Below are positions 1 to 64,000 of a stretch of DNA of 64,000 nucleotides, in pieces (the stretch's first letter is position 1; the number at the start of each line of letters is the position of its first letter). Source of the DNA: Hydrolagus affinis (Eukaryota); NCBI GenBank assembly GCA_012026655.1, contig JAAILG010000111.1, forward strand, positions 62,001 to 126,000, in the 5' to 3' direction. The position numbers and the translations under genes are program-made. The notes under the pieces were generated by a model. That model was not told the DNA's origin. It made no database searches and was given only the letters and a program-made list of their open reading frames with translations.

Positions 1-265
1 CCAGTACATTATCGTTTGGATGAGATGTTAAACCGAGGTCCTGTCTATTTGTTCAGTGGACATTAATGATCACATGGTACCATTTGTAAAGAGCAGGGAA
101 TGTATGCTGGTGTCCTGTTCAACAATCCACCAAAATAAAGGTGGTCATTCACTGCATGGTTGCTCGTGCCACATTGAGGTGTCCAAATTGGCTGCCGCTT
201 TCACCAACAAAAAACAAAGTCACGGGACTTTACAGTATATCCTGTGAAGCGCTTTGAGGCATTGA
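1..265 (+). mobile_element. Deu-domain SINE fragment (SacSINE1/AmnSINE1-like)
   Basis: ggatgagatgttaaaccgaggtcctgtc...gagcaggg...ggtgtcctg...aaattggctgccgc...gtgaagcgctttg matches the recalled Deu-domain consensus and tail. Confidence 0.75.
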
Positions 266-957
266 CCCCTCCCCGCCACACCCCCAAGCGAAAGGTGTTT
301 AAGGTTTAAGGTGCATAAGAAGTTTTTTTTAACATTAAGCGGTACAAGACTTGTAATATGCAAGACTTTTGTTGTTTCTGTATAAGTTGACTTCATGTCA
401 TGACCCTTTGTCCTGGCTGTGACACCATTAGCTTCAATCAGAAAATTCAGTAGCATTTCTGGCAATTGTTTGAAAGTCTGCGATTGTAATGTACACCCTG
501 CCATCACTAGAAAAAAATGGATCTGACACTGGAATTAGGAAACGAGTGCTTCCTGTCTGAAGGCAAAAAGCGTAGCACATGTGGAATCTTGTCATAACCA
601 ATATGCTTGTAATCAAAGAGCTTTTGTTTTTGATTTCATTGCCTATAAAGAACCTGCGAGAACATGTCTTTCCTTCACCTGTCCTCTTGCAGTAATTCCC
701 CTTTTACTAGATTAAATGTCAACACATTCCTGGACAAGTACATGCATTTACCTAATTGATGTTTTTTTTTCTCTCTCTACATTTGCCTTTTGACTAGTGC
801 TGAAGGCAAAGTATATTCCACTGGAAGCTCTAATAGAGATAATCTGTGCACCTACAGTCTGTCAGTCATTCACTCTAAGCTTATACTGTTCCATGCTGGT
901 TAGGGAACAGCAGAGATCCTGTGAAAAACCATTTCTGGTGTTATTGTGAATACAATA

Positions 958-1370
958 AAATGCAATTCACATTTATATAGTGCCTTTCACATGGGGGGAA
1001 TGCATCAAAGTGCTTCATACTACTAGCTGGGCATCCAAGCTGAGGGGAAGGGGCTGAAGATCTTTTTGGAGGAGAAAAATAGCTGAAAGCATGATCAAAG
1101 AGGTAAGCTTTGAAAGTTGGGTAGGCATTTTGGAGTGACTCCGGGATGGAGTTCTATAGAGGGAGGGAAGAATAACTGAAAGCTTACCTGCAAATGGTCA
1201 GTCAGATAAAATGGGGACATGAGCAGCACAAAGTTCGCCGAGTAAGGGCATGGCCAGGTGGCTGGGGGTATAGGCAAAGGTTGCAGAGATAGGCTGGAGC
1301 AAGGCCGGGGAAGGAATTTCTAAGTGAGAACGAGGATCTTGAATTTGGTTTGCAGGGAAAATGGGAGTTG
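958..1370 (-). mobile_element. Decayed L2 LINE 3' end
   Basis: Tail catttatatagtgcctttcac followed by purine-rich L2 3' sequence (gaggatcttgaat) shared with other L2 copies in the window. Confidence 0.6.
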
Positions 1371-1950
1371 AGAACAAGGATGCTGATGATACATGATCAT
1401 TATCATAATGCCACAAGAGTGAAACTACTTCACAAAATGTTTACTTCTGCGGTTCCTTTAACTAGCAGTTCTGAAGCACGAGACAATGAGATGCTCTGAT
1501 TACAATGGTTACATTTAGAATTGCAAGGGAATGCGCTTTCCCTTTAAAGGTGTTATTGTTATTATTATAAAGGTCTTGAGTAGCCAAGTATTTGTACACA
1601 TAAATGGAGGTTATAGAGGATTTAAAAGTGTGACACAAAGAGGTTGTTGCAGTACTTGGGGAGAGACATATCAATACATCTATTACTCACCGTTATTTTA
1701 TGGCACCCCAGAACACAATGTGGTTTTCATTCAATAAAAACGACAGCAGTGCAAGTTTATAGGTTCTTATCAGTAATTCTGCAAGTTCTTTCTTAACTGA
1801 TGTATAGGAAAGATTCAAATCTGTCCATGTAAAGACTAAACTGCTTGAGGTATTGTGCCTTAGCATTAATGGAGATTTTGCAAAATGCCACATTTTCAAA
1901 CAGTGACATCTTGGTTTCTTGGGCTCAGATTTTAACCACGGTTTTTAATA

Positions 1951-2090
1951 TTAATAATAATCCTTGTGTTTGATATAGCGCCTTGTCACATCATTGAGAT
2001 GTTTCAAAGCGCTTCACAGAATATATTGCAAAGTGAAGTGCCTGTCTATTTTATGGGGGAAACCACGCAGCCAGTTGTGCACAGCAGTGT
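1951..2090 (-). mobile_element. 3' fragment of the dominant tRNA-derived SINE, followed by (TG)n
   Basis: aataataatccttg...caaagcgcttcacagaatat...gtgcacagcagtg, homologous to the full copy at 20866-21188. Confidence 0.8.
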
Positions 2091-5000
2091 TCTGTGTGTG
2101 TGTGTGTGTGTGAGTGGGGGTGCACATATATGTGTAGAGTGGGCGCATGTGAGTGTGTGGGGTGGGGGAGAAGGGTAGTGCATGTCTGTTTCAAAACATA
2201 CCTGAACTATTTTAACTTTCTTTCTTAAATAAGGAATGGAATTTGTTTAAGAATTGCGCAAATTTAATAACAAACAATCAAAATTAGAAAAAAAAACTAG
2301 TTTTAAAAAGTCTGGGGAAATGGAACTTTGCATGTCCTTCTGAAGTTTCCACCCAAAGTGGAAAGTGTTGCTGTTCAGTTACTAATAAGATCCAGTGCCA
2401 TGTCTACAGGCCTTCTATTAGCTGAGATCAGAAATGCTTCCAATTTTACTTTGTAATGCTTTAGGCATTCATTGAATACTATAATGCCACTCGTTGAATT
2501 TTATTGCATAAGAGTCACTGGAACAATTCAGAAATGGTTGACTTTCATTACTGTTTTCTCCAGAGGCTGAGATGAAGTCACTTGACACTGGTCTCCGACT
2601 ATGTAGCATCAACTCGAAAATTCTTTTCAATTAAATGCTCACTCTAACAGATGTTATTGGCATTAGTGAGGGTCCATTCCGTCTACAGCAACAAAAATTA
2701 AGATATTTCAGGAATTAACCTATAAATCATTACGCATGTAATGGGCTGCAGTATTTTAAATCAGAAAGTGAATAGCTAGCAGATGCGAATTTAGTCCATC
2801 TGTTTTATTGTCGCTCAGATGTATCAGTTTCATCACAGTGTCTGGGACATTTAATTCATATTAGGTATGAAATATGGCAAAAATTGCAATTTGGCCATCG
2901 GTCATTAAATGTACCCAACCCCAAATCTAATGTTTCTGTGATAATAACACTGATACAGATAAACCTGAACTTTCAATGGTTGTCAGGAGCTTACATTATT
3001 AAGGAGATAAGAAGTGATTCAAAAAGCAATTTCCCTGAATAGGATGGAAAGCTTCCAGATCTTTGGGTGCAGAAAGCACGTCATGCGTGAATAATTTATA
3101 CAGAAATTCTATCGCGAAGCTATATCAATTTCCACCATTAAACCTGTCTGAGGAGGAAAGTACATCTACATCTGTGACAGAAGAGCATCCGACAGTTGCA
3201 AAGCCATTCAAGCACCCAGAACAGGACAAAACTGTAATAAAATTAGTCAGTGTCATATTTGAACGAGCTGACTAATGATACCATCTGTGTGGGATGGTGT
3301 GTCATAAGCAACTGGATGAAAAACTACAGGGCATTGTAAAAGTGTCTGCTTCCCTGCGTATGATTTTCCACCTTCAAAGATGCTTTTTTCATGAAATATG
3401 GAACAGCAGCTCGGATCACAGCACTGCCCCAAACCCCAGGTCTTATCTGTGAAGAGATTTATTTGGACTGTTGCAAAGTAAATTTATCTGAACAGTCAAT
3501 CCGGTGAGTGTTGACTAATGCCACCATCATTATGACGCCTGTAGGAAAATAACACAAAGCTGTCAATTTGACAATTATCTAACTTGTCATATTTTTGTTA
3601 TTGATAAACTTATGCAAAATGTATCACAAATATCTACCTGCAGAGAACTGGAACCTTTAAATGCAAATATATCCCCCCCCGGGGAATTGCAAAGATTTGA
3701 TTGGAAATAACCATTGCAATGGCAAGGCTTGATTTCCTTTTTGGATCCTATTTATTTGAGCAGCTATGCAAATAGAAACTATACAGGTCTAAAGCTGCAT
3801 CATTCTCCCTATGGGTGTAGAAGCTTTCTCGTTTCTATCTCTGAAGAAAGTCATTTCAAACATTTTTCTACATTTACAGTTGGTAATTTAAAGAATTGTA
3901 GAATTAAATGTCTCACAGTAGTACAGTGACTGGGTTTTGCAGGCAAATGATAACTTAACCTGTGCAAACTGATATAAGCCACTTTCATAATCGATGGAAA
4001 TCTCAAAATGCTTTAAACAGCTGACTGAAACAGTGAGATAAAATAAGATGCTAAGTTATAAATATTTGAAATAAATTATCAAGCAATGATAGAGATAATG
4101 GCATTGTGATTATTTAAGCACCTTGGGATGACCTCCTGATGTGAAAGTCGCTATATAAATGTAAATTTGTATTGTATTCACAAAGCAATGATAGGACAAT
4201 TCATAATACTGGAGGGTGTGATTCAGGGACCAAATGATCTTTTCTCAACCAACTTTTCTCCTGTTGTTTAAAAGACATTCAATATTCCTAGCACACTTTT
4301 ATTTATTCCAGTTGGTAAGAAAAAATATAACTTGGAGATTTAAGAAATAATCTTGAAAAAGCACCTCCTCAGATGATGTGCAGTGTGACACATATGCTTG
4401 TAATTAAAATAGTCATATTGATTCTGTATCTATGCACTATAGATAAAAATTCAGATGTGTTAATTAACACCTTACGGTGCTAAAAAACACACCTCATTGA
4501 CCTTATGAGGGTAACCAAAGGATGCTTTCAACAAACGACAATGACAGGATAAGGAAGCTCTTTTCAGGATCACAAGATTTATTCAGGTGAAGAAGGCCCT
4601 TCAACCCATTTGATCTTATCCCTCCAGAACACCCACCCTGACATCCTCCGATCACAGCATGAAGCTGTCTTTTATGTAAAATGAGTCCAGTGCCCTAAGG
4701 GTTACTAATAGTAGTGATAATAAGAATAATAATAGCTCTGAGAAAGGGCAGTTTATCCTAAGACAAGAAGCACTGTATTGGGGGTTAGCATGGGACACAA
4801 TCAGGTAATGCTGCTTTAGCCTTGGTGTCATTATCTAAGAGATTCTTATCATATCATGTGATGAGTTGTTACAGAGGGTAAAAAAGCTTCTGGAAACCGG
4901 GCTTGCTTCCTGATGCCTGGTGCTCACCGAACACTTGAAGCCTGCAAATCTTCCGAGCACTGCATACGGTATTACAAGGTTACCAACCGCAGAAGCCATG

Positions 5001-6259
5001 AGTTCATGTCTACCCACCCCACACCCAGAGACAGCTGAGAGAGGGAGTGCCCTCCATTCACTGCCAGGGTGGAGAATATACAGAACTCTGCAAGTGAGTT
5101 CTGTAAATGGGAATATTTCAGGCAAAAAAAATCAACGGATATGAAACATAAGAATACTTGGGAGTCTGGGACATATGTTACCAGTTATAATATTTAACTA
5201 TTCCCGGAGATACATTCCTCTTGAAAAGTTAATGGCAGGAGTGAAACTAATTACAGCGTCCCTGTTTTATGCTATGACTATGCACAAATGTTCGGATTTT
5301 GTTATTCAAGTAATGTGAGTTTGGCATGAAGCCCCATTAAAAGCGGGTTTTGTTGTTGGAAAATTTGATTTTTAGAAGGACTGACTACGCAATACCGGAT
5401 TTCAGAGGTCGGTCTTCGACTTGAGCCCAGCAGTGAACCATTGTTCATTGTCAAAGCTGAAATTGTTTCCAACGCATGGTCAAAGTTATATTTCTTAAAT
5501 CTGGCCAAACTTTGCTAAGTCGATTTTCTTATTTATCATTTTAACAGCCTGCCTAATCTTCAGTTTCAGTTTGGATTAAGAACGGCGAGGAAAATTTCAG
5601 AAGTGAAATACTGAGCGCTGTAAAAATTTAGAGTTACCTAATTCTTTGCTCTGTATACTTGCTCCCAGGAAAACACTGACTGGTATTATAATAAATAATA
5701 ATAATCCCTGGATTGATATAGCGTGTTATCACATCATCGAGAGTTTCAAAGAATATACTGGAAAGTGTAGCAACTGTGTATAGAGATACATGTACAATAC
5801 AAATAAAAGAGATGCAATAGAGTGATGGGAAGAGCTGTGATATCTGACCTAGTTTCAAACCAGTAGCTCATTGTCTCATTCCTTGAATTGGGCAAAGCCC
5901 TAGCTTCAGGCTGCTGTTCACTAACCACTCGTCCTCAGAAACAAATCCATGCTTTGATGAATGAACCTGCCTCGAAACCGGGAGAAAAGCTTCTTAAATT
6001 AAGAGTTTCTGTATCTCTTGAAATGTATAAAATCAAATAACCATAAATAACCACAGATTATTTCCTTCATTCACAAATGGGCTTAATCTAGATGTGTGTA
6101 ATAAAATACTTTGATTAAAATACTGTACTTAAAATATTTTTCTCACGATGTCTACTGTAATTAATTTGTATTCACTGCTTGTGACGTCACTTTATAATTT
6201 TCAAATGCTGTAAGAAAACCTTTACAACAGGTTCTGGAAGAATTTAGACTGAGGATGCA

Positions 6260-7025
6260 AAATAATAATAATAATACTAATCCTTTTGGTTTAACACCTT
6301 AGCATGATGAGAGGATGTCTGAAAGTGGTCCACACCAGAAATTAACACCAGAAATTACTGTGAAATGGAGTGATTGTGTATTTGTCGGCAAATGCACCAG
6401 TACAATTGCACACAGCAAGGTCCCACAAAACAGTCATGAAGTGAATGACCAATTTTATTTGGGGGATTGTTGGCCTGGACACCAGGAGAAACTCCCTTCA
6501 TATTTCCAATTTTTCCAACTGAAGAAGCAGGATTTAACATCCCATCCGAAGGATGACACCTCCGATAGTGCAACCACCACCCCACCACCCAGTGCTACAT
6601 TGAAATGTGATTTCAAGTCCAGATAATAATAACAATGATAATAATCTCGCATTTGATACAGCGCTTTTCACATCTTATCAACGTCTCAAAGCGCTTCACA
6701 GAATATACTGTAAAATGAATTGACTGCATATTTGTGGGTGAAATGCGGCAGCCAATTGTGCACAGCAGTGTCCCACAAATAGTCGTGGATTGAAATGACC
6801 AATTTTATTATTGTGGTTTTTTTTGGACACATTATTATCAGGAGTGTGGAGTAAGGAAAGGAAACTTGCCCAAAGTTTCGCCCTGATCTGCCTGGATTCG
6901 AACATAGGACTCATGCTTGTAAGGCGTGTGCTCTAACCACTGAGCTACAGGAGCTCCACAATTTGAACCCACAATCTTCTGACTCGTCCACAGACGAGAG
7001 TGCTACCACTGAGCTAGGCTGACAC
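6260..7025 (-). mobile_element. Old Deu-domain SINE interrupted by a younger SINE
   Basis: Tail at ~6260, Deu core (tttaacatcccatccgaaggatgacacctcc) at ~6530-6570 and tRNA-like head (tgaacccacaatcttctgactc...gagagtgctaccactgagc) at 6960-7025. Confidence 0.7.
6623..6957 (-). mobile_element. Full-length tRNA-derived SINE (SINE2-1_CM-like), nested in a Deu-SINE
   Basis: Pol III A box (TAGCTCAGTGG), B box (GTTCGAATCC), body and (ATT)n tail. Confidence 0.9.
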
Positions 7026-8911
7026 ACATGCCCAGATGTATGAGATTGTGCACTGCGTTGTGGGCGTTGTACACAGTGCAAGAGACGCACAGTAGGGTAT
7101 GGTGCTTCATCCCCCAACAGCTCCCCTGAAGCCTTGCCCTTGTCACCACTGTTCAGCCTTCATACAAAACCTGGGCATTGTTGAGCAGATGCCTGTATTT
7201 CACGACACCGCTTTGCAAAGCCCTCTGACTGTTGCTAAAGTACACAGTCACCTCATTTTACAGTAACAACAGTAACTTGCATTTATATAACTCCCTCACA
7301 CTATTCAGAGATAAGGAGGTGCCAGCCCTTGAAGGGATTCGAAAACGAATGTGAGGATCTTGAATCGATCTGTTCAGTGATAGGGAGCCGGTGGACCCTG
7401 GCTAGAACTGGTGTGAATGTATAGTATATCCTGCAAAGTGCTTTGAGATGTCCTCCCAATGTGAAAGGCACTATACAAAAATGTGAGGACTATTATTATT
7501 ATTATTGGAAGCAATAACTGAAATATTTCATTTGTTCCAACATTTGTGGCACATGGCCAAACACTGGAGCTAAGATGTATTTTCACATTCAGTAAAATAA
7601 TAACATGTTATTTCAGCAAACTCTCATTTGCATTTCATTTAAGAGGATCCATCCTGCTGCTACGCCATTGGCTCTAGGTATTTCCTGTTGTGGATATTTA
7701 AGACCTACCTCTTTGAGAGTAGACTTTCGGTCATTTTTCCCCTCCCCACCCACCTTTGGCTCCCACCCCAATCTCAGGTGCCCAGCCAATAATGTCAAGT
7801 GCTTTGAGATGTTCTGCTGGTGTATTGTAATTTGTTTTTTGATCCACAAAATACACAGTCAATTCGACCGACAATGTATTCTGTGAAGCTCTTTGGGATG
7901 TGAAAAGGTGCTGGATCAAATGCAAGGATTATCATTATTATTATTAATAAATTATATTGTATTGATGGGGAAGTTTCTAATTGTTTTTTCAGTATGCTTC
8001 AAGCCTCACCACTTTATAGCTATTTTCAATTTTGTAAATTTTTTCTGCAGACAGAAACAAAAGGGATCAATTATCGCTTAAAATACAACTTCCCTTTTTA
8101 TATCTACGAATCTGTGCAGATCTCTGGTTAGAAATTTTAAACAGCGATGCACATGAATCATGTATGCATTTTTACTCAGTCTTTTTGACAATGATGACAA
8201 TGATGAATGATGCTCTTATTTTTTTACTGAGGTACCATCAAACCTGAAGTGGCCAGAAAAATGTCCTTAGGCATGAAAGGACATTTTAGGCATGAAAGAT
8301 GCAGTCTGAGAAACCACTGACAAGACTATTTCCTTCCTAAATATCCACCTCCACCCAATGCAATATCTATAGCAGAGCCAGCTACATAAAGAGGATGATT
8401 TAACTAATAGAGTCTTGGCTATTCCTGCGTACCCTGAAGTCACTCCTCCATTGTTTGCCGATTCTTTTGAAGCCCTGGGAAAAAATATATCAAAGTGTCG
8501 TAGGTCTGACAGAACTTTGCACGTTTTAGACACTGGCTCCGTGACAAAAGCACATACAACAGAAGGGGTTTTCATGTCCTGCTACCCCCAGAGCACTTCT
8601 CAGGGACATGAAAGGTGGGCTTCGTCAAAGTGCGGATTACATGCCTCTGCATGAATGTGAAGGAGCTGTGTGAATGGCCTTCTCTCTCCCTCTCTCTCTG
8701 ACTCCCAGCTGTACAGGCCAGGAGCCTCAGGTGTAGCTGTCCTTGAATGTGACAGTTTTGACAGGTGAGACTCCATTAAGAGCCAGGCACAGGAAATAAA
8801 TAAAGCACTCCAGCCTTCACCTCCCAATGTGACCACATCAGAAGTGACACAGACAGCGGAGACTGATCTTCTCAGTTTGCAAACTGCGGCTCAAAGTAAC
8901 CCTGGTTAAAC

Positions 8912-9050
8912 TTAATAATAATAATCCTTGCACTTGATATAGTGCCTTATCACTTCATTGAGGAATCAATGAATATATTGTAAAGTGTAGTGACTGTATA
9001 TTTTATGGAAGAAACATGGCAGTCAATTGCGCACAGCAGTGCCTCACAAC
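8912..9050 (-). mobile_element. SINE 3' fragment
   Basis: aataataatccttgcacttgatatagtgcc...caattgcgcacagcagtg. Confidence 0.8.
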
Positions 9051-12000
9051 TGAAATCTGATTGAAATCTGATCAAAGTCCAATGGCACAGGCTACATTTT
9101 CTCACACTACTGATAAGCAAATGTGCATCTCGCTCTCTCTGGGCGCCTGCACTTTACTTTAATCTTCAGCATGACTCTTTGGAATCATTGCTAATTGAAG
9201 TTTATTTAAATTATGTCACAAGCATCTAAACAAGCAATTAAAAGGGCAAGCGATCAAAATGCAAGCTTTAAAGTGGTAGATGGTTGCATTGTAAATCCAC
9301 ATTTACGTCACGCTTTCACATCTGGAGATTTGTCCCAAAGTGCAGTATTAATACATGTAGGATAAGATGGGCATTCGAGCAGCTAACGCCTGCCTCAATA
9401 GGATGTGTTAAATTATGTTGCGGTGTTGAGTGTTCCTGTATTATATTGATCATACCTTTTGCTGCCCTCCCATCTCTTACATTTGTATAGTGCCTTTTGC
9501 GTTGGGAGCACACCTCAAGGTGCTGGATAGTCAGGGATTTGGAATCAGCATTGAATGTTCAGTTCAACAGCGAAAACAATGCCAATTTATATTTATATTA
9601 CATCTTTCATGTCTCAAAGTACACCATACTTCTGACTGGTGCCGGGGTGTGTGGTGGGGGTGAGAGGAGAGGTGGGGGAAGGTTGCTGGAGACAAAATAC
9701 TGTTGCTACATCAGCAAACAAAATTAGATTCCTCTTCTATTGAATTTACAGGAACAACTTGGATTTATACAGCGCACTTCACACGAGATAGAGTTTTGGA
9801 GTACTGTCTCACCTTCTTATGATACCATAGTTAAAGCCCAAAACATCTAGTCTGATACCCGAGTGCCTCATAGGCCAAGGGAAACAGGTGCCGTAAACCA
9901 GAAAGGGAAGTGTTTTCGCCGCTGCCAGAATGTTCATCACAATTTAATTCTAAATTGGTAAAGGATTTTCCAGCCGTTAATGCGACTGGCTAGTTTGCTT
10001 ATTCTCATACAGTTCAACGTGGTGGTTAATATTTGATGGAGATGGATTAAATTTACCAGTTGAGGGAATTATTGGATGGGAATTCGATCACCTTAACTCA
10101 TGCTGTAAATTCTGTATGAGCCGGCAAGCATGAGCCAAATGCTGGTGAATTTTTAATATGAGTGAAACGCAGTGAAACCTGCTAACTCTCTTACTCATAT
10201 TTAAGAGCATCAAATGGAACATTTAAAATATTCAAACGCTTGCTTCACAAGATTGAAGATTGTAATGCCAGTTCAGCTGCTGTAAATCCTGGCTGTGATG
10301 TGACTACTTCACTACAGCAACTGCACACCCATGTTTGTATTGGATCGTGAAATTCAAAAAGCTGATTTGGATAGATTTAATGTGCCAATTGCCTTGGATT
10401 GGTGCATATACGTGGCACAATAATAAACAATCCTTGGATTTGTTATAATGTCTTATCATGTCATCGAAACATCATTAAACGCTTTACAGAATTTACTGTA
10501 GAATTTCACGAAATGTCAGGCAAAGAAGAAGCCAATTCAGCCCATCATGCCTGTACTGGCTCTTTTAAAGAACAATCCCGTTAGTTCCAATTACTGCCTT
10601 TAACCGCCATACCCTTGTACGTTATTCCTTTTTAGATTGGTGTGTCGTGACTGTGTAGTGACTGTGTATTTTGTAGTATAATTGCAGTGTACCGTTCTAT
10701 TCAGCCCAGGTTTTATTAACGACCATTATTCTCCAATGCCATTACAATTCTTAAGACTTTTTAAAGTTCTTCAAAATAGTAAATACAATACTTTGGTTAC
10801 TCAACCCATGACTGTTTGTGAGACATTGTGGGCACTGCGTTTCGCCCCAAAAATATACAGCCAATTCATCTGTGAAGCAAACGTAGAGTAAAAAGCTGGA
10901 ACTGACTTCTCCCTCATATTTCCATTGTGTTTTCCACATCCCTTTCCTTTCCTCCTTTGGTACTACAATGTTTAAATGGCTCACTGAATGTAGCTTAATA
11001 CAGTGGGATAGAAATTGTAATGTTATTTAATCCAAAACACAATGTATAGTCACTTAATACTTTATTCGAACTTTATAAATCAACCTCTTTCAAAATCTGC
11101 AAGTCACTCTTCCCAGAATCCCTTCATACTTGCATCCTCCACATTCAATTGCCACTTCTGTCATTAAAGCAATATGCAATATGCAACAGAAATAAAGTAG
11201 CTTATTTAACAACCACTATTTTGATGCTGGTTATTTAAAACACAGCTCAGCTGGATGAGATCTACCATATTTACAGCATCTCACCAGATACATCAAAGCC
11301 AGGTCCATTTTGTACATAGTTCAAAAAGGCATTTCAAATTGTAACTAGTTCCTTTTGATAAACATCACATCAAGCATCTCAAACTATGGCAAAGATTGTA
11401 GCAGAAGTTAGACATTGCTGAACCTGGTTACAACACAGATGCACAAGGAAGTAAAAAGGGAGAAAACAAGTTCGATTTAAATCCAGCCAAATTACATCAG
11501 TCTTGGCTATTTCCCAGAAACCTTTGTCTGCAAACACCTTAACTTGCCATACCTTTTCTTTTGGCTTTACTCGAATTGCTGAAGTGTTGTTTTTAAGGGC
11601 TCCGATTTACCCTGCATGAAGGGCACTATTTAAGTAGAAGCTATTGTTGTTTTGCCGGATGGATATTGTAAAATATTGCACTGTATTTAACCATGATCTC
11701 CATGACTCAACCACGTTCATCTCTGTCTCTTTCTGTAACTCATCTTGCCAATGACATTTGCATTTTGGTGTATTACATTTCTAATGCCCTTTGCAATCTA
11801 TCCAAGCTGTTACACATTGCATTCACGCCCAAGAACACAACAAAGAAATACAAAGTGAAGAATATGATCCTACCATCTTATGTACTATTTTTTCATACCA
11901 TTGATGGCTTTCAATGTAAAGATGTTAATACAGATTACCTCCACATATCATCTTCACAAAAACAAGGGATGTTCCCAAAAGCAAATCCAAAGCAACAAGG

Positions 12001-12176
12001 GAAGGACTTAAACGGATAAACCTGCTGAAAGAGAATCAGCGCCACAATAAAACACTAGGTTTCAGGCCAAACGCCTGTGGTAATATATCCCACTCCCATA
12101 CCACGTGACTTTAATGCCAACCACTTCTGATAGATTTATAGTTTGAAATAGAATGATGTGCAGGTTAAACAAAATT

Positions 12177-12622
12177 AAGTCCTGTAGCTCAGTGGTTTGA
12201 GCACTCGCCTCGCAAGCGAGAGAGCAGTGTTCGATTCCCGGAAGCATGAAACATTGGACAAGTTTCCTTACTCCACGTGCCTCTGTCTTGGCCAACAGTC
12301 CAGTAACTCAGTGGTTAGAATACTTGCCTTACAAGCATGAGACCTGTGTTCGAAACCACGCAGGTCAGGGTGAAACCTTGGGCAAGTTTCCTTACTCCAC
12401 ATGTCTAATAATAATCCTTCCAATAAAACACAATAATAAAATTGATCATTTCAAACCACGACTGTTTGTGGGACATTGCTGTGCGTAATTAGCTGCCGTG
12501 TTTCACCCACAAATATACAGTCAATTCACTTTACAGTATATTCTGTGAAGCGCTTCAAGACATCTAGAAGATGTGGAAGGCGCTATATCAAAATTCAACA
12601 ATATCAAAATTCAAGGATTATA
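12177..12622 (+). mobile_element. Tandem SINE head plus full-length SINE
   Basis: Head (12177-12290) directly followed by a second complete copy (12297-12622) with a 16-bp duplication in its tail. Confidence 0.85.
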
Positions 12623-13865
12623 ACATTCGTCCATATATAGTCATTCTTTTTGTAGCTGTTTGTGGATGTTGCTGTGCACAAGTTGACTGCCGCATTTAGT
12701 TTACAAAATACACAGTCACTGCATGTTACAGTGATGCATTTTGAGGCGTCCTCCCGATATGAAAGGTGCTATATCAGAAGCAAGGATTTTTATTATTACA
12801 TTTGAAATGCAAAATAGAACAATAAAAAAGTAGAATTAGGCAAAATTATTGTATAAATGTAATAGGGATCTAAAACCTAAAAGTTATTCATCTCTTATTC
12901 CCCCTCCGTCACCCGCACCCCCACGCCCCCAGTCACACCAGACAAAGATCTTATTAGTCTCTGCAAACTGTATTTGAGACATTAATCAGATCCTGACTCC
13001 TCTTACTTTCTTGGCACGTGTATATAAACCCCTAAGCGCAGACCGTAATGGTTCAAAAGGTAAAAGAATGGGTATTGTACAACAGATTTCAGACAGGATG
13101 TTCTGGATGGAAAAAACAGGTCTATACTTCAGGGATTAAAAAAACATGTGACTCTGTTGTAGATCTGCCAGTTTATGGCTTCAGCAAATTGCATCTTCAA
13201 ATATTCTCGCTGTTACACCATTTGCCTGAAAACTCAAGGTTGACCACAGTGGCCTTTATATAGTCCAGAGTAGAAACTGTTGAGTGTTTAAACATTTGAA
13301 TCACCGACATTGTACAATTATTCTAACATGAACCATTGAGCAGAGCCCATGCACACTTTTGGTGGTCTATATTTAACTGGAACACTCTTTCCTTGAAGTA
13401 AACAACCAGAAACCATCATTATCTGTGACAACTTCATTTAAACAACACATTGGAACAAATAGAACAGACTCATAGGGACTGAATGATCACCTCCCCGAAA
13501 TACAATTATAATCCTTGCATTTGATACAACGTATTTCACCTCAGGAGGATGTCTCAAAGCGCTTCACTGGATTCACTGTTCCTACATTTCTAACACAATG
13601 TTCTAAAATCAACTCAAATTAGAATTTAACACCACAATGTTTACTTTATTTTCTTGTCTGTAGTTAACTGCAGTCAAACATTTTCATTGTATGCATTTCT
13701 TTAAAGTATACACTTTCAGCTGTTTCTGTCAGCATTTTGCTCGGAATTTGCCTTTTTTCAGAATTTGCCTTCTTGGGAATCTTGATTTACTGGCTGCGAA
13801 TTGCAAATTTCAAATTTGTTATTTTGCAAAATAATACAACAAATGAGTTTGCTAATTATAAGACA

Positions 13866-14089
13866 GGGAGAATTCTACCTGGGCCAATTAATGTAGCATT
13901 TTAGAGTGCGCAGAATTAGGCAAATTGTTAAATTCAATCTTAACTTTGAATTCGGTTTTTTGTAGTTCTTACAAGATGTTTAAAGAAAAGCAGCTTGAAA
14001 GTTATGGTTTTATTTTAAAAATTGCCAAATTCTGATGCTCTACAGCGCAACATAAACAGAGTAAATCTAGATCCAGGTGGAATTCCCCT
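13866..14089. mobile_element. Ancient MITE-like element with imperfect terminal inverted repeats
   Basis: Left gggagaattctacctgg...tgtagcattttagagtgcgcagaattaggcaa versus the reverse complement of the right end ggggaattccacctgg...tgttgcgctgtagagcatcagaatttggcaa. Confidence 0.5.
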
Positions 14090-14924
14090 TTATAGATCTC
14101 AACATCTCAAATCTTTAATCCTTAACAGCACACTTAAAACCCTCCAAAGCTTTAGAAAAAAACAGTAAGAATACATCTCTTTACTATACTGTACTTAATT
14201 CTTTGCTAACTTTGTCATAAAACTTGTTTGTGGATGAAAGTAACATAAGATTTTTTACAAAGTACACTCATTTATAATGGGTCTAAATTGATGTCGACAC
14301 ATTAAGGAGAATCTTTTGCGCACATTTCAGTGTGAAGCAAATGTTCTGTAAATTACTGAAGGATTTGGCACAATTTTAAAGGTAAAATAACTGGCAGGAT
14401 CCTACTCTCCAGGCACTGGAAAAGGATGGTTAAATGATCCAGTTTATTTCAGAATCTTTGCACAGTGCAAGTTTAAAAAAATAAAGTAAATGACTAAATT
14501 ACTGTGGATCTTTTGTGTTTTACTGCCAATTTTGTTTAAATTGATCACACTCCATCTGGGGTTACTTTTGATGTCCTTTAATCCTTTCTTGATATCTTCT
14601 ACCTAGAGGACAACCTCCTCACTGGGGGGTTGGTGGGTAACTTTGCTCTCTAGCATCTGGGATGAAGCTGGACTTTTGCCTGATTGAATTGCCTTGTTTA
14701 AAATATTACATTTTATTATTTTCCCCAACTATGGAAGCCTCTAAATCAATTCTGGTAACAGAGCTGGGGGAGGGATAGGAGTTGATTGATCATGACCAGT
14801 CTGTATGTACGCATGTAATATTTCCCATATACTGTACATGTCATTGTGTCTTTGCGGCAACCTCATCACTTGCTGCGAGGTATAACATGTAAGATTTAAT
14901 CTGTCTAACCTAGATGGTAGTCAT

Positions 14925-15180
14925 AATAATGCTTGCATTTGATACAGCACCTTATCATGTTGTTGAGATGTCTCAAAGCGCTTCACAGCTTTTCTCTAAA
15001 TTGACGGGTTTGTGTGTATTTTGTGGGTGAACATGGCAGGCAATTTGCACATAGCAATGTCCCACAAATAACCAGAGTGACCAACCAATTTTATTTTGTG
15101 GGGCTTTGTTGGCCAGGATGCTGAGAGAGCCCACAACTTTCTGACTCAGAGGTGAGAGGGCTATCACTGAGTCAGGCTGA
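14925..15180 (-). mobile_element. Internally deleted Deu-type SINE
   Basis: Shared SINE tail joined almost directly to a Deu-type head (cccacaactttctgactcagaggtgagagggctatcactgag). Confidence 0.7.
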
Positions 15181-15479
15181 GTTTCGTAATAATTATTCCA
15201 AAATATATAATAAAGTACATTGTTAATAGTACAGATTGAGAGGACAAAGCACTGACACAGTTTACCAAGTAGAGATTTTGCAGGAGGTGTCACCCAACCC
15301 ATCTGAGCTTTGAGACAGTGAGTTTCCATTAGTATCCACACCTTGACCATTATCTTAGATACATCTCGGTGTAGCTAACAGTCAAAGGTAGTTCAGAATC
15401 AGCAGATCACTATAGGATTTTCCTTCACATTTATCCTGGTCCTCGTCATAATCCTAATATAATAAAGGCGAGGGACACA

Positions 15480-15737
15480 CCTTACTCGATTTCCCACATG
15501 AGCTGCCCACACGGCTAAGCTGAGAGAATGGCGACTTATTTTTGCCAAATGAACATTGTTTTGTTCCATGGCTGTGTTGCCTCCAGGGATTGGGTTGATG
15601 CTCTGGCTTAACTCAAGTCACTTAAAGCTCTCACTGAGGGTCGAAAGGATCCTTTGATTGGCATAGTGTGGATTGAATTCAGAGCTAAGGCCTGCAGGTG
15701 AAAGGAAACATTCTGATGTACTGTGCCACCCAGTCCC
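15480..15737 (-). mobile_element. LF-SINE-like ancient SINE relic
   Basis: Minus strand begins gggactgggtggcacagt...cctttcacctgcagg...ttcaatcca, resembling the recalled LF-SINE 5' end (GGGACTGGATGGCTCAGT...CCTTTCACCTCTAGG...TTCAAATCCA). Highly diverged. Confidence 0.45.
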
Positions 15738-15989
15738 TTGTGTATGGGCTTGTTAAATAAAAAACAAACGGGATAAAAGGATGAAAGAAAAGTAAGTGGG
15801 AAAGCTAGCGAGTTATCTCACTTTTCTCTCTAATCATAATTAACTCACTTTTGAGAATTGAATTGTGGAATCACAGAATGAGAAATGACTTATTAATGCA
15901 TATGTTATTTTATAGGTGATGGATACCCACTAATGGGGGGGCGGAGGAGGAAAGAAAAGTGGAAAGATTCTTACGGTTTATAATTTATA

Positions 15990-16495
15990 GAGTTTCGTGG
16001 CAGAGGGATTGAGGGAGAGTATTCCTGAGTTTTGGGGTAATTTGAGGGATTGAGGGAGTATGTTGTTTAAAAAAAAGATTGAGGGAGTGTGTTCCCGAGT
16101 TTCAGGGAGTAATGGCTGAAAGCGTGACCTCCGATGGTGGAGCGGAGGGAGCGAGGGACAAGCAGGAAGCAGCTGCTAGTTGAGCAGAGGTGCCAGGTGG
16201 TGGATCGGAGAGTGAGGAGGTTGGAGAGGTAGAGAGGTTGCAGGGAGTGAATGAATTTGAACACGAGTGTGAGGATCTTGAAGTCAAGCCATTTGTGATA
16301 GGGAGCAAGTGGAGCCTGGCCAGAATTGTTCAGGTGGGAGTACGGAGTTTGGTCCATGTAAGCATACGAGCAGCAGAGTTCTGAATGAGATGCATTTTTA
16401 GAATAGTGGTGCTGGGCAGACTGGCGAGGAGTGCATTTGAGTAATCCTGGCGGTCAGGTGCTAAACGCATGTACGAGGGTTTCAACTGCATTTGT
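15990..16495 (-). mobile_element. L2 LINE ORF2 C-terminal remnant
   Basis: ORF 16067-16357 contains FKILTLVFKFIHSLQPLYLSNLL...FSHYSLKLGNTLP, a typical L2/CR1-group ORF2 C-terminus. Confidence 0.85.
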
Positions 16496-16504
16496 GGTAT
16501 GGTA

Positions 16505-17105
16505 CAACAGCAACAACAACAAAATTACATTCATAGAGCGCTTTTCATGTTGGGAGGACGAACCCAAGGTGCTGAACAGTTGGGTTGGGACCCGAGCAAG
16601 GGAGAGGGGTAGGTTATTGGGGAGGGGTGGGAGAGAGTTTGGAGGGGAGGGAGAGTTATAATAATAAATAATCCTTGCATTTGATATAGCGCTTTCCACA
16701 TCTTATCAACGTCCCAAAGCGCTTCACAGAATATACTGTAAAGTGAATTGACTGTATATATTTGTGGGCTAATCGCAGCAGCCAATTGCGCACAGCAGTG
16801 TCCCACACACAGTCGTGGATTGAAATGACCAATTTTATTATTGTGTTTTTTTTTGAGGGATTATTATTAGGTGTATGGAGTAAGGAAACTTGCTCAAGGT
16901 TTTGTCCCGACCTGCCTGGATTCGAACACAGGTCTCCCCAGCTTGGTCTCCCCAGCTTGGTCTCCCCAGCTTGCAAGACAAGTGCTCTAACCACTGAGCT
17001 ACAGGAGCTCCACATTGGGAGGATAGCAGAAGGCACAGTTGAAGAGGAGGATCTTAAGACCGGCCTTGAAGAAGGCGAAGGAGGGAGTGAGGCGAAGGTA
17101 CTGCA
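16505..17105 (-). mobile_element. L2 3' end with (TTG)n tail, split by a SINE
   Basis: caacaacaacaaaattacattcatagagcgc tail; homology resumes at ~17015 (gaagaggaggatcttaagaccggccttg). Confidence 0.8.
16658..17011 (-). mobile_element. Full-length SINE with 3x14-bp tandem repeat in the head
   Basis: A and B boxes present; (ggtctccccagctt)x3 at 16931-16972. Confidence 0.9.
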
Positions 17106-18009
17106 GGATGGCATGTGGCTTGGTTCAGTTGGAGCAGGCAATGTGGCGGAGGTGGAGGAAAGCGGATTTGGTGGAGGGAGTTTATCCTGCCATCTTAGTC
17201 AAGAAACCTCCAGACCGAAATGTTAATTTATTGTATTGCTGTTTCTGGGCAGCGTTGTGCACAAATTGGTTGCCAAATTTGCTGACAAATCCATATTCAC
17301 TACACTTTATTGTAAATCCTGTGAAATGGTTTTGAGACATTTCAATGACATAAAAGGTACCATAATAAATTAAATGATTATTACTATGACTATTTATGTC
17401 TTCTTTCCTGCTAGGACCAATGAAATTCTCAATTTATGGTTCTGGAAAGCAAATGATGAATACTTTATAAATATGGACAAATTTGTTATTGATTTTATAG
17501 TATTTTTTAATCGGATTTATTAATTAGATCTGAATCAAACCTGAAGGTCTATGATTGCAACTCATGGAATCCCATTCCAACTTGGTCTATTTTCAGAGTA
17601 GGGTCCCTCGAACCATAGTAATTTGCTTTACTCTCAATATCAAGCTGTGTGGTTTTAGCTAGTTAATCTCCAGCAGCACTTCTGAAATCATCAAAGGGCT
17701 CCTAATACTCTCTGAGATTAGGTGAGCAGCGTGCATCTCTCCAGAGAGAGGGAGAGTGCTTTCCTTACCAGAGACATGGAAATTACGTATGTATGTGAAA
17801 TTCTTAATCTTTATGGGCTTTTGCATGTGTCAGACATCCAGCTGACCAACACAAGTGCTAATAACTCAACATGTACCTCATTTATTCATCCTTCTCCATT
17901 CTGCCTCCCTGTGTAATCTGTTTCATTCCACGTAGTCACCACTTTCGATGTAAAGTAATAAACCCCAACTACCTATTCACTGAACGCCTTGACTCCATGT
18001 CCTTTTAGT

Positions 18010-18715
18010 TTAAGGATGCCGTCCGGTGTGGAGGGCACTATATAAATCAATGTTGTTGTTGTTGTTGTTGTTAAGGTCTTTTCTTCACCATACTAAAAAA
18101 ATTCACAATGGGTTACTTTGATGGGTAGTGGAGTCATGCAGCCAAGCACAGGAATAATTTGGTTCATCCCTGGACCAACAGTGAGACATATCACAAATTG
18201 ATCTGGTTTTGTTTGATTAATTTGGTGAGGGAGGAATATTAACTAAAATCCCTGGAAAATGTTCTCCTCTTGTTTCAGATTGTGTCAGCGCCTTGGGACG
18301 TCCTCCTGATGTGAAAGGCACTCTATAAATGTAATTTTGTTGTTGTTGTTGTCATGTGATCTTAGAAGTTGCACGAGAGCAGGCAGACAGAACCTTGGTT
18401 TAATATCTCAACCCAAAGGACAACAATCCCTCACTTCTGCACAAGAGCATTGGCCTAAACTCTGCTCCCACACTCTCAAACTCCATCCCACAGTCCCTTC
18501 GCCTCGCTTCTTCCCTCTCCTCCTTCAAGGCTGGTCTCAAGACCCTCCTCTTTGATTGTGCCTTCTGCCACTCTCTCAACTCTTCCGCTCCCCTCCTAAC
18601 TCTCTCCCGCCCCTCTCCCATACCCTGCCCCTCTCCCCTGCTTGGGTCCCAACCTGACTGTGCATGTCCTCCTGACATGAAAGGCGCTCTACAAATGTAA
18701 TCTTGTTGTTGTTGT
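18010..18715. mobile_element. Repeat cluster: L2 tails, a minus-strand Deu-SINE remnant and an L2 3' end
   Basis: L2 tails at 18010-18072 and 18286-18352, Deu remnant at ~18170-18450 (ggtttaatatctca), L2 3' end at 18460-18715 ending (TTG)n. Confidence 0.7.
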
Positions 18716-19345
18716 TCAAGACTGTGATTTGGTTCGGCTTCTTCGTTATTAAGCATGAAATGGTCCCTTTGTAAATGTTCAACTGTAAATCCTGTCTGGT
18801 GACTGCTTGGCTACGTTCCTATTCAATTACTTTGGCTTCACTTTGGGAAAGTATTTCATATAAAATTGGAGAAAAGAAGGCTAACCACTCACAAGAGTAA
18901 ATAGTACCCTGCATGGAGCTCATCAGTTCATTATTATTGAGATCATCGTTTTCATTGAAGGAAGTGAGGGAGAAATGCAATAAAAAATTAAATATTAATC
19001 TGTCTGTCTGGAAACAGTGTTGTTGCTTACTATCTGTCTGTATTAAGTTTCCGCAACATGAGTTGTGTGCGCCAGCTATTAATAACACACCGTATTGAAC
19101 ACTTTTTTTAAGGAGGGAACTAACATCATCATTTAATTTTCACAAACATAAAAAGCATGAATCACTTCAGGCACCCCCACAATTGAAGGGGTGCATTGCA
19201 TTTATTAGTACATGTATATTAGTATAAAAAGAGCCACGTATTAAAAACCTGCTGATTCTCGAATTACACAGTTAGAAACAAAGAGGGCTTTGCAGCTGAA
19301 TGCACCTGAAAGGCAATTGGCTTGGGGAGGTGCAAATTCAATGCA

Positions 19346-19690
19346 CCTCCTGTAGCTCTGTGGTTAGAGCACTCGCCTTGCAAGCAAGAGGTTTGATTCC
19401 CAGGCATGGTGAAATGTTGGACAAGTTTCCTTACTCCACATGCCTCTGTTTACCTAGGTAAGTTAGTTGATTGGCAGATCACTTTTCCTGGGGTAATAAT
19501 CTCTCTCCCACCCAAATAATAATAATTTGGTCACTCAATCCACGACTGTTTGTGGGACACTGCTGTACGTGCTTTGCCCACAAATTATATTAACTTTACG
19601 GTATATTCTGTGAAATGCTTCGAGATGTCTCAAAGACCTGATAAGGCACTACAGGTATATCAAATGCAATGATTTTCATTATTATTATCA
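19346..19690 (+). mobile_element. SINE, long-body subtype
   Basis: cctgtagctctgtggttagagc head; extra body segment gcctctgtttacctag...gatcacttttcctggggtaataat; (ATT)n tail. Confidence 0.85.
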
Positions 19691-20004
19691 TTATCTCTGT
19701 AACACTTGTTCAATTCTTCAGCTTCACTTTATGCAGAATAATTCTCTTCACACAAATGAATCATCTTTTTTTAAAGTACACAATACTCTCAATGCCCACT
19801 GGAACACAGATTCACACAAAAGTGAAATGTAAAAGTGATCAGAGGCACCTGTGAACTATGTTGTTCAGTTGCAAAATACACAGTAACTACACTGCACAGT
19901 AAATCCTGTGAAATGTTTGGGATTGTTTGCCAACGTGATTAGGTGCTCAGTCAAAGATTATTATTGTATAATTCTATGGCTGCCTGCTTCAAATAAAATG
20001 TTAT

Positions 20005-20165
20005 AATAATAATAAATTGGTCATTTCAATCCACGACTGTTTGCTGTTGCATTTGCCAACATATATATAGTCAATTCGCTTTACCGTATATTCTGTGAAG
20101 CGCTTTGAGACGTTTAGAAGACGTGAAAAGCTCTATATCAAATGCAAGGATTATTATTATTATTA
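20005..20165 (+). mobile_element. SINE 3' half
   Basis: aaattggtcatttcaatccacgac...gtgaagcgctttgagacg...ggattattatt. Confidence 0.85.
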
Positions 20166-20865
20166 GTATAAAAACTACCACATGATTCCAGAGATTTTTC
20201 ACTCCCACTGAACAAGCAGTTTGAGGGAGAAACTTTTGGTTTGTTATAACTGATATGATGTGATACTTATAACATTTAATATAAAAATCCTTGCATTTCG
20301 TAGCACCTTTCACATCTGGAAAAATCCCAAAGCGCTTCACACAACATATGTAAAGTATAGTGACTGTGCTTCAAGGGTGCATAGGTGATGAAAATGCGGA
20401 GTTTCATTTGATAAATTGTTCTCTGTGTTTTGCCTATTCTAACCGTTTTGAAAATTATTTCTAACTTACAAAAACTTTCCTTTTGTCCACTTGAAATGGT
20501 GATTTGCAGCACAATAAGCTTGGTCCACACATGCAGTGGGTTTGATAGATAGAATGACCTTTCGTTGTTCCATGATTAATTATGAGAGCCACAAAATCAA
20601 TTACCCTCCCCATAAAATTCCAATCTTCATTTCAATGGGAAGCATCTAAAACAATGGTTTGCACACAGTGTTAGCATTGAACTGCGTTCCTGTGACTATA
20701 CCTACAATAGATGAGGGATTGACCAGTTGATATTTAATGGAGACTTGAAAATGCTTCCAAATCTCACCGTCAACAAAGCAATAAACAGAAACCTCTATTC
20801 TGCAGAGCGGAGATTCTGAAGGTATTTCTTTGCCTGTTCTCCTCTCTGATCACGGAAATGAATGT

Positions 20866-21188
20866 GGAGCTCCTGTAGCTCAGTGGTTAGAGTACTCGCC
20901 TTACAAGTGTGAGACCTGTGTTCGAATCCAGGCAGATCAGGGCAAAACCTTGGGCAAGTTTCCTTACTCCACATGCCTAATAATAATCCTTCAAAAAAAA
21001 AAACACAATAATAAAATTGGTCATTTCAATCCATGACTGTTTGTGGGATACTGCTGTGCACAATTGGCTGCCACATTTCGCCCACAAATATAGTCAATTC
21101 ACTTTACAGTAAATTCTGTGAAGCGCTTTGAGACGTCGATATGATGTGAAAAGTGCTATATCAAATGCAAGGATTATTATTATTATTA
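20866..21188 (+). mobile_element. Full-length tRNA-derived SINE (reference copy, short-body subtype)
   Basis: GGAGCTCCTGTAGCTCAGTGGTTAGAG A box, GTTCGAATCC B box, TTGGGCAAGTTTCCTTACTCC segment, L2-like stem-loop tail and (ATT)n. Confidence 0.92.
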
Positions 21189-22319
21189 TGTTTACAGGGT
21201 TCCACAGAGAAACCCTCTATAGAAAGATTGTTCACAGAGTAAAGCTTGAAAACAGAAAATCAGGTCGGGAAGGAATGGATACGGACTCAAAGAACATCTA
21301 TTTTATATATTTTTATATAGTGTTTCAATGTGCATACATTTGCTGTGTTAGTCTTCTACTTGCTGTCACTGTTTAAAGTTAAATATGGTCACTAGTACAA
21401 GCGATCAGCCCAAGTATGGACCCCATTGAGATCTCTAGTAAGGTCTCGGCTGTCTCCTCAGATTTCACAGAGCTCTCTACCTTAGAGTTATCTGCAGCTG
21501 AAACTACCTGTCACAAATTCTGCAAATGCGGATGATTTATGTGTGCTCGGAACAGGTAGGGTTCCAGCACAGACCCCCTGATACCCCTACTTAATACCTC
21601 CCTCCTTTCAATCAAAACTCCTTAACTACTTGACAAGGACATGTCAAAGCTGCAGTAAATGTTATTTCGAAAAGGAAATGGTTGGTACATTGGTAGACTA
21701 CCTTAGCAGTAAGAGCTGAAGCAATATAAATGGGTTCAAGAGACAAAGACATGTGTTACTGGAATGCGAAGAAGACTGAAAGATGTGATGAAAAGGAGGG
21801 TCATTGGCTTCGGTACTATCAAAAAATAATCAGCTTGTGGGGCAGACTTGTCCTTTCCCTGACCAAAAAATTGTTCTTAATTTGGTCCAATTGCGTGAAA
21901 TCAAGAGAAAACTGATCAATTCAGTTTTGAGGACATTTTTAAAATTCCTGTCATCAGGTCAAATGACTTCAAGATTTTTCCAAAGTTTTTACATTTGAAC
22001 TTGAATGCAAAATAGCAACTATGTCCCCTGGAAATGAAAGAAACGGACTGGAATCTGAAACTGGATACATGTAACAGACAGGATGGAAACTGTAAATAGC
22101 CCAATGGAGCTAACTTGAAAAACATTTGAAATGGTTAGAGAGAAATAATAATCCATGTCCAAAAATGCCAAACACTACTCTAGATTATCATGTCATTGAC
22201 CGGGAAACAACAATAATAATCCTTGCAGTTAATATAGTGTCTTATCACGTTGTTGAGACATCTCAAAGCGCTGCACAGAATATACTGTAACATGTGGTAA
22301 CTCTGTAATTTGTGGGCTT

Positions 22320-22450
22320 TTATTTATTTTATTATTTTATTTGAATATTATTTATTTTAATTTCTATATTTATTTTAATTTTATATTCTGTTATATTTAT
22401 TTTTATTTATATCCGATTATCTATTTTTTATTTTAGATTTTGTTGTTTTA
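22320..22450. repeat. AT-rich low-complexity (TTTA/TTATT)n tract
   Basis: About 130 bp almost entirely T/A, adjacent to a SINE tail at 22210-22315. Confidence 0.8.
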
Positions 22451-23696
22451 AAAAAATTATATTGTATAGTCAAACAACAAACTGGATTGGAATTTGTATT
22501 ATGAACAAGGTTTCAGTAAGATTCCATTTAACATCTTGAACAAACAATGGTGGTGTGCATATTTCATTGCATTTTTATTTTCTCAAACTGTGCAACATAA
22601 TATACTCAAAAATATAAGTTCTCACCAGTTCCCAAAGGTACTTTTTAAAGCAAACTTTTATTAGAGAAAAGGGAAGTACACTTTTATTTTGTTTTTATTA
22701 CCATATTTTCTCTTTTACGGGCCCCCTGCCACCACACACCCTCTCTGTGAATGATACTATTTGCACAAAAGACCTTCTCCACAGCATAGCAAGTGCTGCT
22801 GTGTGATTAAAGCAAGATGGGAAGAGAATGTCAGGATAAGATGGATGAGTTAGCTCCCACATGGCACTCCATGTTCTCAACCAACTTAGAACTGTCTAAA
22901 GATGATATAAGTGAAGGCAGACACGGATGCCCAAAATGTAGGATTAAAGGGCGTGGAACCTTTCAGCAGAGAAAGAGGCCATTCATCCCATGATGTCTGT
23001 GCCATCTGCATTATTACCCTTTCCTGCTCTGTTTGCGAGGGATGTATAGTCTATATTCAGTGATCTGTCCATTTCCTTTAACAATTTGTTTAATTATTCT
23101 ATTTTCCTTCGATCTTTTCAAAGTGCAACCCATTCACACGAAGCACATTGCCCAAAGCTAAACTCAGTAGACAGAACTGTTATCATTAACTTTGAAAGGT
23201 GTGTGCAAACTGTCAGACTGCGCCCTCAGTTACAACACTTACTTTATCTTCCACTTCAAGGCATCTTAGATTATTTTGCTTCTGAATCTGTTAAAAGTCT
23301 GCATCGCTTCCTCATAGGTTAACGGCAGATCTAGAATCTCATTAGTTACAACCAACTCATTTCTGCAGGGGATTGAGAGACCAGGGATGAACAATTGCAT
23401 AGAGATTACTAATTTAAACCAGCTGTGTTTAGTGATGCTTTCCCTGATCTCAGCAAAAAAAAATCTGTTTACAAATAAAGAAGTCTGCAAATTATACAGT
23501 TCACCACCTCAAGGGTGTTAAGTGATGTGATCAAACACTGGGAAATGGAATGAAAAGATCTGCATGATCTTTTGTGAAGCACTCTGAGATGCGGTCCGGC
23601 GTGGAGGGCGCTATATAAATCAAAGTTGTTCTTGTTGTTGTTGTTGATCTAATAAAATGGTGGAACAGACTCAATAGCCCAAATGGTCTTTGTTCC

Positions 23697-24330
23697 AATA
23701 TAATAATAATCCTTGCATTTGATATAATGCTTTTCATATCATCTAGATGTCTCACAGCGCTTCACAAAGTGAATTGACTGTACATTTGTGGGCGAAACGC
23801 GGCAGCCAAATTGCACACAGCAGTGTTCCACAAACTGTCATGGATTGAAATGACCAATTTTATTTTCATGTTTTTTTTTGAGGGATTATTATTAGGCATG
23901 TGAAGAAAGGAAACTTGCCCAAGGTTTAACCCTGACCTGCTTGGTTTCGAACACAGGTCTCACAACAACCACAACAATTTAAACTTATAAAGCGCCTTTC
24001 ACGTCGGGAGGACATCCCAAGGCGCTGCACAGGAGGCGTGTGACCCGAGCTGGGAGGGGAGTGTTTGGGAAGGGGTGAAACACGTAGGGGAGGTCGAAAA
24101 GTTCGGGGGGGAACAAAAGGCACGGTCGAAAAGGAAAGTCTTCAAACCAGCCTTGAAAGAGGAAAGGGAGGAAACAAGGCGGAGGGATTGGGGGATGGAA
24201 TTCCATAGGGAGGGAGCGGAGAAACTGAAGGCCCGGCCTCCGATGGTGGGGCGGTTCGGGTGGGGGGCTTGGAGCAGGCCAAGTCCTGCTGAACGCTTGT
24301 AAGGCGAGTGCTCTAACCACTGAGCTTCAG
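23697..24330 (-). mobile_element. SINE interrupted in its head by an L2 3' end (23964-24293)
   Basis: SINE homology stops at ggtctcac (~23963), an L2 tail and body follow, and the head resumes at cgcttgtaaggcgagtgctctaacc (24294-24330). Confidence 0.85.
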
Positions 24331-24417
24331 TAATCCATCTTTATGTCTTTCAGTCTATGATTAATGTTGATTTTATACCACACAGTGCAGTATAAATAAA
24401 AACAATCCTTATATTAG

Positions 24418-24560
24418 ATAATTATTTGGGGAGTACAAGTTTACAGGGCTATGGGGAGAGAGCAGGGGAGGGGGATTGATTTGAATAGCTCTTTTCAAAG
24501 AGCCGGCATAGAGATGATGGGTCGAATGACCTCCTTCTGTGCTGTATAATTCTATGATTT
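24418..24560 (+). mobile_element. CR1 LINE extreme 3' end
   Basis: gggctatggggagagagcagg...gatgggtcgaatgacctccttctgtgctgtataattctatgatt; same family as 37813-38229. Confidence 0.8.
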
Positions 24561-25409
24561 GCTATAGCGCCTTTCATGTCAGGAGGAAGAACTGATATTG
24601 TTGACCTACAATAATGTTATACAATATAATTGACTCTTATACAGTACTTTTCATGTTCGGAGCTGAGGGCAGCGAGGACGGGAAAGATGAGCAAAAATGT
24701 GGTTATCTCTCTGATACATGTTTTCAATGATGAGTTTCTCTTCTGACTGTTTATCCTTGGTTTCTGATCCTTTTGAGGAACACAAAATCTGGACTGTCTC
24801 CTTCGGTTAACTAAAGGCAAGTAGTGGGATTCAGGCAATCCCACTTGCTGTAATTCAATGTGATGCATTATATATAAATCAAGCTTTCTTCTCAACCCCA
24901 CTACTCCATCCCCACTTTCTCCCACTGCCTCTTGCAGCATGAAATAATTCCCCAACCAATGAATGAACTGTGATTTGACATGAGATGATAATTCCTTTCA
25001 CATAAATTTCAATAATGGCAAAATATAATCCCAATTAAACAGCCGTTCGGATTTACTCCTACAGTGCTAGAAAATACAGGCGTCCCACCTGACACAAGAT
25101 AATAGGAAAAAAAATTATTTCTACCTTATAAGCTTCCCACAGCTGTATTGATTTTAGATACATTACATTTCAGCGCCTTGGGATGTCTCCCGACGTAAAA
25201 GACGCTCTATAAATGTCATTTTGTTGTTGTTGTTGTTGTTTGTATTTATATTATTTAGTCGTTCAGTAATTTCCACTTTTGAGGACTCGTGATGGACACA
25301 GTTTGGTAGGTTAGAAACACTGAGGCCAATAGTGATGTCAGGCAACAAAAACAGAAATTGCTGGGATCAGTCAGCGGGTCAGGCTGCATCTATGGAGAAA
25401 GGAAAAGTG

Positions 25410-25446
25410 AGTCAACGTTTCGGGTCCACAACCCTTTGTCAGAACT
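25410..25446 (-). ncRNA. Minimal type I hammerhead ribozyme motif (degenerate), second pLTR copy
   Basis: Minus strand agtt-CTGACAA-agggttgtggaccc-GAAA-cgtt-gact. GAAA is intact; the CUGANGA box has G>A at a likely CpG. Confidence 0.7.
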
Positions 25447-25554
25447 AGGTCATGTTGGGATGAAGAGGCTTTTAAGGATTAACAGAGAGAGAGAGGCAGG
25501 GCAAGGAAGACAAGGAGAAAATGGGTAATTTTATAATTATTTTCTAAATAATTG

Positions 25555-25899
25555 TAATAATATAATTATAATAATCCTTGCATTTGATATAGCACTTTTC
25601 ACATCTTATGTGACGTCCCAAAGCGCTTCACAGAATATACTGTAAAGTGAATTGACTGTATATTTGTGGGCGAATCGCGGCAGCCAATTGCGCACAGCAG
25701 TGTCCCACAAACAGTTGTGGATTGAAATGACCAATTTTATTATTGTGGTTTTTTTGGATGGATTATTATTAGACATGTGGAGTAAGGAAACTTGCCCAAG
25801 GTTTCACCCTGATCTGCCTGGATTCAAACACAGGTCTCCCCAGCTTGGTCTCTCCAGCTTGCAAGACAAGTGCTCTAATTACTAAGCCACAGGAGCTCT
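25555..25899 (-). mobile_element. Full-length SINE with 2x14-bp head repeat, nested in Penelope
   Basis: Near-identical to 16658-17011; repeat at 25833-25860. Confidence 0.9.
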
Positions 25900-26073
25900 A
25901 CCTCTTGGGTAGAGGGCAAGAGATGATGGGTTAAAGAGGTGTTAACATTGTGAAACAAAAGGGGTAATTGCACCAAAACTGGAGAGGTGTTAATAACGTT
26001 AAAACAAAAGAGGGGTAAAATTGCCAAAGAACAGGCAGATCAGATGGTCGCAGAAGAGGGGGAAGGTGAGCTG

Positions 26074-26440
26074 CTATGGCCTGAAATTATTGAAATCAAT
26101 ATTAAGGCCAGTGGGCTCTAAAGTCCCTGCAGATAGATAAAGTGTTGTTCCTCGAGCTTGCGCTGCGGTTCATTGGAACAGCGTAGGAGACCATGGATGG
26201 AGAGGTCAGACAGCGAATGGGAAGTAGAGTTGAAATGGCACGAAACCAGTAGGTCAGGATTGTATTTGCGGACAGAACTGAGGTGTTCAGTAATCGGTCA
26301 CCCAATCTGTGTATGGTCTTCCCAATGTAGAGACCATATCGTGAGGAGTGGATGCAGTATACAGTACTACAATCACAGTCTCACATAAAAACTGTGCTTG
26401 GGACCTTGGACAGTGGTTTGGGAAGAGGCAAAAGGGCAGG
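26074..26440 (-). pseudogene. Frameshifted GIY-YIG endonuclease C-terminus of the Penelope ORF
   Basis: Manual translation across frameshifts: VYCIHSSRYGLYIGKTIHRLGDR..EHLSSVRKYNPDLLVSCHFNSTSHS...RKLEEQHFIY..GTLEPTGLNIDFNNFRP*. Confidence 0.85.
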
Positions 26441-26474
26441 TATCCTTAAAAGCCTCTCCCTCCCAACATGCCCC

Positions 26475-26511
26475 AGTTCTGATGAAGGGTAGTGGACCCG
26501 TAACGTTGACT
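26475..26511 (+). ncRNA. Minimal type I hammerhead ribozyme motif (degenerate) in pLTR
   Basis: agtt-CTGATGA-agggtagtggaccc-GTAA-cgtt-gact: stem I agtt/gact, stem II gggt/accc, palindromic ACGT at stem III. GAAA is mutated to GTAA. Confidence 0.7.
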
Positions 26512-28009
26512 CACTTTCCTTTCTCCATAGATGCTGCCTGACCTGCTGAGTGTTCCCAGCAATTTCTGTTTTTGTTTCAGATTTACAGCATCTGCGGTAT
26601 TTTGTGTTTTTGAGTGATGTCAGGCACCCTGGTTAACATCAGGGTTAGGGTTAACTGAACCTATGAATTTAATTTAACTTTCTTAACTTGTTTGGCATAC
26701 CATGTTGTAATACTCCCTGAATCATTAGAGAGTGATACTTTGCATTGTACATTATAACCTCCAGAGAGTTTTGTGGGTTGGCACATTTTCCAATGGTATA
26801 TCTCTTTTCTGACCGCCTGTCCGCAGTGTCTGATCTTTTTGAAGAATGCAAATTCTGAAATACGTTTCCTTTGATTAACTAAAAGCAAGTAGTGGGATTC
26901 AGACATAACCTACATTTCTGCTACATGCAGTAAAGAAATAACATGAAATAAAGTTGGGCAAGAAACTAAAGTCTCCCTGTTTGAACAAGTTGGAAAAATT
27001 ATGAGAAAGCATTGCTACTGAGAGTTATCAAGTTTCATCCACAGATAGCTTCCTGTTTGACTCAAATACCACTTGGTACAAAGCTTCATTATGCTGTAGT
27101 CCACAGACCTTAAAACATTCATATTGCAAAAAGATGGAGAGTCATCTGTAAAGGGATTATAATTTCCTCCTTTGCTACATGCATTAAAACTAATCCAAAT
27201 AAAATTTAGTGTAGTGCACCTCAGAAAACTTAGGCAGGGTGTTTTTTTATGCAGTGATAAGGGCTGTGGTGAAATTCACAACTTGTTTGACCTACATACA
27301 ATTTCCAGCAGGTTTTAGTCGAACATCTTATGGAATGAATTGGATTCTTCCCATCTGGACATAAAAAAAACTGGAAATGCTATGGTCGAAAGTGTGTTCT
27401 TCATGAGTCCAGAATTGACCATACTTGGGGATCCCTCACATATGTTAGATTTATGCAATAAAGCCTTACTGAGAAATCTGCTGGTACCCAGCAGCAAAAT
27501 AATAATAGAAAAGTCAAAGTCATACAGACATTGGAGGTTGAGATAGAAATACAATCGTAACTATTTTATTTGAGACATTTATTACAAAATCAAGTAGTTG
27601 AACATCTGGATAACAATTCTCAACAAAGAGGAATCTTGTAACCCCACTTGAGGCCACTTCTCCGACATCCTACCTGCAGTCATTCAACGTTTTTTATTGC
27701 ACCAATTTTGTTCACAGCCAAATTGTTGTAGCTGATTTTTGTTTGGTCAACCAGGTGTCTGGCACATGTGGAAATCCATAATCATGCTAAAGGGCATCCA
27801 AATCAAACTGAGAATTCCATGCATCCCACATATACTATTTACCTAATTCCATAAAAGTAATAGGTGCAGGTTGGCTAGTCCTGCTTGAGGACTCTAGAGT
27901 GGGCGTTGGCAGTCCTGCTGGAGTCTCACAAGCTAAAAATGTGAAACATCGATTCTTCAAATGTGGACCATCAATCTGTTCCTGAGTAAACTTTGCGCTA
28001 AGAGGCACA

Positions 28010-28360
28010 ACAAAGTAGATAGTGGGAGATTGTTTCCCCTGGTTGGAGAATCTAAAACCAGGGGTCACAGTCTTAAAGTTAGGTGTCAGCCGTTTCACAA
28101 TGAGTTGAGAAAAAACTTCTTCACTCAGAGGGTGGTGAATGTATGGAATTCTTTACCCCAAAGGGCTGTTGATGCTCAGTCCTTGAACATATTCAAGACT
28201 GAATTAGATAGATTTCTCATTTATAAAGGGATTAAGGGGTATGGGGATAAGGCAGGTAACTGGAGTTAGAGTAGAATATCAGCCATGATTGAATGGAGGG
28301 GCCGGCTCGATGGACCGAATGGCCTTCTCCTGCTCCTATTTCTTATGCTCTTATGTTCTT
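28010..28360 (+). mobile_element. CR1 LINE 3' end
   Basis: KVDSGRLFPLVGESKTRGHSLKV...FFTQRVVNVWNSLP...FKTELDRFL, followed by a 3' UTR hairpin region and a (tcttatgt)-like tail. Confidence 0.92.
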
Positions 28361-29904
28361 AAACCAATTCTGCAGCATTGCAAAATGATGTTCAGCCACC
28401 ACTATTTATAACAATAATAATCCTTGCAATTGATCTAGTGCCTTATCACATCTTCGAGACAATTCAAGACTATTCCACCAACGACACACTGACTATTGTT
28501 ACCCCAGTAAATGCTGGTCCATGGTTGTATCTCAGTTTGCCATGACTGATTTTGCTGAGTGAACACCTTCTTTGATTTTGTTATCTCCTGGATTGTGCTT
28601 GTTAGATGGCTCAGGAGTGATTAGCAACCACCTCATCAGGCAACAAAAAAAATCTGTTGCCTTTTGAGATGCCAACAGCACTCCCTACCAAGCTCAATGC
28701 CAACAGCTAGTGAAAGAGGAGATTAGGTGAGAACAATGCAGATTATACAGTACTTCAGCATTAATTGTGCCCTTTGAAAAAGCTCAATATTCAACTTTGT
28801 ACAATAATATTCGAATTCCAGCATTTTATTTGAAACCGATGTTCTAATTTGGCAAACGCATGCTGCTTGAAACAAGCCAGCGTTCAGTGGAATGCAAACC
28901 GCTTGCTTGCACGGTTTTCTTCCCACATGCATTGACTGAGGGTAAGAAAATAAAAGAATTAGCGTAATGCTGACATCTTATGCAATGCACAGCGTGATCA
29001 GTAGGGAATGCTGAGGGTGAAAGTGTAAGGCATCCACAATGGCTTGATGTTGGGTGAAAAGGTTCTGAACCGGTGGATTCAGCATCAGACCTCAGTTTCC
29101 TGCTGACAGTTGTGAGAACTTGAGAGGAAGCAGAGGAGACACATTAAAGATGTATGGATAGGCCCCTATCAAGAGAAGGTTGTCAATCAAAAAGGCAGGA
29201 GGTACGGAAAGAAAAATAGAAGCTTTGTGAGATGGCAAAAAGGCCGAGGGAAGGAGTGTAGAGAAAAAGAAGGCAAAGGGTGTGAGCCAGGCAGGAAAGG
29301 AAGCTTAAGACACAAGGGAACAAATAGCTAAGTCAGAACAAAGCCAAGAAAATGAGTTCATGAGTTCTCAACAAATGCTCAACGTTGCATTTTCACAGCT
29401 ACGGGGATAGTGAGAGTGAGCTAAAACAAGGAGATCCAAATTGAAATTGATCATGCCAGCACTCAGAGAGATCTGAACAAATTGCAGAGCTCAAGTTTCA
29501 TGCTAACATATGAATACCAAAGTTTAATTCAGTGAATGTAATATCAGGTTGTTTTGTTTTGGTCTGTTTCAGTCTGCCCTGTTCAAAAAAAAACATGGTG
29601 GTGTATATGAGCCAAGGACTTCATGTAGATAAAATGCTACATCCTTTATACCTTTATGTATTCTTTATACTCAACATATACATGTGGTGAGGGAATATAT
29701 GAGTATTGTGGGGGTGAAGGGAGAAAGCTGGGTTGGGGGATTAGAAATGGTGGAAGATCACACAAAGTAAAGGACTCATTGGGTTGAATTGACCAGGCTG
29801 ATTGTTCCACTTACAAACCAGGGCATAGAACAATTGTAATGTTGACCCAGGTGAGACCAGCTCTGTCCTCTGATAAAACTGAAGCCCTACTTGTCTCTAT
29901 AATA

Positions 29905-30395
29905 AAAATAATAGTAATCCTTGCATTTGATATAATAATAAACCTTGCATTTCATATAGTGCCTTATCACGTCTTTGAGACGTTTTAAATTGACTGTATA
30001 TTTTGTGGGAGATACGTGGCAACCAATTGCGTACAGTGTCCCACAAATGGTCGTGGATTGAGTGACCAATTTTGGGGGGAATGGACCATTACTCACAGAA
30101 AAGTGATCCACCAATCAATTAACAACTGGGTTTGCACTTACTGCTAGGTAAACAGAGGTGCATCAATTAAAGAAACTTGCCTAATGTTTCATCATCATGC
30201 CTGGGAATCAAACCTCATTATAAAATAAATAATAATAATAATCCTTGCATTTGATATAGAGCTTTCCATGTCTTCTAGATGTCTCAGAATGTAATGTAAA
30301 GTGAATTGGCTGTATATTTATGGGCGAAATAGCCCAGTACCTAGGAATTCCTCGCTTGTGAGGTGAATGCTCTAACCATTATGATACAGGACTCC
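29905..30395 (-). mobile_element. Two adjacent decayed SINE copies
   Basis: Tails at ~29905 and ~30225; long-body segment (tactgctaggtaaacagagg); head ending ggactcc at ~30395. Confidence 0.75.
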
Positions 30396-30532
30396 ATGAG
30401 ATTCAATCTATGAATCATCTATGAATCTATGATTGAATTTATGAATCAATCCTATGCCAGGAAAGGTCATTGGAGGATCTGTCACACCAATCTTTCAATA
30501 AAATTGTAGAAACAGTCCCTGGTGTAAATGTA

Positions 30533-30847
30533 CAATAAAACCTTGTTTATCTGGTACCCAACCAAACGGCATACTCAATCAACCAGTATCTCCCAATACA
30601 ATTCACCATTCTAGCAACCGGATCTCATACCGTAGCCTTCCGGGACACTCGCGGTATGCTCACTTTGCGCACGCTCACTTATTAAACCTGGAATGCTTTT
30701 TTACCGATCATTTTACCGAGGTTGCTGGAATGCTTTATTAATTTTTTGTTGTCAGATTTTCGGCAACTTGCCACTCGAATAACCGGCATATTTGATTAAT
30801 CGGTAACGGTCAGGTCCCGAGGGTGCCGGATAACAAAAGTTGTACTG
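30533..30847. mobile_element. Tigger/pogo-like non-autonomous DNA transposon (MITE)
   Basis: TA-flanked imperfect TIRs: caataaaaccttgtttatctggtaccc versus the reverse complement of the right end cagtacaacttttgttatccggcaccc. CpG-richer than the flanks. Confidence 0.75.
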
Positions 30848-33800
30848 TACTGTATTGTGAACAGCCTTACACCCTGTGCTGAGGCTTGATTTGGGGAACG
30901 GATATTCATCCGATGCCATGAATCAAAAGGAAATTTTGTGCACAGACAGAGATTTGCCTCTTCATTGTCAGAAAAACTGACTGACATTGCTCAATGCGTA
31001 TATTTATTGTGATTTCTTTCAAAATAATCTTTTTTTGTCTGGAGTTATTTCCTGGGAATGGGTAGGAAATGCCAAAAACATACAAGGCAAAGGCTATTAT
31101 ATCAAACATTGCAATGCTCTGGCAGGAAGTCTGTTGCACAGATTTTCAGACCTAATAGAAATACATTAACTCATTAAAAAGCAAAATAATAATAGGTTAG
31201 AGATATAAAGCCATAAGAAAAAAATTGCAGAATACATTTCCAGAGATCCAGTCCTGAGACCTCATTAACCAAGTAACTGGGAATTACTTGTTCTTTTTTA
31301 GAGATGGTATTTTTTGGAAGTAATATTTGTGAAGTTTAATATAATTGTGTGGGAATCTAGAATAATAATAATATTCCTTGCAGTTGATATAGCACCATAT
31401 CACATCATTGAGACACCTCATATCCCTTCACAGAATATACAGGCAGAAGTAATATTTCTGCATTTAACCCAGTTGTTAGTCAATTGGCAGATTGTTTTTG
31501 CAGGGGTAATAATTCCTTTTAAAAAATTGGTCACTCAACCCATGACTGTTTGTGCGCAATGAGCAATTGGCTAATGCATTTCTCCTACAAAACATACAGT
31601 CAATTCACTTTACATAATATTCTGTGAAGCTCTTTCAGACATCTTGAAGACATGATAAGGTGCAGTAGACAAATGCAAGGATTATTATTATATAATTATT
31701 TATCACTAAAGATGAGTGACCTTCAAATGCCCTGACTCAACAACATGTTCAGAATTGATTCTTAATCTCGGTGTAGAGTACTATAAAAAGTTTCTGTGTT
31801 GCCCTAAAATTGACTTCTTGGTATTGAGAATGTGTGCATTGCTCTGTAATTACCCTGAGGGAAGGTGTGTGAAGAATAGCATACTGTATATTGTCTGTTT
31901 AAAGGCCTGAGGGGAAGGCATTGGTTTCCTGAGCCAAAAATTCCCAGCTCTCGTCTGCAGCCAGGTATACAAAGCTTCTTTTAACTTTGTGAAGCAAGCG
32001 GTGAGATGAAACATGCCCACTGATGGTTAACAGATCTCTCCCCGATGACTCTGCTTCTGAGAACACAGTTTGTTTACACTCCACAAAGTTTTTAGCATTT
32101 TCAGCATTCAAGAGGAGTTGGCAGGAGTCATGATGTTGATTGCCATATTCCCAAGCCAGAAATGTCAGTTCCCTCTTTCTTTTTTACTCCTTCTGTCCAC
32201 CCACCAATCATGATATACGTTTTCCCAGCAATCAATGCATCAAAAAAACCCTAGACAGTATGTAATGTACATGTTTAAACAAGATTGCTTTACTGCTATA
32301 GAGTTCAATATTGAGGATTAATTTCCTGAATTAAATTCATATGTGGTGTGTAACTTCAAACTATTTTAAGGTCCAAATGTTTCCAAAAATCAGTGAAGAA
32401 TGGGGTGAAAATGATCTATGATGTGATACAACAACTTGCATTTATATAGTGCCTTTCACGCATGGTGGCATCTCGGAGAGCACTGATGATTATCACTAGT
32501 GATATTATCACATACCCCGTGCCATGTCCTGAAGTCACAGTTGCTGTCAGAATACAGATGAGCACAACATTAAGTTACGATAGTACCGAGAGAAGTGGCA
32601 CTGAAATACTGTGCTTCGAAGGACAACAAATTCAATAGCCAACATAGCTGGATCAATGGTGTCTCCTTGTGGAGGTCCAACCATAATGTTAACTTGAGGA
32701 TAAGAGAGGAGCAGTGTATCAAGAAGCTTCTTAATGCTCAATATTAGGTCCAACCAAAATGACATTGACTAAGGCAAAACTCCTAATATATAATATCACC
32801 AGTGATAATTAACACATCATCACTGATTGAATTCCCCCTACCAACCTCCTTTTTTTTTGCAAATGCATATAGCAAACCACATGAAATTGTATTTCTATAT
32901 TGGTGCACTGGAAATTTGCCATAATAAGATAGAAGACAAATACTTTGCTGTTGTGACAATGAGTACAAAAATGAGGTTCGAATGATCAATTCGAGAAACA
33001 CTTATGTAAATAACCACCTGGTGCACAATAACTACTTGCTTTTATGTAATTCCTTCACATAAATGTACGTCTCAGAAGAGTCCCCGGTTAAACGAAATGG
33101 ATGACACTGAGCAGGAAAATAAGAGATTTACAATTGATGGCCTAGGACACAGCCAAAGTGAAATGCTTTGTTAAGGAAGGGAGAGGAAGGAAAGACAAAG
33201 GAACATGAAGTGATAAGAGGCTTCTGAGGTACAGCACAGCAGGTAAACTCCAATACAGTGAGCAACTTGGGGATGAGAGAGGAGCAGTGCATTAAGAAGC
33301 TGAGACTTAGCCCATGACTGGTTGTGCCACCTTATCCACAGAGCTCTGCAGGGACAGTCTGCCTGTGTTATTTGTGGTAGATAAGGTCACCATCGACTGC
33401 AACAAGTATAAATATGTTTTAAAAAATAATTTGGTCACTCAATCCTCGACTGTTCTCAGGATGCTGCTGTGCGCAATGGGCTGACGCATTTCACCCACAA
33501 AATATACAGTGAATTCACTTTACAGTATATTCTGTGATAAGGTGCAATATCAAATGCAAGGATTATTATATTATACTATTAAAAGGATTTTGTCTTGCAG
33601 GATTCAGAACATATCTGCACCTCTCCATGGGTGATCGAACTAGAGTATGATCACCCATACCTTGGATTACCTTGGAACAAGTTCAATTGCCCCCTGCCCC
33701 CGGGCTGAAGATTTTCTTTCAGACATCACTCTCAATAATCTTGAAAGGACGAAGGGCTGAGAGCATTTGCATTTGATATAGCGTCTTATCGTGTCTTTGA

Positions 33801-35514
33801 GACATCTCAAAGCGCTCCATAGAATATACTGCATGTGAACTGATTGTATATTTTGTGGGAGAACTGTGGCAGCCGATTTCATTATAATAATATAATTAAT
33901 AATATTTGCGTTTGATATAGCATCTTCTCACGGCATTGAGACTTCTGGTCCCGAATTCTAGTTTCAATGGACCAAGCTATTTTGTATGGTATGCTTTTAT
34001 CTGCTCGGCTAGTGGGACCGAGCAGAGACTGACAGGTGATATCTCAGGAGCAGGCAGTATGCTGTATACCAGTGCATTGATAGGGCGAGTAATCCATTGC
34101 ATTGCTATCCTGCCGAATACAAGCACCTCAACAGGAACCAGCAGCCAGCAGCTGGAGGGCAGATTTCATACGGGTCAAGTGTCTGCTTTGCTGCTTCAGA
34201 AGCATGAAATTCCCATTATTTCTGATGCGTCTTCATTGGCTATTATTTTTCCATGACATTGTGAAGTTGCTCCGCGACTCAGACTCCAGTACTGATGGTT
34301 ACTCCTGCGATGCTGTTCACGCTTGTTACAGTTCTAAAACAACTAATTTTAATGTGTTCTCTACCCAAAGAGAAGCATCTTTAATCTACATCTGTTACCC
34401 CAGCAAGTTATTTACTGGAATGATTCCTGGCTTAGTTAGTTCACCGTGACCTTTGTATAGGTTTCATTGTGGTTAGACTTGGTATCTTATCACTTTGATT
34501 TCTTGCTTCACTTTATAATTGTTGGCCCAGATCTGTTGTCTGGTGGTGAGACTAAAAAAAACACACATCCAGCATAATTGCTTAACTTACACCTGACCAC
34601 AGCACAGTGACTCACATTGCCGGCTTGCGCAAAAGTTCCAGCCAAAGTCTTTCTTTCTGTCATTACCTTTTTCTTACTTCTGACAAATTTGTTTATGATT
34701 TGAGCGCAATCCTTAGGAGATTCATTTTCCCATGAGCTGTGGGAACTTGACATCTTTGCTAAGGTTAGAAAGCTATTTCTCCCATTCCCCTCAGTGCATT
34801 CCAGCCTTTGCAAAATTGCACACTCCTGCCCCTCAGGCTTTTGTGTCATTGACTCAATTGTGTGCTTTGTGCAAAAGTACCAGCCCCATCCCCCACTTTC
34901 ATTGAAGCTTATTGTTACCTTCCTTGTTGGTTCTGTACAGAGGCTTTTTGGTCCCATAGCCACGTGGTAAATGCTAGTTAGAAACTATTAATACTGCTGG
35001 TGATCATGCCCGCATCACCCTTTGGTGATCAGCCACCAAAGGATTTGCTCCATTTGCTCCTATTTTCTCAACTTTTTCCAGGTTGCTCAGTTCTAAGGCT
35101 TGATGTTCTCTTGTTCCGTGGACAAAGTTTTCAGCAGCAATTCCAGTAGCCCTCATTCTCATGGGATGGTTTGACTCTTGCTCCACTAGCAAGTTAACAA
35201 ATGAACCTTGAACCTGGGCAGCTGATCCGAAATGACTGTGAAGCCCCTGTTGAATGTCAACAAGACTGAGTCTCTCCTGCTTGGCTCCTGTCAGTGCTTT
35301 CTTATCTCTGGCTCTGACAGCATTAACCTGCATAGATGCATGTTCCACCATCAGCGATGGAAATTCCTTGAAGAAATTAATAGCAATTAAGAAAGAACCA
35401 ATGAGATAGAAATAGATGTATAAAAGGATGATAAGTAGGGAGCCAGTGGTGGCTGGAGAGTTGGAGAACTGACGATGAGCTCTCAATAATAAATGATCCT
35501 TGCATTTGATATAG

Positions 35515-36165
35515 CAAAACCGAGGCCCTCTAGCCAGCGCCTTCGCATCTAGGCGCCGGCATTATCAGCATCCACGGATGCACACTCCACGTCACCAAGC
35601 CAGTCAGGAACCTGGGTGTCTTGTTTGACCCTGAACTTTCCTTTCTCCCCCATATTCATGTCATGACCAGCATCGCCTTCCACCACCTCCATAACATAGC
35701 CCATCTCCATCATTGTCTCACCCCTCAGGCCGCTAAAACTCTTTCACATGCATTTGTCACCTTTAGGCTTGACTACAGCAAGTCCCTCCTTGTCAGTTTC
35801 CCCAACTCTTCCTTCTACAAGCTGTGGATCATCCATAACTCTGCAGCTTGTGTGCTCTCCCGCACCAGGATCCGTGACCCCATCACGCTCCCCCCCCCCC
35901 CGTTGCCCGGCTTCGCTGGCTCCCCATTCCTCAGAGAATCAAATTCAAGATTCTTCTCTTCACTTTCAAAGCCCTCCATGGTTTTGCCCCTTCCTGCCTC
36001 TCTGACCTGCTGACCACCTATCAACCTATTCGCTCATTCTGTTCAGCAGGCTCCGGCCTGCTCCATGTCTCCCGCCCAACCCACCCTACCATCAGAGGCT
36101 TTCAGCCTCTCTGCCCCTACACGTTGGAACTCCATCCCACAATCCCTTTGCCTTGTTCCCTCCCC
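35515..36165 (+). mobile_element. L2 LINE ORF2 C-terminal remnant
   Basis: FDPELSFLPHI...AKTLSHAFVTFRLDYSKSLL, homologous to 43279-43851 and 55500-56240. Confidence 0.88.
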
Positions 36166-36296
36166 TGCTAATTAAAAGAATTAGAAGCCTGAAGAAAGAA
36201 GAAAGCAAACAATTGGAGACGGGATACATTGTAGAGAAATACCAACAGGTTAATATTTGGCAAAAGAGAGTTAATGACAGGGAAATATAAACTACA

Positions 36297-36742
36297 ACAG
36301 CAACAAAAGTACACTTATATAGCACCTTTCATGTCAGGAGGACATCCCAAGGAGCTGGACAGTCATTATTTCAGACCTGAGCTGGGGTCGGGGACGGGGA
36401 GGGTGGAGGGAAAAGGAGAGATTTGGGGTGAAGAGGAGGGTCTTGAGGCAGGATTTGAAGGAGGCCAGGGAGGGGGCAAGGCGGAGGGACTATGGGATGG
36501 AGTTCGAGTGGTTGGGGACAGAGTGGCTGAAAGCTTGCCCGCCAATGGTGGGGCGGGTTGGTCAGGGGACATGGAGCAGGCTGGAGCCTGCTGAGCGGAG
36601 GGGGCGGGCAGGTTGGTAGGGTGTTAGGAGGTCACAGAGGTAGATGGGTGAAGGCATGGAGGGCTTTGAATGTGAGGACCAGGATCTTGAATTGAATCCT
36701 CTGGGTGATGGGGAGCCAATGGAGTTGGGCAAGAATGGGGAT
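36297..36742 (-). mobile_element. L2 3' end inserted in Gypsy pol
   Basis: caacagcaacaaaagtacacttatatagcacc tail; Gypsy-like coding sequence lies on both sides. Confidence 0.8.
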
Positions 36743-37145
36743 TTAGGGGAACAATGAAACCAGTGATACAGCCCAATAGAAGAGTGCCGGAAGTAATAAA
36801 AGAGAGATTAAAAGACGCATTAAACAAAATGGGAAAGGAACAGATTATGAAATAAGTACAGAAACCCACTGACTGGGTGAGTGCCTTAGTGATAGAAAAA
36901 ACAACTAAACCACTAAGAATATGTTTGGACCTGTAACACTTGAACAAGGCAATAAAGAGAGATCACTACAGGATACCCACTTTGGAAGATGTTTGTGCTT
37001 TGGTACATGGAGCTAAATTCTTCTCTACGTTAGACTGCTCATCGGGATACTGGCAGGTCAAGTTGTCAGAAGACAGTGTGTACCTGGCAACATTTTTGAC
37101 TCCATATGGAAGATATTGCTTCATGAGAATACCATTTGGCATAAA

Positions 37146-37177
37146 CAATAACACAAAATACTGTAGATGCTGGAAAT
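37146..37177 (-). mobile_element. 32-bp solo Penelope terminal tail with 14-bp TSD
   Basis: TSD ccatttggcataaa at 37132-37145 and 37178-37191. The reverse complement of the insert matches 26581-26612 at 28/32 positions. Confidence 0.85.
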
Positions 37178-37812
37178 CCATTTGGCATAAAGTCAGCTCG
37201 GGAAGTATTTTTAAAAAATTGACACAACTTAACGAAGGAATTCCAAGTGTCATAAATTATGTTGATGACATTCTAACATATGACAAAACAAGAAAAGAAC
37301 ACGACACATGTTTGGAGAGAGTATTAAGGAACAGCTTGGAAGAAAATGTAAAACTGAATAAAGAAAAATGCAAGAGAGGAGTAACAGAAGTAAGGTATTT
37401 AGGACATATAATCACATAGGAAGGTTGAAAATTGATTCACAGAAGGTGGCAGCAATAACGAAAATGCCTGCGATCGCATACAAAAATGGAATAAAAAGAC
37501 TAATGGGGATGGTAAACTGGGTGGCATGGTTTATTCCAAAGGTAACAGAGGGGACGGAACCAATAAGAGAACTCGTAAAAACTAACAGAGCATTCTTATG
37601 GGGAAAAGAACAGCAGCAAGCATTTAATAAAATAAAAGAGGCCATTACGAAAGATCCGGTATTGAGATTCTAAGATGTACACATGCCAGTTATGATGTCT
37701 GTTGATGCAGGAATAGGAGCCATATTAATACAAAGAAGCAAAGACCATAATGTATACATCAATGGCTTTATCAGAAACCGAGAAAAGATACACCCAAATA
37801 GAAAAGGAATGC

Positions 37813-38229
37813 TTAGAATCATAGAATTTTACAGCACAAAAAGGAGGCCATTCAGCCTATCGTGTCTGTGACGGCTCTTTGAAAGGAGCTATTCAAAGTC
37901 AATCCCACTCCCTGCTCTCTCCACATAACCGCACAAACTTGTTCTCCCCAAATAACCATCCACCTCCCTTTTAAAAGTTATTATCGAATCTGCCTCCACC
38001 ATCCTTTCTGGCAATGCATTCCAGATTCGAACAACTCGCTGCATGAAAAAAATTCTCCCCACATCTCCTCTGCTTCTGTTAGAAACTATTTTAAATCTGT
38101 GACCTCGAGTCACTGACACACCCATCAGTGGAAACAATTTTTCCCTCTTTACTCTATCAACTCCCTTCATGATTTAGAAAACCTTTATTAGGACTCCACG
38201 TAAGCTTCTCTGCTCTAATGAGGATAATC
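37813..38229 (-). mobile_element. CR1 3' end inserted in Gypsy RNase H
   Basis: ORF 37889-38170 (KLFPLMGVSVTRGHRFK...FFMQRVVRIWNALP) with a ttctatgattcta tail. Splits ...IEKEC / LAVVF... Confidence 0.92.
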
Positions 38230-38566
38230 CTAGCTGTTGTATTTAGATGTGAAAGGTTTAAGCAGTATGTTTTGGGGAAAAGAATAATCATAGAAACTGA
38301 TTATAAAGTGTTAGCGGCCATTTTAAAAAAAGGACTTAACAAAACGTCTTCGAGGCTCCAGAGGATGCGTATAAGGTTACAAATATATAATATAGAATTC
38401 ATGTACAAGCTAGGAGAGACATCACATGCAGGTGCACTAAATTGGGCAACCAGCCAAGATGAGAATGAAGAGGACAAACAGCTAGAGGAGGAAATGCGAT
38501 TCCAAATATGGGAAATTGCAAAAGCAATGAGACAGGAGAAGAAAATAAGAGAGGCAAATAAAAGAG

Positions 38567-38717
38567 ATGAAGTACTTTGCCTCTGTCTTCACTAGAGAAG
38601 AGGATGCAGCCAATGCTACAGTATTGGAGGAGAGGGCAGAAGAAATGGATAGGATTAGTATAAACAGAGAGGAAGTACCAAAAAGGTTGACAGCGCTCAA
38701 AGTAGATAAGTCACCTG
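38567..38717 (+). mobile_element. Internal CR1 ORF2 fragment (pre-RT region)
   Basis: KYFASVFTREED...INREEVPKRLTALKVDKSP, the CR1 FxSVF...K(S/A)PGPD region. Confidence 0.8.
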
Positions 38718-39077
38718 TTGATAACAGAAGAGAGAAAATTAAAGCCACGAGTACAACAGAACAGGAAGAGAGAAGTTGCCAAGAATAAGGAAAAGAGAAA
38801 CATTTGGAAATAAATGAAAAAAAATGGTTCCAAAGAAAAGACCTCCAAATGGAAGGATGGACAAAAGGGGAGATTTGGAAGGCAGACAAAAATCCAAGAT
38901 CATATTGGATAAAGGATGATGAAGGCAAAATGTACAGAAGAACATCATGTGAGATCCGGAACAGAATAGTGGAGGAAGATGGATAATAGCAATACAAGGA
39001 AGAGCAGGAGGAAGCTGGGCAATCAAAACCCACTAGGTCTGGAAGAACAATAAAAAAAAGACTGCTTGAAGATAACT

Positions 39078-39078
<1 letters not shown>
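38718..39078 (+). pseudogene. Gypsy integrase C-terminal remnant
   Basis: GWTKGEIWKADKNPRSYWIKDDEGKMYRR and terminal TRSGRTIKK, typical of Gypsy IN C-termini; followed by (GA)n at 39079-39110. Confidence 0.7.
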
Positions 39079-39109
<31 letters not shown>

Positions 39110-39419
39110 AAAGGACTGCAGAAAGGAAGATGTTGGATATCCAATGGGATAGAAGCAGGTACATTATATAAAAGGATGTTGGGAAGGGAGCCAGGTTTGG
39201 CAAAAGAGTTGGAGAACTGATTGTGAGCTGAGAACAATAAAAAATAATAATAATCCTTGCAATTGATATAGCATTTTTCACGTCTTCTAGACGTCTCAAA
39301 GTGCTTCACAGAATACGCTTGAAAATGAATTGACTGTACATTTATGGGCGAAATGAATAAAAAAGTTCACTTCTACATTTGAGTTGTGAGAATTCTTACA
39401 GTTGTGGACTAAAATTGTT

Positions 39420-40105
39420 ACAATCAGCTTTCCGCTCACCTCCGAAACATTACCCACCTCTGCCTCTACCTCTTCCTCTAGGGTACCAAGACCCTCATAT
39501 CTATACTCTCATTATGACCAAACTAGATTATTCCAATCATCTTAATTGACTCACCAGCTCATAAATGCACCCAATTCTTGAGCAATTCCCAATACAAGTT
39601 GCAGACTAACCAGAACTCTGCAGCCCATGTCTTCTCCTACACTATCCTCACTTAGCTCCACCAGCTTCATTGACTCCCCATTGCCCAGTGGACTGAATTC
39701 AACAGCCTCATATCCCTCACAGTTTTGCCCCATCATACATCTGTAACTTCCTGCAACCCTTCCACCACAGCTGCTCCAGCAGCTCATGCTATACTGACCT
39801 ACTTCAAGAACATATTTCTCGCCCTATCCGCCCCACCATCAGCAGACTAGCTTTCAGTCATTCTACCTCTGGTCTGCAGGACTCCAACCTTCCCTACCCT
39901 CACGCCCCGAGGCTCTGGAACTCCCTTCCTCTCCCACTCTCTTCCCAGTTTCAGGTCTCAGATAAAGACCTTTCTCTTCGACTGCACCTTTGGTCACCTT
40001 TCTTCCCCTGCCCCTGGCTCACTACCAGGATCCGCTATTGTGAAGCACTCTGAGACGCCGTCCGGCATGGAGGGCACTATATAAATTGAAGTTGTTATTG
40101 TTGTA
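39420..40105 (+). mobile_element. L2 remnants ending in a younger L2 3' end
   Basis: Decayed ORF2 (ctagattattccaat) and tail gtgaagcactctgagacgccgtccggcatggagggcactatataaattgaagttgtt. Confidence 0.75.
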
Positions 40106-41287
40106 AAGCCTCCAATACACTTTTGACCCCACACCACAAGATCGGGTGCCCAGTCAGTTGTGTGAAGAAGCACTTTGAGACATCCCCCCAACATTTAGAC
40201 ATGGCGTGATGGGGGTGGGGTTGGCAGGAGGGGGATTGGCAGCAGCACTGAATTCTTCCTTACTTGTTAATGTACCAATAGATTTATAGTCTAAAGCTTG
40301 AGACTGGATGTAAGGGTGACGAGTTGCCAGAAAATACAATCTTTTGTAGCCTCTCTTTACACATACTGTACAAACTTACCTTCAGAAATAAATGTCCCAG
40401 TTTGTTACAATATTCAAACGTGTCTTTAAATATTTGATTATTTGCATGTAAACCATGGAATTAGTTAAAATCAAAATATTCTAAAAATGTTTTAGTGTTA
40501 ATACTTTATGCAGGTATGTATTCTATTCCAGTGCAAAATACTATAAATTTAATTGTACTTTTGCACTCTTAGAAATAATTTTAGTTAGGACATTTCTAAT
40601 CCCTCTATCTTTTGGTCAACCTGGTTTCTATTCAGCCTCTATAGAGATTGGGAACTGTTCCTTCTCCTTGTTGCACCTCATATCATTTCTGGAATGTTGC
40701 ATGGCTTTGTTGTGCTGTTTTATCCTGTGTGTCCAGCTTTTACTGATATAAAGTGGCTTGGCTCCTGGCATCTGAAACATAAATTACTTTCACTGCATGA
40801 ATTTCAAATTCAAGTGTACATCCCAGAAAGACACGCCTCTCATCCGCTCTAATAGTGATTCACACAAGGTATCACGCATACAACAATAACAACAAAATTG
40901 CACTTATATAGCGCCTTTCACGTTGGGAAGACGTCCCAAAGCGCTGATAAAGTAAACCTCACGTAAGTTGTATCAGTTGAGCCTGTACATTAATATGACT
41001 TATGCAACGTATGAGTTATGTCAATACCGCATAGAATATAAGATCTTGTACGGGACTTGGGCAGATGTTCGATTTAGGCAATTATATAATTTATACAGAT
41101 CAAACAATGCATGAATTTGGAATAACAAACTTGGCTTCATGATGCATCATAATCCATCGTTAGGTTTAAACATTCATTTCAATGGGTTTTCTCTCAAATT
41201 TGTAATCAATATAATGTATCACCTTATATTTGTCAGCAACAATAAAACCTGGATGAATTGTGATATGTTGGTGGATTAAAGGTTTTG

Positions 41288-41709
41288 AAGGCATCCCGCC
41301 CCAACCGTGGTCTTGGCAACCGCGGATTTCAAGTATACACGGTTTCCTCTCTGCGACAACTTTGCCAACTGCGGCAGTGAATTTTGCGTATCCACGGGTT
41401 TTAACATTAACACTAGCGTTTGGCTCTAGGACCCAGTTGCATCAACCGGCTACGATGTCGCTTCTCTCTTAGGATTAAGGTAACTAACCTTAATGAATTT
41501 ATTCTTTTTTATATTCTTTTTTATTGTGTTATTTGAACATTTATTGTTTTTGTTAGGTTATTGTGTTTTTTTTGTGTTTAGTAAAAGAACAAGCAACTTA
41601 CTCCCCATAACCCCATTTTCCCCAGAAGGCCTTGTATTTACCAACCGTGGTTTTAGTTACCACGGGGGTTTTCAGGAACGTATCCCCTGTGGTTGGGGAG
41701 GGATGCCTG
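41288..41709. mobile_element. Tigger-like non-autonomous DNA transposon
   Basis: TIRs aggcatcccgccccaacc / ggttggggagggatgcctg followed by TA; internal caaccgcgg-like subterminal repeats. Confidence 0.75.
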
Positions 41710-42999
41710 TACTGTATTGGAACATGCAACATTATATTACCTAATCATCACCACATATGAGTTCACTCAGCCGGGCACTGCCGGGGTTTGGCTGATACCG
41801 ACCAGTTCAGCCCCTTGTGATGGCCCCCACTAACTGCTTTAAATGCTTTAAACAACAAGATTAGATTTGTGTAACACTTCTTATGTTGGGAGGACGTCTC
41901 AAGGCACCGATAATAATAATAAAAATCCTTGCATTTGATATGGCGCTTTCATGTTTTCTAGACGCCTGAAAGCGCTTCTCAGAATGTATGTACTGTGAAG
42001 TGAATTGACAATAAACAATGTCTCTGATACATTTCTGTCAATTCTCAGTCTTCCAGCTTTGTGTCAAAAGGGTCCAAAATTGATCTAACAAGCTAATTTT
42101 TCAGGCGGACAATGAAAAACACTTTCATGAAAAGGTTGTTTCCATTTCAAAATGGACAGTGGAAGCAGCATTGTGGAAAACTGACCTCGAAATTAAGACA
42201 CAATTCAGAATTTTAAGATTAATTTGTCTTCCAGGCAGAAAATCAGGCAGAGTCAGATAAAGGAATTTAGCAAGTGATAAGCATTAACACTAGTGTTCTT
42301 TCCGTTACTGTTTGTAACGGAGTGAAAAAATTACTGTTGGCAGTAATCAGTACATGACAGAGCCTCACAAAGATTTGAATTGGTAGGAATATAACTAAAA
42401 TAAAAGTACAGAGAAGACTAGATCTATCAAAACATCAACACAAATAACATTTATTAATAATTTTATTTAAAATGTTTTTTGTGAGTTTCAGTTAATCTTA
42501 TCCATCTTGATAATTGAGTACTGTTCACCCGTAATATAATAATAATATAATAATATAATGGTAATGAAATGCTTTGGTTTTCTGTTCAGTGTTAAGGTGG
42601 GGATTTTACAGCCCTCCAACCCTCAGAAACCAGTGGGCCTGAGGCAAACCATGGGTTAAAGAAATTGAATTTCCACCCTACCCTTCTAATGATTTTCTAA
42701 ATTAGTGTTATTTGCTCCATGGAGGAAATCATTTAGCACTGAGTTAAACGTATGTCAGAATCAATCTTTAGTGAAAGTATTACCTTGAACTCAGATTGCT
42801 TGGAATTATTGTACAATACAAGCTACTGACACTAAATATGTACTCCAAGCTCTCCAAGAAGTACAATATATATTACATGAACCTATATCGTTGTGACAAG
42901 ATGTTACTGGCACGGGGGCCATTATTTGCTTGGAGGAGAGTCTCTTTGACAATGCAAGTGCAGAGTACAGACAATACAGAGTATTCCAGAGTTTTGGGG

Positions 43000-44300
43000 A
43001 GGAGTGGCTGAAAGTGCGCTCTCCAATGGTGGGGCGTAGGGTGCGATGGACAAGCAGGTGACCAGGGCCAGTTCAGTGGAGCCACCGGGTAGTGGATTAG
43101 GGAGTGAGGAGATTGGATAGGGAGGGAGGTGCCAGAGAGTGAAGGGATTTGAATACGAGTTTGAGGATCTTGAAGTCAATCCGTTCGGTGATGGGGAGCC
43201 AGTGGAGCCTGGCCAGAACTGGTGAGATGTGGATACGGAGTTTGGTCCGGGTCAGTATGCGGGCAGCAGAGTTCTGAATCAGGTGGATCTTTTATAAAGT
43301 GGAGCTGGGGAGACTAGTGAGGATTCTGTTGGAGTGCATTGGGAGTAATCCAAGTGGGAGGTGACAAACTCAATCACAAGGGTTTTGGCTGCTCTTGGGG
43401 TACGGTACGGTCGGGCAATATGGCTGAGGTGTAAGAAGGCGGTCCTGGTCAGGGACAGGATGTGGGGTAGAAAGGACAGCTGGGGTTCACACCGGACCCC
43501 TAGATTGCGCACTAGCTCAGTGAGTGTGAGGGAGAGCCCAGGGTGGTTAAGCAGTTCAGATCCACAGGGGTGAAGACGAAAGCCAAGATGTATGGCTTCT
43601 GTCTTGTCCACATTCAGCTGCATTAAGGTTGCACTCAGCCAGGCCCTGATGTCTGCCAGATAAGCTAATAAAACATCGGCAGACCTAGAGTTGCTACTGG
43701 GGTATGTAAAGTAGATTTGTGTGTCACCTGCATACACGTGGAAGTTTAACCCATGTCTGTGGATGATATCACCCAGAGGGAGCAGACAGAAGAGGACCAA
43801 GGACGGAGCCCGGGGTACCCCGCAGGTGACTGGGCGGGAGCGGGAGAACAAATCATTTGCCGAAATAAAATGAACAACAACAACAACTTCGATTTATATA
43901 GCGCCCTCCATGCCGGACGGCTTCTCAGGCGGTCAGTTCAGTAGGACTCGAGCAAATGTGAGTGCAGTCCCACGAATGAGGGAGGAGAGATGGAGGAGGA
44001 TGGATTGGTAGACAGTGTCGAACGCGATAGAGAGATCTAGGAGGATGAGGAGGCAGAGAGTGCCCTGGTCAAAGATAGGAGGACATTGTTTGGGACTTTG
44101 ACAAGCGCTGTCCCTGTGCTGTAGGCAGGGCTTAAACCTGACTGCAGGGCCTCGAAGAGGGAGTAGATGGAGAGGTGTGACCGAAATTGACCTGCAACAA
44201 TGCAATGTGTTCTAGGACTTTGGCAATGAAAGGTAGTTTGGAAATGGGATGGTAGTGTGAGAGATTAGAGGGATCAAGTGTGGGTTTTTTGGGGAGGGGC
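43000..44300 (-). mobile_element. L2 LINE RT-region remnants (at least two pieces, with an L2 tail at 43874-43930)
   Basis: LILLDLSIAFDTV, GVP, HVYAGDTQIY (degenerate YADD), LNVDKTE, VRNLGV, SHLDY. Confidence 0.9.
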
Positions 44301-44722
44301 ACCAGACAATGGAACTGAATTGAATCAGGCAGAGTGCAGTCACTCTATGATTAATCAACCGATCATCCATCAAAACGTGGCTGGGCTTTAGATGTAACTA
44401 CAAATACAGATCAAATGATGCTTTAAAGGATGGTATCCCTTTCACTGCACATTCCATTGACTCATAATGAAAACTGTAGAAAGTTAAAAGCACTTTATCT
44501 TTCTGTGAATTCCTAGCATTACTTTCGTTGAGAATGTTTTTTAATTAAAAAGCTAATTAATTGTGTTTTCAGGAAAAAGTTGAAACATACAAGTCCAGTG
44601 CATAGAGATTTAATATCAACTGGAATTTATTTTGCTCAATTGATCTAAAATTGAGATATCAGATCATTGATAAAATTGTTTATTGTACAATTGGAAACCA
44701 CGGAGGAGGCCTGTGGGATTGT

Positions 44723-45068
44723 GGAGTTCTATAGTTTAGTGATTAAGGCGCTTGCCTCACAATCGATTCTTGGACAGTGCGACACATTTGACAAGTTTCT
44801 GTGCTCCACATGCCTCTGTTTACCTAGCAGTAGTGGGAACTGCGTTGTTAGTCAATTGGCGGATCGCTTTCCCGGGGGAAAAGTCCCTTTCAAAAAATAA
44901 TAATAATTTGGTCACTCAATCCAAGACCGTTTGTGGGTCAACTGTTCTGGGTAATTGGCTGCTGTGTTTCACCCAGAGTATATACAGTCAATTGACTTTA
45001 CAGTATAGTCTGTGAAGCGCTTTGAGACATCTTGAAGATGTATTGAATCCAAGGGTTATTATTATTAT
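44723..45068 (+). mobile_element. SINE, long-body subtype
   Basis: Diverged head, gcctctgtttacctagcagtag...gtcaattggcggatcgc segment and tail. Confidence 0.8.
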
Positions 45069-45275
45069 TGTTGTTGTTCCTCACGACGATGGAGAACTGT
45101 AGACGCATTGTGATAGTTTTGCTCAGTGTGCAGTGTGTTTAGTTTGGTCTTACTCTATGCCATGTCCTATTCAAATCATGTCATCATAGGTATCACCACA
45201 GGAGTATCATTACCTGCTTAGAATTTATTTTGCTGCTCATTGTGCTGTCAGAGGAGAAGATCATTAGCCTTAAAA

Positions 45276-45552
45276 CTGTGTTCGAATCCAGGCAGGTCAG
45301 GGCGAAACCTTGGACAAGTTTCCTTACTCGACACACCTAATAATAATCCCTCAAAAAAAACAACCAATAATCAAATTGGTGATTTCAATCCACGACTGTT
45401 TGTGGGATACTGCTGTGTGCAATTGGCTGCCGCATTTCGCCCACAAATATACAGTCCATTCACATTACAGTACATTCTGTGAAGCGCTTTGAGATGTTTA
45501 GAAGACATGAAAAGCACTATATCAAATTCAAGGATTATTATTTTATTATTAT
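45276..45552 (+). mobile_element. 5'-truncated SINE, short-body subtype
   Basis: Starts at the B box (ctgtgttcgaatcc) and runs to the (ATT)n tail. Confidence 0.88.
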
Positions 45553-46765
45553 TAATGAAGTGAATGTCCACATGCTCTCGTTGGAGGAATGGCTTTCATA
45601 TTTATCCATCATCTAAAATCTCAATTTACGTGGATTCTTTAAACATTGCATGAAAATCAAAGTGATTGTCATAGGCGATAAAGTGCATCTCACTTGAAGT
45701 TATATTAGAAATAAGATAAAGTAATGTTACAAAGTAAAGTATTACTTTTTGGTTTATTAACCAAAAGATAACAAACATAATTTTGTCTGTTAACGAGCAA
45801 ATTAAGCGATGCTGCCTTTCATTCTTATTCTGGGAGGGAATGCACATGGTGAGGATATCAACAGCCTTGAAGACTGAAAGGTCAGTAAGTTGTACAGTTT
45901 GTCTTTGCTGGGACTTGAAGGTGTAACTGTAAACATGGTGGATTATTGCCCTTGGACTTCATTACTGGTCTCCTATCTGTGAAGGACACACAGAGCACAA
46001 TTTTCACTGTTCCTCGGTGTACTTTGTGCCCAGTGGCCATCCAGTCAGTGTTAATGCAGTAATTATGTTTTTCTTTTTTTAAAAATTTTACAGTAGTATG
46101 ATTTGTTTGGATCAGATGAGTGTCCGACAAATGTAAAATGGCAAATGTAAAAATGCATCGCCATGCTAAAACTAGATTGAGAGTTCCACATATGCAAGCT
46201 ACTTACACTTGGAAATTTCCATGTGTGTGGAATGGAATGTGAACTCGGGAACATCACACATTGCTTACCTAATCTGGAGAGTGTTAGGCATAGGTTCGAC
46301 CTTGTAATGTTGGAACTACCACATATAGATAATAAAGTGGAAACATATTACACATTAAATTTCCTTTTGGCTGTTTCAAGATGATTTCCTTTGTAATATT
46401 GCCTGAACGTACATGTGGATAGCAACATTTGATTGTTTTGTCTGTTCTGCACATGTGCAATGTGTTGTTTGTTTGATTTTCCCACTCACCACAGCAGGTA
46501 ACTTGTCAGTGTGTTTCCCTCCCTTCACTGGGCCAATTCATCAAAAGGAGTGAAGGACAATATATTTTCCTTTCATTTTATCCACCGAGATTCAGTCTGC
46601 ATTTATAATCTTAAAACTAAATATTCCCTATTTGTACATGTACAGGTAATTGTGTAGAGAAATTAATGGAATAAAATATGTCATCAAAGTGAAAGCAAAA
46701 TCTCTCTCTTCTCTCTGTGGATGTTAAAAGCCACCATTGTAAACCTTATTTCCAAAGTGCGGCTG

Positions 46766-46985
46766 GTGTCAGCCTGGCTATGGATTCAAGCACCACATTG
46801 GGACTTTGATTTGATGGACTTGGCTGACACTCCAATGCAGTGCTGGGGGAGTGCTGCATTGTCAGAGGTGTCATCCTTCAGATGAGACATTAAACTGAGG
46901 TCACAAATGCCTGTTCATTGTTCAGATGGAATCCACGGCACAATTTGAGAAAGGAAGAGAGTTTCTCCCAGTTAACACCCAAACT
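46766..46985 (+). mobile_element. Deu-domain SINE 5' part
   Basis: gtgtcagcc head; ggctgacactccaatgcagtgctgggggagtgctgcattgtcagaggtgtcatccttcagatgagacattaaactgagg Deu core. Confidence 0.75.
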
Positions 46986-48584
46986 AAACCATATTTTACT
47001 ATCATCATATTTCCACATACAGTTTGTCAGATTTTTTTGATATTACCAAATTACATAATATCATACAGAAAGAGAAAAAAAAGCAGGATGTTCTGTGGTT
47101 TTGCTAACTGACTGTAATATGTGTAGACTTCAGCTTCTTCTAGGGACATCGTAAAGTATGTAAATGAACAGAAGCATTTGCAGGGGTGTGGGGAATTGAT
47201 AGTGGTGCTTTGAATGAGGCTAACTATGTAAATTGAGTTGTATGTTTTTTTTCATTGATTGGTAGAACACTGAACAACCTCAAACAGAAGCTACAACCAA
47301 CTATTACCACATACCTGCTTTGGGCTATTTAACTTTACATATGGAACCAACAACCATATAGAAAGTTAGGACACAAAATAAATTTCTGTTATGATTGTGA
47401 AATGTGGAATTTATCACATGCAGTCGAGAGAAAATAGAACAACAGGAATCATTTCTGATTCAATTAATAAATTCACAGGGCCTTCTCTCCTGGCACGTTG
47501 AACTCACTGCAAGAATATTAGATGGTAAAGAGCAAGAAAAGGTCATTTGAGCTGTTCATCGCTCGACACTGTGCAATCAACATCATGGACTCTACCACAA
47601 TTAGTCTGAGAGAGATCTCTGCATTGATGTTTTCTTGTTACCAAATCTAGCAAAAGCTCCAGAGAAATCATGCCTTTCCACATCTGACCCATTCAGATGT
47701 GGCCCTCGTCGTTTTACAGATAACCTGGATTTCCCTCTGAAATCATGAACTTAAAGTGAAAATGTTATACTTTTAACATGAAGAATAAAACTCTTTATAA
47801 TAATATTATTATGTAGTGCACATGTAGATGTAGTGAACATACAGTGCACCTCCAGCACTACAGTGGAGTGTCATCCTGGAAGCCTAGATAATAATGCAAG
47901 TCATAGTACATGGGGTGGGGTGCTACTGCTCATCCTCTGATCTATAATAATGTAATAATGATGCTTGCATTTGCTATAGTGCCTTATCATGTCTTCTAGA
48001 CGTCTCAAACTGCTTCACAGATTATACTGTAGAGGGAATTGACTGTATAGTTTGTGGGATATGTATGGTGGCTCACTCTGGTGGGGCCCCTGAGCAGGTG
48101 GTGACTCACTGTGGATGCCTTTACCAGCCAGCACGATGGTCATTAGAGAATAGCTCTTACTATGATTGTGAAAAGGCCCCAGGAGCCAGAGTGGAAATGA
48201 AGAGAAATGCTGTGGTTGAAATCGTCACTCTTCGCAGATCCGCTAAATTAAAAATTCTTAAATGCCATAATTGCAGAATTGATGTCAAGTCTACATCGAT
48301 TCAACAACTTGTGGCATTTGAGAAGGTTGTGTGGCTTTCTACTCTTAAGTAACCTGACGCTACGTTAACTCTGATAACCGCCACCCCTACTGCAAGTAAA
48401 ATTGCTATTGAATTTCACAAAGTGTGCACTCAGATGACAGCAGTTGGTCTGACTAACTCAACCGCTCTGGTTTTATTGCTATCTCAGCATGTGGGTTTGT
48501 TGAATAGACATTAGAAAATCTATGCACATCCATGCAAACCTGTGGAGATGTAGGACAAGAAGACCATCAATGAACAGATCACGA

Positions 48585-49255
48585 TTGGAACCATATAAAT
48601 TTGGCTCATCGTGTCAATGCTGGCTTCCTGAAGAGCAATCCCACTTCCCTGATACCTCTGTAGTTGACGCATTTTAAATTATCTGTCAAGTTCCCTCTTG
48701 AAAGCTAATATAGATTTTGCCTCAACTACCACTCCCAGCAGGGCATTCCATATCCTAAATATGTGTGTGAAAACAACTCCCTATTTGCTTGTTTACTAAC
48801 TATCTTAAATTGATACCATCTATTTTGCTGACTCACCAGTGGAAATCATTTCTCCCTACTGATTGTATCAACTCCCATCCCTATTGACTCTGTCAATAGT
48901 CGCAGTTCCGTTGCTCAAAAGCCAAACCACTGGTGTCTTCCCAGTAAATTTCCTCTTCACCTCCTCTGTTACCTGATATCTTTCCTAAAGTGGGGTGAAC
49001 AATACTGAACACAATATTCTAATTGTGGTCTAACGAATGATTTGTATTTTAGCAACATCTCTTTGCTTTAATATTCCATATTCCTGTTTATAAAACGTAA
49101 GATTCTGTTTTTGACAGCTCTGACCTCCCTCCTTCCCCTGTATATTAACCCCCAAGTCCCTTTTCTCTTCCACTCTTTTTATATTTTATTGTCCCTACAT
49201 ATACTTGCTGTCTTTATTCTGAATCCCCAAATGTATCACCTCATATTTGTTTGCA
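48585..49255 (-). mobile_element. Old CR1 LINE 3' region
   Basis: ggcattcca, ccagtggaaatcatttctccc and tactgaacacaatattctaattgtggtctaac (reverse: VRPQLEYCVQY), homologous to the other CR1 copies. Confidence 0.7.
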
Positions 49256-51014
49256 TATGACACAAACATTTGCTTAATGATATGCTTTTGGCATAAATTA
49301 CAAATTTTACAATGAAATGCAATGACATCTTGAGCGTAATTACCCTAATAAAGCATCAAATATTTAAATCATTCTGTCAGAAATGGTTTGAATTTTTTTG
49401 CAGCATTGTGGAAAATAAAGGTTTGTTGCGAAGCAAACAGTCCTGTATTTCAGCTGCGTCCGGCTCCACCTTATTGAGAATCTGCTGCAAACCAGACGAG
49501 TGCGGTGAATTTACTGTACTCTGTAAGCCCACTCTGCGGCTTTCAAAGTAAATGCAAAAGAGAATAAAATGTTTTGGCAAGCTTTCCCTTTCTGCTAGCA
49601 TGATTTGACTTAGAGACCAGATTCAGTTGTGGCTTGTTCAGCTGGTCGAACAAATGTTCCAACTGCCAAAGGAAATGTAATAAAAGTCAGTGAGAACTGT
49701 GTGACAACGTGTGGATGAGATACTTAGAGCTTTAGCACCGACTGCCAGAGAGGGCTGAGTGGTCATTAGTTGGTATGGGATTTATTTGTGCTGTGTGGTT
49801 AGAACTGGATGATGACAAACTTATAGGAACAGACATTTTAAAGGAAAACTGAATTGTTTAAGATCAGATGCCACACAGAAAAACACATGAAACCGCGGAT
49901 CCAGAAGTGGTTTCTTGATTACATCTGATGAACGATGCCCAAACTGCTTTATGGCAAAGATCTATAGTGTACGTAGAGGAAACATACAGAAAGCCACCAT
50001 TATTATGGCATTAGTTCTAGTGGAAGTTGAGAATGGTGTCACTTGAAATGAATCATATGTTGCCTTTTTTGTGCAGATGTCTGTAACTTAGGAAGCAATG
50101 TTGGAGTGAGACTGAGATGTCTTGGCCATTGCCATATGCAATCGTACCCAATGCTTTGTTGGAACCAAATACATCAGTTATTTCCATAATAGGTCTTTTT
50201 TGCTGAATGTATGATTGGCTGTATGATGAGCTGAACAGAAAATAAACAGCAAGCTTTAACTGCGCGATGAATTACATTGCCTCCTACCCTCCCTGCCCTC
50301 CACCCTTGCAATATCCTCCCAATTTGAAAAGCGCTATACAAATGTAATTTGTATTATATTGTATAGCTTTACTCCTGATATATTACATGGTAAAATCAGG
50401 CTTCATGACGATTAAGAGCTCTGCATCGAGGGTGCTATATAAGTGCAAGTTGTTGTTGTTGTAGTAAAGCAGAAGGGTGCTATTTATATAAATGTAAGTG
50501 CCACATTACACAGCTCTGTGCCTCCATCTGGGCGACACTGGGTCTATAGTACGTTTGCTGCAAATTTGAATCATCACAAAACGTTCAGTGTAAATACCGC
50601 ACAAGATTTACAGTGGGTTCGAAAACAATCACTTCAATTATTTAAAAAATCTATTATCAAAATATTCAGAATGTCAGAGTTTGATCACCGCAATTCTGCT
50701 CTCAAACCATCTCGTCCTTGCTCTGTAGATCGCCACATCTTACACCTACTGTACTTAATTATTCAATTCCTGCATGTAAAATGACAATAAATGTTAAATA
50801 TTAACTGAATTACCGAGCGACTTTATGAAAATCTGTTTAGCAAAGGGGATTGATTTGATCCGTAATTTTTTTTTCACAAATTCAAATTCAAATACAGTGT
50901 CTGTTTTGTGTGTTGTCATCATTTTAATTCGAAAAAATCAAGTCCTCTGTCTCTGTTGGGTTGAGTTGTTGCAGCCTGCACATATGTCGATGTACTAGAC
51001 TGTATTTCAGGTAA

Positions 51015-51920
51015 GATAATAATAATAATAATAATAATGATAATAATCCTTGAATTTGATATAGAGCTTTTCATGTCTTCTAGACATTTCAAAGTGCTTC
51101 ACAGAATATACTTTAAAGTGAATTGACTGTATATTTTGTGGGCAAACCTTGGCAGCCAATTGCTCACAATATATATTTTTGTTTTATGAGCTATGCAGCG
51201 CTTTATCAATATCAAATGAAGTATTATGTTTCTAAATTATACCAGCCTATCTTTTACAAAAAGTTAAAATGTTTCTCTGCATTTAATGACAGTATTGGGA
51301 TAAATTCTTGTTCATTTATCATCATTTGTCACCTAGTATTTAAAAGCCTGGCTTTCATGCAGCTCATCTAAATTATTCTTGTATTGTGAGTTAATCTACA
51401 GATTCTACAGTACTTGTATAGTATGTGGAGTCCTGTAGCTCAGTTAGAGCACTTGCCTTGCAAACGAGAAACTTGGTTTTGATTCCAAGCAGGACGAAAC
51501 CTTGGGCAAGTTTCCTTGCTCCACATGCCTGATAATAATCCCTTGAAAAAAATACACCAATAGTAAATTGGTTGTTTAAATCCATGACGGTTTGTGGGAC
51601 ACAACTGTGCGCAATTGGTTCCTGTGTTTCTCCCACAAATATACAGTCAATTCACTTTACAGTATATTCTGTGAAGCGCTGAGATGTCTAGAAGACGTGA
51701 ATAGCACTAAATCAAATGCAAAGATTATTATTGTTTAGTTTGTTTGTTTTGAAGGAATTATTACCTCCGGAAAAGTGATTCAGCAATTGACTAACAACCG
51801 GGTTCATATTTACTGCAAGTTAAACAGCGGTGTGTGGAGCAGAGAAACTGACATTTCAATTGAACCCGGGTCTCTTACTTACGAGGCGAGTGCTCTAACC
51901 ACTGAGCTACAGGACTCCAC
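51015..51920. mobile_element. Cluster of three SINE copies (51015-51170 minus; 51427-51732 plus, full; 51755-51919 minus, head)
   Basis: Head, body and tail motifs as in the reference copy. Confidence 0.85.
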
Positions 51921-53185
51921 AGAAATGCTTTCTGTGCCTTTACAGAGCCACGCTGTTGACCTGTTAAGATTTGTCATCGCTTTGCAAACTGTTTAGCGTC
52001 TATTTCTAAACAGAACCGGGTGTATGCAAACATGACTTGAGTAAATCCTCAATGTGAGATTAGTAAATCCTCAATTAGTTGTTGGCATCCTGTACCATTT
52101 ATTTTACAGGTGATAGTGTATAAACATGGTGCTTGTTCAGCTTTTGCAGCCAGTTGAAGGATTTCATACTGCAATTGCTGCCTGTACTACTGTACCTAAG
52201 AAGGTGTCTCTTCAAGTCACAGAATATCAATGCTGTGCAGACATTCACTCAAAGTTTAGATATAAGTCATAAAACAATGATAACGTCATGTCATGAAGGC
52301 AAAAAGACACATCAAAGATAATAGGCAAGGGTGTTTAGACACAGCAGAGATTAGAATAGTCATGAAGAGTTCATCGTTAGCTTTCTGTTCATTTTGACAG
52401 CAATAAAGCAGTTATATTGTTTGGTAAGTAAAGCACATGACAAGAGTTTTGTGTGTGTGTGTAGTGGTGGTGAGTGAGTGGGGGCGGGGGGTGGGGGCGG
52501 GGGGAACAGTGAGAGGACATGCATATTTTAAACAGAAAAGCCTGACTTGAATTGAGCAACGTGTAACCACCGTAGACAGCATTCATTCACAACTATGTGA
52601 TCCTACATAGATTACACTGACAACTCCAACGAGGTGTGTCAAGGTTTATATTGGAATTCAGTGAAATATAATTCTGCTGAGGTTAAATAAAGCATGTTTT
52701 CAAACCAATTTTCAAAATATTCGCGAAAAAAGTTCTGCTGAGTCTCAAAAGTGAGTAGATGAGAAGAAAGGGACCAATGAAGGCAAGATATGATTCCTAA
52801 GCTGTGGAAAGTATTGAATGAGCTTTATTGCAAAGCATGGTGAACAGAGTTCAATAAAACGCTCTAATTCAAAACAAACATTGTTCAGAGATCATAAATA
52901 TTTGCCATATTCTGTCATAAGTCATCTAATCAACTATTGCACTGAGATCATTTACACTGGTGAAAACACAGCGGATTTCATAGCCAGAGATCCTCACGTC
53001 AAAATATAATTCACATTTCAGTTAAATAATTCAGTAAAATAATTTATATTAGTTTTAGGTATGAAATCTTACCCCAAACTAATATAAATCCTGGAATTGT
53101 TTTGGGAGAAAAAGAAATGCCAGAACACTTTTATCCTCCAGATAAATCAAAACACATATTATGTTTTGCCATAATTGAGATACAG

Positions 53186-53493
53186 TAATAATAATCTTTG
53201 CATTTGATATAGCGCTTTTCACGTCTTCTAGACGTCTCAATGCATTTCACAAGATATATTGTAACGTGAATTAACTGTCTATTTGTGGGCAAAACGTGAC
53301 AGCCAATTGCGCACAGAAGAGTCCCACAAACAGTCGTGGGAGTTGAAATTACCAATTTATTGTTTGTTTTTGGAGGGATTATTATTAGGTATGTGGAGTA
53401 AGGAAACTTGCCCAAGGTTTTGCCCTGCCTGGAATCGAACCCAGGTCTCTCGCTTGCAAGGCGAGTGCTCTAACCACTGAGCTACAGGACTCC
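53186..53493 (-). mobile_element. Full-length SINE
   Basis: Intact A and B boxes (ggagtcctgtagctcagtggttagagc...gggttcgattcc) and tail. Confidence 0.92.
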
Positions 53494-55140
53494 ATATCCT
53501 CTGTATTAACACTAAACCCATCAGGTTCAACAGTCAAATCTTGCTGATGTTGAGCAGAATAATGTTCCGATTTTTACCTTCAAAATAGCTCGCTGTAATG
53601 TCATGCCTTACCTTACTTAGCAAGTGACACTTTTTTTGTCTATTACTACAATGTATTCAATTTTAAACCTTCCCAGGATTTACTGTGATGTTAACTGACT
53701 GTGTATTTTCTAGCCAAATGCAGGTGGTGAAGGAGCTATAATTCAGCGCATAGTGACTAAGTGAATGAAACCAATACAAAATTCTGAAATATAGTAATGA
53801 TAAAACACTAAATACAATTTACCCTAATTTGGATGGAATATTTGTAATTGCTTTTGTGAAACAATAAAATGCACATAGAACAAGTGAGGTTAAATAAAAG
53901 CACACCTGTCCACTTTTCCAATGTCATTTAATTATCCGAAGTCTGTTTGTCTCTTTAAAGGATGAACATTTCATTTGTGGACCAGGGCCTTTTTATAATT
54001 GCTGTAATTACACAGGTCCCTGGCTAAGGATTATATCCGGCTAAGATGTAGTTGCAACAGGACATGTTCAGCATTTCAATTCAGAAGAAAAATACACTGA
54101 ATTGAGCAGTTTATAACAAAACATGACTTTCTTGTTTCAGCTATTTTCTGCAACATTCAATTTGTTTTTCAACTTGAATAATACTCAGTGCATATAATAC
54201 AGCACATTATCACGTCTTCGAGTAGTCTCAAAGCGCTTCACAGAAATTGACTGTATATTTTGAGTGCAAAACACGGCAGCAAACTGCACACAGCAGTGTC
54301 CCACAAAGAGTCTTAGATGGAAGTGACCGACAGCCTGTCACTGAACAGAGATTATAACAATAATAATGATTTAATAATAATCCTTGCGTTTGATATAGTG
54401 CATATCATTGAGACACTTCAAAGCTCCTCACAGAATATATAGTAAATGGATTGACTGTGTACAGTATTTTGTGGGCAAAATATGTATCAACGATGCAATT
54501 TCAGCATTTCATAGAAGTTTGAAGCTCAACATATGGAAGAAACATGGGAATTGTGCTTGAGTCAATTCTCTTTAGACCTTGCTACCCACAAATGCCAAGA
54601 AAATTATATTGTAACATTTATGTTGATCTTGTTTGAAGAATTATGATCCTAGTCCTTCGATATATACATTAAAATATATATTATAAAAAAAAATAATTCT
54701 GAGGGTTCATCTGAAGGGATAACTTTTTTGTTGAAGACACAAAATTGTGTACACATGAAATGTGCTGGAGAACACAGGAGCGCAGGTGTCAAAAACCACC
54801 CTCGTTTATTACTTTACAAATTATTTATATGTTTATTCGCAACACAAAATCTATGAGAATTCACGGAAGCAGAGCTTGATTGCCAATTCTGGCATGAGGA
54901 AATAATAATTCCCCCCACCCCACTCTCTCCCTGAAAGGAAAGGTGGAGGGAATTATCCACCTGTTTATATATACTATACCTGAAACAACACAAGTGTGGA
55001 TGGGCAAAAGTCAATACATTTTAATTATCCTTGCATTTTGTAGGTTGATAAACTGTTCGTGTGCCCAGGTGCTGTGAAAATAATATTCAGGTCTTGGGGG
55101 TGGGAGGTTAATATTTAAGAGTGTGATCCATATCTGACGT

Positions 55141-55495
55141 GGAGTCCTGTAGCTCAGTGGAGCACTTGCTTCGCAAGCCAGAGTCCTGGGTTCGATTTGG
55201 GGCAAGTTTCCTTACTCCACATGCCTGATAGGTCCCCCGAATCCTCCGCTCCACCATCGGCGGCTGTGCCTTCAGCCACTACGCCCCGAGGCTCTGGAAC
55301 TCCCTTTCACACTCCCTTTGCCTCGCCCCCTCTCTTCCCAGTTTCAAGTCTGGGCTAAAGACCTTTCTCTTCGACTGCGCCTTTGGTCACCTTTCTATCC
55401 CTCCCCCTGGCTCACCCCCAGGATTCGTCATTGTTAAGCGCTCTGAGACGCCATCCAGCATGGAGGGCGCTATATAATCGATGTTGTTGCTGTTG
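55141..55495 (+). mobile_element. SINE head (55141-55230) fused to an L2 3' end (55231-55495)
   Basis: ggagtcctgtagctcagtgg...ccacatgcctgata joined directly to ggtcccccgaatcctccgctcc..., which is homologous to 61930-62183. Confidence 0.8.
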
Positions 55496-55499
55496 AAAG

Positions 55500-56240
55500 A
55501 GTTAGGAGGGGAGGGAGAGAGTTGGGAGGGCAGCAGTGGGCACGATCGAAGAGGAGGATCTTGAGACCGGCCTTGAAAGAGGCAAGGGAGGAAGCGAGGT
55601 GAAGGGACTGTGAGACGAAGTTCCAGAGTGTGGGGACAGAGAGGCTGAAAGCTTGTCCGCCGATCGTAGGGCGGTCGAGCGGAGGATATAGACCACACTG
55701 GAACCCGCTGAACGGAGGGGGCTGGCAGGTTCATAGGGGGACAGCATGTCAGAGATAGCATGTCAAGGTCATGAATGGCCTTGAGAATCTTGAGGATCCT
55801 GGATCTTGAATTCAATCCTCTGAGGGATGGGGAGCCAATGGAACTGGGCAAGGATGGGAGTGATATGGTCAGAGCTTGGTGTGGGAGAGGACACGATCTG
55901 CAGAGTTCTGGATGATCTACAGCTTGTGAAGGGAAGAGCCAGGAAGGCTGACAAGGAGGGAGTTTCCAGTCGAGCCTTTATGTGACGAATGCGTGGACTA
56001 GGGTTTTGACAGCCTGAGGGGTGAGGCAGTGGCGGCGTCTGGTGATGTTGCGAAAATGGTGGTAGGCAGTACTAGTCATGGTGCGGATGTGGGGAGGAAG
56101 TCAGTTCAGAGTCGGAACAAGACGCCCAGGTTCTTGACTGGCTTTTAGAGGTGGAGGGAGCAGCCATGGATGCTGATGCTGTCAGCGCTTGAGGTGCGGA
56201 GGCGCTGACGTGAGCCAATCAGGAGGGCCTCAGTCTTGCA
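55500..56240 (-). mobile_element. L2 LINE ORF2 C-terminus and 3' UTR
   Basis: DHITPILAQFHWLPIPQRIEFKI, a typical L2 motif. Confidence 0.9.
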
Positions 56241-57169
56241 GAAATAGCCACTATGCAAAGCATTTCATGCCTTTCTGCATGAAAATGTTTCTGCTTCCTT
56301 TCGACTCTTCTCGTGACAATCTTTTGATGTTACAGATTTCCCGCACTGCAGGAAAACCTTTCGCCATATACCTTCTCAAAATCTTTCAGAATCTCTATCA
56401 TCATGTTATGCAAATGTTTGTATGCACAGGACGGATTCTGGCAATTATAAAATAAATAAATTAAATATATTTGCTATGCCAATGTTTCATTGAGAATAAC
56501 AATAGCCTGGATGAGTTATCGCTTCAAACTGTTTTGGTGACCATTATATGAACGAAACACAGGCAAGAATGGACCTAATTGTCTATTATTTTTTATTGTT
56601 AGTGTTCTGCACAGTGAAGGGGACTACACGGGAGGTAATTGGAAATAAACAAAGGATGTTTGGCGACACAAGTACTATTGCACAATGGGCTTTCTGATAT
56701 TGGATGTGCAGAATTACAGGAAATAATTTGTTTATATAGCTTATGTTACAAGGATGTTGTTTTCAGGAAATACAGGGTAAACAAAGCATTCAGAATATAT
56801 TATGTGGATAATCATAGATTTTTGTGGGAAATTACAGATGCATGTCCATTCTAGAATATATTTTGAGCCAGTAAGCCTCAAACAATTCATCTAATTTTGT
56901 TGTTTGTAAAACTAGGCTAACGTGGACAAGGTGGACTGGCCATGGAGACACTGAGAGGACAATGATATTCAGTCAATTCAGTTGACATTCATTATATTCT
57001 GTGAAGCGTTTTGAGATGTCTCAAAGACATGATAAGGCACTATATCAAACGCAAGGATTGTTATTATTATTATACAGAAATAAAATATAAGGGAAAAAGA
57101 CAATTGAACAATGTCATCAGATAAAACCTTTGTTTTCCTTTTAAGAAAGTACCTGTAAAGGACAAACAC

Positions 57170-59229
57170 TATGCATTTCACGAATTGATTTTATTAATTT
57201 AAACACAAAAGTCATGAGAAAAGTCTGTACAAGTTTTTGCAGACACAACACACCTTTTTTTTCACATGGCTTGGTGATCTGTTGGTTTCCAGTCATTCTG
57301 ATTGTAAAAAGCAAAAAACATAAACCACCATCTTATTATTGGTTTAATTTTTCAGTTGGTAAGTATTTAAATAGTCCAATGTAGTCTTATTCCAGCAGAG
57401 GTACTTGCAATGTTAATTTACCCTTGTGAAAAAGTAGACTCTTATATTGTTGAATGATTTCTTGATTGAATGAATTGTTGTAGCTAATAGCTGTCGGCAT
57501 TTATCAAATAAGCTTTTTATGTATGTACATGAGATGTAAACCAACAGATCTGAAGTCTCTCTACAGTGATCACAGGGGAGTTCTATGTCGGGTATTTGTC
57601 AATGTAAGCTATGATTTATGTTTATTTGATAACTTCTGCAAATTTGCATGACAGTTAGAATAAGCGCACAGGGTTAAATTTTATAAAATCTACCAAATGG
57701 AAAACAGCTTTTCTTTGCCTATCAACAAATGAGCTACATAGAACAGAATAAACATGTATGGACGGAAAGGAAAGTGGAAGGGAATTATAGTTAGAATTGC
57801 ATTCACAGTAAACAGGCCAAAGCTTTTAGTCTTCTGTAGTCTGAAGTGCCAAAGCTTTAAAAAGTCCTAGACCTCAAAACAAATCTCAGTCAACAGCATC
57901 GAATGTTAATAATATTTTTCATGAAAAATGGACAATACCAAAATAGATCAGACCCAATGACACAAGGAAAATTCTATAATGTTCTAACATGTTTTGCTTT
58001 AAAAAATCTACACTTTAATTTCCTAATGTATTTCCATACAAGAGAATGTAGATGCTACAAGGGCTTCAGTTTTCAGTAAAATAATGCTCATTCTAGTTGG
58101 TAATAAAAGAAAAGCTTTCATAATAATAAAAAATATACTATATCCTCTACATTCTTTGTGTATGAAGAGATTGGGGAATTATTCTCTACTTTCTTTAAGC
58201 AGAGCTGTTAATGTATGGTTGATGAAAGGTGGATGAAAATTAATTTAGGAAAATGTGAAAGGCTAAAAAAGAGAGATAAATCTTTTTGACACTTGACATC
58301 CATGCTTTTGGTCTTGACAAAATTCTTATCACAAAAATTCCATTATCTACATATTTACCCAACAAAAAGTTTCACTTTAACACACCAACACTTTGATAAG
58401 GCACAGCACATGTGCACACAATGCCGTGCTGAACTTATACTTCACAAATTAGGCATTGCTACCTTTCCATTGCATTTACCTTAACAAAATGTAAAATAAT
58501 TGTCTGATGATTACAAATTTACACAAAATGACATTTTTATATACATGATTGTCTTAGCAAAGTAAATGACCATCTTGAATGACAAGATAACCATTTTTCT
58601 GTAAACTACTTTGTGACATGACAAAATCAAATGTGCTTGCTGTGTCAAATGATAAACATCTAATTAAGTACCTTCATAAATGATGTTAACATATAACAGT
58701 CAGTTCATAAATAAGGACAGATGTACCCCTGGCTATCTGCAATCAGGGAAGCACACTTTCTCCACAGGCAAAAAAATACTACTAGTATTTGTCCAACTCT
58801 GTTTTTAGTGTAAGATTTACATTTTGTCTGACAAATATAGCTTTTTCTCTTACTGAAGTCTTACTCTTACAGTTATTAACCCTTGAAGCACTGGCATCTG
58901 TTCTGAAGGCCATATAGAGTTCTGGTTGATTCAGTAGGGTAAAGGTTAAGCATCTTCTGTTTATTCTCTTCACAGGTATGAACTCTTGTAGCAACATAAC
59001 AACAACAGTTAAACATTGTTCAACATTATGATGGCTCTCACTGTATGCATCTAATCCACAATCCTTGGGAGTCTCCGGCTGGAAAGTTAAGGGTTAAGAC
59101 AAATTGCAGCTGTATGTCAACACTTGTGACACATCACACAGTTTGGAGTTAGAAGCTGATCAAGACACAGTATTGTAGTCCAGTGATAGTGAAGGTGGAG
59201 AAGCTGTGTTTCAAAGTGCCGAAATACTG
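57170..59229 (-). other. EYA1: EYA1 3' UTR (approx. 2 kb, end inferred)
   Basis: AT-rich and free of recognisable SINE/LINE copies, unlike the flanks. Ends at a minus-strand AATAAA (57190-57195) with TGTA upstream and a GT/T-rich tract downstream. Confidence 0.7.
57190..57195 (-). promoter_or_regulatory. Putative distal polyadenylation signal of EYA1
   Basis: AATAAA on the minus strand, TGTA at 57226-57231, downstream tagtgtttgtccttt. The first SINE fragment lies just beyond (56970-57072). Confidence 0.65.
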
Positions 59230-59310
59230 CTACAAGTATTCCAATTCCAGGGCATGATGTAGGGACATAAGGTCAGAGTGGCTTGAGATCCTCCAGAATG
59301 GCATAGTGTG
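59230..59310 (-). CDS. EYA1: EYA1 last coding exon
   Basis: ttgtttgcAG acceptor at 59311-59312, phase 0, compatible with the upstream exon. Translates [26 protein letters not shown] with TAG at 59230-59232, the conserved EYA C-terminus. Too short for the ORF track. Intron 59311-63868. Confidence 0.96.
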
Positions 59311-59667
59311 CTGCAAACAATACAAATAGGAAATATGAGAAGATCGCATAGCTGCTGCTCTGGCTAAACAATTAATTGTTTGAAATGCCAACTCTAAACA
59401 AGCCAAAGGTTCAAAGATGTAAACTTGACAGATAAATTATTGGTTAGAGCTATTAAAAGCCTGCCACCATGTTTTCATTGAAAGTGCCATAGGGTTTCTA
59501 TTTTTAAAAGAGATTAGAATACTAAACTGCATTTGACGAGACAGCTGAAAAAGCAGCCAACAAGCAAAGACATGATATATGTCCTTTAGCACTAACTTTT
59601 TGAACTTCAATTAATATTTTCTGTAAAGTATTATGTATCTAGTATGGATAATCCATATTAGTACATT

Positions 59668-60028
59668 TATAATAACAATAATAATAATCCTTGCATTTGA
59701 TATACAGACGTCCTCTGACGTGAAAGGCGCTCTATAAATGTAGTTTTGTTGTTGTAGAGCTTTCCATGTCTTCTACATATCTCAAAATACTTCACAGAAT
59801 ATACTGTAAAGAGAACTGACTGTATATTTGTGAGTGATGTGGCAGCTAATTGTGCACAGCAGTGTCACAACAGTCACAAAAAGTTGTTATTTGAAGTGAT
59901 CCATTTATTATTTTTTTTGAGTGATTATTATTAGGCATGTGGAGTAAGGAAACTTGCTGAAGGTTTCACCCTACCAGGAATCAAACCCAGATCTCTTGCT
60001 TGCAATATGAGTGCTTTAACCACTGAGC
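59668..60028 (-). mobile_element. SINE in EYA1 last intron, with an L2 mini-tail inserted at 59707-59755
   Basis: SINE motifs interrupted by gacgtcctctgacgtgaaaggcgctctataaatgtagttttgttgttg. Confidence 0.85.
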
Positions 60029-61879
60029 ACCAATTAACAAGGTCCTTTTTACTTGGGGAAGGCAGCAGTGCATTCATTGATGTTTCTCTTTCCTGGAACC
60101 TGATTTAATAAACTACTTATCAATGAATGAAGGACTGCCTCATTTGTGGAATGATGTTTGCGCCAATTGGTAACAGTATTAGCTGCAAAATGACAATCAG
60201 GTCCTGTTCACTATAAAAACAAATGGATTCATTGTAGAAATACGACTCTCAGATGAATTAGAAGACCTTGTCAAGAAATGACTTGAAATCATTTCCGCGG
60301 ATCATTACCAAGACTCATCTCAAAGGTAAATATTCTCAGAAGGAATGCATTCCTATTTTTAATGCCGAAATCCAAGAAATGGCCTTTTCCTTTTTTTGTG
60401 TAAATTTCCTATACTGTAGAGGTCGATAATGTTATCCATTTGCTGTCAATTCAGATGCATCTCATCAGGACAAATATTCAAATATACCCTATTTACATGT
60501 ATACTTTTACAAAAATGATATATATATATATTTATTTCCTACTTTATCTTTTTAAGTTTCTTTCCTATCCTAACAAATGTTTAAACCACAACAACTTTCA
60601 TCATTTACTTCTAGAAATGATTAGACTCTTACCTTAGGGATGTCTTGTGGATAATATATTAGCTTAGCACATTATATTTCTGCCATCCAAACATTGAATC
60701 ATTGTTGCTTCAATCACAGTTGCTTTCTTTATTTTATATTAAACATTTATTAAAAGACATTGTCGAACAGTGTTATTTTCCCTGAATATATTGCAAACAT
60801 GAATTGTGCTACGATTACTGATCAGTTTAGTAATGTTAAATCTAAAAGGAAAATTCTGCCTGCCAAGATATGGAACTTTAATCAGTAATCTGCATTGTTC
60901 CATTGCTTGGGCTCCCAAAGAAAGGACTTGTTGGAGCATGCTACTCATTTCTAATGCCTCCTGAGAACTCCCTTCTTGAAAGGTTAGAAATAATAAATAC
61001 TGCCTCATTCTTGCACCTAGTAATTTTGAAGCTTTCTCACTCTTCATTACCTCTAACTGCAGTTTGAATTAAGAAAAGCTACCTGTCAGATCAATAGGTC
61101 AGGTCCATACCTGTTCCTTAATTAGCATTCAGAGTGAGGTGGTTATTGTGAGGGAATTTAGTTTAGTTCAAAGGCTTTAAAAGGCTGAATACACATGTCT
61201 TTCTACTGGGCACATTTACATCAATCTCTTAATTTCAACAACAAAGAAATATGGAGTCTGATGCTTAAGTACCTTAACAACTAACTGATTTACAGAAAAG
61301 CCAGGCAACAGTTGAATGCCATTCTGTTTTTCATAACCCGTCATATACATAAATCTTCCAATTTCAACAACAGCATATGTAGTTTGAGTTTTTGCTGTGT
61401 TTACTATTAATATGTTCAAAATGACTTAACTTTTAAAATATGCTAAATTGATGGAAGCATTTTATCATTGCAACTAAGAACATATAACATAATTAAAATC
61501 TATGTTTTCTCCGATAATAACACAGGAATGAGCATTTAAACTGTAACATGGATAAACAGGGCATGAGTGAAGGAAGTCTAGCCAGAAAACATATATTCCT
61601 TCACTGAATTACTTGAGAACCTGAAGGCAATTAGCAGGAATGTAGATAATGGTGAGAAATTTTAGGTGCAAATCTCCTCAAAACCACAGGAAACTTCAAT
61701 ACAGCTTCACTGGGTCACCGGAGCGCGAGTGCATCACTAAATCACCATGGAGCTTGGATACATCTTATCCAGACAATCTGGATCTTTGGTTCATCTCCTT
61801 TAGATGATCAAATATCAATACTTCTCATGACTATGAGGAACTTCAATACCTTTCTTCTAGAATAGATTAATCCTCTCTC

Positions 61880-62184
61880 CCCAAACCAGCGTCTATTGCC
61901 TTCGCTCCACCAGGTCTGGCCTCCTCCAGGTCCCCCAAATCCTCCGCTCCACACTCGGTGGCCATGCCTTCAGCCACTACGGCCTGAGGCCCTTCCTCAC
62001 TCCCTTCGCCTTGCCCCCTCTCTTCCCAGTTTCAGGTCACAGCTAAAGACCTTTCTCTTCGACCGCGCCTTTAGTCACCTTTCTACCCCTGCCCCTGGCT
62101 CGGTCCTAGGATCCGCTATTGTGAAGTGCTCTGAGACGCTGTTCGGCATGGAGGGCCTATATAAATTGAAGTTGTTGTTGTTGT
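61880..62184 (+). mobile_element. L2 3' end in EYA1 last intron
   Basis: ...SLPSFRSQLKTFLFDRAF C-terminus and (TTG)n tail. Confidence 0.85.
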
Positions 62185-62811
62185 AGTGGGCACTTCTACA
62201 CATCTCCTATAGACTATCAGGAACTTGGACACACCTCCACTGGACTATTGGCAATATACACACTTCCTCAGTCTAGACTAAGGAGTTATCCCTCAGTTAT
62301 GGAGAATGGTTTTATTGTATGTGTATGATATGGTGCACGGATAGCTTTTCTCTTTTTTTTAAATCTGTAATAGTGATCCAGAAGCTATAGTTGAAAGATT
62401 CAGTGATACTTGTTTCACAGCCTCCATCAATGCCACAATAAATTGACTATTTGGAGATGCACATGAATGGTTTGGTAAGTGCCTTTTATGTGATCTCAGC
62501 CCATGAAGAAGCAACTTGCTTTCAATGCCATTGGAAATTCATTGGTTGTAAGAGACGTAGACACAACTCAGATCTGATCGCTCTGCACTTTAAACATTAG
62601 CAGTTAAGTGTGATCATCTTTATTACTGACTAACTGTAGTTGTTGCAGCTACTCTTGCAACCAGTTCATTTAATCAGCTTTCTCTTTCATTTGGCATTTT
62701 TATTTGTCCTTGAAAGGCTTAATCTTCACTTCTTAGGTATTTTTAAACCTTAAGATTAAGCATATGTGCACTGAACTCGATTGTACCCTTGTTCACATAT
62801 TTACACACATA

Positions 62812-62920
62812 TCCTTTTGGGAGGAATCCTGTAGGAGGATTTCTGTTGGTAGGATTCAGTGGGAAGACTCAATGGAAGGACTCGTGTGGGAGGACTCCTG
62901 ATTGGGAGGACTCCTGTTGG
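62812..62920. repeat. Degenerate minisatellite, ~14-16 bp unit (tgggaggactcctg)
   Basis: About 7 diverged units, e.g. tgggaggactcctgattgggaggactcctgttgg. Confidence 0.7.
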
Positions 62921-63357
62921 TATCTCTACATCAATTGGTTAGACAGACACGCAATCAGACATTTTGTAGTTATTAGCATAAATAGGTACATTATATGTCT
63001 CTAGAAGGGTGTGTGACCTCTGGCACTATTTTGTTGCTGAATACCATGCATACATTTTTGAGGGATTACTTAAAGCATTAAGAATAATGTGTATGTACAT
63101 GTCGCTCCCCCATGCAAGACCTCTTCGATGAAGTATAAATCATGTCTCTACCTCAATCGGTTATCGTGTTCTTGGTGGAAAGACAGACACACAGACATTT
63201 TGTTTTTATTAGTATAGATATGTAGAAATCTAATATCATGAAATTTTCTATACAGTGAGAGGAAGATTATTTGCCTTGTATAATTATCTTCCCTCCACTT
63301 CCTTTTGTAAACATGGTTTACTCCCTTCCCTTCTACTGATGTCTGTTTCATGTTAGA

Positions 63358-63650
63358 ATGGCTGTTATTCATTTGTGAATCTGTGATCGATAATTGGCTA
63401 TTTCACGGAGGGGAGAGGGGGTAAAAAGCTGAGTCTGACCTCGTGCAATTCACACATTTGCAGCTTGCAGCAGATGTCTCTCCATGGAAATCCAAATGAT
63501 GTCCCCTCCCTAATCCACAGGTGCTGAGGCTAATTGTAACCCCCAACCACTGCCCTGTCTAAGCAGACTGGAATTTGAACTTGCACCTTTCTGATATTTA
63601 AGGCATATAGTTACATTAGGCGTTGTCGTTATCCATTATTTAATTGGGGA
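63358..63650 (-). mobile_element. AmnSINE2-like ancient SINE relic in EYA1 last intron
   Basis: tcccctccctaatccacaggtgctgaggctaattgtaacccccaaccactgccc is colinear with the reverse complement of the recalled AmnSINE2 (TCCCCTCCCTAGCCCAGGGGCGCTGAGGCCAATTGTAGCGCCCCTACTGCCGCCCC); flanking blocks are also colinear. Confidence 0.6.
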
Positions 63651-63868
63651 ATCAGACAAAGAACCTACTAATATACAGACTTTCAGATATGTAGCTGTCT
63701 TTGAGCTCTTATGGGTTTATCCGTCAGCCTTGTGTTGTCCATGAATAGCAAATGGTAAATAGCCAGCCACAGGGGGAAGCAGACTGGAATTTTGGTCAAG
63801 CAATACTGTCAGGACATGCTGCATAACAAAATAGTATAAAGAAAGTCATAAAATCCATAATAATTTAC

Positions 63869-63969
63869 CTTTTTAGATGCCTGTTCTTCTTCAATGCCAT
63901 CTCCCACAACAACATAAACTACTTTTCTGCCAAACCTTTGAATTATTCGTTCAAAGCAGCTTTCCTTTC
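63869..63969 (-). CDS. EYA1: EYA1 penultimate coding exon (Eya domain / HAD-family phosphatase C-terminus)
   Basis: 101-bp exon between a tttcacttcAG acceptor (63970-63971) and a GTaaat donor (63867-63868). Translates (G)[33 protein letters not shown], containing the HAD motif GDGx[15 protein letters not shown] matches recalled EYA1 better than EYA2 (IMQRFGRKAV) or EYA4 (IVSRFGTNIT). Confidence 0.95.
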
Positions 63970-64000
63970 CTGAAGTGAAAGAAGCACATATCAACTGTCA

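Follow-up and report, generated by a model that had tools for sequence, protein, structure and literature searches.

A Penelope-like insertion of 32 bp, confined to the element's tail, in a decayed Gypsy reverse transcriptase

EN+ Penelope-like elements (PLEs) are described, in the excerpts of PMC8557442, PMC3846280 and PMC8969392 used here, as leaving 5'-truncated insertions with an inverted pLTR and an optional tail of 30-40 bp. Truncation is heavy in PLEs, the median new insertion in Chlamydomonas measuring 128 bp according to an excerpt of PMC9977147. In the excerpted part of PMC11167929, the purified protein of anole Poseidon nicked each strand and extended it, and reverse transcription began at two internal sites with the tail lying between them. 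The tail is ascribed there to these two start sites, and in the corresponding excerpt of PMC8557442 to endonuclease resolution of an intermediate.

The insert and its Gypsy host

The DNA analysed, called the window below, is a single stretch of 64,000 nucleotides. It contains a decayed Ty3/Gypsy reverse transcriptase (RT) with the start of an RNase H (36937-37670, plus strand), identified by PF00078 (E 1.2e-19), 51 homologs and the reading frames, together with a PF17919 match under its cut-off (E 4.5e-4). Several stops and frameshifts interrupt it. The LTR-like ends of this element, at about 35380-35500 and 39120-39245, are identical in 86 of 126 aligned columns and are therefore either very old or derived from two different copies; by eye, the element also seems to hold nested LINE fragments.

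Within this RT, a preliminary description of the DNA had reported a 32-bp insert with a clean 14-bp target-site duplication, 28 positions of which match the last 32 nt of a PLE tail, and our analysis agrees on both counts. The two duplication copies (37132-37145 and 37178-37191) form a perfect direct repeat that cannot be extended either way. The 32 bp between them (37146-37177, minus strand) correspond to positions 26581-26612 of a PLE unit in the window, whose coordinates serve below as family positions: the reverse complement aligns there at 28 of 32 positions without gaps, while the second-best place in the window, both strands considered, reaches 21 of 32, and about 1.6e-7 matches as good would be expected by chance. 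Exact repeats of at least 12 bp with a spacer of 15-80 bp occur seven times in the window and those of at least 14 bp twice, this one included in both counts; none of 30 Markov-simulated windows contained a 14-bp repeat at such spacing. A chance tandem duplication inside the Gypsy element was considered and ruled out, the spacer being PLE sequence. Elsewhere in the window, at 30688-30736, a 12-bp exact direct repeat encloses a 25-bp spacer unrelated to the PLE and lacking a related copy in the window, which is possibly another micro-insertion.

The 5' end of the insert falls at 26581, or at 26580 if the single G common to element and duplication (base 37178, a 1-nt microhomology) is counted, and this junction shows one shared base and no added letters. 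The template jump suggested in the preliminary description is without support and, for this event, we reject it, since the junction carries no foreign letters. The 3' end is the base equivalent to 26612 and coincides with the outer of two family-wide 3' ends described below; the letters at this junction, G followed by TTTA, are compatible with the family majority beyond 26610, though at an agreement of only about 0.4. The primer end was probably 37145, the primer side following from the element's orientation. At 26585 the insert carries C, the family-majority letter in contigs of public runs. Compared with the 36-37 nt tail, the first 4-5 nt are absent (3-4 nt if the shared G is counted). The proposal that copying stopped close to the start of the inverted arm agrees with a stop 4-5 nt from the window's arm end.

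The empty site was sought at the protein level, by aligning the 160-residue frame through the insert, left untouched, to the 51 RT homologs. Insert and one repeat copy occupy residues 70-85 of this query. A single gap of 15-16 residues starting at query residues 70-79 is found in 35 of the 51 homologs, split gaps summing to 15 in five, and the remaining 11 lack 10-12 residues in gaps of at least five, so that at least 10 gap residues fall at the insert region in all 51. Since every homolog is without about as many residues there, the 46 bp made up of insert and one duplication copy are, as judged from this alignment, an addition to an older Gypsy RT. The view of the preliminary description that the insertion copied the PLE tail alone, into the Gypsy RT, is upheld by the duplication together with the homolog gaps. 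That description was also right that such an insert is too short for repeat masking: with the 171-bp arm as query the insert scored E = 0.16 in a search space of only 64 kb. When the window was searched by nhmmer for the arm, UTR and ORF piece, the two arms of the large unit and the insert were the only PLE matches at E<1.

The two-armed unit and the 3' ends of its family

The large PLE unit (25345-26612) is flanked by a perfect 14-bp duplication (25331-25344, repeated at 26613-26626), as had been claimed for it, and the duplication is thus of the same length here and at the insert. Its long arm (25345-26441, minus strand) comprises a putative 5'-truncated endonuclease end, seen in translation, a 3' UTR and a tail-less pLTR ending at 25345; its short inverted arm (26442-26612, plus strand, 171 bp) holds a hammerhead-like core and the tail. 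The arms are identical at 122 of 135 positions, and their alignment leaves unpaired a tail of 36-37 nt on the plus strand (26577-26612, or from 26576), flanked by the two family-wide 3' ends. The tail sits on the short inverted arm and the putative endonuclease end on the opposite, minus strand. Inverted pLTR arms, a tail on one arm only and a target duplication are all present in this unit, and its layout is the one published for EN+ PLEs in the excerpts of PMC8557442, PMC3846280 and PMC8969392.

A high-copy SINE-like repeat lies inside the long arm (25562-25898, about 340 bp), with many matches of 84-93% across the window and tRNA hits beside several copies; these Rfam tRNA hits, at 6888, 12178, 20873, 51429 and 53420, may be the heads of the family. 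The decayed and frameshifted endonuclease end is presumably GIY-YIG-like, the pattern having been recognised by eye. In the CCHH motif, likewise read by eye in decayed sequence, the two His are present and the two Cys are not intact. This piece had no Pfam match and no homolog, and its Atlas matches were all below 0.9 and unrelated. The core letters near 26479-26504, compared by eye with the consensus, are what we take to be hammerhead-like; the family majority is A at 26501, within the core, which had no Rfam match at the gathering score and whose folds were not significant against shuffles. The unit is 5'-truncated downstream of the RT, and the truncation point may be the last Cys of a CX2-5CxxC linker upstream of the endonuclease (Neptune/Nematis as against the Poseidon clade), a motif described in that position in an excerpt of PMC8557442.

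Further information about the tail was obtained from contigs of four of 12 public runs (X1, X5, X6 and X8), aligned to 26440-26650 at 80% likeness and yielding 26,557, 25,573, 10,217 and 3,510 contig pieces; of the words sampled from this locus, the 12 runs contain 10-45%. Among the 24 of 976 rows of loose ends listed, on which all loose-end results rest, those running into long AT-rich unlike sequence fall, in every one of the four runs, into an inner group at 26573-26579 and an outer one at 26610. Counts at the inner group, again in the rows listed, are 284, 330 and 222 in X1, 183 and 256 in X5, 80 and 75 plus 34 at 26571 in X6, and 50, 38 and 50 in X8; those at the outer end are 364, 263, 90 and 57 in X1, X5, X6 and X8, and a G follows this pile-up. 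As tail-less 3' ends recur at 26573-26579 in four of four runs, the tail boundary is a family-wide feature. The 5' end of the insert stops 2-8 nt short of the inner 3' ends and 2 nt from the outermost of them (26579). Depth across the tail drops steadily, the profile being shaped by contig overlap and by minority alleles of the window copy. Only X1 and X5 have contigs over the single-copy flank at 26624-26650, the lack of cover in X6 and X8 being uninformative.

Several joints were seen in the same contigs. A 5' boundary and head-to-head joints at 26475-26478, the upstream edge of the hammerhead-like core, are the best supported among the joints listed. A tail-to-tail joint connects a tail-less end at 26576 with a tailed end at 26610 on opposite strands, in one contig each of X1 and X5.

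A 4-bp RNA hairpin with a U-rich loop is predicted at 26565-26581 (plus strand; pair probabilities 0.87-0.96, the fold of the region not being significant against shuffles, z -1.24 and 0.0). Its loop and 3' strand contain the inner 3' ends, and its 3' foot is where the insert stops. Folding the tail by itself gave no significant result either (z -0.3 and -0.4). An acceptor-like pyrimidine tract with CAG at 26578-26580 immediately precedes the first base of the insert. Inner pile-up, hairpin foot and acceptor-like AG thus coincide at the 5' end of the insert, and they are inseparable from one event. The middle of the tail is also complementary to the segment after the hammerhead (26526-26538 with 26586-26594), giving a predicted 9-bp stem with pair probabilities of 0.67-0.99, in which a common family variant at 26529 lies. 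Compared with the 28 nt upstream, the tail agrees at 20 of 28 positions for the insert (108-127 of 5000 shuffles were as good), the corresponding figure for the window's own tail being 522-682 of 5000. The segments 26553-26579 and 26582-26610 are alike, and each of the two family 3' ends coincides with the U-rich end of one of these units, with weak shuffle support; by eye, two short motifs recur at a distance of about 35 nt close to the start region of the Poseidon template printed in the excerpt of PMC11167929.

How the insert may have arisen

The explanation that we prefer, and to which we give about half of our confidence, is that the insert is an ordinary target-primed copy aborted early. 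The element's endonuclease would have made staggered nicks, one in each strand and 14 bp apart, and reverse transcription at the outer site would have been primed by the A-rich 3' end at 37145. Synthesis would then have halted after 32-33 nt, near the inner start site, by ordinary truncation, the cDNA end being joined to the other nick via one shared base and the second arm presumably never made. The stop beside the tail boundary would be a coincidence in a family making many very short copies. This is consistent with a duplication around a site that was ancestrally empty at the protein level, and with a 3' end at an RT start site. Direct target-primed synthesis as a whole, whether its end was set by truncation, by a stall or by splicing, is in our judgement highly probable.

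How large a coincidence is needed was estimated with exponential lengths of median 64-250 nt, within which the 128-nt Chlamydomonas value is borrowed and the others are assumed, none being the family's own. Under this null the probability that at least one of the window's three arms measures 31-38 nt is 0.06-0.20, and about 20% of inserts of 20-60 nt would end at 31-38 nt. The preliminary description had proposed a fixed pause at the tail boundary; the boundary does exist family-wide, in all four runs, while the pause itself depends on one event, for which coincidence has a chance of 6-20%. Two facts speak against coincidence: the insert stops at the 3' foot of the predicted hairpin, and insert and tail-less arm are almost exactly complementary because the stop is only 2 nt from 26579. 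Moreover, the non-random 5' boundaries at 26475-26478, in joints and loose ends, indicate that truncation in this family is not smooth.

Possible, if rather doubtful, is that RT coming from the outer site was halted at the inner site by an obstacle, be it the other protein subunit, the hairpin or cDNA under synthesis, a tail-only insert resulting where the other nick gave no arm. Such a stall would agree with anole Poseidon, for which the excerpt of PMC11167929 gives two start sites bracketing the tail, nicking and extension of both target strands and a predicted dimer. It would also agree with the matching pair of 3' ends in four of four runs, with the large unit, only one of whose arms has a tail, and with an insert ending at 26581/26580, adjoining the 26573-26579 cluster and the hairpin foot. 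An opposite-strand joint of 26520 to 26574, with a short side of 36 and seen in three runs, could be read as a two-armed unit with a tail-only second arm; it could also be a tail-less copy inside an older copy, and it is one of 11 opposite-strand joints in a listing that omits 79 joints. Against a stall, there is one event only, and the tailed arm of the large unit passed the inner site to reach 171 nt. RT would first have to cross the longer predicted stem (26586-26594 with 26528-26536), which makes the 4-bp hairpin alone a poor barrier. The 24 loose-end rows listed of 976, in which 32-nt matches were possibly not aligned, include none with a 5' start at 26577-26581, and the sole 5' boundary with a long unlike flank among these rows is 26476, the hammerhead edge, in run X8. 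If the rows were ranked by count within each run and 32-nt matches were aligned, tail-boundary starts per base would number fewer than 189, 165, 34 and 37, bounds that are too loose to decide when set against outer ends of 364, 263, 90 and 57.

An unlikely origin, and one not raised in the preliminary description, is a short fold-back two-armed unit that lost its paired arms by hairpin removal, during integration or later, leaving the unpaired tail. Deletions are promoted at the base of inverted repeats, the family does include short two-armed units joined head to head (26475-26478 linked to 26507-26522 on opposite strands), and removal of the paired part would give almost exactly the insert observed. 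However, no remnant of an arm separates the tail from the duplication copy beside it, homology there could amount to no more than 1-2 nt, neither copy of the duplication is damaged, and no intermediate was seen. Capture of a fragment at a staggered break, not via the element's machinery, would have found donors in plenty in so abundant a family (3,510-26,557 contig pieces per run). Arbitrary ends are expected of a captured fragment, whereas this insert has its 3' end on the family's outer end and a duplication as long as that of the other PLE unit, and we think capture very improbable. Least credible of all is an end defined by splicing, with a spliced or cleaved RNA as template and the insert beginning after the acceptor-like site at 26578-26580. 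Of the 15 upstream bases 13 are pyrimidines, the site is among the two best of nine AG sites in the arm, and a pLTR intron is known in Drosophila Penelope (excerpt of PMC2377424); yet the strand is pyrimidine-rich throughout, the upstream-exon letters expected from a spliced template are not present, and the excerpted accounts place the tail of the Adineta and anole elements within the start of the ORF.

Meaning and comparison with known systems

We return to early-aborted target-primed copying as our working explanation, under which the insert is a 5'-truncated PLE copy, a type of insertion already known, at its extreme. A pause at the tail boundary and an abundance of tail-only inserts are plausible, a single case being insufficient for a preferred stop. 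We advance only tentatively the broader idea that tail-only inserts are a hidden, abundant class of PLE product, in which the halves of a dimer would prime at two sites of a single RNA, a degenerate 30-nt repeat unit ending at each site, and the RT from the outer site would stall at the inner one. If this were true, thousands of unmasked, duplication-flanked inserts of 30-37 bp would record how tail and inverted arms form. A peak of tail-only inserts would bear on whether both primings use one RNA-protein complex and would also expose a class of small insertions missed by repeat masking; without a peak at 30-37 nt, the insert would merely be the short end of known truncation.

In L1 twin priming and extreme 5' truncation, two nicks can each prime synthesis, producing inverted arms and microhomology joints. 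The present family differs in that it has no poly(A) tract and that both primings start at fixed internal sites. Searches for the tail motif gave nine matches in viral contigs, all without PLE context and judged to be chance, and none in metagenome contigs, where the conserved pLTR motif was not found either; prokaryote genomes gave no match. Excerpts of the PLE literature, including PMC4209133, PMC2377424 and bioRxiv 10.64898/2026.07.22.740005, contain no description of tail-only insertions that we could find.

Like the EN+ PLEs in the excerpts of PMC8557442, PMC3846280 and PMC8969392, this family combines a target duplication and strong 5' truncation with two inverted arms of which only one is tailed, and has a putative hammerhead-like core in the pLTR. 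Those excerpts mention the tail solely as something that prolongs a larger unit, whereas here it is the entire insert. The 34-37 bp repeat of Drosophila virilis Penelope (excerpt of PMC2377424) is a terminal piece of like length, present in one or two copies; it stands at pLTR ends and ORF flanks and is not a free insertion as here. In the main text of PMC11167929, as excerpted, no tail-only product is reported for Poseidon of Anolis carolinensis, which nevertheless resembles this family in its two fixed 3' ends about 35 nt apart around the tail, its AT-rich flanks and its inner ends within a predicted stem-loop. The start regions differ: those of Poseidon are AC-rich, while here they are rich in U on the hammerhead-sense strand. 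The two family-wide 3' ends fit the two RT start sites published for anole Poseidon in that excerpt, and the two-site pattern thereby reaches a family whose start regions are U-rich, not AC-rich.
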